DNA of 64,000 nt from positions 84,390-148,389 of the forward strand of contig DVOJ01000015.1 of NCBI GenBank assembly GCA_018713725.1, in the 5' to 3' direction. Source of the DNA: Candidatus Caccopulliclostridium gallistercoris. GTDB lineage: Bacteria > Bacillota > Clostridia > Christensenellales > UBA1242. Below the pieces are notes generated by a model, which worked only from the letters and a program-made list of their open reading frames with translations, did no database searches and was not told where the DNA came from. The position numbers and the translations under genes are program-made. This document shows positions 1 to 64,000 of the stretch, one piece after another. The stretch's first letter is position 1. Every line of letters begins with the position of its first letter.

Positions 1-888
1 GATGTATTTGATTGGGAAAATGTAAGTGGATTTACAATAAGGCACTCAAGAAATCGTAAATTAGCATATTCATCACAAGATATTGATATAGATCAATTTA
101 CTCAGTTTATAACTAATAATAATATATCCATTGAATCTTTAAATGACTTTAAAAATTTCAAAGTAGATATAACATTTAGTGCAGATTCGGAAACTATCTC
201 CCAAGATTATTGGTCTTTATTTGATTGTATTTATTGTGAAGTTCAAATAGAAAATTCTAACTATGTTATAAACGGTGGTAAATTTTATAAAATTGATACA
301 AGCTATTGCAATAAAATAAATCAAGAATTTGAAGCACTTGTTCCAATTCAACCCTATCCTGAAAATTCAAAAACACAACGAGAAGACGAATATATTAATG
401 AACTATGCAATGAAATTAACTATAAAGATGATTTAGTTAATTTGGATAAAGTTTTTGTAAAGTTTGATGATAATATAGAAATATGTGACATTTATGATAA
501 AAAAAACAAAGCCTTTGTTCATATTAAAAAAGATGGTGCTTCTGCACATCTAAGTCATTTATATGCTCAAGCCAAAGTTTCTGCAAGAATATTATGCGAT
601 AATTCAAATATTGCTGAAATTAATAAAGTTTATAAAGAAAAAAGAAATTTTGAATTGGAACCTTTCAATAAAAATGATGTAAAAATAATAATGGCTATTA
701 TATCCAATAAGAAAATTGATAGTACTGGAAAAATAAATCTTCCATTTTTTAGTAAAATAAACTCTATACTTTCAAAAAATGAAATAGAAAGAATGGGATT
801 TACAAATGTAAAGTTTATGTTTATTCATTCTTCAGTTCCTTTAAATGATAAATCTAGAGATCAACGAGTAGTTGCTAATAATTTATAA
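1..888 (+). CDS. 3' part of a TIGR04141/DUF6119-like protein gene (5' end outside window)
   Basis: Frame 1 is open from base 1 to the stop at 886-888, so the listed ORF 442..888 is only its tail. The segment DNIEICDIYDKKNKAFVHIKK resembles the E-x-CD...H-x-K core I associate with this sporadically distributed family (recalled, not searched). It is very A+T-rich like the rest of the island. Confidence 0.5.
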   Translation, partial: DVFDWENVSGFTIRHSRNRKLAYSSQDIDIDQFTQFITNNNISIESLNDFKNFKVDITFSADSETISQDYWSLFDCIYCEVQIENSNYVINGGKFYKIDTSYCNKINQEFEALVPIQPYPENSKTQREDEYINELCNEINYKDDLVNLDKVFVKFDDNIEICDIYDKKNKAFVHIKKDGASAHLSHLYAQAKVSARILCDNSNIAEINKVYKEKRNFELEPFNKNDVKIIMAIISNKKIDSTGKINLPFFSKINSILSKNEIERMGFTNVKFMFIHSSVPLNDKSRDQRVVANNL

Positions 889-1451
889 AAACTACTTCGG
901 TTCATTTTAAGAGATGACAGGGCTTCGGCTAATGTTATCTCTTTTTTCTTATATTGATTTGCTATTATTGTAAAATTTTTTGGAAGTTTTAGTTTAGGGC
1001 GGCCTAGGTGCTTGCCCTTTTCTTTTGCTATTCTTATGCCTTCGGCTTGGCGCTTTTTTATGTTTTCTCTTTCGTTTTCAGCGACAAATGATAGAATTTG
1101 TAAAACTATATCACTTATGAATTTGCCGACTAAATTTTTACCTTCGGTTCGAGTGTCCAAAAGTGGCATATCTAAGACTTGAATATCAACATTCATATCG
1201 TTCACAAGTGTTCGCCATTCATCAATAATCATATCGTAATTACGCCCAAGTCTGTCAATGCTTTTGATTATAAGCAAGTCGCCAGTTTTAAGTATTTTCT
1301 TCAATTTTTGATACTCGTCTCTTTCAAAATCTTTACCACTTTGTTTGTCAATAAATATTGTTTTATCATTTAATCCTTGTGCATACATTTCCACAAGTTG
1401 TCTATCTATATTTTGTTCTTTTGTGCTAACACGCACATAACCATATTTCAT
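861..1451 (-). CDS. small serine recombinase (resolvase / DNA-invertase class, 196 aa)
   Basis: Has the catalytic N-terminal motif YVRVSTKEQNIDRQ, SIDRLGRN, the E-helix region ENERENIKKRQAEGI and a C-terminal HTH. Its size is typical of Hin/Gin/resolvase enzymes. It overlaps the previous gene convergently by 28 nt. Confidence 0.9.
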   Translation of the reverse strand: MKYGYVRVSTKEQNIDRQLVEMYAQGLNDKTIFIDKQSGKDFERDEYQKLKKILKTGDLLIIKSIDRLGRNYDMIIDEWRTLVNDMNVDIQVLDMPLLDTRTEGKNLVGKFISDIVLQILSFVAENERENIKKRQAEGIRIAKEKGKHLGRPKLKLPKNFTIIANQYKKKEITLAEALSSLKMNRSSFYKLLATTR

Positions 1452-1486
1452 AAAATCACCTCTATAGAATTATACCAAACAAAAAA

Positions 1487-1516
1487 GACTCCCACTTTAA
1501 AAGCGGGAGCCTTTTT
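1487..1516. terminator. bidirectional hairpin flanked by an A-run and a T-run, between the recombinase gene and the invertible segment
   Basis: Sequence is aaaaaaGACTCCCACtttaaaaGCGGGAGCCttttt. The stem is CTCCC/GGGAG plus flanking pairs, with A6 on the left and T5 on the right, so it could terminate in either direction. Confidence 0.45.
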
Positions 1517-1517
1517 C

Positions 1518-1538
1518 TGTCCAAAAAGGTGTACCTTT
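1518..1538. repeat. inverted repeat, left arm (IR-L) of the candidate inverton
   Basis: tgtccaaaaaggtgtaccttt matches the reverse complement of 1700..1720 at 20 of 21 positions. It has internal dyad symmetry, aaaggt-GT-accttt, as expected for a serine-recombinase dimer site with a central crossover dinucleotide. Confidence 0.8.
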
Positions 1539-1601
1539 ATATACTCCAACTTTTTATAAAGTTGTTGTGTATTTAACTCTTATTTTATTCTTTGTAAAGT
1601 C

Positions 1602-1629
1602 ATTATAACATATTTTTACATAATTTCCA
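1602..1629 (-). promoter_or_regulatory. extended -10 promoter inside the invertible core (currently reading leftward)
   Basis: The minus strand reads TGGAAA - 16 nt - TGtTATAAT. The TATAAT is the complement of 1602..1607, the TG motif lies at 1609..1610, and the -35-like hexamer is at 1624..1629. Confidence 0.45.
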
Positions 1630-1699
1630 TACGAAAATCGAAATTTTTCTTAATAAATAAACTAAAAATAGATTTCTCTATATTTTTCTAAAAATCCAC

Positions 1700-1720
1700 A
1701 AAGGTACACCTTTTTAGACA
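1700..1720. repeat. inverted repeat, right arm (IR-R) of the candidate inverton
   Basis: aaaggtacacctttttagaca is the reverse complement of IR-L apart from one mismatch. Its central dinucleotide is AC, the complement of the GT in IR-L, which means the two sites are in inverted orientation. Confidence 0.8.
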
Positions 1721-1757
1721 AAATTTTCTTTTTGGGGTTGTACCTAAAAGGAGATCT

Positions 1758-3761
1758 ATGTCAGGACAACCAGATATTGATATACGAGAAAATTATATTA
1801 AGTGCTTGGATACTGAGCTTTTAAGTATTTTGCTTAAAGATAGAAGTTCTGGCAAAAACATAATTTGGGCGACTGACATTTATGCAAGTAAAGGTGCGTC
1901 TTATGACTCGTGGGAGCCAATAACAGTGAAACAAATTACTGGCAGGTTTGGGAAAATAATAAGACCACGAGTAGATAAATCTCAAAAAGAACAGAAAATA
2001 AGAATAAAAGACAAAGCTGAAGTTTTTACACCTTCGTGGATATGCAATGAAATGAACAATCATCTTTGCGATGAATGGTTTGAGAAAAAAGATGTGTTTA
2101 ACACTGCAAAAGATAAAACTTGGATAGTTAATAATAACAAAATACCTTTCACAAACGAAAAAGATAAAACTTGGCAAGATTTTGTAAAACTAAAGGTTCT
2201 AGAAATTTCATGTGGGGAGGCGCCATTCCTCACTAGCCGATATGATACAACAACTGGCGAATGGATAGATGTAAACAACAGAATCGGTGCATTAGACAGA
2301 AAATTAAGAGTAATAAATGAAAATTGCAATTCTGAGCAAGATTGGTATAACTGGACACTTATCGCATTCAAATCAACTTTTGGCTATGAGTGGCAAGGCG
2401 ATAGTTTACTGATTGCAAGAGAAAATTTGCTATTCACATTTATAGATTATTATATCGCAAAATTTGGAATGTTTCCTATAAAAGAGTATTTGATAGAAGT
2501 TGCAAAAATACTTTCTTGGAATATATGGCAAATGGACGGACTAAAAGATGTTATTCCAAACAGTTGCAAACCTGTGCAAAAAAGACAAATGTCATTATTT
2601 GAAGATGAAGAGACAGAGCCTTGTTTAGGTTGTGCAAAAAACGATAACAGCAAGCACACTGGAATTTACTGCAAAATATTAAACTGGGAAACCAAAAGAT
2701 CAATTAAATTTTTCAAAGGAGAAAAGCGTATGAAATTTGATTTTGTTATAGGAAATCCACCTTATCAAATGGAAGATAAAGGAACAAACTCACAAAATTC
2801 AGTTGAAAGAACAAGTGCCATAGCTGTCTATCCATTTTTTGTAACTGAAGCGAAACATATTGCAAATATTGTCAGTTTGATTATTCCTAGTAGATGGATG
2901 ACCGGAGGTAAAGGTCTTGATAAATTTAGAACAGAAAATATAAATGATTGTCATTTTAGACTAATTCATGATTATGAGGATGATAAAGAATTGTTTCCCA
3001 ATACCGACATAGGTGGTGGTGTTATGTACTATGTTTGGGATAACAAATATTCAGGAATGGTTGATTATTTTTTTCATAATCATAGTGGTATAACAAGGAC
3101 AAAAAGATATTTGAATACTGGTAGTAATATAGTTATAAGGGATTATTCATCATCTATAATAGTTAATAAAATCGGTTATTCCAATAGTTTTATGGAACTA
3201 GTTTCTTCTCGTAACCCGTTCAATCTAAATGGGAATGCTCTAAACAATGAGCACAATTTTTCACAAGAAAAAAATGATACGAATTGCAAAATTTATTGTT
3301 GGGATGGGAACCCAACTATTAAATTTTTAAATAAAGAATTAATTTCCGAGAAGGTCCTACTCAACAACTTCAAAGTTTTCATTTCAAAGACAGCAGATCC
3401 CCCTATAAGATTTGGTAGAGAAAATAAAATGATATTAAGAAAACCTTTTTTAGGGTATCCAAATGAAGCTTGCAGTGAAACATATTTGACTATAGGAACT
3501 TACAAATCGCAGGAAGAACCTTTAAATATTATTAAATACATCAAAACAAAATTATTCAGATTTCTTGTTTTACAAAAAAAGAAAACCCAAAATGTTTCTC
3601 GTACAGTATTTGAATTTGTACCTTTACAAAGCTTTACTGAAAAATCAGATATCGATTGGTCAAAATCTATACATGAAATTGATTTGCAGTTATACAAAAA
3701 GTATGGATTAGACCAAAACGAAATTAACTTTATTGAATCTCATATAAAGGAGATGAAATAA
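1758..3761 (+). CDS. gamma-class N6-adenine DNA methyltransferase with a C-terminal target-recognition-like region (Eco57I-like family, 667 aa)
   Basis: Motif order is AEVFTPSWICNEM (motif X), VLEISCGEAPFL (motif I), FDFVIGNPPYQ (motif IV, NPPY), then IIPSRWMTGGKGLDKFR. An AAGGAG RBS sits 4 nt upstream. The stop overlaps the next start (TAATG). Confidence 0.85.
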   Translation: MSGQPDIDIRENYIKCLDTELLSILLKDRSSGKNIIWATDIYASKGASYDSWEPITVKQITGRFGKIIRPRVDKSQKEQKIRIKDKAEVFTPSWICNEMNNHLCDEWFEKKDVFNTAKDKTWIVNNNKIPFTNEKDKTWQDFVKLKVLEISCGEAPFLTSRYDTTTGEWIDVNNRIGALDRKLRVINENCNSEQDWYNWTLIAFKSTFGYEWQGDSLLIARENLLFTFIDYYIAKFGMFPIKEYLIEVAKILSWNIWQMDGLKDVIPNSCKPVQKRQMSLFEDEETEPCLGCAKNDNSKHTGIYCKILNWETKRSIKFFKGEKRMKFDFVIGNPPYQMEDKGTNSQNSVERTSAIAVYPFFVTEAKHIANIVSLIIPSRWMTGGKGLDKFRTENINDCHFRLIHDYEDDKELFPNTDIGGGVMYYVWDNKYSGMVDYFFHNHSGITRTKRYLNTGSNIVIRDYSSSIIVNKIGYSNSFMELVSSRNPFNLNGNALNNEHNFSQEKNDTNCKIYCWDGNPTIKFLNKELISEKVLLNNFKVFISKTADPPIRFGRENKMILRKPFLGYPNEACSETYLTIGTYKSQEEPLNIIKYIKTKLFRFLVLQKKKTQNVSRTVFEFVPLQSFTEKSDIDWSKSIHEIDLQLYKKYGLDQNEINFIESHIKEMK

Positions 3762-6700
3762 TGGCAAAGATAAAAGTTAAAACAACTGAAAAAGTTGCTC
3801 CAATGATATATGCTTACACCACTCCGGGGGTTGTATATCACGATGGTTGGACAAAGATTGGATACACTGAAAGAGATGTTGATGCAAGAATAAAAGAGCA
3901 GACACAAACAGTAGATGTTGTGGCAAAAAAAGAATGGCAAGACCTAGCAATTTTCTCTGATGGGAAAACTAGATTTACGGATAAAGAGTTTCATTCATAT
4001 CTAACTAAAAATGATATTAAAAGAAAAGACCCAAAACCTGATGCAGAAGGTTGCCCAGAATGGTTTTATATTTCTGGTGATGAATCATATATTTTGTTTG
4101 GCAAGTTTAAAAGAGATAAAGGTGTTTTGCAAACTTTAGGTGTTATCCCTTATGTTTTAAGAAAAGAACAAAAAGATGCAGTAAAACAAACAAAAGATTA
4201 CTTTTTAGACAACTCTCACAAAGCAGAATGTTTGTGGAATGCAAAGCCAAGATTTGGCAAAACATTATCAACCTATGATTTGTGTAAGGCACTCCCTGAC
4301 ATTAACAAAATACTTATTGTAACTAACAGACCTGCTATTGCAAACTCATGGTATGATGATTATGTTAAGTTTATGGGAACAGAATCTGGATATTATTTTG
4401 TAAGCAATGTTGATGGACTTAAAGATAAAAAATATGTATTATCAAGAGAAAAATATCTTGACCTAATATCTGAACCAAATCACAAAGGATGCATAGAATT
4501 TGTGTCTCTTCAAGACCTTAAAGGCTCAATATATTTTGGTGGTATGTTTGATAAACTTAGAGAAGTTGCAGACCTTGAATGGGATGTTTTGGTTATTGAT
4601 GAAGCACATGAAGGAGTTGATACATACAAAACCGATGTGGCATTTGACCAAATAAAAAGAAGATACACCCTTCACTTGTCTGGCACGCCTTTTAAAGCGA
4701 TTGCAAATGATAAATTTCCACCAAAAGCAATTTACAACTGGACTTATGCTGATGAGCAAAAAGCAAAGCACGAATGGAATGAATTAAGCGAAGAAGAAAA
4801 TCCTTATGCAAACTTGCCACAACTTAATTTGTTTACTTATAAAATGTCTGATATTGTTCGTGATAAAGTGGAACAAGGTGCTGACTTTGACAATGATGGA
4901 CAAAATGAAGCATTTTGCTGGGACTTAAACGACTTTTTTGACACAAATGCAAGTGGAGAATTTATACATAATGATGCAGTGGATAAGTTTCTTGATGCTT
5001 TAACGAAACAAGAAAAATTTCCATTTTCAACCGAAGATTTAAGAAAAGAATTAAAACACACATTGTGGCTGCTTAAATATGTTAGCAGTGCAAAGGCTCT
5101 TGCTAAAAAATTGCAAAATCATGAAGTTTTCAAAGATTACAAAATTGTCCTTACTGCTGGCGATGGTAAAATAGACAATGAAGGAAATTCTAGTGATGAA
5201 ATAAGTTTTGATAAGAATATCAAAAATTCTTATGACAAAGTTGTTGATGCAATAAAAAACAATGATAAAACAATTACTATTTCCGTAGGGCAACTTACAA
5301 CTGGCATTACTATTCCAGAGTGGACTGCTGTTATGATGCTTTCAAATGTAAAAAGCCCTGCACTATATATGCAATCAGCTTTTAGAGCACAGAATCCATG
5401 TTTGTTTAAAAATGAAAGTGAAAGTTACAGAAAACAAAATTCTTATGTATTTGACTTTGATCCTGCAAGAACGCTTACTATTGTTGAAGAATTTGCAAAT
5501 GACCTTATGGCTGATACAGCAAATGGTCGTGGCGACTCTGACACAAGGAAACAACATGTAAGAGAACTTCTTAACTTCTTCCCTGTATATGGCGAAGATC
5601 CAAATGGCGAAATGATTGAACTTGATGCTGAAAAAGTTTTATCTATCCCAAGATCAATTCATGCAAAAGAAGTTGTTCGCCGTGGATTTATGAGCAATTT
5701 CTTATTCCAAAATGTAGGCAATATATTCAATGCTCCAAAGGAAGTTTTGGATATTCTTCAAAAATTTGAACCCATCAAAGAGCCTGTTAGAATAAAAGAA
5801 GATACAAAAGAAGAACTTAATCTAGATGATGAAGGAAATGTTGTAATCCCAGAAGAACAAGTTATTGGAACTGCAAATGATGTTTTTGGAGAAAAGATTT
5901 ATGGAGATATTGAACAAAGTTTAATAGACACTGTTACAACAATTCAAAAAGAAAATGAAAGCACACATAGAAGAGATGAAAAACTTAATGCTCTTTTAGA
6001 GGCATTCCACACAAATATTACAGATACATTAGTTAAAACTGCAAAAGAAAATTATGGCAGTGATTTATCTAAATCTACTCAACAAGCACTTGTTAGAAAG
6101 ATAAACACAACGGCAGATACTTTTGTTAAAAAAGAATATGGCAATTATCAAATAAGCAACAACAAACTTGAAAATGAGCGATCAAAAGAACTTGAAAATG
6201 CAAAACAAACTGGAAATGTCCATAAGATTGCAGAAATAAATACAAAATTTGATGAAAAGAAAAAAGAAATTGAACATAACTTTATGAGTTCTATTCAATC
6301 TGAAGTTAAAAATGTTATTGATAATGCAGGTAGAACTATTGTTGATGTCGTTGAAACGGATAAAAAAGAAAAACAAAAAGATTCTTTAATGGATAATGTC
6401 CGTGACCATTTAAGAGGCTTTTCAAGGACTATCCCATCATTCTTGATGGCATACGGAGATGAAAATACAACTTTGGAAAATTTTGATAAAATAATACCGG
6501 ATGAAGTTTTTAAAGAAGTAACAAGTATTTCACTAGATGATTTTAGAAAGTTAAGAGATGGTTTTGATTATGTTGATGAAAACGGCGAAAACAAACATTA
6601 TAATGGATTTTTTGATTCAGTGGTTTTCAATGATTCAATAAAAGAATTTTTGAAGAAAAAACAAGATCTCGCAAATTACTTTGATGATAACTCAAAAGAA

Positions 6701-7123
6701 GATATTTTTGACTATATTCCACCTCAAAAGACTAACCAAATATTCACTCCAAAGAAAGTGGTAAAAGAAATGGTAGATAATCTTGAAAAAGAAAATCCAG
6801 GTTGCTTTGATGACCCAAATCATACTTTTATAGACCTTTATATGAAATCAGGACTTTATATTGCAGAAATTGTTAAAAGGCTTTATAGAAGTACAAATAT
6901 GAAAAAATTATATCCAAATGATGCCGACAGATTAAATCATATTTTTGCAAAGCAAGTGTATGGTTTAGCACCAACAGAAATCATCTACAGAATTGCAAAA
7001 TCCTTCATATTAGGTTTTGACAAAGATATAAAAATAGATAAACACAATCTAAAACAGTTTGATTCCCTGCCTTTTGCCCAAGATGGAGCACTTGAACAAA
7101 AACTTGATGAAGTGTTTGAATAA
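3761..7123 (+). CDS. fusion protein: N-terminal GIY-YIG-type (T5orf172-like) domain + SF2 DEAH helicase (type III Res-like) + K/E-rich linker + C-terminal partial methyltransferase-like fold (1120 aa)
   Basis: N-terminus is IYAYTTPG...GWTKIGYTERDVDARIKEQ...EWFYIS. Helicase motifs are PRFGKT (I), VIDEAHEG (II), LHLSGTPF (III) and MQSAFRAQNP (VI). The C-terminus has NQIFTPKKVVKEMV (motif X-like) and FIDLYMKSGLY (motif I-like) but no NPPY. Confidence 0.8.
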   Translation: MAKIKVKTTEKVAPMIYAYTTPGVVYHDGWTKIGYTERDVDARIKEQTQTVDVVAKKEWQDLAIFSDGKTRFTDKEFHSYLTKNDIKRKDPKPDAEGCPEWFYISGDESYILFGKFKRDKGVLQTLGVIPYVLRKEQKDAVKQTKDYFLDNSHKAECLWNAKPRFGKTLSTYDLCKALPDINKILIVTNRPAIANSWYDDYVKFMGTESGYYFVSNVDGLKDKKYVLSREKYLDLISEPNHKGCIEFVSLQDLKGSIYFGGMFDKLREVADLEWDVLVIDEAHEGVDTYKTDVAFDQIKRRYTLHLSGTPFKAIANDKFPPKAIYNWTYADEQKAKHEWNELSEEENPYANLPQLNLFTYKMSDIVRDKVEQGADFDNDGQNEAFCWDLNDFFDTNASGEFIHNDAVDKFLDALTKQEKFPFSTEDLRKELKHTLWLLKYVSSAKALAKKLQNHEVFKDYKIVLTAGDGKIDNEGNSSDEISFDKNIKNSYDKVVDAIKNNDKTITISVGQLTTGITIPEWTAVMMLSNVKSPALYMQSAFRAQNPCLFKNESESYRKQNSYVFDFDPARTLTIVEEFANDLMADTANGRGDSDTRKQHVRELLNFFPVYGEDPNGEMIELDAEKVLSIPRSIHAKEVVRRGFMSNFLFQNVGNIFNAPKEVLDILQKFEPIKEPVRIKEDTKEELNLDDEGNVVIPEEQVIGTANDVFGEKIYGDIEQSLIDTVTTIQKENESTHRRDEKLNALLEAFHTNITDTLVKTAKENYGSDLSKSTQQALVRKINTTADTFVKKEYGNYQISNNKLENERSKELENAKQTGNVHKIAEINTKFDEKKKEIEHNFMSSIQSEVKNVIDNAGRTIVDVVETDKKEKQKDSLMDNVRDHLRGFSRTIPSFLMAYGDENTTLENFDKIIPDEVFKEVTSISLDDFRKLRDGFDYVDENGENKHYNGFFDSVVFNDSIKEFLKKKQDLANYFDDNSKEDIFDYIPPQKTNQIFTPKKVVKEMVDNLEKENPGCFDDPNHTFIDLYMKSGLYIAEIVKRLYRSTNMKKLYPNDADRLNHIFAKQVYGLAPTEIIYRIAKSFILGFDKDIKIDKHNLKQFDSLPFAQDGALEQKLDEVFE

Positions 7124-7132
7124 ATAACAATA

Positions 7133-7168
7133 AGGTCAACTTCAAAAAGAGGTTGATCTTTTTATTTT
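7133..7168 (+). terminator. intrinsic terminator of the RM-like operon
   Basis: aggtcaacttc-aaaaa-gaggttgatct hairpin followed by tttttatttt, starting 10 nt after the stop codon. Confidence 0.65.
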
Positions 7169-7264
7169 CAAAACTACTCATTGCCTCTCTTTTTGAGATA
7201 AAAGAAAAAAATGACTGAAAAATATGACAATAAAATTGTATTTTGAAAAATAATTTATATGGCG

Positions 7265-7297
7265 AAATCTCTGATAAAATCAGAGATTTATTTTTTT
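7265..7297 (+). terminator. intrinsic-terminator-like hairpin in island non-coding DNA
   Basis: aaatctctg-ataaaat-cagagattt (perfect 9-bp stem) followed by attttttt. The upstream transcript is unknown. Confidence 0.45.
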
Positions 7298-7729
7298 ATG
7301 TAAAGAAATTTGATGTAAAAAGTGACTTATAAAACCCCTTATATAGAGGAGGTGTTTTTATGATTTGCAACAATGAAAGTGTAAGAAAATAAATGCTTAA
7401 TTTACTAAGCAGGAAAAGGAGTGACGCAAATTGTTTTTTATGTGGCTAAAACCCGCTAAATATAGACACTTTTAGTGCCGTCACACATTTTGTGCGTGCC
7501 AGCACATTGACTCAATTTTTCTCTCCGCTTTTCTCCACAACTGGGAAACCCAGTTTGTCGTCAAAGCACAACTGTATAAGCTTAGAAATTTTAAGTTAAA
7601 ATTTCTTCACTTTTTAAGTTGGCTTTTCCTCTCCCAAAAAGTTTACAAGTAATACTTTTTTATGGTCCCCATTATCTAATAAGAAAAAATTTCATTGCCC
7701 CTCTAATTGCAATGAAAAGGAAATCTTAT

Positions 7730-7948
7730 ATGAATAAAAATAAAAGTTTAAAGCTAACAAAAAATATATCTTTTTTAAACTTAAATTCTAATACACAAAA
7801 ACAATGTGATTTTGTGTTAGACAAAGCAGTATTAAAACAAGCAAGTGAAATATTTGCAAAAGATTTGTTTGATTACGCAAAGGCTGGTGGAGATATGAAA
7901 AGTATAAAACTTAAAAATGTTTATAGTAGCAATGTTTTATCAAAGTAA
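7730..7948 (+). CDS. hypothetical small protein (72 aa) upstream of the large serine recombinase
   Basis: ATG at 7730 lies 9 nt after AAAGG; an in-frame ATG at 7712 is an alternative start. The longer listed ORF (7619) has no start context. No recognisable motifs; position is compatible with an accessory or directionality factor, which is speculative. Confidence 0.3.
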   Translation: MNKNKSLKLTKNISFLNLNSNTQKQCDFVLDKAVLKQASEIFAKDLFDYAKAGGDMKSIKLKNVYSSNVLSK

Positions 7949-8009
7949 CACTGGACTTGTGAAATTGTTTGTGATATGTGTTTGTTAAATAGCAAAAAGG
8001 AGAATAAAT

Positions 8010-9541
8010 ATGAAAACGAAAGTAGTAATTTATGCAAGATATAGCAGTGATAAACAAACCGAACAATCTATTGAAGGACAACTTAGAGTTTGTTATGAAT
8101 ATGCTGAAAAATGAATATATGGTTGTTGGAGAATATATTGATAGAGCTCTAACTGGAACAACTGACAAACGACCTGAATTTTTACGAATGATTGAAGATA
8201 GTAAAAAGAAAATGTTTAATTATGTGATTGTTTATCAATTAGATAGATTTGCAAGAAATCGTTATGACAGTGCCACATATAAAGCAAAACTTACAAAAAA
8301 CGGAGTTAGAGTCTTATCTGCAAGAGAAAATATTTCAGACGATGCCAGTGGTGTTTTAATGGAATCTGTGCTTGAGGGCAGAATATTATTCGAAAGAATT
8401 AAGTCAAAAAACAAAGCGTGGAATGAAAGAAACCGTATTGAAAGGTCGCTGGACTGGTGGCTATTTGCCTTATGGCTACAACATATCTGACCATAAATTT
8501 GTAATAAATGAGTATGAAGCAGGCATAATTAGAAAAATCTTTAACGATTACATAAACAATACAAAAATTAAAGATATCGTAGAAGAACTAAACAATATGG
8601 GCATTAAAAACAAATGTGGAAAACCATTTTGTTCAGATTACATCTCTCGAATTTTGCAAAACAAAAGATATATTGGGATTCTTAGTAAAACTTATGAAAC
8701 TGAAGAAAAATCACCAAAAATTATAGATGAAGAAACATTTAATCTTGCAAACGAAAAATTAAAAATGAACAAAGGCAAAAATGCAAAGTATAAGGCAGAT
8801 GAACTTTATTATTTAAGTGGAAAAACAATTTGTGGATACTGTGGTTCACCTATTACAGCAGATAGTGGAACAAATCATAGTGGTAAAATTTATAAGTATT
8901 ACAAATGCTCAAAAAGAAAGAAAAAGAATGCTTGTAAAAAGTCTATAATTCAAAAAGATTTATTTGAAAGTAAAGTTATAGATAAAACAATACAAGATGT
9001 ATTTTCTCCTAAAATTATAGATGAAATTGCCGAAAATATTGTTATTAACTTTAACAAACAAATAAAAGACAATCCAGAAATTATATCTTATGAAAGGCAA
9101 CTAAATGATGTTAGTAAAAAAATTCAAAATATAATGAATGCAATTGAACAAGGAATAATAACAGTAACCACAAAAGAAAAACTTATGCAATATGAAAGCG
9201 ATAAAGCCAACTTGGAGGCTTGTATAACAAAATTAAAGACAAGAACAATACAGCAATTAGATAAGAGCACTGTAAAGGCATTCTTGCACGATTTTGAAGA
9301 CCGAGATTATACAAAACCTGAAAACAGATTTAGATTGCTAGAAATATTTATCAATAAAATATATTTATACGATGATTATGCAATTATTATTTACAACGAC
9401 ATCAAAAATTCAAGTTCAAAAATAGATTTTAGCAATAAAAAAACCGAACCTGAACAAAAGTTCGGATTCGGCTCTTTTGGCTCCCCAGGTAGGATTCGAA
9501 CCTACGACCTATCGGTTAACAGCCGAGTGCTCCACCGCTGA
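8010..9541 (+). pseudogene. large serine recombinase, disrupted by two frameshifts
   Basis: ATG at 8010 gives MKTKVVIYARYSSDKQTEQSIEGQLRVCYEYAEK, then TGA at 8112..8114 right after an A5 run (8107..8111). The protein continues in frame 1 (NEYMVVGEYIDRALTGT...VLMESVLEG) and again in frame 2 from ~8375 (AEYYSKELSQKTKRGM...), with zinc-ribbon Cys pairs and a coiled-coil. The last ~35 codons are antisense to the tRNA-Asn terminator and gene. Confidence 0.8.
9437..9465 (-). terminator. intrinsic terminator of tRNA-Asn
   Basis: The minus strand reads CCGAAC-ttttgttcag-GTTCGG-ttttttt, starting 12 nt after the tRNA CCA end. Confidence 0.65.
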
Positions 9542-9552
9542 GCTACTGAGGA
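9478..9552 (-). tRNA. tRNA-Asn (anticodon GTT), CCA encoded
   Basis: Manual fold of TCCTCAGTAGCTCAGCGGTGGAGCACTCGGCTGTTAACCGATAGGTCGTAGGTTCGAATCCTACCTGGGGAGCCA gives a 7-bp acceptor stem, GCTC/GAGC D stem, anticodon loop CTGTTAA, and T arm GTAGG-TTCGAAT-CCTAC. Confidence 0.9.
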
Positions 9553-9570
9553 TTATTTAGTTTTTTGCTT
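9551..9570. repeat. 20-bp direct repeat (tRNA leader), copy 1
   Basis: gattatttagttttttgctt is identical to 9699..9718. It abuts the 5' end of tRNA-Asn. Confidence 0.85.
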
Positions 9571-9600
9571 TTCGCTTGAATACCTTTATGTTAACCGATA

Positions 9601-9698
9601 GACCTATCGGTTTAACTACGCTTGCGCTCTAGTTGCGCAGAAAGCTAAAGCTTTCTTGGCGCCCAGCCGAGTGCTCTCGCCGTTTGGGCTTACTCGCA
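9601..9698 (-). pseudogene. degenerate, interrupted copy of the 5' half of tRNA-Asn
   Basis: 9664..9698 aligns to the D-arm/anticodon-stem part of the tRNA (cagccgagtgctc shared exactly, the rest diverged, D stem no longer pairs). 9601..9616 aligns to the 3' anticodon stem (ctatcggtttaac). A 47-nt insert (9617..9663) separates them, exactly inside the anticodon. There is no T arm. Confidence 0.45.
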
Positions 9699-9718
9699 GA
9701 TTATTTAGTTTTTTGCTT
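9699..9718. repeat. 20-bp direct repeat (tRNA leader), copy 2
   Basis: Identical to 9551..9570. It abuts the degenerate tRNA copy in the same relative position. Confidence 0.85.
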
Positions 9719-9730
9719 CAAGCGAGTATT

Positions 9731-9759
9731 ATATTAGCATTAATAAAAGCTTTTGTCAA
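9731..9759 (-). promoter_or_regulatory. near-consensus sigma-70-type promoter reading toward the tRNA region
   Basis: The minus strand reads TTGACA (9759..9754) - 17 nt - TAATAT (9736..9731). Confidence 0.6.
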
Positions 9760-9841
9760 CGTTTTTTAAAAATTTTTTTGTTTTTTATTTCAATTTTATA
9801 GTTTTATTTTTATTCGCGTCTTAAAGTTATTATTTTTATAA

Positions 9842-9870
9842 TTGACAAAAATTGCACTTAGTGGTATCAT
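9842..9870 (+). promoter_or_regulatory. promoter of the 9890 gene
   Basis: TTGACA (9842..9847) - 17 nt - TATCAT (9865..9870), with a GGAG RBS before ATG 9890. Confidence 0.55.
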
Positions 9871-9889
9871 TTATTTGGAGTTTTATTTT

Positions 9890-10567
9890 ATGATTAGAAA
9901 AATTGATAATAAATATATTTTGGATACAGTAAAAAGAGATGATAAAAATGGTTACGTTTTTGTAAAGTTTGGCGTTTATGAAGATAGGTTGGAAAATAGA
10001 ACTGTTAAAGAACCTATTCCTGTAATTGGGAAAATTTTACCTTTTTTAAAAAGAAAGGTAACAAAACAAGTTAAAACTGGCGAAGACCTTGTTGTTAAAG
10101 AAGAAAGAGTGGAAACAATTAGAAGACAAGGCGAAAACGCTCCGAAGGTGCTTAAAGATGCAATTAACCCTATACCTTTTAAAAGAATAGTAAGATTAGA
10201 GCCAAGTTTTTATGGTGAAGGTCTATATGTTGGGCATTTATATGACAACAAATACAGCCTTTTAACTGAAGAAGGTACAATTATTGGGCAATTTGATATG
10301 GAAGGCAAAGGTTACTACTTCCCTACAAAAGATGGGTTCTTACCCAAAGAAGCAAGCGAATCTTTAACGGAAAATCAGCTTTGCGAGCCGCTTTCCTTAG
10401 AAGATATAGTTTCTAGTTATATGGCTAAAAACCCAGACTCTATTAAAGAAATACCAGAAAGTTTGTATGATAAGTTCCCAGACCTTAAAGAGTCAATTAA
10501 AAAAGAAGTTTCAAAAACACAAAATCAAGATAAAGGCAAAAACACCCTATCTATGCAATTAGATTAA
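9890..10567 (+). CDS. hypothetical protein (225 aa)
   Basis: ATG at 9890 with GGAG 8 nt upstream; the listed ORF start 9842 coincides with the promoter -35. No motif recognised. Confidence 0.7.
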   Translation: MIRKIDNKYILDTVKRDDKNGYVFVKFGVYEDRLENRTVKEPIPVIGKILPFLKRKVTKQVKTGEDLVVKEERVETIRRQGENAPKVLKDAINPIPFKRIVRLEPSFYGEGLYVGHLYDNKYSLLTEEGTIIGQFDMEGKGYYFPTKDGFLPKEASESLTENQLCEPLSLEDIVSSYMAKNPDSIKEIPESLYDKFPDLKESIKKEVSKTQNQDKGKNTLSMQLD

Positions 10568-10589
10568 ATATTATATAATTTTTTGACAA

Positions 10590-10632
10590 AGTCAGGTTGC
10601 TAAAAATAAATAGCCTGACTTTTGTTGTTTTT
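10590..10632 (+). terminator. intrinsic terminator
   Basis: agtcagg...cctgact stem followed by tttgttgttttt. Confidence 0.55.
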
Positions 10633-10700
10633 ATTTTGCCTTAATTCCCTTTACATTATTTTTTTTATATGTTAATATATTTTTAATAGGAGATACATTT

Positions 10701-11081
10701 ATGGACGCAAGTAAATTTGGTGGTACAAAAGTGCTTTGGCACGATAGAAAGCGTTGGTGTGGCATGCCGCTTTCTTTTACTAGATATTATATAGTAGAAA
10801 ACGAAGGTCAATGGCTTAAACTTTTTTCTTCAATTGGGCTTTTTGCCACAGAAGACAACGAAGTAAATTTTTTTAGAATTTTTGATATGTCTATATATCA
10901 ATCGCTTTTTGATAAAATGTTTGGCGTAGGAACAATTACGCTTTATGTTAACGACGAAAGTACGGAAACTATTGTAATAAAAAAAGTTAAACATCCACAT
11001 AAGGTTAGAAATTTAATAGCTAGCCTTGTTGAACAAGAAAGGCAGAAACATGGTTTCCGCCTTACAGAATTTCATTCATAG
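10701..11081 (+). CDS. bacterial PH-domain (bPH_2/YdbT-like) protein
   Basis: 126 aa. The pattern LSFTRYYIVENEG...LFSSIGLF...ITLYVNDEST...IKKVKHPHKVRNLI is typical of small bacterial PH-domain proteins (recalled). Its 3' end overlaps pfkA convergently by 20 nt. Confidence 0.6.
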   Translation: MDASKFGGTKVLWHDRKRWCGMPLSFTRYYIVENEGQWLKLFSSIGLFATEDNEVNFFRIFDMSIYQSLFDKMFGVGTITLYVNDESTETIVIKKVKHPHKVRNLIASLVEQERQKHGFRLTEFHS

Positions 11082-11952
11082 ATTTTGCTTCAACGCTATC
11101 TTCATTGAATACAATTACTTTATTATAGCTATGCGTTCTAATACATTCTACGGCAAGGGCTGAAAATGCCTTTGCCTTTTTTATTTCTTCTTTTGTAGGG
11201 TTCTCGCCGCGCTGTAAGTACCCCACAACACAAGCTTTAAACTCTCTTTTAGTTTTACTAGTTAGCATTTCTCTTAATTCTTCCAAATTTACAAGCTTTT
11301 CTTGCACCACAATTTTTAAACAAGGCTTTTTGTTCTTCTTTATATCCTTTACAAGTTTATCTAGGTTTAACGGATTATACTCATTTATAACATAGTCCGC
11401 AGCGGACGCCGCGAAAACGCCCTTTGCTATTTCACCAGACTCGTTTCCCATAACTTCAAAAAGGCAGCTTCTATCTAGTGTTTCCATAGTGCGCATAACT
11501 AGTTCTATATATTTCCTGCACGCTTCCACCGCCGTGTAATAGCCAAGTGAGTAGCTAGAACATTTTAAGTCGTTATCCACGGTTGCTGGAATAAACACAA
11601 CTTTTGCGCCCTTCTCCGCAAGCTCTAACGCGCCTTTAAGCGAGCCATCGCCGCCTAAAATAATTAGAGCGTCTAAGGAATTTTTTTCTATTGTCTTTAA
11701 ACCTTTTTTAACTCCCTTTTCCGTTTTGAACTCTGGCGCTCTGGAACTTTTTAAAATGCAGCCCGAAAAAAGTTTGTTTTCTTCTAAAAGGGCTTGGTCT
11801 AGCGCGATAACATCGTTTTCCATAAGCCCTTTATAGCCGTACTTTATTCCTAAAAGTTCCACGCCAAGCTTTTTTAGCTTTTCGTGAATTTCATAAACTA
11901 CATAGTTCATGCCGGGAGCGTCGCCGCCGCTAACTAAAATTCCTACTTTCAT
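11062..11952 (-). CDS. pfkA: ATP-dependent 6-phosphofructokinase
   Basis: Motifs VSGGDAPGMN, ILGGDGSLKG and IPATVDNDL. It overlaps the dnaE stop by 4 nt. Confidence 0.9.
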   Translation of the reverse strand: MKVGILVSGGDAPGMNYVVYEIHEKLKKLGVELLGIKYGYKGLMENDVIALDQALLEENKLFSGCILKSSRAPEFKTEKGVKKGLKTIEKNSLDALIILGGDGSLKGALELAEKGAKVVFIPATVDNDLKCSSYSLGYYTAVEACRKYIELVMRTMETLDRSCLFEVMGNESGEIAKGVFAASAADYVINEYNPLNLDKLVKDIKKNKKPCLKIVVQEKLVNLEELREMLTSKTKREFKACVVGYLQRGENPTKEEIKKAKAFSALAVECIRTHSYNKVIVFNEDSVEAKSMNEIL

Positions 11953-14900
11953 TTGTCATCTCCTACTACTATAACGTTTTCTTCGCCTATAAGGCCGTTT
12001 AGCTCGTTTATTAAATGGTTTACCATGTTCACTTTAACTGGCATTTTATATTTTTTATCCGTAGTTGTGCACTTAGAAAACACTTCTGCGTCGCCTTTAT
12101 AGCTAAGTAGCACGTCATACACCTTGTTGTAAAGCTCCTTATTTTGCATATCAAATTTTAAGCAAAGCTTTTGATTTTTAGGCATATCTTTAACCGCTGG
12201 CGCCGACCACCTTACAAAACTCTCCGCCATAACTACTGGCGCTTCGCCGTCGCGAATTGATAGCCTGCCTGCAACTGTAAATAAGTCGTCTTCCTTTAAA
12301 ATATCCTTATACTTTGTGTACACCTTAGGAAATGCCATAATTTCAATAGTGCCGTAGATGTCTTCCATGCTTATCATAGCCATTTCCTTTTTGTCTGCCT
12401 TGGTTATGTGCTTTTTAACCTTGGTAAGTATTCCGCCGCACGTTACCGGCGTGCCGTCCTTTACGTTATAAAGGTATTTAACTTCGTCGTCTTCTTCTAT
12501 CTCTTCTGGCTCTAACATATCCGACGTTAAAGTGAAGTCTTTATACTTATCCATATACTCTTCTAGCGGGTGTCCGGAAATATATACGCCAAGAATATCC
12601 TTTTCAAATTTAAGTTTAGTTTCCCTATTAAACTCGCGGATATCTGGATACTGAGTTTGGTCCTGAGTTTTTAATTCCATATTGTCAAAGAGCGAAAACT
12701 GCCCCTTTGCCTTAGATTTTCTATCCTTGCTGACCTTATCCACAGCAATTTCATACACTGCCATAAGCTGAGAGCGGCTTTTGCCGAACGTATCGAACGC
12801 GCCGCTTAAAATTAGCGCTTCTATACACCTTTTGTTGAGCGCCTGCTGGCTTACACGGTTGATAAAGTCGTCAAAATTTTTGAAAGGCCCGTTTTTATCT
12901 CTTTCCGCAAGCACTTCTTCCATAAGCTGAACGCCTACATTTTTTAACGCACCCAAACCAAACCTTAGGTTACCGTTTTCTACGCTAAAATACGTTTCGC
13001 TCTTGTTTATATCCGGAGGAAGCACTTGGTGCCCCTGCTTTCTGGTGTAGGTTACATATTTTTTAATTTCGTCCGCGTTTGTAATTCTGTTGTTTAAAAC
13101 TGCGGTTAAAAATTCAATTTCGTAGTAGCACCTTAGGTATGCCGTTTGATAGGAAAGGTGCGCATAAGCCGCCGCATGAGATTTATTGAACGCGTAGCTT
13201 GCAAAGCTCTCCATTTCGGAAAACACCTGCTCCGCCACTTCCTTTGGAATGCCAAGCTTGATAGCGCCCGGAATGTCACTTTTGCCAGTTGGATCCTTCC
13301 AGCCGTTTATAAACTTTTCACGCTCGTACGCCATCTTTTCAACTTTCTTTTTACCCATGATTCTACGAACGTTATCCGCCTGACCCATGTTGTAGCCGCC
13401 CATAACTTGAAGCACCTTCATAACCTGCTCTTGATACACAATACAGCCGTACGTAACGTTCAAAATTGGCTCTAAGCACGGGTGCGCGTACACAATTTTA
13501 TCTGGGTTTTGTTTGTTTTTAACGTATCTTGGAATGGAGTCCATAGGTCCCGGACGATACAAGGAAACGCCGGCTATGATATCTTCAAGGCAGTCCGGTT
13601 TAAGCTCCTTCATGAACTTTTTCATGCCCGCACTTTCAAGCTGGAATATAGCGTCCGTGTCACCCGAGCTTATTAGCTCGTAAACTTTTGGGTCGTCGTA
13701 CTCCATGTCGTAGAAATCTATTTTAACGCCGTGGATTTTTTCTACAAGCTTTATTGCCTTATCTATATCCGTAAGCGTTCTAAGGCCTAAAAAGTCCATC
13801 TTTAAAAGCCCAAGCTGTTCAAGCTCTATCATGTTGTACTGTGTGGTAATATCGTCGCCGTTCCTAGATAGCGGCACAAAGTTATCTACCCTGTCCGGCG
13901 CAATTAGCACGCCCGCCGCGTGCGTGGACGTGTTTCTAGGAAAGCCTTCTAGCTTTACCGCCATATCTACAATACGCCTTAAAAATTGGTCTTCGTCGTA
14001 CATCTTCTTTAAGGCTGGCACTATGAACTTATCGTTTTCCGGTTTGCCCGTAACGCCAAAATAGTATTTTAAAACGGGCGGCTTTTTTATGCCTTCCGGA
14101 AGCTTGTCTGGAATTTCCTTAGAAATTTTATCCACTTCGGAATAAGGCATTCTTAGCACTCTAGCCACATCACGAAGTGCGTTCTTTGCCGCCATTGTAC
14201 CAAAGGTTACAATTAGCGCAACGTTAGAATTTGTATACCTTCTTCTAACGTAATCTATAACTTCGCCGCGCCTATCGTAATCGAAGTCTACGTCGAAGTC
14301 CGGCATAGACACACGCTCTTTATGAATGAACCTTTCAAAAATCAGGTCGTATTTTAAAGGGTCTATAAGCGTAATGCTTATGGCGTAAGCCACAATGCTG
14401 CCCGCGCCCGAGCCTCTGCCCGGACCTACTGGAATATCATGACTGCGCGCGTAGTTTATGTAGTCCCACACAACTAAGAAGTATTCCACAAAGCCTAGGT
14501 CGTGGATAAGCGTTAACTCGCTCTCCGCTCTTTCCAAAATTTCTGGCGTTAGAACTTTATACTTTTTCTTTAAACCCTTATACGTCATGTCCTTTAAAAA
14601 TTCAAAGCACGTCATGCCGTTTTCTGGCTGGTACTGCGGGATATAGTTTTTAGACGCTGGAAGCACGTATTTTTCCTCGAGCCCAAGTTCGCCGTGAAGC
14701 TTGCTTTTTATAACAACGTCGCACTTGTCTGCAATTTCCACCGTTGTGGCAAGCGCTTCTTCATAGCCCTGAAAAGCAAGCGCCATCTCTTCGTACGTCT
14801 TTAAGTAGAACTCTTGGGTTTGGAATTTTAGCCTGTCTGGGTCATCTATTTGCTTGCCCATCTGCACGCACATAAGCACGTCCTGCATTTCTGCGTCTTC

Positions 14901-15527
14901 CTTGTTTATGTAGTGCACGTCGTTTGTGGCAACAAGTTTTATGCCTAGCTTTTTGCTCATTTTGGCAAGCTCTACCATAACTAGCTTTTGCTCTTCTATG
15001 CCGTGGTTTTGAATTTCTAAGTAGAAATCGTCACCAAATATGTTTTTAAGCCTAAGCGCAAGTTTTTCTGCGTCTTCTAACCTGTTTTGAAGTATAAGCT
15101 GAGGAATGCTGCCCGCAAGGCACGCGCTTAAACAAATTATACCTTCGTGATACTGTTCTAGTAAATCGTAGTCTATTCTTGGCTTGTAGTAAAAGCCGTC
15201 TACAAAGGAAATAGAGCTTAGTTTTAATAGGTTTTTATACCCTTCGTTGTTTTTAGCAAGAAGTATTAAGTGGTTTAAAATTGGCTTGCCACCGCGCTGT
15301 TTGTGGTCATCACACACGTAGAACTCTTCGCCAATTATGGGCTTAATTTTATGCGTTAAGCACTCCGTGTAAAATTGGAGCGTGCCGTACATATTGCCAT
15401 GGTCTGTGATGGCTACAGCTTTATTACCACGCTCAGCTGATAGCGCCACAAGTTGTTTGATTTTAGCCGCGCCGTCAAGAAGGCTAAACTCCGTATGCAC
15501 GTGCAAGTGTACAAAATTTTCTTCCAT
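11949..15527 (-). CDS. dnaE: DNA polymerase III alpha subunit (DnaE type)
   Basis: 1192 aa with the N-terminal PHP motif FVHLHVHTEFSLLDGA and polymerase core motifs (e.g. PDFDVDF, NKSHAAAYA). Confidence 0.95.
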   Translation of the reverse strand: MEENFVHLHVHTEFSLLDGAAKIKQLVALSAERGNKAVAITDHGNMYGTLQFYTECLTHKIKPIIGEEFYVCDDHKQRGGKPILNHLILLAKNNEGYKNLLKLSSISFVDGFYYKPRIDYDLLEQYHEGIICLSACLAGSIPQLILQNRLEDAEKLALRLKNIFGDDFYLEIQNHGIEEQKLVMVELAKMSKKLGIKLVATNDVHYINKEDAEMQDVLMCVQMGKQIDDPDRLKFQTQEFYLKTYEEMALAFQGYEEALATTVEIADKCDVVIKSKLHGELGLEEKYVLPASKNYIPQYQPENGMTCFEFLKDMTYKGLKKKYKVLTPEILERAESELTLIHDLGFVEYFLVVWDYINYARSHDIPVGPGRGSGAGSIVAYAISITLIDPLKYDLIFERFIHKERVSMPDFDVDFDYDRRGEVIDYVRRRYTNSNVALIVTFGTMAAKNALRDVARVLRMPYSEVDKISKEIPDKLPEGIKKPPVLKYYFGVTGKPENDKFIVPALKKMYDEDQFLRRIVDMAVKLEGFPRNTSTHAAGVLIAPDRVDNFVPLSRNGDDITTQYNMIELEQLGLLKMDFLGLRTLTDIDKAIKLVEKIHGVKIDFYDMEYDDPKVYELISSGDTDAIFQLESAGMKKFMKELKPDCLEDIIAGVSLYRPGPMDSIPRYVKNKQNPDKIVYAHPCLEPILNVTYGCIVYQEQVMKVLQVMGGYNMGQADNVRRIMGKKKVEKMAYEREKFINGWKDPTGKSDIPGAIKLGIPKEVAEQVFSEMESFASYAFNKSHAAAYAHLSYQTAYLRCYYEIEFLTAVLNNRITNADEIKKYVTYTRKQGHQVLPPDINKSETYFSVENGNLRFGLGALKNVGVQLMEEVLAERDKNGPFKNFDDFINRVSQQALNKRCIEALILSGAFDTFGKSRSQLMAVYEIAVDKVSKDRKSKAKGQFSLFDNMELKTQDQTQYPDIREFNRETKLKFEKDILGVYISGHPLEEYMDKYKDFTLTSDMLEPEEIEEDDEVKYLYNVKDGTPVTCGGILTKVKKHITKADKKEMAMISMEDIYGTIEIMAFPKVYTKYKDILKEDDLFTVAGRLSIRDGEAPVVMAESFVRWSAPAVKDMPKNQKLCLKFDMQNKELYNKVYDVLLSYKGDAEVFSKCTTTDKKYKMPVKVNMVNHLINELNGLIGEENVIVVGDDK

Positions 15528-16490
15528 CTATTCCTCCAATTCCTTTGCTAGTTTAATTATCTTTCTAAACCTATGGTTTAACCCACTTTTTGTAAGTTTA
15601 ATTTTAGAGAGTTTTAAAAGTTCGTCTAGGCTCTCTTCCGTGTTCGCAAGCCTTAAAAGTGCCACTTCTTGAAGGTCGCTAGGAAGGCTATCTAAGCCTA
15701 TCGTGCTCTCTATTATGTTTATAGCTTCAAGTTGCTTTAAGCTTGCTTCCACTGTTTTTGAAATGTTTGCGTTCATGCAGTTTGTTTGCCTGTTTACCTT
15801 GTTTCTAAGCTCTCTAACGGCAAGCTCGTTTTGAAGTTCAAGCACGCTGTTATACGCACCCACAAGCGCAAGAAGGTCGGAAACCTGGCTTGCTTCCTTT
15901 AAATACAATACGTACAAATTCTTTCTTTCTACAAGCTTTGGAAAGATGTTAAAGCCCGCAAGAATTTCGCTTAATCCTTGCAAAAAGTTATGGCTATGCG
16001 ACGTAAACTCTATATGATACCCCGTGTTTGTCTTCTTGTTCGCTTGCTCGCTGAGCCTTATGCTAGACGTAGCCGAACCCAAAAATGCGCCCTGCACAAA
16101 TGCCTTTTTACAGCACTCGCTCTTTACTATATATTCGTCTATTTCTCCGCTTAAATTAACGTTGCCTTCGGAATCTATAAAGCCAAGGTCCTTTAAAATC
16201 TTGTCCGTGCAATCTTCCGGCAAAGATATTCTATAATAAACCGTCTTGTTTATTTTATAGTCGTCTTCTATATCTAGCTCCATAAAGTCGCCGTAAAGGT
16301 TGTGGAAAATTTTGTTGATGTAGGGGTAAATTTCTTGAATATCCGTTAAAATGTAGGCACGTTTTTTGCCCCCGCTTATCTCTATTTCGCCAGATGCATG
16401 AAAAAGTGCGCTTAGAAAGGCAAGCCCACAGCAATCCGTAGGCGGCTCTAAGGCAAGTATTTGAAGTTTTGCATCTCTTGAAAAGCTCAT
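15528..16490 (-). CDS. whiA: DNA-binding protein WhiA
   Basis: 320 aa with an N-terminal degenerate LAGLIDADG-type region and the C-terminal HTH TKSGLNHRFRKIIKLA typical of WhiA. Confidence 0.9.
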   Translation of the reverse strand: MSFSRDAKLQILALEPPTDCCGLAFLSALFHASGEIEISGGKKRAYILTDIQEIYPYINKIFHNLYGDFMELDIEDDYKINKTVYYRISLPEDCTDKILKDLGFIDSEGNVNLSGEIDEYIVKSECCKKAFVQGAFLGSATSSIRLSEQANKKTNTGYHIEFTSHSHNFLQGLSEILAGFNIFPKLVERKNLYVLYLKEASQVSDLLALVGAYNSVLELQNELAVRELRNKVNRQTNCMNANISKTVEASLKQLEAINIIESTIGLDSLPSDLQEVALLRLANTEESLDELLKLSKIKLTKSGLNHRFRKIIKLAKELEE

Positions 16491-16498
16491 TTGTTCTC

Positions 16499-17230
16499 CT
16501 ATTTTTTCTTTAAAAAGTTCTTATCTAAATTTACTATTAGTTCGTGCGGCAAGTTTAGCCTTTCCACTAAATTTAAGCCCGTGTTCACTTCTCCAACGTT
16601 TTCCGCGAGGTGCGCGTCGGAATTAAGTATCATTTTAACGCCGTGTTCGGCAAGGTATAAAAGTTCTCTATCCGTAAGGCAGTTTTTTCTACCGTTTATT
16701 TCCACCACGGTGTTGTGGCTAATTAGGCTTGGAACTAACCTTTTTATATCCACTTGAAAGCCGTAGTTTAAATGCACTAAAACGTCTACTTTGTTTTTAT
16801 CTAGCGCACGCATTACCATGTCTGTATTCTTTTCAATTTGGCTCTTTGTTTTAACGTGGAGTATGTTTGGATAGAACATTTTAAGCTTGTCCGAAAATTT
16901 TCCTTTTACAAACCTATGAAAACCTAGGTTTACAAGCTCTAAATATTCCATATCCGAAGGAAGTACGTCTATGGTGCCGTCTAGTGAAACAAAGTTTGCT
17001 TCTATTCCTAAAAAAATTTCAAGCCCGGTCTCTTTTTCCGCACTTTTTATCTTTTCCTTCATTTCCGGAAGCTTCGCTCTATCCACGTTATAAAGCTGGT
17101 GGTCGAACCCATGGTCTGTTATGGCAAGCTGAAAAAGCCCCTTAGCCTTAGCAACTCGCGCGTTATCTATTATGTCGCCTTTACCGTGGCTATATATGGT
17201 GTGTGTGTGATAATCGCCAAAAGGTAGCAT
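16499..17230 (-). CDS. PHP-domain (histidinol-phosphatase-like) metal-dependent phosphoesterase
   Basis: Motifs DYHTHTIYSHG, ITDHG and NSDAH. Confidence 0.75.
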   Translation of the reverse strand: MLPFGDYHTHTIYSHGKGDIIDNARVAKAKGLFQLAITDHGFDHQLYNVDRAKLPEMKEKIKSAEKETGLEIFLGIEANFVSLDGTIDVLPSDMEYLELVNLGFHRFVKGKFSDKLKMFYPNILHVKTKSQIEKNTDMVMRALDKNKVDVLVHLNYGFQVDIKRLVPSLISHNTVVEINGRKNCLTDRELLYLAEHGVKMILNSDAHLAENVGEVNTGLNLVERLNLPHELIVNLDKNFLKKK

Positions 17231-17287
17231 TTATTCCCCCTAATTTTTAGTATTTTAATAGTTTGCCCTTAAAAAAGCAAGCAATTT

Positions 17288-27000: not shown

Positions 27001-30000
27001 CTACAAGATTTGGAGCTGTTAGTTTAGTAGCAGCAAACTCGTAGTAAGCGCTAGATAGCGTGCTTGTGCCGTTACCACTTACAAGCACTTTAAAGTTTAC
27101 AACGCCGCCAGCATAATTTTTAAGATTTTCATTAGAACTAAAATCTATAAAGTTATCGTTTACTGCGCCTTGGTGGAAAATATCGCCGGACGCATCTAGA
27201 TACATTACTATATAGTAAGGGTTTTCGCCAAGTTTTGTCCATGTAACGTAGGCGTCGGCGTCTACGCTTGCTGAGTTAACCGGAGCTAGTCTTGAAAAGC
27301 TTACTTCTTGAAGCTCAGAGCTAATTTTGTCGTCTGAATTTGCCCTAACGGCAACTGTATAATTTCCGCTAGCTGCAACGTCTTCTTCAAGAACTATACT
27401 TGTAGTTTCAATTTCTGATAAAATTACGCCGTTTAAATATATGGTATAGCTTGTAGCGCCTGCTGACGCGTTCCAAGATATAGTTACTTCTTTTTGCTCT
27501 GGGTCCTGTTCGTCTACGCTTATATTAAGGCCGCTAACTACGTCTAGCTTTGTTAAGGTGTAAGCAGGGCTATAACTTGAACTTACGTTTGCAACTGGGC
27601 TGTTTTCAGCTTCTACGTATGGGCTTAGGCTGGTTACATCATTTACTATATACCTTACTTGTACGCTATAATCGCCGATTTCTGAAACAAAGCTAATAAG
27701 CCTTTCGTCCTGAACGGAAATGCTAGTTTCAAGTAAGTTTTCTATTAAATATTCTTCGCCGTCAGAGTTTGTAATTTTTAACGTATAGCTGTTTGCTAAG
27801 CTATTTGCATTCCATGATATTGCGCCGTTAGATACGCTTGCCATGTTTGGCGTAAATAGCTTGTATGCTCTAAATGTAGTGGTGGCACTATCTAAATAGT
27901 AGTGACTATTTGATATTTCGCTAGGGCTAGTTGCCACATAGTAAACAAGAATTTCTTGGTCCGTGTTTTCATTTATTGCGTTTAGGTCTAGGCTTGCTAC
28001 AATGCTGCCATTTATGCTTATTCCGCTTACGCCGGAAGGTGTGGTTTCGTTTAGTTCAAACACGCCGTCCGTAACCTTTGCTAAGCTTGGAGCCTTTAAC
28101 CTTTCAGCTACTAGGCTCTCTTCGCTAGACGTTATGAACACGTCGCCGCTAACCTTTACGGCTATTATATATTCTTTAACTTCTTCAAAGGTTTGGTTAA
28201 AGGTATAGGAATACACGCCTTCTAAAAGCGCTGGCTGAGCGCCTTCTAACACGCCGTCTAGCGTGATTTCAAAGTTAGGAACGTTAGAAAGTTTAGACGT
28301 CCAAGTAAAGCTTATTACAACTTTGCCGTCTATTACGTCTAGTTTTAAGTTTTCAACCGAATTTTCTTTAACTACTTCAAATTCTTGTGAATTTACAGAA
28401 GTAAGGTAAGCTACCGCGCCAGCCTGCACGGAAGCAATGCTCTCCGCGCTTTCTGCACGAACTACAAACTTAAAGCTATCTGTTTCAGAAACAGAAAGGC
28501 TATTTGTATCCGCTTGATATATTGTAGTGCCCTGACTGTTCGTTATTTCTACAACGTATTTTGCGCCGCTAACTTCGTTCCAGCTTATAACGCCGCTGTT
28601 GTACGCTAAGTTTGTTGGCGCGTCTAGCCTAGCAAAACTAAAACTTGCTTCTTCGCTAGATAGATAGTATTTGCCGTCTGTAATTTCACTAGACGGAATA
28701 GCGTCGAACTTGACATTTTGTGTTCTAGTGCCTTCTTTAAAGGTCAAATCTGATAGGTCAATGCTTTCTGAAACAGCGCCGTTAACGCTAAAACTTATAG
28801 CGCCACTAATTAGCTCTAAAATATAGACATCTACGCCGGCTTGTTTTATAAGAGTGGTAGGAGCCGCGAGTTTTTCAAGGGTTACGCTGCTCTCTTCTCC
28901 GCTTAAAAAGGTTGAACCTGTGGCTTGTACGGAAATTGTATAAGTTTTGGCTTGGCTAAAATCTGACGTTAACGTAAAGCTTGTGCTTTGGCTCTCGCCA
29001 ACTTCGCCGCCGTCTACATATATCTTATATATAACGCCTTCTACGTTGGTTACGCCTTGCCACGATAAAGTTATAGCTTCGCCAATATCAAGTTTTAGCC
29101 CGGTTACCGTGTCCGCCTTGTTTACGTTAATTTCTTGACTTTCAAAAGACGTTATATAGCCAACAGCGCCCGTGCTTACAGCGCCAAGCGACGCGATATC
29201 TTCTTTAAACGCTACCACCTTTGCAGTAAAGGCGTTTTCGCTTTGGTAAGCAAAAGTGCTTTCTTCGCTTTCCCCAACTATTAAGTTATTTACGTAAACA
29301 TTATAGTGGTCTACGTTTTCTACTGCGTCCCAAACAAGATTTTCATGTGCAAAATCGTAGTGTAAGTTCGCAGGGCTAGATAATCTTTCCACCTTAAAGC
29401 TTTCAAAGTTAGAATTTAAGAAATACGTTCTTATACCGTCTACAATTCTGTATTCTTCCGACCTATAAGCAACTTCAATATCGAACACGCTTTCGCTTGC
29501 TGGTAAAATTGCCGTCTCTTGTCCGTTTATTCTAATTATTGTAGGGTTTGCACCAAGAACAGCTGTGTTGCCGTTAAAGTTTGCGTCCGCCGTGCTAACT
29601 ACTCCGCCCTGAACTTTAACTAGGCTAGGAGCTATAAGCTTTTGTATATTTATTTCGTAAACGCTTGAATTATTAACAAGCGGATTTGCGTTTAACGCCT
29701 GCGCCGTTGCCTTGTAAACACCCGCATTTGCTAAGTACTCGGCAACGTTCATGTTTATAACGCCGTCTTCTAAAAGCGTTTTTGTTTGTTGCAATCTTCC
29801 GTCCGCGCTATAAAATTTAAGTTCGTACGTTGTGCTAGCAATGGCGTCGTTTGGCGTGAGCGTTAAAGTTAAGGTGCTTCTATCAAAGGTAAGGCTTGGA
29901 GCAAGTAAATCTTCGTAAATTGTTATCTTTTCGCTAGCTGTGTAATCTAAGGCGTCTAAAACGGTGCCGTTATTTCCAAGCGCCTTTATTTTAATTGTAT

Positions 30001-31789
30001 ATTCGCCGTAGCCTAGGCTAGACGGAATTTCTATGCTTGTAGCTGTTGTGCTTACGCGCTCTAATGCTACGTTTTCCGTGCCGTAAACTTCAAAGTAGTA
30101 TTCGTAAGCTGTTGCATTTGGAACTGCGTCCCAAGAAATTGTTGACCCGGAAACTTGTACGTTTTGAACGTTTGGAAGCCTTTCAACGCTTGCCGTCATT
30201 TCAGAAGTTATGTAAATTTCCCTAGCCGAGCCTTCGTTTTTAGCTTCCACTTTTAAGGTGTAAACTCCAGCTTCGCCAAACACGCCGCTTCCAAGGTTTA
30301 ACGTTTCCGTACCTTCGCCGCTAGCCTCATAGCTTCCTAGTTCCGTGTAAGCGCCATCGCCAAGCTTTTTATACACCACAAAATTTTTAGCGTTTAAAAT
30401 AGAATCTAGGCTAACGCTTGAAATGCCATTATTATATGTGTGTGTAAGCGTTGCAGTGCCAAGCCTTGAAATTGAGTAGTTTTCGCAAGGGTCGCCGTTT
30501 ATTTCACTATTTGTTTGAGCTGCAAAATATGCTGAAACGGTGTAGGTATCGGAGTCTTGTTTATTAAATTCGTAAGACGCCGCGTTAACTGTTTCAGTAG
30601 CGCTCGTTCTTGTGTTTGTAAGCGTTATAACTGGTGTGTAAGTTTGGCTGTTTGTTATGCTAAATTCGTTTGTATCGTAATTAAACGTTAAGTTTGCAAC
30701 TGGAAGCTTTGTTACTGTTAGCACGTTGGAGTTTGCGCTTTCAAAGGTTGAACCCTCAGTAGACTTTGCCCTAACGTAAACCCTATATTCGCCCGCAGCT
30801 CTGCCCTGCATATTATATGAAGTTACGCTCACTTCTTCTGATGCTATCGTGCCTGTGGATACGTTTTCTACAAACACTTCGTAGCTCTCTGCGCCTATAA
30901 CGCTATCCCAAGTAATCGTGCCGTTCTCTACGGATATTTCTAAGGCTTCAAGCTTAGAAAATTTTAAAATTTCGCTAGAAATGCTGAACTTATCTATGCT
31001 TACCACAACTTGAAGCGTTAAGGTCTCCCCGCTAGTTAATGGAAGGGTTACTTCAAAGTTTTCATTTTCGCCCTTTGTGATAGTGCCGTCTAAATACACG
31101 CCATTTCTAATTATGCTGTAACTTGCATTTGGTGCATTCTTTTCGTCGAGCCACGTAAGTTTTGAAGTGGCTTCGTCGTAACTTAAATTTTCCACGCCAA
31201 ACACTGCGGAAAAGGTGTAGCTCTCGCTTGAATCTGACGCTAAAAATCTATCTCCGCCAACTGCTTTAACAGTAGCTGTGTAGTCGCCCGCTTCTGTTAA
31301 AACATAAGAATTGGTTACAATGTTTTCAATAATTATCTCTTCTTCGCCGCGGCTTAATGTAAGCTCGTAGTTATCGCATACGTAGGTTTGCCCGTCTATT
31401 CTTTCAATTACTTCTTGCCAAGAAAGTATGCCGTTGTTATACGTTAGCCCTTGCGGAGTGCTAAGCCTAAAACGCTCGCCTTCCACTTTTACAGAAACTT
31501 GGGTAATGGTTGCGCCCGCTTGCGCATAGAGCGTACACATTCCCGCATTTCTTCCGGTTAGCTTATTTTCCGGCGTGATGTATAAAATTTCAGAATTAGA
31601 AGAAGTAAAAACCACGTCTTCAAAATTTGCGCCTTCCAAACTTAAGTATTCCGAAGGGTCTACTTCCTGCCCTATGGATAAAGTAATAAGTTCGTTTTCA
31701 AAGCTTAATTTTGGCTGACCGCACGCAGTAAAAATTAAGCCTACAACTAGGCACATAAAACTTATTAAACAGACTTTAAATTTTTTCAT
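21023..31789 (-). CDS. giant surface lipoprotein / adhesin-like protein (3588 aa) with Ig-like and FN3-like repeats and a C-terminal GLUG-type repeat region
   Basis: Lipobox LIFTAC. At least 12 modules carry the pattern [IL]xW[DN]xVxxAxxYx[IV] (e.g. ITWDSVIGAESYEVFV, ISWDAVPNATAYEYYF, LTWDAVESASGYYIYI). The C-terminal repeats GGIVAQNAVNSVIVNTYSTG / LGGIVGYSANNNITNSYA resemble the GLUG motif. Confidence 0.85.
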   Translation of the reverse strand: MKKFKVCLISFMCLVVGLIFTACGQPKLSFENELITLSIGQEVDPSEYLSLEGANFEDVVFTSSNSEILYITPENKLTGRNAGMCTLYAQAGATITQVSVKVEGERFRLSTPQGLTYNNGILSWQEVIERIDGQTYVCDNYELTLSRGEEEIIIENIVTNSYVLTEAGDYTATVKAVGGDRFLASDSSESYTFSAVFGVENLSYDEATSKLTWLDEKNAPNASYSIIRNGVYLDGTITKGENENFEVTLPLTSGETLTLQVVVSIDKFSISSEILKFSKLEALEISVENGTITWDSVIGAESYEVFVENVSTGTIASEEVSVTSYNMQGRAAGEYRVYVRAKSTEGSTFESANSNVLTVTKLPVANLTFNYDTNEFSITNSQTYTPVITLTNTRTSATETVNAASYEFNKQDSDTYTVSAYFAAQTNSEINGDPCENYSISRLGTATLTHTYNNGISSVSLDSILNAKNFVVYKKLGDGAYTELGSYEASGEGTETLNLGSGVFGEAGVYTLKVEAKNEGSAREIYITSEMTASVERLPNVQNVQVSGSTISWDAVPNATAYEYYFEVYGTENVALERVSTTATSIEIPSSLGYGEYTIKIKALGNNGTVLDALDYTASEKITIYEDLLAPSLTFDRSTLTLTLTPNDAIASTTYELKFYSADGRLQQTKTLLEDGVINMNVAEYLANAGVYKATAQALNANPLVNNSSVYEINIQKLIAPSLVKVQGGVVSTADANFNGNTAVLGANPTIIRINGQETAILPASESVFDIEVAYRSEEYRIVDGIRTYFLNSNFESFKVERLSSPANLHYDFAHENLVWDAVENVDHYNVYVNNLIVGESEESTFAYQSENAFTAKVVAFKEDIASLGAVSTGAVGYITSFESQEINVNKADTVTGLKLDIGEAITLSWQGVTNVEGVIYKIYVDGGEVGESQSTSFTLTSDFSQAKTYTISVQATGSTFLSGEESSVTLEKLAAPTTLIKQAGVDVYILELISGAISFSVNGAVSESIDLSDLTFKEGTRTQNVKFDAIPSSEITDGKYYLSSEEASFSFARLDAPTNLAYNSGVISWNEVSGAKYVVEITNSQGTTIYQADTNSLSVSETDSFKFVVRAESAESIASVQAGAVAYLTSVNSQEFEVVKENSVENLKLDVIDGKVVISFTWTSKLSNVPNFEITLDGVLEGAQPALLEGVYSYTFNQTFEEVKEYIIAVKVSGDVFITSSEESLVAERLKAPSLAKVTDGVFELNETTPSGVSGISINGSIVASLDLNAINENTDQEILVYYVATSPSEISNSHYYLDSATTTFRAYKLFTPNMASVSNGAISWNANSLANSYTLKITNSDGEEYLIENLLETSISVQDERLISFVSEIGDYSVQVRYIVNDVTSLSPYVEAENSPVANVSSSYSPAYTLTKLDVVSGLNISVDEQDPEQKEVTISWNASAGATSYTIYLNGVILSEIETTSIVLEEDVAASGNYTVAVRANSDDKISSELQEVSFSRLAPVNSASVDADAYVTWTKLGENPYYIVMYLDASGDIFHQGAVNDNFIDFSSNENLKNYAGGVVNFKVLVSGNGTSTLSSAYYEFAATKLTAPNLVVNAASLYIEEAGYAPENSYNFNLNIQMPNSGSITLEYTNTSGLATFAYPEYFPSGEYTFTAKMVSKTLNVITSNEVSITKTRLDTISNHVFKREALTAEQEANYTSDGATTYLSDKIYIEFTPSANASSYSLSVGSSYTASLPLDSSRIDITGALDTALYGNFTLRVISEATDDSNYINSPSYYITGRRLNALQEAEFMTRDGKVSWTDYQTGVNGYLIKVSEIEGADWGYWQSTDGSVRVANLNGLDSGIKAYNIKALGNITESGISTGVILDSSYLTDAKQFNKLEKPVVTVYNGFIALNTIENATQYIAYVNGIAYTLEDHSYMSQIENQFIGYNESMATNLDANVTYQVTVQARGQSTEIYSDYSEPINIKFLENVNTNTGDVKLVLDPSGDLTKTKLTFNLAANNEGAVIHFRKPDGNYIYTGFASYADSNRTETIYELNRNGFSEYMENATIRVASRGSSSLQGDFYYLNSAFSQGFNLKALADPQNVRIENGILTWDAVESASGYYIYINRNQYYVGSEYEMYTGTSLALPERYGSLTNNTVYSVGVVAVSATTDYVSSHWHNNNQDLEGTYYIEDVVLPHAPDEIDLVNGGLVWSDGLSGLDNANINLVSLALNINRLFNSPILLLYNAASGLNINLKFEIPGIELQFTNIATNEKYNIVLNSNMTNNADGSVTLDLEYLDFIKVSSTQIQKIQELRDFILDNGGTFGITEDDQMIKVMNELIRLFQEKLEDEESIGWPNIYTLFDELKGENNIPAGRYYLQIRQVGDSIFLNSNFNSRKEVYIPEAPYNLTIEAPETLEGEKQFYLSWDNVTINSSVSYAPANKYLVIAENSLGERRIVARVDESTETSAGNNRTRINITTLVNDGTLTPDDVKLFVVVAGDSNVTLTGIKSNVVNVQILPEVTPFMEEGYLSWDTLASAYGVQIIATNEAHIINETIALSTNSRRWAGDGMTPGTLYSASIRAVGDVYISTENGVKTFIISGKKTDFSLHKLNAPTVNVNTSGLFNWNAVTGNVSGYIVAVGEEEVYLTADTLSYESTFAGFNLYKFRAQGDTCQIEENGTYYINSLPNMQEGKSYYGTYGVMLPGVSEIVIEEGNLKWSTVNLSLYNLNSIADQDNYKQKIVYKLIIGDNVYYINQEDYQDVNGRYVTFGDFEELPAGTYNMSLQAFIYWTPKVSTGSLPDMIASFTNTVDGGSDYFALLGSKESTLTGNISKAKSITADMYVSSGLAIEDGMIVWDFVTETDEDGFELKKHLDYILTFATDENFTQNVVTVNATFDGTTLYAKWWDEVLTDGLSYYVKVKVNGKDSYLSSSNSVYADSASSPVVLRTVSLVRFESMLMNEGVYPYGDEDYGNYIRVELNSSALQALSSTFNFGFEIRYRAIGSDSSTPWNTYNFGRLDYIAGEENTVIYTLDISKLGGVTSFEYQVQLVLLDESNTRWLKSNWSDRDNFNTPEPVEAILLDEERQEFYWKDELIPESSTYYGYIVLDELLDDEGNVISSYKFIIPSGSHSGEDYSALIGADRYIYYAPFEMGTHRISVRKTPDNQGALVSSETYYKAEDEVNEYTPFEFNLFTVSELSTADHGSSANPYLISNSTDFLNIALRATKYSYMTTYENESGEEVSGETTYTFRQTADIEIESTINGYFVNTFKNVYDGNNFKLTYTIANSGSNASLINTIGENGAVRNVRLDVTLNSSNSTITFASLALNNIGSVYNSVLENVHISSSSASINYAGFVYSNYGRIERVVSMASFTATNIANAGAIVYSNARTTAIVYQSGNVGDISLNGARIAQRLGGITVSNSGSIDECYNKGSLSINSNVADVQIGGIVAQNAVNSVIVNTYSTGTVTLSGNHTSVSLGGIVGYSANNNITNSYATQVITSPAGGVSDTLSYGAIIGRLQSSISERNNYYSAASTSAIGNMYSSIFATGIYLSDYMDEGFVDRLNNGDNAFIADVAGENLNGGYPIFVWETSEELLYNNMD

Positions 31790-31848
31790 AAAATCTCCTA
31801 CGTTCTTTTGTTAAAAGCCGTACATGAAAGCAAAGTTAATTCACGATT

Positions 31849-31878
31849 ATTTTACACTATTTTAGAAGATTTTATCAA
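31849..31878 (-). promoter_or_regulatory. candidate promoter of the giant adhesin gene
   Basis: The minus strand reads TTGATA (31878..31873) - 18 nt - TAAAAT (31854..31849), ~55 nt before the start and inside a very A+T-rich 400-bp upstream region. Confidence 0.4.
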
Positions 31879-32186
31879 ACAAAATTCGACGTTTTATTAA
31901 AATTTTATAAATAATTATTTATGTGCTTTATAGCGCTAAATTTTAGCAATCATAAAATTTTTATAGAAATTCATAATTTCCGCGCGGTAAGCTTAACATA
32001 AGTTTTTAAATATTTTTAAATAAAAACGCTAAAAAATTAATTATTAATTTTAAAAAAGAAATTTAAAAATTAAATAAAAAATTAAAATTTTATGGCAAAA
32101 AAATAAAAAATTTAAAGAAAAATAAGGTTTTTTCAATAAATTTTTATATTTTTATTAAATTTTTGCTAAATTTTATTTTTTAAAAT

Positions 32187-32684
32187 TTATTGCATTGCAC
32201 GGTAAACTGCTTTAAGTTTGGTTAAATGCTCTTCTTCTTCGTGAAGTATGCCTTCTAGCATTCTTTTTATTTGCAACTCGTCTATTTTTGTAATTGTGGT
32301 TTTATAGTCTATTACAAGTTTTTCTTTTGCCTCTATATTTATGCCCACCATTTGTTTTACGCCCTTAACGTAGTCTACGGCGCGGCCACCAAGCCACACG
32401 CCTTGCGTTCCACAAAACACTGGGTCGCCACCTAGGGAAATTATAGCGCCCGCTAAGCTCTTTGCATGAACTAGGTCTTCTTCCGCGAGTGCCGCAAAAG
32501 TGGAAGCGTGTTCACTTCCAAAGGGCGAGAGAATAAAATTTTGATATGTAAGCTGAAAAAAGCTAGCCATTTCGCCGTCGCCGCCAGCATAAAGGTTTTG
32601 AAGTAGCCCCTGATAGTAGGAGTTATTTTTTATTCCCTTAATTTTAGGGTAAACGTTGCTTTCTCCAACAAAAAATTCTTTCAC
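32187..32684 (-). CDS. ferritin-like / Mn-catalase (CotJC)-like protein
   Basis: 165 aa. GGDGEMASFFQLTYQNF and EEDLVHAKSLAGAI...LHEEEEHL resemble the di-metal ExxH ferritin-like fold (recalled similarity). Confidence 0.55.
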   Translation of the reverse strand: MKEFFVGESNVYPKIKGIKNNSYYQGLLQNLYAGGDGEMASFFQLTYQNFILSPFGSEHASTFAALAEEDLVHAKSLAGAIISLGGDPVFCGTQGVWLGGRAVDYVKGVKQMVGINIEAKEKLVIDYKTTITKIDELQIKRMLEGILHEEEEHLTKLKAVYRAMQ

Positions 32685-32735
32685 AAAGTGTATATATGAT
32701 AGCTTTTAAAAAGGTGTGATTTTGAAAAATGCCTA

Positions 32736-32764
32736 TTGACAGTGTAACATTCTTAGTATATAAT
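32736..32764 (+). promoter_or_regulatory. consensus sigma-70-type promoter
   Basis: TTGACA (32736..32741) - 17 nt - TATAAT (32759..32764), 21 nt before ATG 32786. Confidence 0.7.
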
Positions 32765-32785
32765 ACTAAGGAAAAGAGGTGCTAT

Positions 32786-33151
32786 ATGGATTTATTAACT
32801 GAAATTAAAGAAGCTAGAAGACAAATAAATTTACAATCTATAGTTAGAGTAGATTACGACTCGTTAGGCTTTAAATATTACTTAACTATAAAAGAAACTC
32901 CAAAGTTTTTCTTAGAGGCATTAAGTCAGATAGCTAAGGAAAAGAATACAAGGGTTTATGCGTATGTAAAAACGGAAAAGAAAACTTACGAATTTACCCC
33001 AGCTAAGAACAAAAAGGAAGTTTATATTGTTGCAGGTGATAAATATTACACCATGACAGAAGATTACTTTTTAATTGAAAACAACACACCTGCCAGCATT
33101 AAAAATGCCTACAACAATACGCCAAGCCATTGGTTTGATGTAGAAAAATAA
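32786..33151 (+). CDS. hypothetical protein (121 aa)
   Basis: ATG at 32786 follows AGAGG. The listed ORF start 32729 lies upstream of the promoter. Confidence 0.6.
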   Translation: MDLLTEIKEARRQINLQSIVRVDYDSLGFKYYLTIKETPKFFLEALSQIAKEKNTRVYAYVKTEKKTYEFTPAKNKKEVYIVAGDKYYTMTEDYFLIENNTPASIKNAYNNTPSHWFDVEK

Positions 33152-33178
33152 AATTTAGCTAAAAATTTTAAAAAACGT

Positions 33179-33205
33179 AGCACGCAAACGAGCGTGCTTT
33201 TTCTT
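33179..33205 (+). terminator. intrinsic terminator
   Basis: agcacgc-aaacga-gcgtgct followed by ttttctt. Confidence 0.65.
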
Positions 33206-33238
33206 GCTATTTATAAATTTAAAGGATATAATAAGCTT

Positions 33239-35059
33239 ATGACGGATATTTTAAAGCAAAAGCTTGAAACTTTGCCCACGGATAGCGGCGTTTACGTTAT
33301 GAGAAACGTAGACGGCGAAGTTATTTACGTGGGCAAGGCTAAAAACTTAAAAAATAGGGTCAGCTCGTATTTTAGAAAAGATTCCGCACGCGCGCAAAAA
33401 GTTAAAAGCATGGTGGAAAAAATCTACGACCTAGACTATTTTATCACGCTAAGCGAGCAGGACGCCCTAGCTTTAGAGAGCAACTTAATAAAAAAATATC
33501 AGCCGTTTTTTAATATACTTTTAAAAGACGGCAAGGCTTTCCCATATATTAAAATTTCTTTAAACGAAGATTTTCCTAAGCTAGAAATTGTAAGAAGACT
33601 AAAAAAGGATAAGGCAAAATATTTTGGCCCCTACTTTGGCGGAATTAGCGCAAGCGAAATTTTAAAGACGATTAATAGCGCCTTCCCAGTGCGCACTTGC
33701 AATTTAAAGATTGTGGAAGGAAAAAAAGCTAAGCGCGAATGTTTAAATTATTCGCTAGGGCTTTGCTCGGCGCCGTGCACGGGCAGAATTACAAAGGCGG
33801 AATACAGTAAAATTTTAGATAAAATAACAGACTTTTTAAACGGAAACGACCACGAAATAGAAAAAATATTAAAAGAAAAGATGGAAAAGGAAGCCGAGCG
33901 CGAAAACTTTGAAAAGGCGCTTGAACTTCGCGACCGCTTAAAAATGATAGCAAAATTAAAAGAGCGCGTTATTGCCAACATGCCAAAAGACGTAACGCTA
34001 GACGCCTTTGCCTTTGATAGCAATGGTTTAAGCGGCGCAATTAGCACAATAGTTGTGCGTGGCGGCAAAATTTTAGGCGTTCAAAATTTAAGCGTAATAG
34101 ATGCAAGCATAGACGAAGGCGAAGCGTTATCTAGCTTTATAGTTCAATACTATAAACACCAAAAAGTGCCAAAAGTAATTTTAACCAGCGCGCAAATTTC
34201 AAACAGCACGGCACTTGAAGAATTTTTAGGCGAAGAGCATAAAGTGGACGTAGTTTTTCCGCAAAAAGGCTATAAAAAGTCCATAATAGACATGGCGAAA
34301 AAGAACGCACGCGAGCACCTAGAAAAATTTATAACCAAAGATAAGCAAAAATACAACAGAACTTACGGCGCCCTAGAACAGCTTCAAAAGGAGCTCAACC
34401 TTTCCCGCCTTCCTAAGCGCATTGAATGCTACGATATTTCAAACACAAGTGGCGTTTTAAGTGTGGCGTCTATGGTGGTGTTTGAAAACGGCGAACCAAA
34501 GCGCTCACATTATAGAAAGTTTAAAATAAAAACGGTAGACGGCCCGAACGACTTTGCAAGCTTAAAAGAAGTGCTTTCTAGAAGGCTTGCAGAGCTAGAC
34601 AAGGGAGAAAACGAAAGCTTTAAAAATAGGCCAGATTTAATAGTAATCGATGGCGGAAAAGGTCAACTTTCCTCCACCTATGAAGTAATTAAGCCCTATG
34701 GCATAGACACAATAAGCCTAGCAAAGCAGTTTGAAGAAGTGTATTTTCCAAATAACAGCATACCAAAGATGTTAAAGCGTGGCAGCGCAGAGCTTAAAAT
34801 TCTTCAAAATATCCGAGACGAAGCACACCGTTTTGCCATAACCTTCCATAAAAGCCTAAGGAACAAAAACACCTTCAAAAGCCCACTAGACGACATATAC
34901 GGCTTAGGCGAAATAAAGAAGGCGGCGCTGCTTAAAACATTTAAAACATCGGAAGGCGTGGCAGCGGCGAGCATAGAAGAACTAAATCTAGTTCGCGGCA
35001 TCGACCTAGCCCTAGCCACAAGAATATACAACCATTTCCACGAGAGTGAAGAAAAGTAA
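33239..35059 (+). CDS. uvrC: excinuclease ABC subunit C
   Basis: GIY-YIG N-terminus GVYVMRNVDGEVIYVGKAKNLKNRVSSYF and a C-terminal helix-hairpin-helix region. The start MTDILKQKLETLP is preferred over the listed 33194. Confidence 0.9.
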   Translation: MTDILKQKLETLPTDSGVYVMRNVDGEVIYVGKAKNLKNRVSSYFRKDSARAQKVKSMVEKIYDLDYFITLSEQDALALESNLIKKYQPFFNILLKDGKAFPYIKISLNEDFPKLEIVRRLKKDKAKYFGPYFGGISASEILKTINSAFPVRTCNLKIVEGKKAKRECLNYSLGLCSAPCTGRITKAEYSKILDKITDFLNGNDHEIEKILKEKMEKEAERENFEKALELRDRLKMIAKLKERVIANMPKDVTLDAFAFDSNGLSGAISTIVVRGGKILGVQNLSVIDASIDEGEALSSFIVQYYKHQKVPKVILTSAQISNSTALEEFLGEEHKVDVVFPQKGYKKSIIDMAKKNAREHLEKFITKDKQKYNRTYGALEQLQKELNLSRLPKRIECYDISNTSGVLSVASMVVFENGEPKRSHYRKFKIKTVDGPNDFASLKEVLSRRLAELDKGENESFKNRPDLIVIDGGKGQLSSTYEVIKPYGIDTISLAKQFEEVYFPNNSIPKMLKRGSAELKILQNIRDEAHRFAITFHKSLRNKNTFKSPLDDIYGLGEIKKAALLKTFKTSEGVAAASIEELNLVRGIDLALATRIYNHFHESEEK

Positions 35060-35092
35060 AACCGCGCTTTAAAATTTGGTTTTTTAAGATAT

Positions 35093-35130
35093 ATAAAAAT
35101 TACACACGAAAATTCGTGTGTAATTTTTAT
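35093..35130. terminator. bidirectional terminator between uvrC and the convergent gene
   Basis: Perfect palindrome ataaaaattacacacg-aaaatt-cgtgtgtaatttttat with A/T runs on both sides. Confidence 0.65.
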
Positions 35131-35142
35131 ATATCAATTAAA

Positions 35143-35200
35143 TCAGACCACTAGCCAAAGACAAGGCTCTGCAAGTTTCTATGCAGTTTTTTGGGCTGTC
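35143..35200 (-). repeat. long-hairpin element family A, shortened copy A4
   Basis: Contains GACAAGGCTC, an inner CTGCA/TGCAG hairpin and CAGTTTTTTGGGCTGTC (compare CAGTTTTTGGGCAGCCTGA in A2). It lies 7 nt after the stop of 35208..35672, in the same orientation relative to that gene as the other copies. Confidence 0.5.
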
Positions 35201-35207
35201 AAGCTTT

Positions 35208-35672
35208 TTATCTGCAATAACTTACTTCTTTCTTTTTCTTCTCGCCTATGCCGTCTACCCCGGCGCCTATTGCGGCAACACCTAAACCAGACATTAGAAG
35301 CGTTGTGCCAATAACGTTGTCATCTTGTATTTCTGTTAGAGCTTTATAATTTTCTACGTCTACTCTTCTTGCTTTTTGCTCTTTTAAAAACTTAACCTTA
35401 TCATATTCGTCTAACTTGTTAAACTCTATAACAAATTCATTCTCGGAAATTTCCCCGCTTAAATATGCTTCGTTTAACTCTTCAGCCCTTGTTTTTGTGT
35501 ATTCTTCCATAAAATCGTAATAGCCGTAGTCTTCTAGAATGTTATCGGCCTTAGAATTATTAACGCAGTCTTTTGCAAAGCCTGCAACAAAGAAACCAAA
35601 ACCTGTTAATGCTGCTACTCCGCCAGCAAGTAGAAACGCGTTTGATAAAACTCTTTTTTTACTATATTTCAT
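35208..35672 (-). CDS. hypothetical membrane protein (154 aa, TM helices at both ends)
   Basis: Hydrophobic segments AFLLAGGVAALTGFGFFVAGF and GTTLLMSGLGVAAIGAGV flank a charged helical middle. Confidence 0.6.
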   Translation of the reverse strand: MKYSKKRVLSNAFLLAGGVAALTGFGFFVAGFAKDCVNNSKADNILEDYGYYDFMEEYTKTRAEELNEAYLSGEISENEFVIEFNKLDEYDKVKFLKEQKARRVDVENYKALTEIQDDNVIGTTLLMSGLGVAAIGAGVDGIGEKKKKEVSYCR

Positions 35673-35729
35673 AATCTTTTCCCCTAGTTAAATTATAAAA
35701 TAAAAGGTTTTAACTGTCAATACTAAAAT

Positions 35730-36917
35730 TTATTTTATAGCGGTTTTTAATTCTAACACGGCAAGCGTTTCCACGTGATGTGTTTCAGGAAACATATCAT
35801 AAGGCTGCAAAAATTTTATATTGTAAACTTCTTTAAGTAAACTAATATCTCTTGCTAGTGTTATTGGGTTGCAAGACACGTAAATTATTTTACTCGGCTG
35901 TTTATTTAATAAAGTTTCTATCACCTTTTTATCCACGCCAGCACGCGGCGGGTCTAAAATAATGGTGTTAAAATTAAGGCTAAAAAGCTCTTTTTTGGTA
36001 TCGCCATTAATATTTTTTAAAATTTTTAAATTATTTAATTTTTTTAAAACATTGGCATTTTTTGTAGCGGATTTTACTATCTCTATTCCGGTAACGCTTT
36101 TTGCCTTTCTTGCTATTATTGCGCTAAGTAGCCCGCTGCCAGAATAGGCGTCCACTACAACATCTGCGGGCGAAATAAAGCTTAAAATTTTTTCATATAT
36201 TTTATTTTTAACTTCGTCGTTTACTTGATAAAAGGAATTATTAGTAAAATAATATTTAATATTAAATTCTTCTTTTAAAAAATATTCCTGCCCCGCTTTA
36301 AAAATTAAATTATTATTAAAATATGCAAAAATACCATAATTTAAGGCTATTTTTTTAATTTTTTCTTCAAAAAGAATTGTATTTTTAAAATTATTATCTT
36401 TTAATTTAAAGGTTACCAAAACATTATTTTTATAACTTTGCAAAATAATTTCTAAAATATTTTTTAAATTTATTTCTTTTAATATTCTAATTATTTTATT
36501 TATTTCTTCGCTTGCAATTTTACAAGCAGCTATTTCCACTAGGTTATGCGAATTAAATTCGTATAGTCCTATTTTCTCGCCGTCGCACTTTAAAGTTAAT
36601 TTATTTCTATAAAAGTACTCCTTTTCGCTTGGAACGCAAGGAAGAACTTTTGGCTCTAACTTAAACTTTTTAAAGGAAAGCTTTACCTTATTTTGCTTAT
36701 ATTCTAAGGCGCTTTTATAATTTAAATGTTCTAAGCTGCACCCGCCGCAGCGCATAAAGTACGAGCACTTTGGTTTAACCCTAAAATTAGACACTTTTAT
36801 AATTTTGCCGTCTTCAAGTTCTTCGCCTGGCAAATAAAAAGGCAAAAATATAGCCTTACCGCTCTCCGCGTGCGCTATACCTTCGCCGTTCATTCCTAAA
36901 TCGTCTATTTTTAACAT
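35730..36917 (-). CDS. 23S rRNA (uracil-C5)-methyltransferase, RlmD/RumA family
   Basis: TRAM-like N-terminus, Fe-S Cys cluster CSYFMRCGGCSLEH, SAM motif VVDAYSGSGLLS, DPPRAG and YVSCNP. The central part of the gene is strikingly A+T-rich. Confidence 0.85.
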   Translation of the reverse strand: MLKIDDLGMNGEGIAHAESGKAIFLPFYLPGEELEDGKIIKVSNFRVKPKCSYFMRCGGCSLEHLNYKSALEYKQNKVKLSFKKFKLEPKVLPCVPSEKEYFYRNKLTLKCDGEKIGLYEFNSHNLVEIAACKIASEEINKIIRILKEINLKNILEIILQSYKNNVLVTFKLKDNNFKNTILFEEKIKKIALNYGIFAYFNNNLIFKAGQEYFLKEEFNIKYYFTNNSFYQVNDEVKNKIYEKILSFISPADVVVDAYSGSGLLSAIIARKAKSVTGIEIVKSATKNANVLKKLNNLKILKNINGDTKKELFSLNFNTIILDPPRAGVDKKVIETLLNKQPSKIIYVSCNPITLARDISLLKEVYNIKFLQPYDMFPETHHVETLAVLELKTAIK

Positions 36918-36959
36918 GAGTTTATTTTAGCATGCTTTTAATAAAAAGTCACTAAAATT

Positions 36960-37313
36960 TTAAGCTTGCCGAGCAGAACTACTTATTGCGTTCACGGCAT
37001 TTAGCATTAAATTGTTAACACTTTTATTTTCTAGCTTATATAGAATTATCTTTCCGTCGCGACGGCAGGAAACTATGCCCTTATCCTTTAAAAGCTTTAG
37101 TTGATGGCTAAGCGTAGTTTGATTTATTTCAAGTAATAGCGATAGGTCGCTTACGCACATATCACACATGGAAAGGCAAGATATAATTTTAACACGCGTA
37201 TAGTCGGAAAAATTAGAAAAGTAGTCCGCCAGCTTTTCCGTTACACTCTTAGACGGCATATAGTCTAAAATTTCCTTTTTGGCGCTATCTTTTAATAATA
37301 AAAATTTGCTCAT
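36960..37313 (-). CDS. ArsR/SmtB-family metal-responsive transcriptional regulator
   Basis: The winged HTH SMCDMCVSDLSLLLEINQTTLSHQLKLLKDKGIV matches the ELCVCDL...S.HL..L...G pattern, with Cys residues in the alpha3 region. Confidence 0.85.
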   Translation of the reverse strand: MSKFLLLKDSAKKEILDYMPSKSVTEKLADYFSNFSDYTRVKIISCLSMCDMCVSDLSLLLEINQTTLSHQLKLLKDKGIVSCRRDGKIILYKLENKSVNNLMLNAVNAISSSARQA

Positions 37314-37325
37314 ATTCTCTCCGCG

Positions 37326-37349
37326 TGAACGTTTTTGTTAAAAAGTTCA
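37326..37349. promoter_or_regulatory. operator-like palindrome in the divergent arsR / Cys-peptide promoter region
   Basis: TGAACGTTTTTGTTAAAAAGTTCA is a near-perfect 24-bp inverted repeat with TGAAC...GTTCA ends, as in described ArsR/SmtB (CzrA/SmtB-type) operators. It starts 13 nt upstream of the arsR start. Confidence 0.45.
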
Positions 37350-37460
37350 TATATACTCACTGTACATATTTGCGCGGGGATTAGTCAAACTTTAAACGTG
37401 CAAATTTTTAGGATAAAACTTGAATTTAGTAAAATTTTGTAGAAAGGAGGATTTTAAGCA

Positions 37461-37655
37461 ATGGACTTTTCGCAAAACATTCTAATGGTATTGTTGCTTT
37501 CAACAATCGCGCAGGGCACGGGAACGGAGCTTGCTACTAACACAAATTTTTTACTACTACTTCTTCTTGCCTTAAACGGTCAAAACGGCTCTTCCGGCTG
37601 CGGTTGCGGCTGCAACAACGGTTGCAGTTCATGCGGCGGAAACAGATTCTTCTAA
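37461..37655 (+). CDS. small hydrophobic + Cys/Gly-rich peptide (64 aa)
   Basis: Strong RBS AAGGAGG 8 nt before the ATG. The sequence is MDFSQNILMVLLLSTIAQG...FLLLLLLALNGQNGSSGCGCGCNNGCSSCGGNRFF. It is divergent from the ArsR-type regulator. Confidence 0.55.
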   Translation: MDFSQNILMVLLLSTIAQGTGTELATNTNFLLLLLLALNGQNGSSGCGCGCNNGCSSCGGNRFF

Positions 37656-38251
37656 TGTTTTAAAAATTCAAGTTTATTTTTAATTCTATGAAGGCTGTTG
37701 TCCACACTTTTGGTGTTTTTACCAACCATTTTAGAAATTGTTTGATATGAATTACCTTTTAAATAAAGAGTAAGCACTTTTAGCTCTAAGGGCGAAAGTG
37801 CCCTTTTTATTTTTGTTAGAATTTCTTCGTAATTTTCGCGCTCTATGATTTCGTCGTCGGGCGAAAGGTCTGAGGACGGAATTACAAGCACGGCTTCTTC
37901 TTCGCCGTTCTCGCCCGTTTTATACCCGCCTTGCGAGTCTAGCGAAATATAGTTATTTAAAACCTTGTTTTTTTGCCTATTTGCCTGCTTTACCGCACTT
38001 TGAATTTGCCTTTTTATGCAAAGATAGGCAAAAGTTTTAAAGCTTGCGCTTTTTTCATTAAAATTTTTGCACGCTTTATAAAGCCCTATCATGCCTTCTT
38101 GCACTAAGTCGTCGAGTTCCGAGCCCACCAAAAAATAACTGCGGGCAACGCTGCTAACTACGGGCTTATATCTAGAAAATAGCTCTTCTATGGCGCCTTG
38201 TTTTCCTTCTCTTATAAGTTTTACAAGTTCTTCATCAGATTTTTTCTGCAA
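37652..38251 (-). CDS. sigma-70 family sigma factor (SigH-like by sequence and context)
   Basis: Region 2 DLVQEGMIGLYKA and region 4 HTH SYQTISKMVGKNTKSVDNSLHRIKNKL. It follows rlmB as in the Firmicutes mrnC-rlmB-sigH neighbourhood. Confidence 0.8.
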   Translation of the reverse strand: MQKKSDEELVKLIREGKQGAIEELFSRYKPVVSSVARSYFLVGSELDDLVQEGMIGLYKACKNFNEKSASFKTFAYLCIKRQIQSAVKQANRQKNKVLNNYISLDSQGGYKTGENGEEEAVLVIPSSDLSPDDEIIERENYEEILTKIKRALSPLELKVLTLYLKGNSYQTISKMVGKNTKSVDNSLHRIKNKLEFLKH

Positions 38252-38253
38252 AA

Positions 38254-38967
38254 TTAGCTCCTTCTCTGTCTTAAAATTTCAAAAAGCACAATGCCGGTAG
38301 CAACGCTTGCGTTAAGGCTGTTCACTTTGCCCATCATTGGCATGGAGATAATTCCGTCGCACTTTTCCTTTGTAAGCTTGCTAACGCCCTTGCCTTCGCT
38401 GCCTATAACAACGGCTATTGGGCCGTTTAAATTTGTTTTATATATGTCGCTTCCGCCGGCTTCCGCCGCCCATACCCAAAGGCCCTTCTTCTTTAACTTT
38501 TCAATTTCGTTATTAATGTTGCTAACGCGGGCTATTTTCATGTTGCTAACAGCGCCCGTGCTAGTTTTTATAACGGTATCGTTTACGGCAACAGCTCTAT
38601 CCTTAGGAATAATAATTCCATGCACGCCCGCGCATTCCGCGCTACGAATGATAGCTCCAAAGTTATGCGGGTCGTTTATGCCGTCTAATATTAAAATGAA
38701 AGGAAGAGCGTTTTCCGCCCCTTCCAAAATTTCGTCTACCGTGGAATATGTAAATTCGACAGTTTCCGCAGTTATGCCCTGATTTTTTCCGTACTTTTTA
38801 TCTAGCACGTTCTTTGGCAGATATTCCACCTTTATCTTTTTATTTCTAGCAAGGCTGGCAAGCTTTTGAACTTCGTAGTCTTTGTCGCCAATCTGCACAC
38901 AAACCTTGTTTATTGTAAGCCCGCTGCTTAGCGCTTCACGTATACTATTTTTTGTGGTTAAAATCAT
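38254..38967 (-). CDS. rlmB: 23S rRNA (guanosine-2'-O)-methyltransferase, RlmB/TrmH family
   Basis: SpoU motifs LDGINDPHNFGAIIRSA, VIGSEGKGVS and IPMMGKVNSLNASVA. Confidence 0.85.
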   Translation of the reverse strand: MILTTKNSIREALSSGLTINKVCVQIGDKDYEVQKLASLARNKKIKVEYLPKNVLDKKYGKNQGITAETVEFTYSTVDEILEGAENALPFILILDGINDPHNFGAIIRSAECAGVHGIIIPKDRAVAVNDTVIKTSTGAVSNMKIARVSNINNEIEKLKKKGLWVWAAEAGGSDIYKTNLNGPIAVVIGSEGKGVSKLTKEKCDGIISMPMMGKVNSLNASVATGIVLFEILRQRRS

Positions 38968-38982
38968 TTTGCCCTACTTTTA

Positions 38983-39114
38983 TTAATCTTCTTTTTCTTC
39001 ATCTTCTAAATTAGGAAAATATTCATTAGGAAGCTCAAAAACAACCTTTTCTTTTCCTGCCATTATGCTATTTAATTCGTTTACCGTGTTTTCATTCTTA
39101 AAAAATTCTTGCAT
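38983..39114 (-). CDS. possible small acidic protein (43 aa), not in the ORF track
   Basis: The minus strand reads GGAGATAGAAC-ATG, giving MQEFFKNENTVNELNSIMAGKEKVVFELPNEYFPNLEDEEKED*. It fills the gap between mrnC and rlmB. Confidence 0.35.
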   Translation of the reverse strand: MQEFFKNENTVNELNSIMAGKEKVVFELPNEYFPNLEDEEKED

Positions 39115-39153
39115 GTTCTATCTCCTACACTAGTTTTAGCATTTTTATAAAGT

Positions 39154-39507
39154 TTATGTCAAATCTTCAAGCGTTTTGTTTAAAATTTCCGCTAAGCGCG
39201 CCTTGTCTGTAAGGTAAAGATAGCCAACAAGCGCTTCAAAACTTGTCGCACGCTTGTATTCAACTAGGCTTGAGTTTTTAGGCGCGTCGTGAGTTTTTGC
39301 GTTTCTTGCCTTTCTTACTACGTCCTTTTCTTCTTCCGTGAGAATCGGCTCCAACTTTTTAAGCGCCTCGCTCTGCGCGGACGCCTTGCAGTAAGAAGAG
39401 CAAAGCCTGTGCAAACTTCCTGCCGTAACATTCTCGTTTATAAAATGCTCCCGAATAAAGAGCGTATGCACGCTGTCGCCTAAAAAGGCTAGCACTAAAC
39501 TGTTCAT
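39154..39507 (-). CDS. mrnC: mini-ribonuclease III
   Basis: 117 aa with the signature LAFLGDSVHTLFIREH. It overlaps the hisS stop by 4 nt. Confidence 0.85.
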   Translation of the reverse strand: MNSLVLAFLGDSVHTLFIREHFINENVTAGSLHRLCSSYCKASAQSEALKKLEPILTEEEKDVVRKARNAKTHDAPKNSSLVEYKRATSFEALVGYLYLTDKARLAEILNKTLEDLT

Positions 39508-40772
39508 AAAACGCCTTTAATCTCCTCTAATTTTACCTTGACCGTTTCCCCCGTCTGCATGTTCTTTACGCCGAAAATTCCGCTTGCCACTTCGTCTTCT
39601 CCCACCACTATTATATATGGCACGCCCATCTTGTTTGCCGCGTTCATTCTTGCCTTAAAACTTCTTGAATATAGCACTTCGCAAGGCACGTTTTCCGCGC
39701 GCAATTTTGCCGCCATATTAAAAGAGAAACTTTCCGTGTCGCCAATAGGAATAATAGCAAGCTTAGAATAATTCTCTCCGCCTATTTCAAGTTTTCCAAG
39801 TTCTTTTAGTAGCACAAATAGCCTTGTAAGCCCCATGCCAAAGCCCACGCCCGGCATTTTGGAAGAAGAGAAGTAACTAGCTAGGTTTTCATATCTTCCG
39901 CCGCCGCCTATGCTGATAGCTGGGAACTCCTTTAAGCGCCCTTCAAACACCGTTCCGGTGTAGTAATCAAGCCCACGGATAATGCTCAAATTTAGCTTTG
40001 CGTTTTTAACGTTCATAACGCCTAAAAGGCTAAGCACTTTTTCAAGCTCGCTTACACCTTCTTTATAGGTCTCGTTTTGTACGCCGGAGTTTTTAAGCTC
40101 TTCTAAGCTCTTCATTTCAAATATTTTAAAAATCTTCTCCGCGCTCTCGCCCGCAAGCTCTTTTACTTCCTTAAAGCACGCGTCTTTGCCCATCTTCTCG
40201 CATTTATCTAAAAGAGCTAGTATTTCGTTTTGTTTGCCTGTTAGCCCTTCTTCTTCAAATAGCCCCAAAAGCACCTTTCTATTTGAAACAAGAATTTCCG
40301 CGTCTACGTTTAGTGCGGTATAGATATTACTTAAAATGCTTATAACTTCGGCGTCCGCTTCTATTGGAAGCTCGCCGTCGCCAATAATATCTGCGTCGCA
40401 TTGATAGAACTCGCGAAGCCTGCCCTTTTGTGGACGTTCTCCCCTAAACACCTTGCCTATTTGGTAGCGTCTGAAAGGAAAGGTAAGCTCGTTTTTATAA
40501 AGGCTCACATACTTTGCTAACGGCACGGTTAAATCAAAGCGCATGGTCATATCTGTGTCGCCCTTTATAACTCTAAAAATTTGTTTCTCAGTTTCTCCGC
40601 CAGCCTTAGCTAGAAGTATTTCAGATAGCTCTAAAATAGGTGTATCAAGGCACGCAAGCCCATTCAAGCGTAGCACGCTTTCCACCTTTTCCTTCATAGA
40701 GTTAAAAACTTTTTGTTCCTTTGGTAAAAGTTCTAAAAATCCAGACATAGTTCTTGGTTTTACTGTTTGCAT
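39504..40772 (-). CDS. hisS: histidine--tRNA ligase
   Basis: Class II motifs RYQIGKVFRGERPQKGRLREFYQCD and GGGGRYENL, plus a C-terminal anticodon-binding domain. Confidence 0.95.
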   Translation of the reverse strand: MQTVKPRTMSGFLELLPKEQKVFNSMKEKVESVLRLNGLACLDTPILELSEILLAKAGGETEKQIFRVIKGDTDMTMRFDLTVPLAKYVSLYKNELTFPFRRYQIGKVFRGERPQKGRLREFYQCDADIIGDGELPIEADAEVISILSNIYTALNVDAEILVSNRKVLLGLFEEEGLTGKQNEILALLDKCEKMGKDACFKEVKELAGESAEKIFKIFEMKSLEELKNSGVQNETYKEGVSELEKVLSLLGVMNVKNAKLNLSIIRGLDYYTGTVFEGRLKEFPAISIGGGGRYENLASYFSSSKMPGVGFGMGLTRLFVLLKELGKLEIGGENYSKLAIIPIGDTESFSFNMAAKLRAENVPCEVLYSRSFKARMNAANKMGVPYIIVVGEDEVASGIFGVKNMQTGETVKVKLEEIKGVL

Positions 40773-40805
40773 AAAATTTCCCCTAGTTTTCGATATTTTA
40801 ACCCT

Positions 40806-41009
40806 TTATCCACACCTTTGTCAACAAAAACAAATGTTCAAATAATTTTATGTGTAACATATATTTAAAAGGGATATAGCCGCTGTTGTGCACAACTAGG
40901 GGTAAGTTATCCACATTTCCACAAAGTTGTCGCCACTAATTTTTATAAATTTTCATGAATAAGTATGCATAAGGGGATAAATTTGTACAAAACCCCCAAG
41001 TTATCCACA
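40806..41009 (+). promoter_or_regulatory. cluster of three perfect DnaA boxes (TTATCCACA)
   Basis: TTATCCACA occurs at 40806..40814, 40907..40915 and 41001..41009, all on the plus strand. The last two lie in a 21-nt direct repeat AAGTTATCCACATTTCCACAA. An A+T-rich stretch lies at 40850..40870. Confidence 0.6.
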
Positions 41010-41020
41010 TTTCCACAATA

Positions 41021-41051
41021 AAAACTCTCCAAAACCGCTTTGAAGAGTTTT
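41021..41051 (-). terminator. probable prfB terminator
   Basis: aaaactct...agagtttt 8-bp stem with A/T-rich flanks, ~60 nt after the prfB stop. Confidence 0.4.
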
Positions 41052-41108
41052 TAGTTATAAAAGTGTAAGGATTAACAGGTAAGGTAAGCAATTACAGCAA
41101 TCCTTTCC

Positions 41109-42216
41109 CTACTGCACGGCGTTACTTTTCTTTAAATAGTCCGTTATAAAGGGTTGTAGGTCGCCGTCCATTACGGCTTGAATGTTGGACGTTTCATAAC
41201 CAGTTCTGTGGTCCTTAACAAGATTGTAGGGGTGAAATACATAAGACCGTATTTGGCTGCCCCACTCTATCTTCTTAATATCTCCACGTATGCTGGATAA
41301 CTTATCTAGCTCTTCCTGCTCCTGCATTTCCGCAAGTTTGCCGTAGAGCATCTTCATGGCAGTTTCACGGTTTTGAATTTGGGAACGCTCCGTTTGGCAG
41401 GATACCACAATGCCTGTTGGAATATGTGTTATTCTTATGGCGCTCTCCGTTTTGTTTACGTGCTGGCCACCCGCGCCGCTACTTCTATAGGTGTCCACCT
41501 TTAAATCTTCCGGCTTTATCACTATATCCGGAGTATCGTCTAGCTCGGGCATAACTTCAAGGCTGGCAAAGCTTGTATGACGGCGCGCATTTGCGTCGAA
41601 AGGCGATATTCTAACAAGCCTATGAACGCCCTTTTCGCTCTTTAAATAGCCGTACGCGTTTTCCCCTTCCACTAGAAAGGTAACGCTTTTAATGCCGGCT
41701 TCGTCGCCGTCTAAAATATCTAAAAGCGTGGTTTTATATCCCATTTTTTCCGCGTACATAGTGTACATTCTATATAGCATGGAAACCCAGTCCTGTGCTT
41801 CCGTGCCGCCAGCGCCCGCGTGGAGCGTTAAGATAGCGTTTAAACTATCATACTTTCCGTTTAAAAGCGTTTCTAGTTTTAAGTTTTCTAGCCTTTCTTC
41901 AAGGTTTTTAAGCTCTGTGTTAAGCTCGGAAAACAGTTCTTCGTCTTCTGAGCCTGAAAGCATTTCTATCATAGCTTTAAGGTCGGCAAAAGAGCTGTCA
42001 AAATTTTTAATAAGTTCTAACTTTTCTTCTGCACGCCTTTGCTTTTTGCCAACTTCTTTAACTAACTTTAAGTTCTCGTAAAAGCCTTCACTCTCTTTTT
42101 CTTCTTCACACTTTTTTATTGTGGCTTTTAAGCCTTCTTCGTCAAAGGCACCCCCTTAAAAAAGTGTACTCGTTTTCTAAGTTTTTTAGTTTTATTTGCT
42201 GATTATCTAAAATCAT
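41109..42216 (-). CDS. prfB: peptide chain release factor 2, requires a programmed +1 frameshift
   Basis: ATG at 42216 gives [24 protein letters not shown], then an in-frame TGA. Shifting +1 continues [11 protein letters not shown]... into the listed ORF, which contains [23 protein letters not shown]. Total length is 1108 nt (3n+1). Confidence 0.92.
42141..42156 (-). promoter_or_regulatory. prfB autoregulatory +1 frameshift site
   Basis: The minus strand reads AGGGGG TGC CTT TGA C: an SD-like element, then the slippery CTT followed by a UGA stop with C context. Confidence 0.9.
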
Positions 42217-42224
42217 GTTAACTC

Positions 42225-43157
42225 CTAATAGCCAAAAGCAGCGAATGGGTCTTCAATGTTTTGCTCTTTATCCATTTCGTAGAAGGTGTACGTCAAGTAG
42301 TTATGCGCGTGTTGGTTTCCAACTACACCCAAAATGCCCGCTGGAACAACTTCAAAAGTTTCGTCTAGCGTGTAGCTTAAAAGGTGACCGTTCACTTTGC
42401 TAATTCTAAAAGTGATGGAGATGTTTATAGAGTTTTGTGGAACGGAGTCTACATAAGGGCTACTTGTTACAGGATTGTAATAATTTGAAGGTATGGCATC
42501 TTGGTCCATAACAACTTTAAACTCGTAGTAGGAATCGTAGGAGAGCCTATCGAAATATACAAGCGTTGTTGTGCTTGGAGATATGTCTAACAAAAAGTCA
42601 TGAGCGTCACGCTCGCCATTAGCAAATTTATCTGTGTACGTATAGGTTTCTGGCTCTTCTTCTATAACATAACTTTCCTGCCAAACGTAGTTTTTTGTGT
42701 TGCTTCTTTTAGAAATGCCGTCGGCGTTCGTGTACACAATTCTGCAAGAACTATCTAAAAAGGAACTCGTTCCCTTTTTATATGAAATTTCCAAATTGTT
42801 TGCATAGTCGCTAACCTTACCATTTCTTTTGAAGATTGCATACATATATTGCGTGCCAATAGCAGCGTCCGCTTGTCCGCTCATAATTGCATAGCAGCCT
42901 GCGCCATTAGCAAAAATATTGTAAGAGTATTCCCACAAACTATACGCGTTTTTAAATACTGGTAAAGTCTCGGTGTTACCGCCGTCTTCTTCACCATCTC
43001 CTGTATCCGTCGGCGGAGTTGGAATAACTTCTTCCGGAAGGTCGGGCTGAACGTTAGAGCTAGAACTAGCCGCCGCGCCACCAAACACAAAACCTAAAAC
43101 TAGTGCCACTAGTAAAATTGCAACAATAGAATAATATCTTAAACGTTTAAAAATCAT
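42225..43157 (-). CDS. membrane-anchored protein of unknown function (310 aa), paralog of 43193..44065
   Basis: N-terminal TM helix, acidic Pro/Gly-rich linker, then LPVFKNAYSLWEYSYNIFANG (paralog: LPTFKTWDKLWEYSYNILLEG). The stop lies 9 nt before the prfB start. Confidence 0.7.
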   Translation of the reverse strand: MIFKRLRYYSIVAILLVALVLGFVFGGAAASSSSNVQPDLPEEVIPTPPTDTGDGEEDGGNTETLPVFKNAYSLWEYSYNIFANGAGCYAIMSGQADAAIGTQYMYAIFKRNGKVSDYANNLEISYKKGTSSFLDSSCRIVYTNADGISKRSNTKNYVWQESYVIEEEPETYTYTDKFANGERDAHDFLLDISPSTTTLVYFDRLSYDSYYEFKVVMDQDAIPSNYYNPVTSSPYVDSVPQNSINISITFRISKVNGHLLSYTLDETFEVVPAGILGVVGNQHAHNYLTYTFYEMDKEQNIEDPFAAFGY

Positions 43158-43192
43158 TTTAATTTCCTTTTATTAAATAAACTTGTATGTAA

Positions 43193-44065
43193 TTAACTCA
43201 TTTGAAATATTTGAACAGCAGTAGAAAAACAATCTGCCGTGATAGGTAAGAAAGATACGTTGTTTTTGTAGTCTTCCGTAGTAGTAATAGAGTACAACGC
43301 TCCTGTCTTCTTACTAATTCTAATTTCAATTGTAATTGCATTTATATCTACACTTTCAACAAGCCCTGTTGAAGTGAATCCGTTATAGTACCCCTCGGTT
43401 AACTTATCTAGTTTATAGCTAAGCTTGATTATATAATAACTCGAATTTGATAATTTGTCAAATACATAATTAACGTTATTTTTATTTAGTTCTAATCCTC
43501 TTAAAGCATATAAATTTGGGCGAACCTCGCTATTACGCTCTCTTACGTCTATCTCTTCGTCTGTAAAGTTATATGTGCGCTCGGCGTAGTTTACGTTGTA
43601 GGTCTTTCTCTTCTCAGCTTTTTCATAGGTTATGCGTTCATATTCATAATACGTAGCCGTAGAACCAGCTAAGGGATTAGAGTTAGTGGTAAAATATTCT
43701 AAGAATAGTTCGCCCGTTTCCGCGTTTAAATTTTCACTGCCCGCAAAGCTTTGAATTGCACTCACGCCCATAGAGTTTGCGTCTACGCTCATGGTAAAGG
43801 TAGAAGTGTAGCCTTCTAGTAATATATTATATGAATACTCCCAGAGCTTATCCCAAGTTTTAAAGGTTGGAAGGGTTACGTCTTCTTCTTCGCTATCCTC
43901 TGGGCCCTCTGGAAGATTAGGGTCTTCTACGCTGCCCGGGTCTTCGGGCAAAATTGGGTCTATGGTACCGCTTGTGGTGCCATGGCCGGAAAAGGCAGTT
44001 ACGCAAACTATCATAACCACTAAAAGTGATAAAATTATATAGTATTTAACTTTTTTAAATGTCAT
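43193..44065 (-). CDS. membrane-anchored protein of unknown function (290 aa), paralog of 42225..43157
   Basis: Same architecture and shared motifs (LWEYSYN; ...ISITFRISKVNGHL vs ...ITIEIRISKKTGAL). Confidence 0.7.
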   Translation of the reverse strand: MTFKKVKYYIILSLLVVMIVCVTAFSGHGTTSGTIDPILPEDPGSVEDPNLPEGPEDSEEEDVTLPTFKTWDKLWEYSYNILLEGYTSTFTMSVDANSMGVSAIQSFAGSENLNAETGELFLEYFTTNSNPLAGSTATYYEYERITYEKAEKRKTYNVNYAERTYNFTDEEIDVRERNSEVRPNLYALRGLELNKNNVNYVFDKLSNSSYYIIKLSYKLDKLTEGYYNGFTSTGLVESVDINAITIEIRISKKTGALYSITTTEDYKNNVSFLPITADCFSTAVQIFQMS

Positions 44066-44169
44066 ATGTCACCGCTTTTATTCTACAAAAATTTTAAGCG
44101 TTTGTAAAGATAGTTTTATGAATTTGCGTAAAATAAGTTTAAAAAACCGTTTTAAATTAAAAATTTATA

Positions 44170-44178
44170 TGATATAAT
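44170..44178 (+). promoter_or_regulatory. extended -10 element placed for leaderless transcription of the ATPase gene
   Basis: TGaTATAAT ends at 44178 and the A of ATG 44185 is the 7th nt downstream. There is no SD sequence in between. Confidence 0.4.
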
Positions 44179-44184
44179 ACCACT

Positions 44185-46623
44185 ATGTTTAAAAAGAAAG
44201 AGGCTCAGCCGCTTGTAAGGGTGAATCCAGACCCAGCCATTGGGCTAACTGATAGCGAGCTAGAAGAGAGAAAAAAGAGAAAACTAGAAAACGTAGCTAA
44301 AAACAAGAGTTCTAAGAGCGTGCTTAGAATAATTTTTGACAACGTTTTTACCTTTTTTAATTTAATTTGGATTATCATATTTATAGCACTTGTAAGCGTG
44401 GAAGCATACTCCGACCTTGTGTTCATGCTGGTGGTAGTTTTAAACACGCTTATTGCCATAATTCAAGAGATAAAGGCAAAGTACACCGTGGAAAAGCTCT
44501 CCCTTGTATCTTCGCCAAAACTTGTGGTAATTAGAAATGGTAAACGCGTTTATCTTCACACAAACCACCTTTACCTCGACGACATAATAGAGTTAACCGT
44601 TGGAAATCAAATTCCGGCAGACTGCATAGTTGTATCCGGCACGGCGGAGCTTAACGAAAGCTTACTTACTGGCGAAAGCAACGCCATTAAAAAAGTGGAA
44701 GGCGACACCCTTCTTGCCGGCAGCTTTATATTCTCCGGCACAGTGCTTGCTAGGGTAGACAAACTTATTAAAGATAGCTACATAAACACAATTGCAAGCG
44801 AAGCCAAAAAGTTTAAAAAGCCAAACTCCAATTTGTTTAACGACCTTCAAACTATAATAAAGTACATAGGCATAATAATAATACCAATCGGCGGGCTAAT
44901 GTTCTTAAATAACTACCTTAGCTTTAAAGGCGACCCGAACTGGCTAAAACTTGCAATAACAAAAACGTGCGGCTCTCTTACCGGCATGATACCCGCAGGA
45001 ATGTTCTTGTTAGTAACAATTGCGCTAGCTGTTGGCGTAATAAAACTTGCTAGAAAACACACCCTTGTAAAAGACCTATACAGCATAGAAATGCTAGCCC
45101 GAACAAACATGCTTTGCCTAGATAAAACGGGCACAATAACAGACGGCACAATGAACGTAACGCACTTTGAGAGCTTTAACAAAAGCATAAACTTTGAAAA
45201 GCTTGTTCAAAACATTCTCTCCGCGCAGAAGAGTTCAAACTCCACCTTCAACGCCCTTCTTTCCCGCTTCGGTACGGAAAATTCGATAGAACTTGAAAGC
45301 GTGTTAGAGTTCTCTTCGGAAAGAAAATTTTCCGCCACAAGAATGAGCGGCACCACCTACCTTTTAGGCGCACCGGAATTTAGCTGCAAAAACATTCCGG
45401 AAAACGTAATGCTAGAAATAGAAAAGCACGCAAAGCTTGGCGAAAGAGTGCTTTTGGTAAGTAAAACGCAAGAAAATATAGACGAAGAGCATTTAGAAAA
45501 GTTGCCAAACACAAGCACGCCCGTGGGCATAATTACCCTAGTAGACCATATCCGCGATGACGCCATAGACACAATAAACTGGTTTAAAGCCAACGGCGTT
45601 AAAATTAAGATAATATCCGGCGACAACCCAAGCACAGTTAGCACAATAGCCAGGCGCGTTGGCGTGGAAAACGCGGAAAAATGTATAAGCCTAGAAAATT
45701 TAAGCCCGCAACAAGTGCAAACGATAGCCGACCAATACACCGTTTTTGGCAGAGTGACGCCAGAACAAAAACATATACTTATAAAGCAGCTTAAAACGCT
45801 TGGCTATGTTGTGGCAATGACGGGCGACGGAGTAAACGATACGCTTGCCTTAAAAGAAGCAGATTGTAGCATTGCCATGGCGGACGGAAGCGACGTAGCA
45901 AGAAACCTTTCAAGCTTAGTTCTAATGGACAGTAAATTTTCCAATCTTCCAACCGTAGTAAAGGAAGGCAGGCAAGTAATAAACAACGTGCAAAAATCGT
46001 CAACGCTATTCTTAATGAAGACGCTGTTTACAATAACTCTTTCTTCCATTTTACTGTTTATTGCCCTTGTCACGTTCACGCCTACCGCATATCCATTCAC
46101 GCCAAAGCAGCTGTATTTACTAGAATTCTTTGTAATTGGAATACCTTCCTTCCTGCTAGCGCTGCAACCGAACGACGACCAAATAAAAGGCGACTTCATA
46201 CCCGAAGTGTTAAAGAAGGCAGTGCCAAGCGCGCTCTTAATGCTACTAAATGTATCCGTGATACTCGTTCTTGGCAAATTCTCCGTGATAAACGTAGCCG
46301 AGCAGCAAACGCTATGCGTGCTCACACTTACGATAACAGGCTTCATAAACCTTGTAAAACTCTGTTATCCTTTCAACAAGCTTAGAACGTTCTGCGTTAT
46401 AGCAAACGGCATATTTATAACCGTAGTTACAGCGCTTATTCCGGAATTCTTTGAAATGCAACTCTTTAACGGCACAATATTCCTAATACTTGGCATAATA
46501 GTGCTCTACTCCGTACCGCTTCAATTTGCCTTCCCAATAATTGAGAAGTGGATATCTCCAATGTTCAAGCGTAGAAAGAAAAAGCCCAAAAATAGCAAAA
46601 ACAAAGAAATTGAGTTGAAATAA
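44185..46623 (+). CDS. cation-transporting P-type ATPase
   Basis: Motifs LTGESNAIKK (TGES), CLDKTGTITDG (phosphorylation site) and MTGDGVNDTLALKEADCSIAM, with multiple TM helices. Confidence 0.9.
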   Translation: MFKKKEAQPLVRVNPDPAIGLTDSELEERKKRKLENVAKNKSSKSVLRIIFDNVFTFFNLIWIIIFIALVSVEAYSDLVFMLVVVLNTLIAIIQEIKAKYTVEKLSLVSSPKLVVIRNGKRVYLHTNHLYLDDIIELTVGNQIPADCIVVSGTAELNESLLTGESNAIKKVEGDTLLAGSFIFSGTVLARVDKLIKDSYINTIASEAKKFKKPNSNLFNDLQTIIKYIGIIIIPIGGLMFLNNYLSFKGDPNWLKLAITKTCGSLTGMIPAGMFLLVTIALAVGVIKLARKHTLVKDLYSIEMLARTNMLCLDKTGTITDGTMNVTHFESFNKSINFEKLVQNILSAQKSSNSTFNALLSRFGTENSIELESVLEFSSERKFSATRMSGTTYLLGAPEFSCKNIPENVMLEIEKHAKLGERVLLVSKTQENIDEEHLEKLPNTSTPVGIITLVDHIRDDAIDTINWFKANGVKIKIISGDNPSTVSTIARRVGVENAEKCISLENLSPQQVQTIADQYTVFGRVTPEQKHILIKQLKTLGYVVAMTGDGVNDTLALKEADCSIAMADGSDVARNLSSLVLMDSKFSNLPTVVKEGRQVINNVQKSSTLFLMKTLFTITLSSILLFIALVTFTPTAYPFTPKQLYLLEFFVIGIPSFLLALQPNDDQIKGDFIPEVLKKAVPSALLMLLNVSVILVLGKFSVINVAEQQTLCVLTLTITGFINLVKLCYPFNKLRTFCVIANGIFITVVTALIPEFFEMQLFNGTIFLILGIIVLYSVPLQFAFPIIEKWISPMFKRRKKKPKNSKNKEIELK

Positions 46624-46651
46624 AAGAGCTTTTAGCCTAAAATAAAGTTAA

Positions 46652-46680
46652 CCCCACCAAAGCACTTGGTGGGGTTTTTT
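46652..46680 (+). terminator. intrinsic terminator of the ATPase gene
   Basis: ccccaccaa-agcac-ttggtgggg followed by tttttt. Confidence 0.85.
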
Positions 46681-46888
46681 GAATACTTTTACCGTTTTCG
46701 TCATTTGGAAATTTGTTTAAAAAAGAAGCCGAAATTTCTCTGCTGCATTTTAGTTAAAAATTAAAAGCAAAGTTTTGCTTTTTCTATGGTCGAAATTTCA
46801 CAGCATCGCGCAAAAATGTAGACTTCCACAGTTTACCCGCGAAGCCCCGCCCAGCTTCCGCCATTAAATTCTCCAGCGCGCTCCAAAT

Positions 46889-47116
46889 CGTCATTTCGAC
46901 CGGAAGAAATTATTTGTTTATACTTTTCCTGCACTTAATGCTAGACGCTAAATTTGTTATTAAACTTTTGCCCTTTTGCAGTGGAGAAATCTCGGCTACT
47001 TTTTCTATGGCTGAGATTTCTCCACTTCATATTGGCTTTTGCTATAAACCTTATTTTCCATCTAGCATTAACTTTAAAACTAACCCCCACGCTCTTTCCT
47101 TTCGGTCGAAATGACG
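46889..47116. repeat. 228-bp element bounded by 14-bp terminal inverted repeats (MITE-like)
   Basis: CGTCATTTCGACCG (46889..46902) matches the reverse complement of 47103..47116. An internal 15-bp-stem hairpin gtggagaaatctcgg...ctgagatttctccac lies at 46981..47025. No coding capacity. Confidence 0.6.
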
Positions 47117-47251
47117 AAAGCAGGGCTTCGCATTTTAAAATTCTTTAACGCCATGCTTTTACCCGCGAAATCCCTACCCCGCCGTCATTCTTACAAAAAA
47201 ACCATAAAAAAGCTAGCCTTTTAAGTCCAACCCAGTTTGTTAACAAATTAA

Positions 47252-47379
47252 TCAGGCTGTTCAAAACAAGCGAGACAAGGCTCGACAAATGAGCCCAAGC
47301 AGGCGCGTACATAAACGTACGTAACTGTTTGGGCTCGTTTGGCAGAAACACAGTATCGCGCAGTTTTTGGGCAGCCTGA
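47252..47379 (-). repeat. long-hairpin element family A, copy A2 (2 nt after the stop of 47382..48302)
   Basis: Terminal arms TCAGGCTG/CAGCCTGA, internal stems GAGCCCAA/TTGGGCTC and CGTAC/GTACG, and the same conserved scaffold as A1 and A3. Confidence 0.8.
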
Positions 47380-47381
47380 GA

Positions 47382-48302
47382 TTATATCACATACAATTCA
47401 AATATATTTATTATCATGCCTATAATTGCGCTAAAAACGTAAAGCATGCCAAGTATAAAAAGATTTTCTTTTATATTCTTGTTCTTTGTAAAAAGTATAA
47501 CAAGCCCAAGCCCCGCGCCCGCACATAACCCAGCTACTAAACTTCCAAAACTAAGCACGCCGCTAAAAAATAGCTCGCAAAATAGCACACTCACCGCGCA
47601 GCTTGGCACAAGCCCAATAAGTGCAACAAGAAGGGGTTGGAACATGCTGTTAGCTACAAATATTTTGGAAATATTTTCAATACCAATAAGGTATACGGCA
47701 ATGTTTATAATAACAGACGCAAGTAAAAGATAAAAAGCAATGTCTAGTGTGTGCTCTAACGCGTGCAAAAATATGTTACCCGTAGAATGCTCGTGCCCAG
47801 CGCGTTTGAACTTTATCTCGTCTTTACTATGACTATGCCCAGCGTGGCAACTGCAATGGTCGCCATCTTCTTCAATTCCTGAAAAGTGGCAAGAAGAATT
47901 TAAATTCTCAGCAGGTACAACATTTCGCTTTCTTACTAAAACATAGTCTACAAAATATCCCACCCCCGTGCCTACTACAAACTTTATTGCAAGTAGCACT
48001 ATTATAGTTAAAATACTGTTGGGCTGGGAAAGCATAACTGGAATAGCTTCGTCAGACGTTGCTATAAACACAGCAAGAAGCGTACCCATAGTGATATGTT
48101 TTTTAGAATACAAATCCGCCATAACGCCAGAAAAGCCGCACTGCGGAATCTGCCCAAGTGCGCTAGCAACTAGCGGCCCCGTTTTTTTAGAAGTTTTCAA
48201 AATATTTTTATGTGAAAAGAAAGCCACCAATAGATACACAAGGTACAAAATTGGCAGCGCGCTAAGCGTTTCAAAAAAGGCCTCTTCAATAGCTTCGAAC
48301 AT
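47382..48302 (-). CDS. polytopic membrane protein with a His/Cys-rich loop, putative heavy-metal/Mn transporter (ArsP_2-like)
   Basis: About 10 hydrophobic helices and a central loop CHFSGIEEDGDHCSCHAGHSHSKDEIKFKRAGHEHS. The family name is recalled, not searched. Confidence 0.5.
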   Translation of the reverse strand: MFEAIEEAFFETLSALPILYLVYLLVAFFSHKNILKTSKKTGPLVASALGQIPQCGFSGVMADLYSKKHITMGTLLAVFIATSDEAIPVMLSQPNSILTIIVLLAIKFVVGTGVGYFVDYVLVRKRNVVPAENLNSSCHFSGIEEDGDHCSCHAGHSHSKDEIKFKRAGHEHSTGNIFLHALEHTLDIAFYLLLASVIINIAVYLIGIENISKIFVANSMFQPLLVALIGLVPSCAVSVLFCELFFSGVLSFGSLVAGLCAGAGLGLVILFTKNKNIKENLFILGMLYVFSAIIGMIINIFELYVI

Positions 48303-48505
48303 CTTTTCCCCTTAAAAATAAAATATGCTAGTAAATACTATTACAAATTTCAAAAAAAATCAAGAATAAAAACATTAAAATAACAGAAAAATTTGTATAA
48401 GAATATATTAAATTTAAAAATTTGTTATCTAAAACACAAATCTTATTCCCAAATTTCATTTTTACTTTACTTGCAATATTAATGAATTTGGTGTAAACTA
48501 CTTGT

Positions 48506-50722
48506 ATGTTAATTGAAGGCGCGGTGGAAGAAATAATTTTTAGAAACGATGGCAATGGCTACACCGTGTTTTATTTTGAGCACTCCGATATGCACACCGT
48601 TTGCGTGGGCAAATTTTTGCAAATAAGCGTTGGCGCACACTTAAAACTTGAAGGAAATTTTGTAACCAACGCAAAGTACGGCGAGCAGTTTCAGGTGGAT
48701 AGTTTTGAAACGCTTTACCCCACTTCAAAAGAAGGTATTAGAAAATATTTAGGCAGCGGACTTATTAAAGGCGTTGGCCCGGTTACCGCAAAGGCAATTG
48801 TGGACGTTTTTAAAGAAGACACGTTAAACGTGATAGAATTTGCACCTAAGGAGCTAGCTAACGTTCGCGGCATAAGCGAGCGCAAGGCGGAAATGATTGG
48901 CGAAGCCTTCCGCGAGCTTAAACACCTTCAAAACACCGTGATATTCTTGCAAGGTTACGGGCTAACCGTGAACATGGCTATTAAGATATTTGAAGTTTAC
49001 CAAAACAAAACTGTGGAGATTATAAAGGAAAACCCGTATAAACTTGTGGAAGACGTGGAAGGCATAGGTTTTGCCACCGCAGACAAGATTGCTAGAAGCC
49101 TAGGCATAGACAGGCGCAGCGAGTTTAGAATCCGCGCCGGATTTTTATACTGCCTTACTGACGCTAGCGAGAAAAACGGCCACACATATCTACCAAAAGA
49201 AGACCTTTTTAAAAACGTATCCAAGCTTTTAGAAATTGAAGAAGAAGAAAGCTTTAAAAAGGTGCTTGAAGACTTAATTTTTGATAGAACGGTAACCAAC
49301 ACCTTTATTTTTCCGCACGACGCCGTTATGCTCACAAAATATTTTTACTATGAAAGAAGCATAGCGGATAAACTTGCGCTTCTATGTTGCAGTTTAACAA
49401 GCACAGAGCTAAACGTAGATAATGAAATAAAGCACTTTGAAGAAGTGAACAAAATCACCTTTCACCCAGACCAAAAGAAAGCAATAATAAACGCCGTAAA
49501 CAGCGGCGTGAGCATAATAACGGGCGGCCCGGGCACAGGCAAGACCACAATTGTAAAATGTATAATAGAGCTTTTAGAAGCGCAGCGCAAAAAAATTCTG
49601 CTCACAGCCCCCACAGGCAGAGCAGCGAAAAAACTCTCCGAAGCCACGGAGCGCGACGCACGCACTATACACCGCGCTCTTCAAGTGGATTTTAGAAGCA
49701 AGCGTTTTATCTTCAATGAACAAAATCCGCTTCCCTATAACGTAATTATTGTGGACGAAGTGTCTATGGTAGACGTGCCGCTAATGTGCAATCTTTTAAA
49801 GGCAGTAGCGCGCGACACCAAGCTAATTTTTGTTGGGGATAAGGACCAGCTGCCAAGCGTGGGCGCGGGCAACGTGCTTGAAGATATGCTAACAAGCGGA
49901 GTTATCAGCGTGGCGGAACTAACTCAAATTTATAGGCAGAGCGAAAAGAGCTTAATTATTTCAAACGCGCACAAAATAAACGAAGGCGAAATGCCGGAAA
50001 TAGACAATAAAAGCCAAGACTTTTTCTTTGACAGCAAAGTGGAGCTTGAAGACATTAAAACAACAATTGTGAACATGGTTACTACACGCATACCTAAATT
50101 TAACGGCATAGACAGCATAAAAATTCAAGTGCTTGCCCCGCTTAAAGCCGGCGTGTGCGGAATTGAAAACTTAAACCGCGAGCTTCAAGCAAAACTAAAC
50201 CCGCCAAAGAATTTTAGAAAGGAGCTTACAGTTGGGCAAACAATCTTCCGCGAAGGCGACAAGGTTATGCAAATGTCTAATAACTACGACTTAGAGTGGA
50301 CGCGCCAAGTTGGGCTCTACACGGAAAACGGTGCAGGCGTATTCAACGGAGATATCGGCTACATTCATTCAATAGATGTCCAAACGGGCGAAGTGGAAAT
50401 TTGGTTTGAAGACGGCAGAGAGTGCATATATCCAAGAACGGAACTTAGCCAACTTTCCCTTGCCTACGCCATAACTATCCACAAAAGCCAAGGCAGTGAA
50501 TTTGACGTTGTGATAATTCCAATTATTTCTGGCCCGAGTTTGATACTTAATAGAAATTTAATTTACACAGCGGTAACGCGTGCAAAAAAAATGGTAGTAC
50601 TCGTTGGCGAAAAAAAGAATTTAAAACGAATGATAGGAAATAAATTTATTTTAAAGCGCCATACTGCACTAAAAAAATTATTGATTGACGCCTATAAAAA
50701 GGCAAATATATTATTTAATTAA
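48506..50722 (+). CDS. recD2: SF1B ATP-dependent DNA helicase RecD2
   Basis: Motifs ITGGPGTGKTT (Walker A), IIVDEVSMVD, AITIHKSQGSEF and YTAVTRAKK, plus HhH-like N-terminal repeats. Confidence 0.9.
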   Translation: MLIEGAVEEIIFRNDGNGYTVFYFEHSDMHTVCVGKFLQISVGAHLKLEGNFVTNAKYGEQFQVDSFETLYPTSKEGIRKYLGSGLIKGVGPVTAKAIVDVFKEDTLNVIEFAPKELANVRGISERKAEMIGEAFRELKHLQNTVIFLQGYGLTVNMAIKIFEVYQNKTVEIIKENPYKLVEDVEGIGFATADKIARSLGIDRRSEFRIRAGFLYCLTDASEKNGHTYLPKEDLFKNVSKLLEIEEEESFKKVLEDLIFDRTVTNTFIFPHDAVMLTKYFYYERSIADKLALLCCSLTSTELNVDNEIKHFEEVNKITFHPDQKKAIINAVNSGVSIITGGPGTGKTTIVKCIIELLEAQRKKILLTAPTGRAAKKLSEATERDARTIHRALQVDFRSKRFIFNEQNPLPYNVIIVDEVSMVDVPLMCNLLKAVARDTKLIFVGDKDQLPSVGAGNVLEDMLTSGVISVAELTQIYRQSEKSLIISNAHKINEGEMPEIDNKSQDFFFDSKVELEDIKTTIVNMVTTRIPKFNGIDSIKIQVLAPLKAGVCGIENLNRELQAKLNPPKNFRKELTVGQTIFREGDKVMQMSNNYDLEWTRQVGLYTENGAGVFNGDIGYIHSIDVQTGEVEIWFEDGRECIYPRTELSQLSLAYAITIHKSQGSEFDVVIIPIISGPSLILNRNLIYTAVTRAKKMVVLVGEKKNLKRMIGNKFILKRHTALKKLLIDAYKKANILFN

Positions 50723-50724
50723 AT

Positions 50725-51081
50725 ATGAAAATTCTTGAATTAATTTTTCCAAATAATATTAAATGCATAAATTGCGGTAAAGAAATAGAGAGCGAAAAAG
50801 TATTTTGCAAAAACTGTGAAAATAAAATAAAAATAATAAATTCTCGCGAAAAAATAAATAATTTAAATATTTATTCTCCTTTTAAATACTGCGATATAAT
50901 TAAAAATTTAATATTGAATTTTAAATATAATAATAAAAAATGTCTTGCTTATCCGCTAGCAAAATTATTAGTAAAAAACTATAATTTTAAAAATATAGAT
51001 TTTATTACCTTTATACCGCTAAATAAAAATAAATTAAAAATTCGTGGATTTAACCAAGCTAAGCTTCTTGCAAAGGAATGA
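50725..51081 (+). pseudogene. ComF-family (ComFC) N-terminal fragment lacking the phosphoribosyltransferase domain
   Basis: Zinc-ribbon CINCGKEI...FCKNCENK and ...IPLNKNKLKIRGFNQAKLLAKE, then a stop. There is no downstream PRTase motif in any frame and a terminator follows. The gene is extremely A+T-rich. Confidence 0.5.
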
Positions 51082-51096
51082 TTAGCCCACAAAAAA

Positions 51097-51127
51097 ACTT
51101 CCCACATAAAAGTAGGAAGTTTTATTA
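51097..51127 (+). terminator. intrinsic terminator
   Basis: acttcccac-ataaaa-gtaggaagt followed by tttattatttt. Confidence 0.6.
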
Positions 51128-51248
51128 TTTTAAGATTTTTTCCAGTAGTAATTACGATAAGTAGTTTTTAAGCAAGTAGCAGCAACCGCCGGGTCTGAAA
51201 GGTCTTCTGTAATACTTGTCCCACTTGTAGCAGTAGAACTAGAACCTT

Positions 51249-51881
51249 CTATTCCTTATCATACTCCCTTGGCTTTTTTAAGAGCTTTATCTCTTCTAGG
51301 TGCGTTTCAAAAAAATATTTATCGAAATCTCTTGGCAAGTTGTACTTCTTAACTATCTCCGCATTTGGATGCGCTTTAGCGTAGTTTATAAACTGCCTTG
51401 ATATTGTTTCAAAAAATTTATCTGCCCACCTTAAATTTTGTATATGTTTTTTAAATTCTTCATTTTCCGCCACGCTATCTATGGCTTCAATTTCGCCCTT
51501 GGCTGCCTTATATTCTTTTTCTAACCTAAACATAGTTATTTTTCTTGTACTAGGCCTTGAATTCTGACACAAAAAGTTATATATTTCTAAATTTCTTTCC
51601 CTTTCTTCAAGCGTTTGGTATCCCCAGTTAACTTCACGAACTTTAAGTTCATAATCTGAAATGTTAAACTGAAAATCTTTTAATAGAGAGTATTTTAATT
51701 TACATGAACGAATGCTTTTAACAAGCTCCGCCCTTCTTTGAGCAAGATTTTTTCTATAAAAATTTTTTACGTATCTATCAAAATTTTCATCTCCCGTAGG
51801 GCGAGTAAGTTCTAAAAACCTTTCCACATTATTAAAAAATATGCTATCTAATTCTGTTGGCTTTTCGTACCACATATGCAC
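51249..51881 (-). CDS. hypothetical protein (210 aa)
   Basis: Long ORF with no signal peptide and a helical, charged composition. No motif recognised. Confidence 0.65.
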   Translation of the reverse strand: MHMWYEKPTELDSIFFNNVERFLELTRPTGDENFDRYVKNFYRKNLAQRRAELVKSIRSCKLKYSLLKDFQFNISDYELKVREVNWGYQTLEERERNLEIYNFLCQNSRPSTRKITMFRLEKEYKAAKGEIEAIDSVAENEEFKKHIQNLRWADKFFETISRQFINYAKAHPNAEIVKKYNLPRDFDKYFFETHLEEIKLLKKPREYDKE

Positions 51882-51952
51882 CCCCGTTTTTATTAGTATA
51901 GCATAACGTGAAATTTTGTCAAGGTTTAAAGTTTTTAAATTTTACGATAAAC

Positions 51953-54226
51953 TTAAACATTCGTTACTACTTGCCACTCTCCGTCTACCTTTTGAAGACT
52001 TGTGCCGTTTATTCCTTCAAGATACTCCGTTACACCCGGGAAAGTTTGAACAGTGCTAGAAAGCTCAAACTCGTTTGTGTCTTCGTTTAAAGTTAACGTT
52101 TTTTTGTAAGTTGTGCCGCAGTGGGTAAAGTATACGTGAATAGTTTTGTTGTCTTGCTGAACATAGGCGTTTGGCTGCGTTCCCATGCCTAGTTCTATCA
52201 TGTAAGTGGCGCTGCGCTCTGGAATGTAGTAAAGTTTGCCCACATTATCAAGTAGAATAAAGCCTATTGTTGTGTTAGCCGTTCTAGAACCCAAATAGTT
52301 ATCGTAAACTGGCACACATTGAACGTATTTATCTTCAAGTGCTTGACCATTTAACGTTATTGTATAGTTGCTTGCCGTTGCGGAATTGAACTGCGAGTAT
52401 ATGGCTATTTTTGCCTTGCCGTCTAGCGTTGTACCCGAAAGTATATAGCTAGTACTGCCGCTGCGCATGGTGTAATAAAGGTCGTAGATATCCTCTCCGC
52501 GCCACGTTGGAGCTGAACTACCAAGCGTTAACACACCGCCCTTATATTCCGAGCCATACGCTATAACTACCACATATCTAGAATTACTTGTAACATACGC
52601 CCCGCTTTGCCAGCGCTTGTGCCTATATAGCCTATAAAGCATGCCGTAGCCAGATAGGTTGCTTAGTGCCGTGCCCGTTTGGGTAAGGTCTGGCGTGGTC
52701 TGCTCTAAGTAGCTTGCGTTGTTGCCCGTTTGAATTGTAATATAATAGGTATCATCTAACACTTGCATATGAAGGTCGCGGTGTCTATTTAAAATCACTA
52801 TGTTTCTGCCGTCTATTTTAACAAACATACTTTCTATTACGGATATCTGCGTTGCAACGTCCGCCGCCTTTATCATTAGCCTATAATTTTTCTTTTTTGG
52901 GAAAAATTCAAAGTCGAGTGGAAGCGTCATGGGATTGGTAAAATTTTCCGTAAATTCAAACGTCTTTAAAAGCACGTCGTCGGCATAAGCGCTAAATTTA
53001 ACGCTATCTTCATTAACTGGAAAATCGTGTACATTTAGCTCTAAGTGCACCTTTATTTTAGCCGTAGGCTCGCACCTAAAAAATATGTAAACGGCGTTGT
53101 TATTTGTATCTCTTGTACCAAGAATTAGATTTTCTTCCGCGCCCATGTTAAAGGTTTCTATTATGCCGCTATCTCCGCCGCCAGTTCCGCCACCGCTATT
53201 TTCAAGCGCGGTCACACGCGTGTTTAAGCCGGAAATGTCGCTCTCGTTCTGCTCTACACTGTCTTCAATACTCCCAAGTTGCGTAGTATGCCCGCTTACA
53301 GTTGTGGAGAGCGTAGAAAGTGAAGTTTCTAGCGTTCCTATCTCTGTATCATAGCCGCTGACAGTGCTTGAAAGCGTAGAAACCGTGCTTTCTAGTGTAT
53401 CCATGTTTGTATTTAAGGTAGAAACAGAGCTTTGAAGCGTGCTAATGTTTGTTTCTACCGCTGCAATGTCGTCGTCTATGCCGCCGAGCTGTAAGTTAAT
53501 AGTGCTAATTTGAAGCGCAATGTTGTCTGTAAGCGTATCTAGCGTAGAGATATCTTGAAGCATGTTTGAAATATTAGTTTGAATTGTGGATATATTAGTG
53601 TTAATTAAACTTATTGAATTGGTATTTGCGTCTATATCGTTTTCCGCAGTGGTTAGCCTTGTATCTAAACCTTGAATGCTGCTTGAATAACCTTGCACCG
53701 TGGTTTGAAGGTTGCCCATTTGCGTCTCTAAAACGTCTTGCGCACTTTCTAACGTTATCATGCTACCTTCTATTGCTTCAATATCCGTGTTTATGCCGGA
53801 AATTTGCGTGCTTATTGAACCCACCGTGCTTGAAAGCGTGGTTAAAGTGTCGTCTAAGTCGTCTAGCTCGGTGTTAACCGTGGTGAACTGGTCGTCGTGC
53901 AAGTCTAGCTCGGTGTGAATGTTGTTTATCATGGTGTTTATAAGCGTAATTTCCTTTTCCGCGTCTTCCAAACTATCTTGCGTGGTGGATAGGCTGTTTT
54001 CAAGCGTTGTTATTCTATTTAGCGCCGAGCTGAGTGACGAGTTTATAGCTATAATATCCTGCTTGTTTTGCTCCGTTTGGTCAAAATAGCTCTCTAAGTT
54101 TAAAAGGCGAGATATTAACGCTTCAACTTCTTCCTTTAAACTCTTTAAATCCGAGGCAAGCGCGGCAGCTTTTCTAAGCACGGCAATTCGCTTTTCTAAT
54201 TCTTCTAACATTGGTTTTACTTCCAT
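51953..54226 (-). CDS. coiled-coil + beta-rich C-terminal domain protein (757 aa), tail-fibre-like architecture
   Basis: The N-terminal ~340 aa consist of degenerate repeats (…LESTVSTLSSTVSGYDTEIGTLETSLSTLSTTVSGHTTQLGS…), followed by a GGGTGGGDSG hinge and a ~400-aa beta-rich domain. No signal peptide. Confidence 0.7.
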   Translation of the reverse strand: MEVKPMLEELEKRIAVLRKAAALASDLKSLKEEVEALISRLLNLESYFDQTEQNKQDIIAINSSLSSALNRITTLENSLSTTQDSLEDAEKEITLINTMINNIHTELDLHDDQFTTVNTELDDLDDTLTTLSSTVGSISTQISGINTDIEAIEGSMITLESAQDVLETQMGNLQTTVQGYSSSIQGLDTRLTTAENDIDANTNSISLINTNISTIQTNISNMLQDISTLDTLTDNIALQISTINLQLGGIDDDIAAVETNISTLQSSVSTLNTNMDTLESTVSTLSSTVSGYDTEIGTLETSLSTLSTTVSGHTTQLGSIEDSVEQNESDISGLNTRVTALENSGGGTGGGDSGIIETFNMGAEENLILGTRDTNNNAVYIFFRCEPTAKIKVHLELNVHDFPVNEDSVKFSAYADDVLLKTFEFTENFTNPMTLPLDFEFFPKKKNYRLMIKAADVATQISVIESMFVKIDGRNIVILNRHRDLHMQVLDDTYYITIQTGNNASYLEQTTPDLTQTGTALSNLSGYGMLYRLYRHKRWQSGAYVTSNSRYVVVIAYGSEYKGGVLTLGSSAPTWRGEDIYDLYYTMRSGSTSYILSGTTLDGKAKIAIYSQFNSATASNYTITLNGQALEDKYVQCVPVYDNYLGSRTANTTIGFILLDNVGKLYYIPERSATYMIELGMGTQPNAYVQQDNKTIHVYFTHCGTTYKKTLTLNEDTNEFELSSTVQTFPGVTEYLEGINGTSLQKVDGEWQVVTNV

Positions 54227-54348
54227 AATTTTCCCCTTTTTAGAAAAGTTTATGGGTAAAAAGTGCTATTTTCAAGCTATACTGACAAAAAATACTTTTA
54301 AAATCTATAAAAATATGCTAAAATTAGGCAGCAAAAGGAGAAAACTAT

Positions 54349-55131
54349 ATGCTAAAAACTAAAAAGGGTAGAATAATATTCTTTACAATAGTTTTGCTTG
54401 CTGTGGCTGTGGCAATAATATTAGTTACCGTGCTTATGCCCACACCTAGCCTACTTGCTGCAAAAGAAAACTTTGACAACTTTATTGCTACCCATGATAG
54501 AATAGACAACAAAGAAAACGACGTAGTTGTAGACAACACAGAATACTACGAAACAAGTGTGCTTGCGTTTAGCGGACTAAACGAGGAAAACAAGACAAAC
54601 CTTCAAAATTACTATAATATTAATCAAGCTATATTCTCACTTGAAGATTTTATAGCTCAAAACCTTACCTTTACGTATCGCTCAGATGCCTATAACTCGG
54701 AATCCGGCGAACTTCAAACAGCTGTAAACAATGCGGAGCGTGCGTATGAAGAGTTTTACGAGTACTGCGACGCCTACGTAAAGCCGCTTATTGGGGAAAC
54801 AATAAGCGAATCTGACCAAAACAATATTGCTGAGCGCTTTTTAGAAAAGTATTCCCTTGTAACCCAAGCAAATATAGACGTGTTTAAATGCGCAAGCGAC
54901 GTGCTACTTAGTAGCGCCACGCGCGGCATTGAAGTGAACGAATATTCCTTAACTTACGTATCAAGCGTATGCCAAGCAGCTGTAAATGTGTATGGAAATT
55001 TAGAACTAGCTAACAGCCTTTTAAATAACACCAGAATTTACGTGCTTGCTTTAAGCGTGTATAACTACACAGACGTTCATATACAAGCGCTAAACAATGC
55101 GTTTAGTTCGCTCTTGGAGGTGGAAGCATGA
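54349..55131 (+). CDS. N-terminally membrane-anchored helical protein (260 aa)
   Basis: TM helix IIFFTIVLLAVAVAIILVTVL. It overlaps the next start by 4 nt. Confidence 0.7.
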   Translation: MLKTKKGRIIFFTIVLLAVAVAIILVTVLMPTPSLLAAKENFDNFIATHDRIDNKENDVVVDNTEYYETSVLAFSGLNEENKTNLQNYYNINQAIFSLEDFIAQNLTFTYRSDAYNSESGELQTAVNNAERAYEEFYEYCDAYVKPLIGETISESDQNNIAERFLEKYSLVTQANIDVFKCASDVLLSSATRGIEVNEYSLTYVSSVCQAAVNVYGNLELANSLLNNTRIYVLALSVYNYTDVHIQALNNAFSSLLEVEA

Positions 55132-56105
55132 AAAAGATAGTTATTTTAGCCTTAACCCTTTGTATGTGTCTGCCACTTGCCGCTTGCGGCGAAGACGACA
55201 CCTTTTGGACGCAAACACTTAGCCAGTTTGAACTAATACTTGGCTCTGACGAAACACCAAAAAATGAGGACCTATTTTTAGGCGCGGAGTTAACATATTC
55301 TAGTAACATTGAAGACGCCCTAGACCCAAACTTTTTTGAAGCAATTTTTCAATATGAAGCGGTAAGAGAGTTTGTAGAACTTAACACCTATGAAGAAATG
55401 TTACACCTTTCTTTTAACATGGCAGTAAGATATTACAAGAATTTCGGGCTTATCACGCTAAACACCACAGACGGAAACGTTAGGCAGGCTCATGAAAATT
55501 TAAGAACTGGCATAGAAGAGTTAAGCGAAGAAGTTAGTGCTTTCCGCACGGCAAAGGCAGACTTTGAAAAGGCGCTTGAAGGCATTGAAGCAAAAGACTT
55601 ATACCAAAGCGAAATAACAATGCAAGAATTAAAGGAGTATAAGCGCGCCTTTTCTTCCTTAATTTTAAAGACAAGCGAAGTAAATCACGAGTTCTTAAAC
55701 ACCTACGAGCTTTCCTACTCTCAAATTAAAACAGCGGAAGATACAGATATAAGCTACTGTTACAATTCTTCCATAGCCCAAATTGTGTACGCCTACAACC
55801 TATATGCCTTTGGCGAGTTTGACGGCGACTACACGGAAAACGAAGAGGTTTTAAGCTATATAAATATCTTAAACCTTGCAATACAAAATTTTACAAACGA
55901 TAATTTCGATGCGTGGCACGATATCTACACAAGGTTTTTAGTTGAAATAGAGCTTTACAAAACAGCGCTAAACGAAGTAGACCTATTAAACACGGAAAAT
56001 TTAGATAGCGAAGGCGTAGCTTACGTAAATAAAATAAATAACTTTTTAAACGACTACGTTCAAGTGCTTTACTCTGCCACAGCAGGACTAATAAAAGGAA
56101 ATTAA
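55128..56105 (+). CDS. lipoprotein (325 aa)
   Basis: Signal peptide with lipobox LPLAAC. The stop abuts the gltX start. Confidence 0.75.
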   Translation: MKKIVILALTLCMCLPLAACGEDDTFWTQTLSQFELILGSDETPKNEDLFLGAELTYSSNIEDALDPNFFEAIFQYEAVREFVELNTYEEMLHLSFNMAVRYYKNFGLITLNTTDGNVRQAHENLRTGIEELSEEVSAFRTAKADFEKALEGIEAKDLYQSEITMQELKEYKRAFSSLILKTSEVNHEFLNTYELSYSQIKTAEDTDISYCYNSSIAQIVYAYNLYAFGEFDGDYTENEEVLSYINILNLAIQNFTNDNFDAWHDIYTRFLVEIELYKTALNEVDLLNTENLDSEGVAYVNKINNFLNDYVQVLYSATAGLIKGN

Positions 56106-57743
56106 ATGGACACACAAAAATTAGCAAATCTATTATACCCAAACGCAAAGCCAGTGGAATATTGGCTAGAAAAATATCCACCGCGCGAGCTTAAACGCGG
56201 CGCAGAAGTTACGCGTTTAGCGCCCAGCCCTACGGGATATCTTCACACAGGGCACGCATACAGCGCGCTAATAAACAAACTCACCGCAGAAAAAAGCGGC
56301 GGAATATTCTATTTAAGGCTTGAAGATACAGACCAAAAGCGCTTAATTGAGCACGCCGGCGACATAGCATACAATATGCTAGTCAGCTATAACCTTTCTC
56401 CAAACGAAGGTTACCGCGGCGACGAGCTTGCACAAATTGGCGATTACGGCGATTACGTTCAAAGTAAGAGGTTAAATATATATCAAAGCTTTGCAAAATT
56501 TTTAGTAGAAAAAGGCAGAGCCTTCCCGTGCTTTTGCAAGAAGAGTGAAGGCATAGAAGACGTGGAAGAGCGCAGGCAAAAGCAGCTTGAAGAGAGCGGA
56601 GAAATTTTAGAGCACGACCCTTGCAGAAATTTAAGCCTAGAAGAGATAGAAGAAAAACTTGCTGCTGGCGAAGAGTTCGCGCTAAAACTTAAAAGTAAGG
56701 GTGACCCGGAAAAAACCTTTAAATTTACCGACCTTATTAAAGGCGAGCGCGAAATTAGAGAGAATGCCAAAGACATAGTGCTCATGAAAAGTAATGGCAT
56801 TCCACCCTACGCCTTTGCGCACGCGGTAGACGATAGCCTAATGCACACCACAATAGTTGTGCGCGGCGAAGAGTGGTACCCTTCACTATCTGCGCACATA
56901 GAGCTATTTAAAGCGCTTGGCTTCAAGCCGCCAAAATACGCCCACACCCCAGTTATTTGCAAACTAGACGAAAACGGCAATAAGCGTAAACTCAGCAAGC
57001 GCAAAGACCCAGAAGCCGACGTAAGATATTTTATAGTTGAAGGCTATCCAAAGGTAGCGGTTATAGAATATCTATTAAACCTGTTAAATTCCGACTTTGA
57101 ACCATGGCGCGCAGCTAACCCTACGCTAAGCTATAAAGAGTTCCCGTTTAGCATAGAAAAAATTGGCTCCAACAACCCTATGTTCGACTTTGTAAAGCTA
57201 GCAGACGTATCAAAAAACTACATCTCTCACCTAACCGCCGACGAAGTATACAGCATGCTAGTAGAATGGGCAAAGAGTTTTGACGTAGACTTCTGCAAGA
57301 CGCTCACGGAAAACGCGGACTTCTCAAAAGCCGTGCTTAACATTGACCGCGACGTGCCAAAGCCTAGAAAGGACATCTCCAAGTGGAGCGAAGTAAAAAG
57401 TTATTACGACTATATGTTTTACGGCATAAAAACGTACGAGCTAGACGGCTTAGACAAGAAGAAATTTAAAGAAATAATAGCCGCCTATAAAGATATTTAT
57501 AGCGAAGAAGACGACAAAGAAACGTGGTTCAATAAAATAAAAGCCATGGCAGAAAGCCTAGGCTACGCCACCAATAATAAGGATTATAAAGCAAATCCCG
57601 AAAGCTACAAAGGAAACGTAGCCGACGTGTGCACATATATCCGCTTAGCGCTCACCGGCCGCAAGAACTCACCAGACATATACAGCATAGCCCGCGTTCT
57701 CGGCGCCCGCGAAGTGAATAGAAGATTTGAAAAGGTGGTATAA
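56106..57743 (+). CDS. gltX: glutamate--tRNA ligase family enzyme
   Basis: Class I motifs APSPTGYLHTGH (HIGH) and KLSKRK (KMSKS), 545 aa. Confidence 0.8.
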   Translation: MDTQKLANLLYPNAKPVEYWLEKYPPRELKRGAEVTRLAPSPTGYLHTGHAYSALINKLTAEKSGGIFYLRLEDTDQKRLIEHAGDIAYNMLVSYNLSPNEGYRGDELAQIGDYGDYVQSKRLNIYQSFAKFLVEKGRAFPCFCKKSEGIEDVEERRQKQLEESGEILEHDPCRNLSLEEIEEKLAAGEEFALKLKSKGDPEKTFKFTDLIKGEREIRENAKDIVLMKSNGIPPYAFAHAVDDSLMHTTIVVRGEEWYPSLSAHIELFKALGFKPPKYAHTPVICKLDENGNKRKLSKRKDPEADVRYFIVEGYPKVAVIEYLLNLLNSDFEPWRAANPTLSYKEFPFSIEKIGSNNPMFDFVKLADVSKNYISHLTADEVYSMLVEWAKSFDVDFCKTLTENADFSKAVLNIDRDVPKPRKDISKWSEVKSYYDYMFYGIKTYELDGLDKKKFKEIIAAYKDIYSEEDDKETWFNKIKAMAESLGYATNNKDYKANPESYKGNVADVCTYIRLALTGRKNSPDIYSIARVLGAREVNRRFEKVV

Positions 57744-57754
57744 AGGTATATAAA

Positions 57755-57781
57755 AAAGACGCATTAATTAAAATGCGTCTT
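57755..57781 (+). repeat. 27-bp direct repeat copy 1 (gltX terminator hairpin without its T-tail)
   Basis: aaagacgcattaattaaaatgcgtctt is identical to 57954..57980. Here it is followed by element A3 rather than a T-run. Confidence 0.9.
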
Positions 57782-57934
57782 CAGGCTGTTGAAAAACGGC
57801 GCGAACGAAAAATTCTTTAGAATTTTTCTTGCTGCGTTTACTGAAAAACGCCTAAAAACAGTCATTTAGGTCACTAAACTCCTGCTTTTAGGCATTTTTC
57901 GAGCCTTGCCTCGCTCGGTTAAAGAACAGCCTGA
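57781..57934 (+). repeat. long-hairpin element family A, copy A3
   Basis: Terminal arms TCAGGCTG/CAGCCTGA, internal stems GCCTAAAA/TTTTAGGC and TTTAG/CTAAA, and the scaffold shared with A1 and A2 (present here as its reverse complement on the plus strand). Confidence 0.8.
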
Positions 57935-57953
57935 TTTAATTTGTCTACAGTCT

Positions 57954-57990
57954 AAAGACGCATTAATTAAAATGCGTCTTTTATAGTTTT
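57954..57990 (+). terminator. gltX intrinsic terminator (27-bp direct repeat copy 2 plus T-tail)
   Basis: gacgcatt-aattaa-aatgcgtc hairpin followed by ttttatagtttt. Confidence 0.7.
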
Positions 57991-58200
57991 ACACTTTTTT
58001 GCGCCTGAACACTTAACTTTTTACCTTCTTTAATAGTTTGCGCTTCCGTTTTAGCTTGTTTCCAGCTTTTTTCGCTTTAAATTTCTTCTTTTGCTAATAG
58101 TTTTTACTAGCTTAGATTAGCGCCTTACGGCGCGGATTTCCTAACTTAACTAAAATTTCCAATTATTTTTGTTACGCTTGGAAATTTGCCCATCTCTCCA

Positions 58201-59736
58201 CTAACTTATTGAGATTTTGAAAGCAGGGCGCGCGCAGCGAGTATCATAGGCATTGTTAGTATAACCGATATAGCCGAACGCATTGACATAGTTCACAGAG
58301 TAAGTACCAGACGAATAAGGCGAACGGAGCCAATAGTAATAATCCCAACTTCTTGCTCCTGAATCTGCTGCTGTACCTTGCGTTATGGTTATTTTTGATG
58401 CTTCGTAGTAGCTTAAAAGCCAGAGTTTATCTTTTGTAGTATCAGGATCAATTCCTGCTACTCCTTTTGTTTCTACTCCATCCTTCACATCGGCATCAAA
58501 TGTTACTGCTGCACCTGATGTACTACCACCCATTCTTGAATATAGTTCAGAAAGACTCCTTCCTTCTATCATGCTATATACTGGTGAACTTGTTATATTA
58601 AACACATCTAAAAAGTTTTCTGGTTCTGTTTGTCCTGTTGCTTTTGCCGGAATTCTATCCGAGCCACTACGTTTATATCCTCTATATACGTCTGTTCCTG
58701 TTAGATACTCTCGGATATTACTTACTGCGTAGTCATTTACGTTTACTGTATTTTCATATTCGTCTAATCTTGGATATGAGCCAGAATTTGTAAAATTATT
58801 TTCAAAACAACAAACAAACACGTTTTCTATATAGGTATCTAATAGAAAATAGTAACTTCCGCTTAAAGTGGTATTTTGTGTGTAATTTGCTACACTCTCT
58901 ACGTCTGTCCCTTCTTCATTTTCCTTTAATACCATGCGCCATACTAGTGGGGTTATTTCATGTGTTGTTGGGTCTTCATATTCTCCCATTGTAATAGTCC
59001 AGTAACCGTCTACAACATCTGTGGTACCTGGATCGTCTGCTACCCATTCTAAATAATCGGTAACCGATGGAAAATATTCTGTAAATTCAAAATTTAATGC
59101 AATAGGCTGACTTAAACTGCTACTAAAATTATTTAAAGTTAGCGTAATAGTATAAGTAGCCGTTCCCGGCTGTTCTCCGTTTTTCTCCGGAATTTTAATA
59201 ACTCCGCCTGTTACGCTCTCTTCCGCCGTAACGTCTTCACCAAATGAAGCAAGCGCGGTAGTTAGCGCTGGTGTTGAACCGTCCGCTGTGGAGTAGTTTA
59301 CTATTGTGGCATTTACTGGAAATTCTGAGTAGTTTGTAAAGGTAAAGTTGTACCTTATTACCTTGTTTGTTTCGTCAAACTCTATTGTTCCAATGCTCCA
59401 AGCCGTCATTGCGCCGTTTGATGCTGTTCCTACCGGAGTATCGTCAAACGTTGTAGCAGTTTGTCCGGTTTCCGTCTGCTCGGTAACTGCGTCGTAAGAA
59501 TAGCCTATATATTTATAGTCTGTTCCCGTAGTATCCACTGCATCTGCAAGTGAGCCTGTGCTAGCGCCCTTTTGAATTTGCCCGTTAACCTTTACGTACA
59601 CACCTTTTGCTTCAAAGCTAACGTTACTTGTAACGTCTAGGCTAACTTGGCTTGCGGCAAGCACTCCGCACGTTAGCATTGCCATGCTTATGGCAAGTGC
59701 AGAAATGCTACCTATAATTCTCGTTTTCTTTTTCAT
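58201..59736 (-). CDS. secreted protein with a DUF6273-like C-terminal domain (511 aa)
   Basis: Signal peptide MKKKTRIIGSISALAISMAMLTCGVLAA. The C-terminus YYWLRSPYSSG...TRCARPAFKI resembles the WLRSP...RPA motif of that family (recalled). Confidence 0.7.
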   Translation of the reverse strand: MKKKTRIIGSISALAISMAMLTCGVLAASQVSLDVTSNVSFEAKGVYVKVNGQIQKGASTGSLADAVDTTGTDYKYIGYSYDAVTEQTETGQTATTFDDTPVGTASNGAMTAWSIGTIEFDETNKVIRYNFTFTNYSEFPVNATIVNYSTADGSTPALTTALASFGEDVTAEESVTGGVIKIPEKNGEQPGTATYTITLTLNNFSSSLSQPIALNFEFTEYFPSVTDYLEWVADDPGTTDVVDGYWTITMGEYEDPTTHEITPLVWRMVLKENEEGTDVESVANYTQNTTLSGSYYFLLDTYIENVFVCCFENNFTNSGSYPRLDEYENTVNVNDYAVSNIREYLTGTDVYRGYKRSGSDRIPAKATGQTEPENFLDVFNITSSPVYSMIEGRSLSELYSRMGGSTSGAAVTFDADVKDGVETKGVAGIDPDTTKDKLWLLSYYEASKITITQGTAADSGARSWDYYYWLRSPYSSGTYSVNYVNAFGYIGYTNNAYDTRCARPAFKISIS

Positions 59737-59884
59737 AATATTCTCCTTTGTTATTATTTTATTTTTTAGTTTTTTTATTCTATTTTAGCAAATGTCTTTA
59801 CATACTAATAGATTATATAGATATATTAACATAGACTGGCAGACTTTGTAAAATAAATTTTATTATTTTTAAAATCACGTAGTG

Positions 59885-59914
59885 ATTCTACCCCCCCCCT
59901 CGCATTTTTGTCAA
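59885..59914 (-). promoter_or_regulatory. promoter module D1 with a homopolymeric G tract in the spacer, reading toward 58201..59736
   Basis: The minus strand reads TTGACA (59914..59909) - 18-nt spacer containing G9 (C9 at 59891..59899) - TAGAAT (59890..59885). The palindrome aatcacgtagtgatt (59873..59887) overlaps the -10. Confidence 0.55.
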
Positions 59915-59960
59915 GCGAAATTAATTAGTTTTATAAAAATTCTATTATCCCGCAAAGCTT

Positions 59961-60020
59961 CTTCGTCAGCCCTTACCATCGTCACCCTGAGCGGAGCGCT
60001 GAAGGCGCGCAGTCGAACGG
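59961..60020 (+). repeat. interspersed repeat family C, copy C1
   Basis: cttcgtcagcccttaccatcgtcaccctgagcggagcgc...gcgcgcagtcgaac aligns with 60587..60643. Confidence 0.75.
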
Positions 60021-60136
60021 GTCTCCGTCGGGCTAGCAGAGCAATATTTTATTTTGTCGGCTTGCCCCCGTACAAAAATGCTGCTGCACTTTTCTTTTTT
60101 ACTATAATTTACACTTTTGAATTTTCTGCTCGTTTA

Positions 60137-60180
60137 GGTAAAATGACCTTGCAAAATTATTTTTGCAAGGTCATTTTACC
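60137..60180. repeat. perfect 20-bp-stem hairpin
   Basis: ggtaaaatgaccttgcaaaa-ttat-ttttgcaaggtcattttacc. The right arm contains the -10 (TAAAAT on the minus strand) of promoter module D2 and runs into the C12 tract. Confidence 0.85.
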
Positions 60181-60203
60181 CCCCCCCCCCGCATTTTTGT
60201 CAA
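60173..60203 (-). promoter_or_regulatory. promoter module D2 (duplicate of D1) with a G12 tract in the spacer
   Basis: The minus strand reads TTGACA (60203..60198) - 19-nt spacer containing G12 (C12 at 60179..60190) - TAAAAT (60178..60173). The 35-nt block poly-C + gcatttttgtcaagcgaaattaa is shared with 59890..59924. Confidence 0.5.
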
Positions 60204-60303
60204 GCGAAATTAAACACTTTTCTAGTTTTTTTTACTTTTCCTTTCCTGCCACACTATAGCTTGAACAAAAATGCAGTATTTTAGAAGATTTTTTAAAATT
60301 TGT

Positions 60304-60445
60304 GGCGGGTCGCGGGAGGAGATTCATTCGACTGCATATTAACTAATCTTCGTATTCATGCAATACAACTAGCATACACAACGATTATCACGATTCCTTC
60401 CGCTCAGAATGACAGCGGAGTAGAGCCGTTGCAAGAGTCTTCGAA
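60304..60445 (+). repeat. interspersed repeat family B, diverged copy B3
   Basis: Contains gggaggagattcattcgac and ccgctcagaatgacagcgg (60400..60418). The latter forms an inverted repeat with 60492..60510 in B2. Confidence 0.55.
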
Positions 60446-60473
60446 GTCTCTTCGTAGGCTTTATTTCTATGCT

Positions 60474-60578
60474 CTCCCGCGAAGCCCAACCCCGCTGTCA
60501 TTCTGAGCAGCGAGCACCCAGCGTTAGCGGTGCGACTATCTGCGAAGAATCTCCTTGCCACCCTAGCTAGCGAGACTC
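60474..60578 (-). repeat. interspersed repeat family B, copy B2
   Basis: Its reverse complement gagtctcgctagctagggtggcaaggagattcttcgcag...gctcagaatgacagcgg aligns with B1 (18248..18347). Confidence 0.75.
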
Positions 60579-60586
60579 CACCTTAT

Positions 60587-60643
60587 CTTCGGCAGCCCTT
60601 ACCATCGTCACCCTGAGCGGAGCGCGCAAGCGCGCAGTCGGAC
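60587..60643 (+). repeat. interspersed repeat family C, copy C2
   Basis: cttcggcagcccttaccatcgtcaccctgagcggagcgcgcaagcgcgcagtcggac aligns with C1. Confidence 0.75.
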
Positions 60644-60661
60644 TTACAAAGCAAAAAAAAC

Positions 60662-60718
60662 AAAAAAACTAGCCCTTTTTCTTTTCGGCAAAAAGCCAAA
60701 ATTTAGGCTAGTTTTTTT
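60662..60718. terminator. compound bidirectional terminator after the DUF378 gene
   Basis: aaaaaaactagcc...ggctagttttttt outer stem enclosing a ttttcggc-aaaaa-gccaaaa inner hairpin. Confidence 0.55.
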
Positions 60719-60720
60719 AG

Positions 60721-60939
60721 TTAGTCTCTACTAGAATTTAAAATTATGCTTCTTCTCATGCACGCGGATATTATTAGCCAAGTTGCAGAAATGAGCACTA
60801 AAATGTAAACTATTATGCTGCCCGCATTGTAGCCACCAAATATCCAGTCTACTAGGTTAAAGTTGAAAATGCCAACTAAACCCCAGTTGATGCCGCCAAT
60901 GAGCAAAATAATGAAACTGATTATATTTGCTATTACCAT
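60721..60939 (-). CDS. DUF378-family small membrane protein
   Basis: 72 aa. LIGGINWGLVGIFNFNLVDWIFGG matches the conserved DUF378 core (recalled). Confidence 0.8.
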   Translation of the reverse strand: MVIANIISFIILLIGGINWGLVGIFNFNLVDWIFGGYNAGSIIVYILVLISATWLIISACMRRSIILNSSRD

Positions 60940-60987
60940 TTTTTACCTCCCTAATTTAAGGTTGTGTAAAAAATTTACTTTTATTCA

Positions 60988-62808
60988 TTATGTTAAATTT
61001 TCCGCAACAAACATGTTTCTAAATAGCTCGTTCCTATCAAAAAGCTCTTGGAAAGTGCCCACGTCTAAAACTTTTCCTTGGTCTAGGAAATATATCACGT
61101 CGGAATTTCTTATTGTGGAAAGCCTGTGCGCAACTATTATAATTGTGCTTTCGCCCTTTAAGGCGTCTATGCTTTTCTTGATATCTTCCTGCGCAAAGTT
61201 ATCTAAGCTAGACGTGCTTTCGTCAAAAATTATTATAGCGGAATTTCTAAGTAGCGCACGAGCTATGGCTAGCCTTTGCTTTTGCCCGCCAGATAGCTTT
61301 ATGCCGCCTTCGCCCACACGCGTGTTGATGCCTTTTGGAAGGGAAGAAACAAACTCCCAAAGGCTCGCCTTCTTTAACGCGTCTTCCATTTCTTCTTCCG
61401 TGGCGTCCGCCTTTGCTAAGCTCATATTTTCCTTTATTGTCATATCGAATATGTATGGAAATTGGTTCACAAGGGAAATGCCGTTTCGGAGTGTTTCCTT
61501 ATCTAAGTCGTTTATGTTCACGCCGTCTATAAGAACTTCTCCGCTATCCACAACGTACATTTTAGACATAAGGTTAAGTATTGTGGACTTCCCGCTGCCC
61601 GAGCGCCCCACAAACGCCACCGTAGTGTTCGGTTTAATTTTAAAGTTTAAATTTTCAAAAATTTGGTTTGTGGAAGCAATTTTTCTTTGTTTTTTTGTGT
61701 TTTTATCGCGTTTTTTGCGCTTTTTATTCTCTTCTTCCTTCTCTTCTTCGTATTCCACGTAAGAATAGCTTACGTTTTTGAATTCTATCTCGCCTTTTAG
61801 TTTATCTAAATGCACATTTCCAAAATGCTCTGTTGCGAACCTATCGTCGTCGAACAAGGCAAACATTCTATCCTTGCACACGCGGATTTCTGCAAACTTA
61901 CTGCTTATGTTGCCCGCAGACCAAACTAGGTCGTAGATATATCCCCTGTTTGAGTACACAATCATGAACGCCGCCATGGTCATTGTGCCAAGGTCCATAA
62001 AATATACGCCTAAAATCAATACGCCTATGGTCACAATTTCAATAAGTGTGTTTCTAAAACTCCAAAAGTTGCAGTCCGTCATGCTAAGTTTATAGGAAGC
62101 CTTTTTATACGAATCGTAATTTTCCTTAGATACCTCTTCAAGCTTTTGCTCTAAGCCAAGGCTCTTTATGTCCTTTTCGCTTCTAACAATTTCCGTGGTC
62201 AAGGAATTAATCTTGTCGTTTTTCTTTCTGGTATCTACCCTATTTTTCTTAAAAACCTTTACACGTTTAATTTCAAATAGTGCGCATATTATTATAAGCC
62301 CTATTAAAATTAGCGAAACGTAAACATTTAAAGTTGTAATGTAAATTATAATTACAAGCGCAGACACCATATCCATTAGCGTAATTATTACGTCGGAAAG
62401 GTTTGTAACTATACGCTCTGGGTCGGCAACAATTCTTTGAACAAAAGTGCCTATGTCGTTATCGGAATAAGTTTTGGAATTTAATTTAAACGCCTGACGA
62501 GCTAAATCAAAATTTAATTCCGACATAATTCTATTTGTGTATTTATAATAAATTCTATTACTTAAATACCACCCAAGCCTTTTAATTATTACAACGCCAA
62601 TTACAAAAAGTAAAGAATAAATTGCGTCTAAATATAAATTAAAAGTTATTTTTTCTATAATATCTGCAAATAAAATAGTTTGTAAAATATCGCACGCAGA
62701 AGCTATTGCATAAATTAAAATATATAAAATTATTTGAATTTTATACCTTTTTAAATAAGGCTTTAACCCTATTTTTGCCTTATTTTCTTTTATTTTTTTA
62801 TTTTTCAT
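60988..62808 (-). CDS. ABC exporter, fused permease + ATPase (606 aa)
   Basis: Six N-terminal TM helices, Walker A GRSGSGKST, signature LSGGQKQR and Walker B IIIFDESTSSLD. A K/E-rich insertion (EEEKEEENKKRKKRDKNTKKQRK) precedes the NBD core. Confidence 0.9.
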   Translation of the reverse strand: MKNKKIKENKAKIGLKPYLKRYKIQIILYILIYAIASACDILQTILFADIIEKITFNLYLDAIYSLLFVIGVVIIKRLGWYLSNRIYYKYTNRIMSELNFDLARQAFKLNSKTYSDNDIGTFVQRIVADPERIVTNLSDVIITLMDMVSALVIIIYITTLNVYVSLILIGLIIICALFEIKRVKVFKKNRVDTRKKNDKINSLTTEIVRSEKDIKSLGLEQKLEEVSKENYDSYKKASYKLSMTDCNFWSFRNTLIEIVTIGVLILGVYFMDLGTMTMAAFMIVYSNRGYIYDLVWSAGNISSKFAEIRVCKDRMFALFDDDRFATEHFGNVHLDKLKGEIEFKNVSYSYVEYEEEKEEENKKRKKRDKNTKKQRKIASTNQIFENLNFKIKPNTTVAFVGRSGSGKSTILNLMSKMYVVDSGEVLIDGVNINDLDKETLRNGISLVNQFPYIFDMTIKENMSLAKADATEEEMEDALKKASLWEFVSSLPKGINTRVGEGGIKLSGGQKQRLAIARALLRNSAIIIFDESTSSLDNFAQEDIKKSIDALKGESTIIIVAHRLSTIRNSDVIYFLDQGKVLDVGTFQELFDRNELFRNMFVAENLT

Positions 62809-62851
62809 AAAATTACCCCTTTACTAAATTTTTATAAGCGCCTTTTTTGCA

Positions 62852-62881
62852 TAAAAAAAGCCTGCAAAATTCGCAAAGGCT
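62852..62881 (-). terminator. intrinsic terminator between a short upstream ORF and the ABC exporter gene (possible attenuator)
   Basis: The minus strand reads aagcct-ttgcgaattttgc-aggctt followed by tttttttat. It lies 44 nt upstream of the ABC start. Confidence 0.45.
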
Positions 62882-62887
62882 TAAAAT

Positions 62888-62956
62888 TTAAAAAATATTT
62901 TCGGCACAATGCGAAACGCTTAAATTATTAAATTTTATTAATTCGACTTTATTCAT
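62888..62956 (-). CDS. possible 22-codon leader ORF (MNKVELIKFNNLSVSHCAENIF)
   Basis: AGGAGG (62973..62968) lies 11 nt upstream of ATG 62956, and a 4-codon ORF (ATG 62963) overlaps it. A terminator hairpin follows immediately. Not in the ORF track (too short). Confidence 0.25.
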   Translation of the reverse strand: MNKVELIKFNNLSVSHCAENIF

Positions 62957-63024
62957 TTCGCATTATTCCTCCTTTATTTTTAAAATAACATAAGGGCTGA
63001 CATTTGTCAACCCTTAAATTAAAT

Positions 63025-63825
63025 TTATTTTTTTAAATATTCATAAAAATTATTATATCTAATTTTATTTAATGCCTCATCGCTGTATCCGCGACCTTTT
63101 AATTCCATTAAAATATTTTCTACGTCGCAGTAATCCTTTACATCTTCCGGCAGTTCGTCCGTGCCGTTGAAGTCCGTGCCAAACCCAACGCAGTCTATAC
63201 CGCAAAAGTTTACAATGTAGTCTATGTGGTCGGCCACCGTTTTACTCGTCACTTTGCCGCTAGATAAAAAGTCCGTTACAAAATACACACCTATAAAACC
63301 CTTAGTGTCCTTAAAAATTTTTAGCTGCTCATTGGTCAAATTTCTAGTAGTATTACAAAGTGCGTCCACCGCAGTGTGAGAGTTAAATAGCGGCCTAGAC
63401 GTAAGCTTTGCAAGGTCAAAAAAGCTTTCCCTATTTAAGTGCGCCGTGTCTATTATAACACCGCTTTTTTCAAAAAGTTTTATAACCCTTTCCCCAAAGT
63501 CCGAAATACTTCCCTTGCCAAAGCAGCCGCCCGCAAGGCAGTTTGTGTCGTTCCAAGTAAGCCCGGTGTAGAAGGGCTTAAAACTTAAAAACTCTTCTAA
63601 GTTATCTTCCTTTAAAAACCAGCAGTCTTCCACGCAAAGTTTAAGTTCTGTGGTAAGTTTTTTACTATCTAAAAACTCCTTTGCCTTCTTAATTTTTGTC
63701 ATAGGGTCGGAAATTTCGCTCGTCCAAACAGGAGAGCAAAGAAGCTTCAAATACTCTTCTCGCTCGTCTAAATATGTGGGCTTTACGCCTTTTGTTAAAT
63801 AGTCGTTATGTGTATCTATAATCAT
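63025..63825 (-). CDS. membrane-dipeptidase (peptidase M19) family protein
   Basis: MIIDTHNDYL, IIDTAHL and GFGTDFNG match the metal-ligand motifs of the family. Confidence 0.75.
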   Translation of the reverse strand: MIIDTHNDYLTKGVKPTYLDEREEYLKLLCSPVWTSEISDPMTKIKKAKEFLDSKKLTTELKLCVEDCWFLKEDNLEEFLSFKPFYTGLTWNDTNCLAGGCFGKGSISDFGERVIKLFEKSGVIIDTAHLNRESFFDLAKLTSRPLFNSHTAVDALCNTTRNLTNEQLKIFKDTKGFIGVYFVTDFLSSGKVTSKTVADHIDYIVNFCGIDCVGFGTDFNGTDELPEDVKDYCDVENILMELKGRGYSDEALNKIRYNNFYEYLKK

Positions 63826-63902
63826 ATTACTATGTTATACAAAACCTTTTAAAATATTCAATAAAAAAGCCAAAATAGCGTTTTTACTATTTGGCTTTAT
63901 TT

Positions 63903-64000
63903 TTACTCACGGTCTGCGCCTATTGCAATTCTAACCTTCTTTAAAGTTTGTTTTGCAATACTTCTTGCGCGCTCTGCACCGCTCTTTAAAATCTCGTCTA
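63903..64000 (-). CDS. trpS: 3' end of an aminoacyl-tRNA ligase gene, most likely tryptophan--tRNA ligase (5' part outside window)
   Basis: The minus strand reads ...DEILKSGAERARSIAKQTLKKVRIAIGADRE*, which resembles the conserved TrpS C-terminus (…GaekAr.iA..tl..vk..mGl). Confidence 0.45.
   Translation of the reverse strand, partial: DEILKSGAERARSIAKQTLKKVRIAIGADRE

Follow-up and report, generated by a model that had tools for sequence, protein, structure and literature searches.

The window, that is, the whole 64,000-nucleotide stretch of DNA that was analysed, contains a gene for a small serine recombinase on the minus strand and two genes on the plus strand encoding a DNA methyltransferase and a helicase-type protein, which are referred to below as the cargo. 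The recombinase and methyltransferase genes are separated by a short region in which two crossover sites, a predicted promoter and a predicted terminator were located (Table 1).

Table 1. Features of the locus, with positions given in the coordinates of the window.
Feature	Position	Strand	Description and basis
Small serine recombinase	861..1451	-	196 aa; Pfam PF00239, E 2.9e-27, residues 3-148
Predicted recombinase expression signals	1456..1477	-	-10 element TGgTATAAT, 1469-1477; ribosome-binding site AGAGGTGA, 1456-1463
Predicted hairpin terminator	1481..1517		17 pairs, A/T runs on both sides; terminator scan, folding
Left crossover site	1519..1544		GTCCAAAAAGGT-GT-ACCTTTATATAC; core 1531-1532; repeat and motif search
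Invertible segment	1531..1707		177 bp from core to core; interior 1539-1699; junctions of flipped orthologues at the cores
Predicted switch promoter	1602..1629	-	-35 TGGAAA (1629-1624), 16-nt spacer, TG-extended -10 TGtTATAAT (1610-1602); consensus scan
Right crossover site	1694..1719		ATCCACAAAGGT-AC-ACCTTTTTAGAC; core 1706-1707; repeat and motif search
Start of cargo gene 1	1747..1760	+	Ribosome-binding site AAAGGAG, 1747-1753; ATG, 1758-1760
Cargo gene 1	1758..3761	+	667-aa N6-adenine DNA methyltransferase, Eco57I-type; Pfam PF07669, 2.4e-22
Cargo gene 2	3761..7123	+	1120-aa SF2 helicase-type protein (ResIII); Pfam PF04851, 7.1e-12

The catalytic N-terminal domain of the recombinase was recognizable in the translation by the motifs YVRVSTKEQ (with Ser9) and DRLGR. 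With a nucleophilic serine in this domain and a length within the range of approximately 180-200 aa, the protein has the features of a small serine recombinase. The residues that follow GRPK probably form a helix-turn-helix-like tail; the Pfam model HTH_7 gave no match in the recombinase at an E-value of 0.01. Among relatives with solved structures, Sin/Bin3 was the closest (7e-32), followed by the Tn3 and gamma-delta resolvases and then by Gin (8e-13), and membership in the Hin/Gin/Cin/Pin subfamily was therefore rejected. The NCBIfam model of Mpi (NF009949) scored 51.9 bits, below its cut-off of 272, and the protein was not assigned to this group either. Judged by its sequence, the recombinase is Sin-like rather than a member of the Hin/Gin or Mpi groups.

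The first cargo gene encodes a DNA methyltransferase with a catalytic motif, as is expected of restriction-modification cargo. Its NPPY motif (residues 333-336) was invariant in an alignment of orthologues, and the middle region varied between them. The PADLOC models MTase_II (6.9e-118) and, at 1e-41, a IIG-type model also matched this protein. The 1120-aa product of the second gene matched part of the PADLOC REase_MTase_IIG model (1.2e-16) and, weakly and below the cut-off, T5orf172 at its N-terminus (0.0029); it is presumed to be a restriction or motor component. Because the second gene overlaps the stop codon of the first, both genes can be assigned to one operon. Sequence searches of the PDB with the methyltransferase and with the 1120-aa protein returned no match for either, and in a contig look-up the contigs encoding the exact methyltransferase collapsed to one place.

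The original prediction had placed a 21-bp inverted repeat, matching at 20 of 21 positions, between the two divergent genes, and a repeat search found it with slightly longer arms (1515-1538 and 1700-1723; 24 nt, 22/24 complementary, 161 nt apart). Among 150 shuffles of the 306-nt intergenic region, no 24-nt pair had more than 19/24 complementary positions. Each arm was also claimed to be a dyad around a non-palindromic 2-bp crossover, and this was borne out: reading of the sequence extended each arm to a 26-bp imperfect palindrome in which two 12-bp half-sites flank a 2-bp core, a 12-2-12 layout of the Hin type, with the two sites in inverted orientation. The right core, AC, is the reverse complement of the left core, GT, and the sites are spaced 175 bp apart. 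The site motif AAAGGTNNACCTTT occurred only twice in the 64-kb window at no more than one mismatch (0.38 copies expected), and both copies were the arms. At up to three mismatches, 98 matches were found against approximately 64 expected, which is somewhat above chance overall; for a further, degenerate site as a possible boundary of mobile cargo, there was no candidate in the window, where only the two perfect sites stood out. More than 40 related loci had the left site in conserved form, and a clear consensus, GTCnAAAAAGGT-NN-ACCTTTTTnGAC, emerged from the comparison. A scan of a viral-contig collection for the site gave no match, and thus no sign of a phage-borne cassette in that collection.

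The remaining predicted elements were recovered by consensus and folding-energy scans and by reading of the sequence. A promoter scan found the anticipated minus-strand promoter, which is the only good promoter in the bracketed segment by consensus. In the orientation of the window, it is directed towards the recombinase gene, and the hairpin terminator lies in its path. This terminator had been placed at 1487..1516 and proved to be slightly longer; read on the minus strand from 1517 to 1481, the hairpin precedes a T-run (dG -23.1, z -6.4). The recombinase's own extended -10 element was present just downstream of this terminator, as claimed, and a TGGTATAAT or TGATATAAT element recurred right after the terminator T-run in related loci. 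No convincing fixed promoter had been seen for the methyltransferase, and the plus-strand scan of 1452-1757 was likewise empty. The ATG of this gene lies only 38 nt from the right site. Rfam searches at a permissive threshold returned only sub-threshold matches, which were due to the terminator hairpin, and revealed neither a riboswitch nor a known leader. TGnTATAAT was invariant when 10 loci, both ON and OFF, were aligned in a common orientation, and the extended -10 was unique in the interior of 27 of the 34 switches compared.

The segment is very probably a promoter inverton, in which the serine recombinase reverses 177 bp and thereby switches the methyltransferase-helicase operon. Because near-identical gut-bacterial genomes carry it in both orientations, it can be regarded as a real on/off switch for a restriction-modification-like operon. 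Recombinase dimers would bind both 26-bp sites and cut them at their core dinucleotides (GT, 1531-1532, and AC, 1706-1707), and rejoining of the cut ends would reverse the segment. Since the cores are non-palindromic and mutually reverse-complementary, only the inverted alignment would religate, giving inversion and not deletion. In the state found in the window, transcription from the switch promoter would be stopped approximately 80 nt downstream by the hairpin terminator, the recombinase gene would be driven by the extended -10 element that it has below the terminator, and the operon, having no promoter of its own, would be silent. Because the promoter faces the terminator, the methyltransferase gene is predicted to be OFF, and the original reading of the present state thus appears to be right. 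After inversion, the promoter would read through the right site and a leader of approximately 115 nt into the translation start of the methyltransferase, turning the operon ON. We infer catalysis by the adjacent recombinase, as well as the transcriptional output and the switching rate; the phenotype would presumably be variable methylation and phage defence.

Homologous loci were compared for the flipped state, and flipped orthologues with near-identical flanks were found. The junctions predicted for the inversion product (...AAAAAGGT GT ACCTTTGTGGAT...), in which the promoter is aimed at the downstream gene as had been proposed, were exact in seven related loci (L009, L015, L019, L103, L109, L111 and L115). 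The interior of the window was 90% identical to that of L009 when flipped and 57% when not flipped, and the flanks were 99% and 95% identical. Similarly, L102 (OFF) and L103 (ON) had recombinase genes that were 100% identical in nucleotides and right flanks that were 99.3% identical, and their interiors were 98.7% identical with one of them reversed and 57% otherwise. One identical recombinase, P0118, was found in the OFF state in four contigs (L102, L104, L105 and L106) and in the ON state in three (L103, L109 and L111), and three further contigs with it (L107, L108 and L110) terminated exactly at ...GGTGTACCTTT. In the P0055 set, L113 and L114 were OFF, L115 was ON and L118 was broken at the repeat. 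Other contigs that terminated at the repeat edge were L008, L011, L012, L088 and L091. In total, nine independent contigs ended at the inner arm edge (on the last base of the arm in eight of them, one base farther in the ninth), a pattern that a sample containing both orientations would produce. The samples whose contigs break at the repeat included Logan ERR14033091, SRR30884457 and ERR13737584 and ENA ERZ964358. In 15 of the 87 loci retrieved by protein similarity, fewer than 300 nt were left between the start of the recombinase gene and the upstream end of the contig. The evidence on orientation thus consists of assembly breaks and of near-identical contigs from different samples. An assembly artefact was rejected because the flipped states recurred across independent assemblies and assemblers and the 24-nt repeat is shorter than the usual k-mers. 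With a short segment bounded by inverted repeats, a one-way promoter (by consensus prediction) and both orientations, the locus has the attributes of a promoter inverton.

The same comparison bears on whether the two orientations are merely a strain polymorphism, left by a past inversion that became fixed in some lineages, rather than active phase variation. The ON and OFF contigs came from different samples and the OFF state predominated (approximately 23 of the 34 family loci, plus the window), as such a polymorphism would allow; the predominance could also mean that the switch is strongly biased or seldom used. However, both states were found in contigs whose recombinase genes were 100% identical and whose flanks were at least 99% identical, and ON and OFF were interspersed among relatives whose recombinases were 86-100% identical. 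Furthermore, the nine contigs that end at the edge of the 24-nt repeat came from independent assemblies and assemblers; because this repeat is shorter than typical k-mers, contigs that stop there point to two continuations within a sample. Finally, the paired cores were reverse-complementary in 34 of 34 loci, although they occurred in four arrangements (GT/AC, AC/GT, TT/AA and AA/TT); L015, for example, had TT/AA cores and a recombinase 90% identical to that of the window. Such compensatory changes suggest continuing selection for recombination competence, and a fixed polymorphism is accordingly considered highly improbable.

It is about equally improbable that the inversion is real but mainly controls the recombinase, by terminator read-through in the present orientation, or yields some other transcript, with the methyltransferase driven from elsewhere. 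The promoter does face the recombinase in most assemblies, and terminators are rarely fully efficient. Against this, a hairpin with a T-run abutted the recombinase-proximal site in approximately 22 of the 26 related loci compared, and the stems were unrelated in sequence; the predicted strong terminator between promoter and recombinase is thus conserved in structure, without sequence conservation, across the family. In addition, the recombinase retained its own extended -10 below the terminator, the cargo began 11-60 nt past the distal site in most loci, which leaves no room for a promoter, and the switch remained constant while the cargo varied.

A resolvase gene is normally preceded directly by its res site, and the recombinase sequence is closest to the Sin/Bin3, Tn3 and gamma-delta resolvases, but it is extremely doubtful that the two sites serve as the res region of a resolvase or as the autoregulatory operators of a Sin-like resolvase, bound by the recombinase ahead of its gene without supporting inversion, since both are full 12-2-12 crossover-type dyads 175 bp apart with cores of inverted polarity, and the inverted product, with its junctions at the cores, was found in close relatives. 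A Sin/beta-type resolvase with directly repeated res was rejected for the same inverted cores and the observed inversion product.

Under the promoter-inverton interpretation, the locus also belongs to a wider family. Approximately 8000 homologues were counted. The unit of recombinase, terminator and switch recurred in gut Clostridia and Bacilli, mostly before DNA methyltransferases of six Pfam families. We consider it somewhat better than an even chance that the Sin-like recombinase, the insulating terminator, the 26-bp sites and the flippable promoter with its leader and ribosome-binding site constitute a portable phase-variation cassette that has been repeatedly coupled to methyltransferases. 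Its hosts would be uncultured gut Clostridia (Christensenellales-like) and Bacilli or Mollicutes-like bacteria, and its cargo would comprise at least six methyltransferase Pfam families and occasionally surface or metabolic genes. More speculatively, the same recombinase may help to exchange cargo at the distal site, as identical recombinases and switches precede unrelated cargo, with divergence setting in immediately past the site or the ATG.

If the promoter-inverton interpretation is correct, a common, uncultured lineage of gut Clostridia carries a stochastic DNA switch over a whole restriction-modification-like operon, and methylation, susceptibility to phages and plasmids and possibly methylation-dependent expression would differ between sister cells. 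Should the cassette be portable as proposed, promoter inversion would join repeat slippage and hsdS shuffling as a third widespread way of making methylation phase-variable. The switch would also explain the recurrent contig breaks at these loci. The site consensus, together with the terminator insulator and the mostly methyltransferase cargo, provides a key for finding such switches in metagenomes, and the compact pair of serine invertase and site, with its 177-bp substrate, is a candidate genetic tool.

Promoter inversion as a type of switch is already known, and PhaseFinder-type surveys have proposed or listed promoter invertons in the vicinity of methylases (PMC10333322; PMC11741434). The recombinase and site family appears to be undescribed: no description of it was found, and a full-text search of papers with the site sequence returned only unrelated matches. 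The Hin/hix system of Salmonella also combines a small serine recombinase with two inverted 26-bp sites made up of 12-bp half-sites and a 2-bp core (PMC11868660). There, as proposed here, the invertible segment contains a promoter by which an operon downstream is turned on or off. The Hin segment is approximately 1 kb long and includes the gene of the recombinase, which requires a Fis-bound enhancer; to our knowledge, Fis is absent from Firmicutes. In contrast, the recombinase gene described here lies outside the 177-bp segment, with a terminator between them, its hosts are Clostridia and Bacilli, and its product is nearer to Sin than to Gin.

Mpi of the gut commensal Bacteroides fragilis, a serine recombinase of approximately 197 aa that inverts short segments carrying promoters (PMC11761130), is similar in enzyme size, in the short promoter segment and in habitat. 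However, Mpi acts globally on many distant promoters, whereas the present recombinase adjoins a single local target with two sites in 64 kb, scores far below the Mpi cut-off and is associated with a different repeat sequence. The Sin/Bin3 and beta-type resolvases of Firmicutes have the same domain layout as the present recombinase and likewise use dyad crossover sites built around a 2-bp core, but they resolve res sites in direct repeat with the help of accessory sites, whereas the crossover dyads here are inverted and the product is an inversion. The RecV-dependent switches of Clostridioides difficile (cwpV, flgB and pdcB) are likewise short promoter or leader invertons that cause phase variation in a Firmicute (PMC5903667; PMC11868660). 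RecV, however, is a tyrosine recombinase with many sites, in contrast to the dedicated, adjacent serine recombinase found here. Phasevarions, as reviewed in 2025, arise by slippage of simple repeats in mod genes or by shuffling of type I hsdS target-recognition domains (PMC11868660; PMC7672463). The present system resembles them in the proposed stochastic switching, on/off or of specificity, of a methyltransferase or restriction-modification system and in the expected consequences, variable methylation and phage defence, and differs from them in that a serine recombinase would flip the promoter of the whole operon.

The intergenic region 1452-1757 separates two divergent genes, encoding proteins of 196 and 667 aa, and the stop codon of the latter gene overlaps the start of the gene for a 1120-aa protein. 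A repeat finder detected two inverted arms in this region that were 24 nt long, 92% complementary and 161 nt apart; in 150 shuffles of the intergenic region, the best 24-nt pair matched at no more than 19 positions, compared with the 22 of 24 observed. The core motif AAAGGTNNACCTTT, with at most one mismatch, was present in only two places in the 64-kb window (G+C content 37.7%), namely both arms, whereas 0.38 were expected. Direct reading showed a 26-bp imperfect palindrome centred on each arm, consisting of 12-bp half-sites and a 2-bp core. The consensus GTCnAAAAAGGT was common to all four half-sites, and the GT and AC cores were reverse complements of each other. The inverted repeat with dyad arms described in the original prediction was therefore borne out, with arms of 24 nt instead of 21, and the geometry is as expected for two putative serine-recombinase crossover sites in inverted orientation.

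Features of the switch and its surroundings in the window
Feature	Position	Strand	Sequence or description	Basis
DUF6119/TIGR04141 gene	1-888		window start falls inside gene	
Recombinase gene	861-1451	-	196 aa	
AGAGGTGA	1456-1463	-	precedes recombinase ATG	
Recombinase extended -10	1469-1477	-	TGgTATAAT; below terminator, before recombinase ATG	
Terminator-like hairpin	1517..1481	-	17 pairs, then T-run	consensus scan
Inverted arms	1515-1538 / 1700-1723			repeat finder
Left crossover site	1519-1544		GTCCAAAAAGGT / GT / ACCTTTATATAC	read from sequence
Small hairpin beside left site	1539-1553 / 1558-1572		arms, inside switch	
Switch promoter	1629..1602	-	TGGAAA-16-TATAAT, TG before TATAAT	consensus scan
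Right crossover site	1694-1719		ATCCACAAAGGT / AC / ACCTTTTTAGAC	read from sequence
Methylase gene	1758-3761	+	667 aa	
Helicase-type gene	3761-7123		1120 aa	
Large serine recombinase	8032-9541		overlapping frames 8032-8490 and 8372-9541	
tRNA-Asn gene	9478-9552	-		
Open reading frame	21023-31789	-	3588 aa	

The 196-aa protein contained a resolvase catalytic domain (PF00239, 2.9e-27), and its translation included the motifs YVRVSTKEQ and DRLGR. Its closest solved relatives were, in order, Sin/Bin3 (7e-32), the Tn3 and gamma-delta resolvases, and then Gin invertase (8e-13); it failed the NCBIfam Mpi model (51.9 bits vs a cut-off of 272). NCBI lists an identical protein as a recombinase family protein of Candidatus Caccopulliclostridium gallistercoris. 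Family matches place the 667-aa protein among the Eco57I-type N6-adenine methyltransferases. The 1120-aa protein is of the ResIII helicase type and partially matched a type IIG PADLOC model; its nuclease function is putative.

A consensus scan agreed with the original prediction in finding a single minus-strand promoter (TGtTATAAT at its -10 element) facing the terminator, whose hairpin fold was -23.1 kcal/mol (z = -6.4 vs shuffles), and the TGgTATAAT element proposed for the recombinase was present downstream of this terminator. The same scan found no plus-strand promoter-like site anywhere from the recombinase start to the methylase ATG, consistent with the claim that the methylase has no convincing fixed promoter; only 38 nt lie between the right site and this ATG. 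Rfam gave no match above threshold in the switch region.

Related loci (L-numbers) were collected from contigs encoding the identical recombinase, from GTDB species genomes (80 loci), from metagenomes scanned with the left arm and from contigs encoding three near-identical recombinases. The nearest GTDB matches were gut Christensenella-like and Clostridia MAGs. The flipped state was found among these homologous loci in L009, L103, L109, L111 and L115, which is decisive evidence for the switch. L009, whose recombinase is 96% identical to that of the window, carried the exact predicted inverted product (...AAAAAGGT GT ACCTTTGTGGATTTTTAGAAAAATATAG...), with TGCTATAAT pointing toward the methylase gene. 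Its interior was 90% identical to that of the window only if reversed and 57% identical otherwise, while the flanks were 99% and 95% identical. The sharpest case for inversion is the P0118 set, contigs encoding one identical 194-aa recombinase: L102, L104, L105 and L106 were OFF (promoter toward the recombinase), L103, L109 and L111 were ON (promoter toward the cargo operon), and L107, L108 and L110 broke off on the final base of the repeat arm. L102 and L103 had 100% identical recombinase genes and right flanks 99.3% identical over 400 nt, and their interiors were 98.7% identical only when flipped. In the set defined by the recombinase P0055, L113 and L114 were OFF, L115 was ON, and L118 was broken at the repeat.

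Independent samples and assemblers gave nine contigs (L008, L011, L012, L088 with one additional base, L091, L107, L108, L110 and L118) that ended at the inner end of the outer arm (...GGTGTACCTTT), and L022, L021, L127 and L129 ended within 6 nt of the inner arm edge. Among the 87 protein-retrieved loci, 15 had fewer than 300 nt of contig in front of the recombinase start. Since the 24-nt repeat is shorter than common k-mers, a break at the first base differing between orientations implies two continuations in the same sample. The assembly breaks are thus indirect evidence of within-sample heterogeneity of orientation.

A recognisable site pair, spaced 94-216 bp centre to centre, was present in 34 loci, and in all 34 the second core was the reverse complement of the first (GT/AC, AC/GT, TT/AA or AA/TT). 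L015 had TT/AA though it lies inside the GT/AC clade and its recombinase is 90% identical to that of the window; the change is on both sites and keeps them compatible. TGnTATAAT was invariant in ten aligned switches, ON and OFF, after normalisation of orientation. In about 22 of 26 loci, a hairpin with a T-run abutted the recombinase-proximal site; the stem sequences were unrelated, and an extended -10 for the recombinase usually came next. We read this terminator as a conserved insulator that would keep the switch promoter off the recombinase. Consensus assemblies were mostly OFF (about 23 OFF, 4 ON by motif scan and 5 unclear), and L026 and L028 were additionally read as ON by eye.

Judged from sequence, the site family extends well beyond the clade of the window. 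A near-perfectly palindromic site version, TGTCCAAAAAGGTGTACCTTTTTGGACA, occurred in JGI metagenome contigs (L090, L092, L094, L096 and L097; Ga0099364, Ga0123355, Ga0131853 and Ga0123356). In L097, two such sites lay 136 bp apart around a TTGCAT...TGCTATACT promoter. A candidate reverse-strand recombinase gene, judged by eye alone, adjoined a site in L092, L094 and L096.

Several further variations were observed. L001 (ERZ1478590 scaffold_11141), with the identical recombinase, lacked the 80 nt equivalent to 1620-1699, a gap that takes in the -35 element as well as the right site's inner half; it may be a deletion variant that is locked OFF, or an artefact of assembling a mixed population. 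The block GTTAAATACACAAC near the left site was kept even in L024 and L025. Together with the small hairpin (1539-1572), it lies within the transcribed leader in whichever orientation and may act as a leader element or as a site for an accessory protein. A subset of loci (L011-L016, L093, L098 and L102-L108) carried an insertion of ~146 nt that separates the recombinase start from the terminator; it supplies a second extended -10 element (TGATATAAT) close to the recombinase gene.

Most likely, the switch works as follows; here we infer the catalysing enzyme, transcription, rates and phenotype. Recombinase dimers on both sites would synapse and cleave the 2-bp cores, and rotation followed by religation would invert 1531-1707. 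In the window state, a minus-strand transcript from the predicted start at ~1595 would end at the terminator, and the methylase-helicase operon would be OFF because it has no promoter. In the other state, transcription would start at ~1643 on the plus strand, and a leader of ~115 nt running through the right site into AAAGGAG-ATG would turn the operon ON. The recombinase's own extended -10 would give it a low, orientation-independent supply.

The commonest first gene past the distal site encoded a DNA methyltransferase (17 of 25 scored cargos), of several Pfam families: Eco57I type (window, L009, L013, L015, L023, L024, L025 and L040), MmeI_Mtase-like (L014 and L029), N6_N4_Mtase (L017 and L059), EcoRI_methylase (L019), N6_Mtase (L026, L028 and L032) and D12/Dam (L078). 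Other first genes encoded an SNF2 helicase (L016 and L102-L105), a MACPF surface protein (L033), NanE in Holdemania (L054, L055 and L069) or an unassigned protein (L035, L041 and L042). Different cargos stood behind identical recombinases. Of these results, the association of the cassette with methyltransferases most merits follow-up. The leader and ribosome-binding site past the right site (...TTTTTAGACAAAATTTTCTTTTTGG.GTTGT.CCTAA.AGGAGAT.TATG) were kept before unrelated methylase genes; in L095 and L014 compared with window 1720-1760, divergence began at the ATG. Exchange of cargo therefore seems to take place downstream of an expression platform that stays constant. In six methylase orthologues, residues 1-337 and 622-667 were densely invariant, and the part between them (about 338-620) was almost unconserved, which looks like swapped target-recognition regions that would give different specificities behind the same switch.

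The DUF6119/TIGR04141 gene is full length (546 aa) in related contigs (L001-L007, 4564-8152), where RloB and AAA_21 genes precede it; the switch therefore lies in a defence-island-like neighbourhood. Other identical recombinases had UvrD-helicase, GmrSD_N or HEPN genes as neighbours instead. On the far side, the large serine recombinase is broken up between two overlapping frames, its resolvase domain begins at profile position 29, without a YxRVS-type serine motif, and the gene appears decayed. Its end overlaps the tRNA-Asn gene. An element that integrated at the tRNA seems to have left this remnant, which possibly marks the right edge of the restriction-modification island.

Literature searches turned up neither this recombinase and site family nor the site sequence, and the family is apparently undescribed. 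Promoter inversion itself is already known, and surveys have suggested and catalogued methylases under the control of invertible promoters (PMC10333322; PMC11741434). Because the recombinase resembles Sin more than Gin and scores below the Mpi cut-off, the switch is neither Hin/Gin- nor Mpi-type by membership; its likeness to the Hin/hix switch and to Mpi-type promoter invertons is functional.

Follow-up and report, generated by a model that had tools for sequence, protein, structure and literature searches.

A secreted-protein gene is preceded here by two promoter-like modules, D1 and D2, each with a run of G between its -35 and -10 hexamers. Do these runs switch the gene by changing length? 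Invertible promoters are the main known form of phase variation in gut Firmicutes, and an initial annotation of this locus named slipped-strand mispairing as a candidate. The window, by which we mean the whole 64,000-base stretch analysed (37.7% G+C), comes from an uncultured chicken-gut Clostridia bacterium.

Two predicted promoters with G tracts precede the gene

Direct reading of the minus strand confirmed the two modules as TTGACA-aaaatgcga-G9-TAGAAT (D1, spacer 18 nt) and TTGACA-aaaatgc-G12-TAAAAT (D2, spacer 19 nt). As had been claimed, the -35 hexamer is perfect in both (TTGACA at 59914-59909 and 60203-60198); the -10 hexamers are near-consensus.

59909..59914, minus strand: D1 -35 hexamer TTGACA (sequence and consensus scan)
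59891..59899, minus strand: D1 poly-G tract G9, a C run on the plus strand, with GA before it at 59900-59901
59885..59890, minus strand: D1 -10 hexamer TAGAAT (sequence and consensus scan)
60198..60203, minus strand: D2 -35 hexamer TTGACA (sequence)
60179..60190, minus strand: D2 poly-G tract G12 (sequence and assembly comparison)
60173..60178, minus strand: D2 -10 hexamer TAAAAT (sequence)
59823..59852, minus strand: second promoter-like site, in the D1 5' leader, TTTACA-18-TAATAT with TG (consensus scan)
58201..59736, minus strand: predicted controlled gene, 511 aa (ORF and domain search)

A 45-nt direct repeat with 89% identity is common to the two modules, whose -35 elements start 289 bp apart rather than the 288 bp given before. 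D1 was the top promoter-like site in a consensus scan of 57500-63000, with 11/12 matches; the scan covers spacers of 16-18 nt only, and D2, with 19 nt, lies beyond this range and was judged by eye. For D1, D2 and all related copies, the assignment as promoters is made from consensus matches and position. The tracts of D1 and D2 are the sole G/C runs of at least 7 in the window, where its composition predicts about 0.03 runs of at least 9 and about 0.0002 of at least 12 (our own arithmetic), so they are not a product of chance.

D1 points at the 511-aa gene at the expected distance of about 150 nt: the ATG lies 148 nt past the D1 -10 hexamer and is preceded by a ribosome-binding site, GGAG at 59746-59743. 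The encoded protein has a signal-peptide-like N-terminus, a beta-sandwich region and a C-terminal DUF6273 domain (E 3.6e-11). Its AF2 model (pLDDT 81.8) consists of pilin-like beta-sandwiches, and the best PDB match to the model is the DUF6273-containing IgA peptidase of T. ramosa. With this N-terminus, and with DUF6273 or BspA-LRR domains in its family, the gene has the features of a surface or secreted contingency function. NCBIfam returned no name for DUF6273 members, and tblastn of the window found no further paralogues of the protein.

The module is a cassette ahead of one gene family

In five MAG species labelled 'uncultured Clostridia', we counted about 26 occurrences of the 18-mer TTCGCTTGACAAAAATGC with a G tract and then TA[GA]AAT behind it. 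At least 15 cassettes were counted in one MAG, at least five related MAG species carry the cassette, and further copies were found in metagenomes. In unrelated taxa, TTCGCTTGACAAAAATGC is present without the G tract. The layout consists of an A-rich upstream region, TTCGC, TTGACA, AAAATGC, G(n) and TA[G/A]AAT. Thus in D1, D2 and about 50 related copies a homopolymer lies inside the -35/-10 spacer of a predicted sigma-70-type promoter, with 7 or 9 nt before G(n).

The cassette stands nearly always upstream of one paralogous signal-peptide family, 45-660 nt from the gene, whose C-terminal domains are DUF6273 or BspA LRR_5. At least one cassette was present in 25/28 family genes with upstream sequence available, and about 10 have a tandem pair. 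At the L040 and L028 loci, the cassette is the sole strong promoter-like site, 62-63 nt ahead of the ATG. Both observations strengthen the reading of the cassette as a promoter. Against control of our gene by D1 and D2, the second site at 59852-59823 could transcribe it independently of them.

G runs of at least 7 in 229 kb of clade DNA were cassette-associated in 30/30 cases. Tract lengths were sharply peaked at G9 (28/54 copies), which gives a family mode of 16 nt for the spacer, not 17. The spacers of general promoter-like sites in the window peak at 17-18 nt, with low counts from a small window.

Tract length differs between strains

Invariant tracts among strains would speak against a length-dependent switch. 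In the assemblies compared, tract lengths varied at both D1 and D2 while their flanks were conserved; all lengths were taken from short-read metagenome consensus assemblies. Across assemblies of the same locus, the D2 tract was G9, G5AG5, G11 or G12, and the D1 tract was GA+G9, GA+G8 or G10, with GA+G9 in 9/11 assemblies. The window and contig L046 showed 0 mismatches and one 1-nt tract gap in 7,537 bp. A paralogous cassette ahead of an identical protein was found in three samples: L110 and L111 showed 0 mismatches and one 3-nt gap (G9 versus G12) in 3,132 bp, and L113 has G10. The tract was also the only gap between L002 and L075 and between L099 and L100, and in another set its length was G9 (L081), G9 (L082) or G13 (L086). 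These pairs, in which the tract is the sole difference over 7,537 bp and 3,132 bp, support the proposed candidate mechanism of slipped-strand phase variation. Differences of 1 nt could be assembly or PCR artefacts, and those of 3-4 nt are unlikely to be explained in this way. Taken comparatively, slipped-strand variation of the promoter spacer is a well-supported candidate.

Sample ERZ27234800, whose contig L047 matches the window without a difference over 5.3 kb, contains a paralogue, P0040 (54% identical), with a tract decayed to GGAAGGGG. An ORF at 59882-60259 was called as a 125-133-aa 'gene' whose length is set by the tract length. Poly-G tracts of this kind break assemblies and yield spurious ORFs, of which 59882-60259 is an example.

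The same variation can be read without a switch. The cassette may be a real family promoter in which the G run is merely a tolerated, mutation-prone spacer, with expression set by ordinary regulation and length changes being neutral or mildly deleterious noise, partly from assembly error. The sharp peak at G9 fits this view, and could have arisen from a mutational equilibrium instead of selection for ON/OFF states. So do the almost invariant D1, the many interrupted or decayed tracts (GA+G9, G5AG5, G8A, and GGAAGGGG in L105) and the family member L024, whose hexamers stand 18 nt apart without any G run. However, about 50 copies from at least five species retain a G run of at least 8; the genome has 38% G+C and such runs occur nowhere else, which argues for selection maintaining the tract. 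Moreover, shifts of 3-4 nt in the -35/-10 distance are established to alter sigma-70-type promoters, and a change from G9 to G12 or G13 must do so here. We therefore consider a merely tolerated tract unlikely, although it deserves to be kept in mind, and prefer a tract that acts on the promoter.

D2 lies in a 289-bp unit that varies between strains

59925..60213, no strand: 289-bp unit holding D2, present or absent between strains (assembly comparison); the 24-bp repeat TTAATTTCGCTTGACAAAAATGCG allows several equivalent placements, of which one is given

L048 and L049 lack this unit. It is bounded by a 24-bp direct repeat, TTAATTTCGCTTGACAAAAATGCG, at 60213-60190 and 59924-59901. Such presence and absence between strains, together with the many dispersed copies, several of them at contig ends, and surroundings dense in GC-rich miniature repeats, would also suit a module formed by the terminus of a small mobile or miniature repeat element and not by a promoter, with D2 as a recent insertion. 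Several observations oppose this. The copies stand in a single orientation ahead of one gene family and not at random sites, no transposase accompanies them, and their -35/-10 hexamers are perfectly conserved with promoter-like spacing. The terminal inverted repeats and target-site duplication of MITEs at unrelated sites were not what we found. The bounding 24-bp repeat is itself cassette sequence, and the upstream half of D1 can be traced through the 289-bp unit; MITE insertion was rejected on these two grounds as the origin of the unit, and recombination between tandem cassettes is preferred. A mobile-element end thus seems highly improbable, and we retain the promoter reading for both modules.

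Palindromes and inverted copies accompany the cassettes

60137..60180, no strand: perfect palindrome H, 20-bp arms and 4-nt loop (inverted-repeat search)
59870..59890, minus strand: short palindrome of D1, TAGAATCAC-TAC-GTGATTTTA, from the first base of the -10 hexamer (sequence)
60259..60274, minus strand: upstream inverted copy GCATTTTTGTTCAAGC of the D2 core GCTTGACAAAAATGC (sequence comparison)
60072..60080, minus strand: CATTTTTGT, the corresponding upstream inverted copy of D1 (sequence comparison)
60081..60136, minus strand: linker conserved among tandem-cassette loci (consensus scan and locus comparison)
59960..60004, plus strand: GC-rich dispersed repeat C1 in the D2-D1 interval (repeat search)

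Both -10 elements are overlapped by palindromes, as first noticed. At D1, a 15-nt core (AATCAC-TAC-GTGATT, 59887-59873) extends to a 9-bp stem of TAGAATCAC and GTGATTTTA with one G-T pair. At D2, the perfect 20-nt arms of palindrome H (60137-60156 and 60161-60180) take in the -10 hexamer and the final two G of the tract. An A-rich stretch (60214-60258) separates GCATTTTTGTTCAAGC from the D2 core, and GC-rich repeat DNA lies between CATTTTTGT and the D1 core. On the plus strand of the linker, TTGAAT (60117-60122) stands 16 nt ahead of the TAAAAT in the other arm of palindrome H (60139-60144). The D2-D1 interval does contain repeat C1, as stated earlier; its second copy is at 60586-60630.

These elements raise the possibility that a DNA-binding protein or DNA structure exerts the main control, with the G run secondary. 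Its candidates would be the ACAAAAATG/CATTTTTGT inverted pairs, which overlap the -35 region, and the -10 palindrome, for which the proposed roles are those of operator, cruciform or convergent promoter. All four ACAAAAATG sites of the window fall in 59903-60273, where inverted pairs of them bracket each cassette; stems of at least 12 bp in palindromes that start at the -10 are far commoner at cassettes (8/42) than at control TA[GA]AAT sites (2/311); and an opposite-strand site, TTGAAT/TTGTAA-16-TA[GA]AAT, is conserved in the linker. On the other hand, the arm sequences vary between copies, which does not suit a common operator, and many gene-proximal cassettes have no palindrome. The number of ACAAAAATG sites, 4 against 1.85 expected, was reached in 14/100 shuffles, leaving only their clustering notable. 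Control of this kind is also compatible with a tract switch and does not exclude one. We regard it as improbable for the main control; the -10 palindrome and the ACAAAAATG inverted pairs hint at an additional or alternative one beside the tract.

Other candidates were rejected for the locus. An Rfam scan of 57500-64000 (E up to 1) returned two chance-level hits only, far below gathering thresholds, and the folding of the leader from D2 to the ATG (z = -3.5) is owed to the palindrome and GC-rich repeats, leaving nothing relevant for a structured RNA. The site scan and leader folding gave nothing terminator-like between D2 and the gene. The only tRNA of the window is at 9478-9552, which speaks against a tRNA or integration site here. 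For an invertible promoter, no flipped orientation was seen in any of more than 10 assemblies of the locus, and the inverted copies GCATTTTTGT(T)CAAGC and GCTTGACAAAAATGC enclose just about 52 A-rich nt, which is not the arrangement of an inverton.

The gene ends in a hypervariable stretch of DGR type

58204..58347, minus strand: C-terminal hypervariable stretch with DGR-type signature (sequence comparison)

Over the last ~40 codons, variation was found at codon positions 1 and 2 and none at position 3. Among the last 52 codons, codons 31-39 show as many as four different bases at positions 1/2 and no change at position 3. The variable sites between WLRSP and CARPAF, both invariant motifs, lack K, E, Q, M and W; two variable positions immediately upstream of WLRSP do have K and E. 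Judged by this pattern, the variation of the 58201-59736 gene appears confined to template-adenine codon positions, as in a DGR target. Several paralogues share similar terminal motifs.

DUF6273 proteins are DGR variable-protein targets with C-type-lectin-like folds (PMC10743442), and the window gene resembles them in ending with a C-terminal DUF6273 domain that carries position-1/2 variation. Unlike DGR systems, the window contained neither a template repeat nor a reverse transcriptase. A local DGR was rejected, since the window and about 110 fetched loci yielded neither a template repeat nor another copy of the variable-region DNA; a DGR might act on the gene in trans. The ligand-binding tip of this protein and its orthologues appears to be diversified by a DGR. 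In the literature examined, no description was found of a DGR target combined with a poly-G promoter.

Proposed explanation

We consider it probable (about 0.62) that D1 and D2 are tandem sigma-70-type cassette promoters whose slippage-variable G run switches a secreted, adhesin-like family. From the observed architecture, gene-family association, tract polymorphism and 289-bp polymorphism, we infer that the cassettes are active promoters with transcription starts, that transcription depends on n and that switching occurs within a clone. The cassette would drive a multigene family of secreted, adhesin-like binding proteins in a Caccopulliclostridium-like Clostridia lineage. In the spacer, nothing but the G run varies in length, so that a run of n gives 7 + n nt. 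At replication, slipped-strand mispairing would add or remove G, the altered n would change the -35/-10 spacing and with it promoter strength, and the outcome would be heritable, reversible expression states for each gene separately. Two promoters of this type would serve the window gene. Of their tracts, the uninterrupted G12 of D2 is probably the more mutable, and the interruption in GA+G9 may partially stabilise that of D1. Transcripts from D2 would read through 289 nt of non-coding DNA, then D1, into the gene. Recombination at the 24-bp direct repeat common to D1 and D2 could gain or lose the whole D2 unit and thereby add a level of variation.

A broader proposal is a genome-wide two-layer variation system of poly-G switches, a functional -10 palindrome and a trans DGR in a Gram-positive gut lineage. 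In the first layer, some 15 or more adhesin-like genes would each have their own poly-G switch, some in tandem with unit gain and loss; in the second, the trans DGR would act on these proteins by rewriting their ligand-binding tips. The palindrome, self-templated and perfect, would be a functional part together with the convergent promoter-like site it makes, and cruciform formation or promoter occlusion could sharpen or bias switching. As a whole, this proposal is speculative and rather unlikely.

If our reading is true, repeat-based contingency loci like those of pathogens are also used by a commensal Clostridia lineage, which switches about 15 adhesin-like genes independently of one another and has combinatorial control over both the choice of binding proteins and their ligands. 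In chicken-gut metagenomes, tract lengths could be used to mark strains and states.

Comparison with known systems

The vlp genes of M. hyorhinis (Yogev et al. 1991; Citti and Wise 1995) form a multigene surface-protein family in which the promoter regions are highly conserved and each has a homopolymer between -35 and -10. Each gene reportedly switches ON and OFF independently, giving combinatorial surface types; the tract is poly-A, the products are lipoproteins with repetitive C-termini, and no DGR layer is known. Here, by comparison, the tract is poly-G and the proteins have DUF6273 or LRR binding domains in place of lipoproteins.

That promoter-spacer homopolymers act on surface proteins elsewhere, as previously noted, holds for N. 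meningitidis porA and T. pallidum tp0126, where poly-G/poly-C tracts in the spacer set transcription through the -35/-10 distance (PMC7864442). At tp0126, the tract lies between -35 and -10, and transcription is best with a 17-nt spacer (PMC7864442). Poly-G tracts of about 7-12 nt are found in promoters of the surface-protein genes tp0126 and tpr (tprE/G/J/L), and their lengths vary within and between isolates, mostly around G9 (PMC7864442). Our locus resembles this system in that several paralogous genes have their own poly-G tract each. T. pallidum is a spirochaete pathogen, whereas the present organism is a Gram-positive gut commensal; unlike in T. pallidum, a cassette of about 35-95 nt is near-identical across about 15 loci per genome and can be tandemly duplicated, with a palindrome over the -10.

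A homopolymer in or adjoining the spacer of N. meningitidis porA (poly-G) and opc (poly-C) sets high, medium or no transcription (PMC7864442). The position at the -35/-10 spacer of a predicted promoter is shared with our cassette, but porA and opc are single Gram-negative loci without tandem promoter copies, in contrast to a family-wide cassette. In S. pyogenes M28, a 1-nt indel in the intergenic homopolymer of Spy1336/R28-Spy1337 alters surface-protein gene transcript levels (PMC7098570). This is likewise a Firmicute with an intergenic homopolymer by a surface-protein gene; it is a single locus and is not known as a family-shared -35/-10 spacer cassette. In conclusion, the mechanism is already known from porA, tp0126 and vlp, and the lineage, the gene family, the tandem layout and the -10 palindrome are new.

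Two putative poly-G promoter modules precede the DUF6273 gene

Reading of the minus strand bore out the initial annotation of two promoter modules, D1 and D2, upstream of the DUF6273 gene (58201-59736, minus), with their hexamers, G9 and G12 tracts and spacers of 18 and 19 nt.

Features of the DUF6273 upstream region
60203-60198, minus: D2 -35 hexamer TTGACA, from sequence reading
60190-60179, minus: D2 G12 tract; spacer aaaatgc + G12, 19 nt
60178-60173, minus: D2 -10 hexamer TAAAAT
59914-59909, minus: D1 -35 hexamer TTGACA, from sequence reading
59899-59891, minus: D1 G9 tract; spacer aaaatgcga + G9, 18 nt
59890-59885, minus: D1 -10 hexamer TAGAAT
59852-59823, minus: second promoter-like site, TTTACA-18-TAATAT with upstream TG, within the 148-nt leader
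59960-60004 and 60586-60630: copies of the GC-rich dispersed repeat C1
59981, 60399, 60497, 60607, and one more at 18310: copies of the GTCAYYCTGAGCGGA-core repeat
60402-60426 / 60484-60508: inverted pair of GC-rich repeats

D2 lies 289 bp upstream of D1, and both share a 45-nt repeat (89% identity). D1 was top-ranked in the region by a promoter consensus scan (11/12 matches). It had also been claimed that D1 is aimed at a 511-aa DUF6273 protein gene about 150 nt away and that a perfect palindrome covers the D2 -10 hexamer; indeed the ATG is 148 nt below the D1 -10 hexamer, and a perfect palindrome with 20-nt arms (60137-60180) encloses that of D2. The locus order is ABC transporter, DUF378, D2, D1, DUF6273 gene and GluRS. 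The two tracts are the only G/C runs of at least 7 in the 64-kb window (37.7% G+C), and composition arithmetic gives a chance expectation of about 0.03 runs of at least 9. The 148-nt leader is nearly identical across the aligned assemblies, and the promoter-like site within it could provide tract-independent expression of the DUF6273 gene.

An ORF of 125 aa (59882-60259, plus) crosses both poly-C tracts antisense. Gene calls for it in public assemblies are 125, 126, 132 or 133 aa long, apparently following tract length. It had no Pfam match and is very likely spurious. Between the convergent GluRS and DUF6273 genes (57751-57985), identical 27-nt terminator-like hairpins AAAGACGCATTAATTAAAATGCGTCTT were located at 57755-57781 and 57954-57980, within a larger 46-nt inverted repeat.

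The cassette is dispersed with one gene family

The common unit, TTGACA, AAAATGC, G(n) and TA[G/A]AAT, is called the cassette. The 18-mer TTCGCTTGACAAAAATGC was scanned against one genome per species, and 45 stretches were returned. Eighteen stretches, from unrelated phyla, continued with ordinary sequence after the 18-mer. In five 'uncultured Clostridia bacterium' MAGs it was followed by G8-G10 and TA[G/A]AAT, with the sole exception of one related locus (L024), a family member whose -35 and -10 hexamers are 18 nt apart without a G run. These MAGs hold about 26 G-tract copies, at least 15 of them in BRZ_GA__bin74, and a metagenome scan returned further copies. All 30 G runs of at least 7 in 229 kb of clade DNA were cassette-associated, including four in second cassettes whose -35 hexamer is replaced by a GC-rich repeat. 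Candidatus Caccopulliclostridium gallistercoris itself is a chicken-gut MAG taxon (PMC8035907).

Wherever the DNA downstream of a copy could be read, the next gene was nearly always a member of a single paralogous family, starting 45-660 nt away. The proteins (330-690 aa) share the N-terminal pattern MKKRxKIIAxxSxLCLCLSLLxxGVxAA...LNVxSxLxF, and their C-terminal halves are DUF6273 or BspA-type LRR_5. At least one cassette was found upstream of 25 of the 28 family genes with upstream sequence, and about 10 have two in tandem. In L040 and L028 the cassette lies 62-63 nt upstream of the ATG, and there is no other strong promoter-like site. Conservation often reaches further upstream, and the unit then reads GCATTTTTGT(T)CAAGC, an inverted core copy, then about 52 A-rich nt and the core. 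All four ACAAAAATG sites of the 64-kb window fall within 59903-60273, and this clustered motif may bind a regulator. The four sites form two inverted pairs, one per cassette, overlapping the -35 region.

Tract length varies between strains

Tract alleles of the DUF6273 locus were compared across public assemblies.

Tract alleles at the DUF6273 locus (short-read consensus assemblies)
D2, G12: window, L047
D2, G11: L046
D2, G9: L051, L099
D2, G5AG5: L100
D1, GA+G9: nine assemblies
D1, GA+G8: L098
D1, G10: L097

The initial annotation had proposed slipped-strand phase variation, a reading against which invariant tracts would count. Four D2 alleles and three D1 alleles were observed in these short-read consensus assemblies, and other cassettes also differ in length; the tracts are therefore not invariant. 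One G in the D2 tract was the sole difference between the window and L046 over 7,537 bp. An identical 509-aa family protein (P0042) has a G9, G12 or G10 cassette upstream in three samples, and a 3-nt gap in this tract was the sole difference between L110 and L111 over 3,132 bp. L002 and L075 carry G10 versus G9 with no other gap, and the tracts of L081, L082 and L086 are G9, G9 and G13. Spacers in 54 copies measured 14 nt (1 copy), 15 (9), 16 (28), 17 (4), 18 (9), 19 (2) and 20 nt (1). The family mode is thus 16 nt; for promoter-like sites in general, the window shows a peak at 17-18 nt, in small counts.

Some tracts are interrupted or decayed (for example GA+G9, G8A, G5AG5 and GGAAGGGG); 'locking' changes of this kind are expected where tracts are mutable. 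GGAAGGGG occurs in L105, upstream of the protein P0040, in sample ERZ27234800, which also yields L047, a contig that matches the window without differences across 5.3 kb. P0040 is a 54%-identical paralogue encoded upstream of rpsL; other strains carry another cassette variant, with G9, at this gene, and its upstream regions are mosaic between strains. The genes of L097 and L098 share 82-86% identity with the window gene and have its cassette, leader and first ~110 codons in nearly unchanged form. They lie in another context, after ychF and adjoining a terminase-like gene; therefore either the block of promoter and 5' gene end moves from locus to locus by shuffling, or gene conversion keeps it uniform.

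Cassette number is also variable

A 289-bp unit (59925-60213), containing the D2 tract, palindrome, linker, C1 repeat and D1 upstream half, is exactly missing in L048 and L049, two assemblies from separate studies that have SNPs in common. Each retains a single hybrid cassette, with the D2 upstream flank and the D1 tract and leader. The unit is bounded by a 24-bp direct repeat, TTAATTTCGCTTGACAAAAATGCG, so the cassette number at the DUF6273 gene is strain-variable. Alignment of eight tandem-cassette loci (window, L014, L042, L075, L090, L054, L038 and L069) revealed a common layout of cassette, palindrome, conserved linker (~75 nt) and second cassette, whose upstream half is often interrupted by inserted GC-rich repeats. 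In the window, C1 (59960-60004) splits CATTTTTGT of D1 (60080-60072) from the D1 core. Read most simply, these loci keep an old layout of tandem promoters that recombination between the cassettes expands or collapses, and this is favoured over a transposon insertion as the source of the unit. No terminator-like site was found between D2 and the DUF6273 gene, and D2 transcripts should therefore reach the gene.

GC-rich miniature repeats with the GTCAYYCTGAGCGGA core crowd the ~1-kb intergenic region (59940-60640) of this AT-rich genome. Repeats related to them fill the DNA upstream of paralogues; sometimes, as at L014, L042 and L090, they take the place of the -35 hexamer in the gene-proximal cassette.

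A palindrome covers the -10 hexamer in some cassettes

Perfect stems of 11-22 bp were found in about 10 of 42 distinct cassette copies, among them window 60137-60180, L014, L042, L075, L005, L080 and L103; they start either within the final G of the tract or with the first -10 base. Among control TA[GA]AAT sites, stems of at least 12 bp occurred in 2 of 311. Arm sequences vary from copy to copy but remain self-complementary; identical left arms are found at other places with no right arm, and in the hybrid palindromes of L081, L082 and L086 the two arms derive from different variants. Were transcription to start about 7 nt past the -10 hexamer, the start would lie inside the left arm, and the cassette's own transcript could therefore not form the hairpin. 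The D2 palindrome also creates an opposite-strand site, TTGAAT-16-TAAAAT; the linkers at other loci conserve this site.

The downstream protein has a variable C-terminus

In the AF2 model of the DUF6273 protein (pLDDT 81.8), the N-terminus forms a helix, beta-sandwich regions give weak pilin-like matches, and the C-terminal domain is modelled with confidence. The best PDB match of the model was the IgA peptidase of Thomasclavelia ramosa, which carries a DUF6273 annotation on its N-terminal domain. DUF6273 is described as a C-type-lectin-like fold and a target of diversity-generating retroelements (DGRs) (PMC10743442). Among orthologues 80-98% identical elsewhere, the C-terminal ~40-45 codons (58204-58347, minus) are hypervariable between the invariant motifs WLRSP and CARPAF (CARPAFKIS). 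The variation is confined to codon positions 1 and 2, with position 3 fixed. As judged from the aligned codons, this pattern is a DGR signature and marks a putative DGR-type variable region. No DGR template repeat was found in the window or the fetched loci. Paralogues behind other poly-G cassettes have similar ends (YYWTSSAASA...ARPALLFNL).

Proposed mechanism and comparison with known systems

We infer that each cassette acts as a sigma-70-type promoter with a spacer of 7 + n nt. Slippage in the G run would change the -35/-10 spacing and thereby promoter strength, and expression would switch heritably and reversibly within clones, locus by locus. The DUF6273 gene would have two such promoters together with copy-number change of the D2 unit, and the uninterrupted G12 of D2 would be the more mutable tract.

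No description of such a system was found in the literature for Caccopulliclostridium, and a search for papers on slipped-strand promoter variation in gut Firmicutes gave only a single-locus case in S. pyogenes. The cassettes have the sequence-level features of homopolymer-in-promoter-spacer variation of the porA, tp0126 or vlp type. The vlp genes of M. hyorhinis have a family-wide conserved promoter, and their mechanism is likened to that of the present cassette. The proposed mechanism also resembles the poly-G promoters of N. meningitidis porA and of T. pallidum tp0126 and tpr (PMC7864442). By this analogy, the slipped-strand promoter-spacer mechanism itself would match one already known from porA, tp0126, tpr and vlp; what is unusual here is that cassettes occur in tandem, that a palindrome covers the -10 hexamer and that the promoters are paired with diversification of the DGR type.
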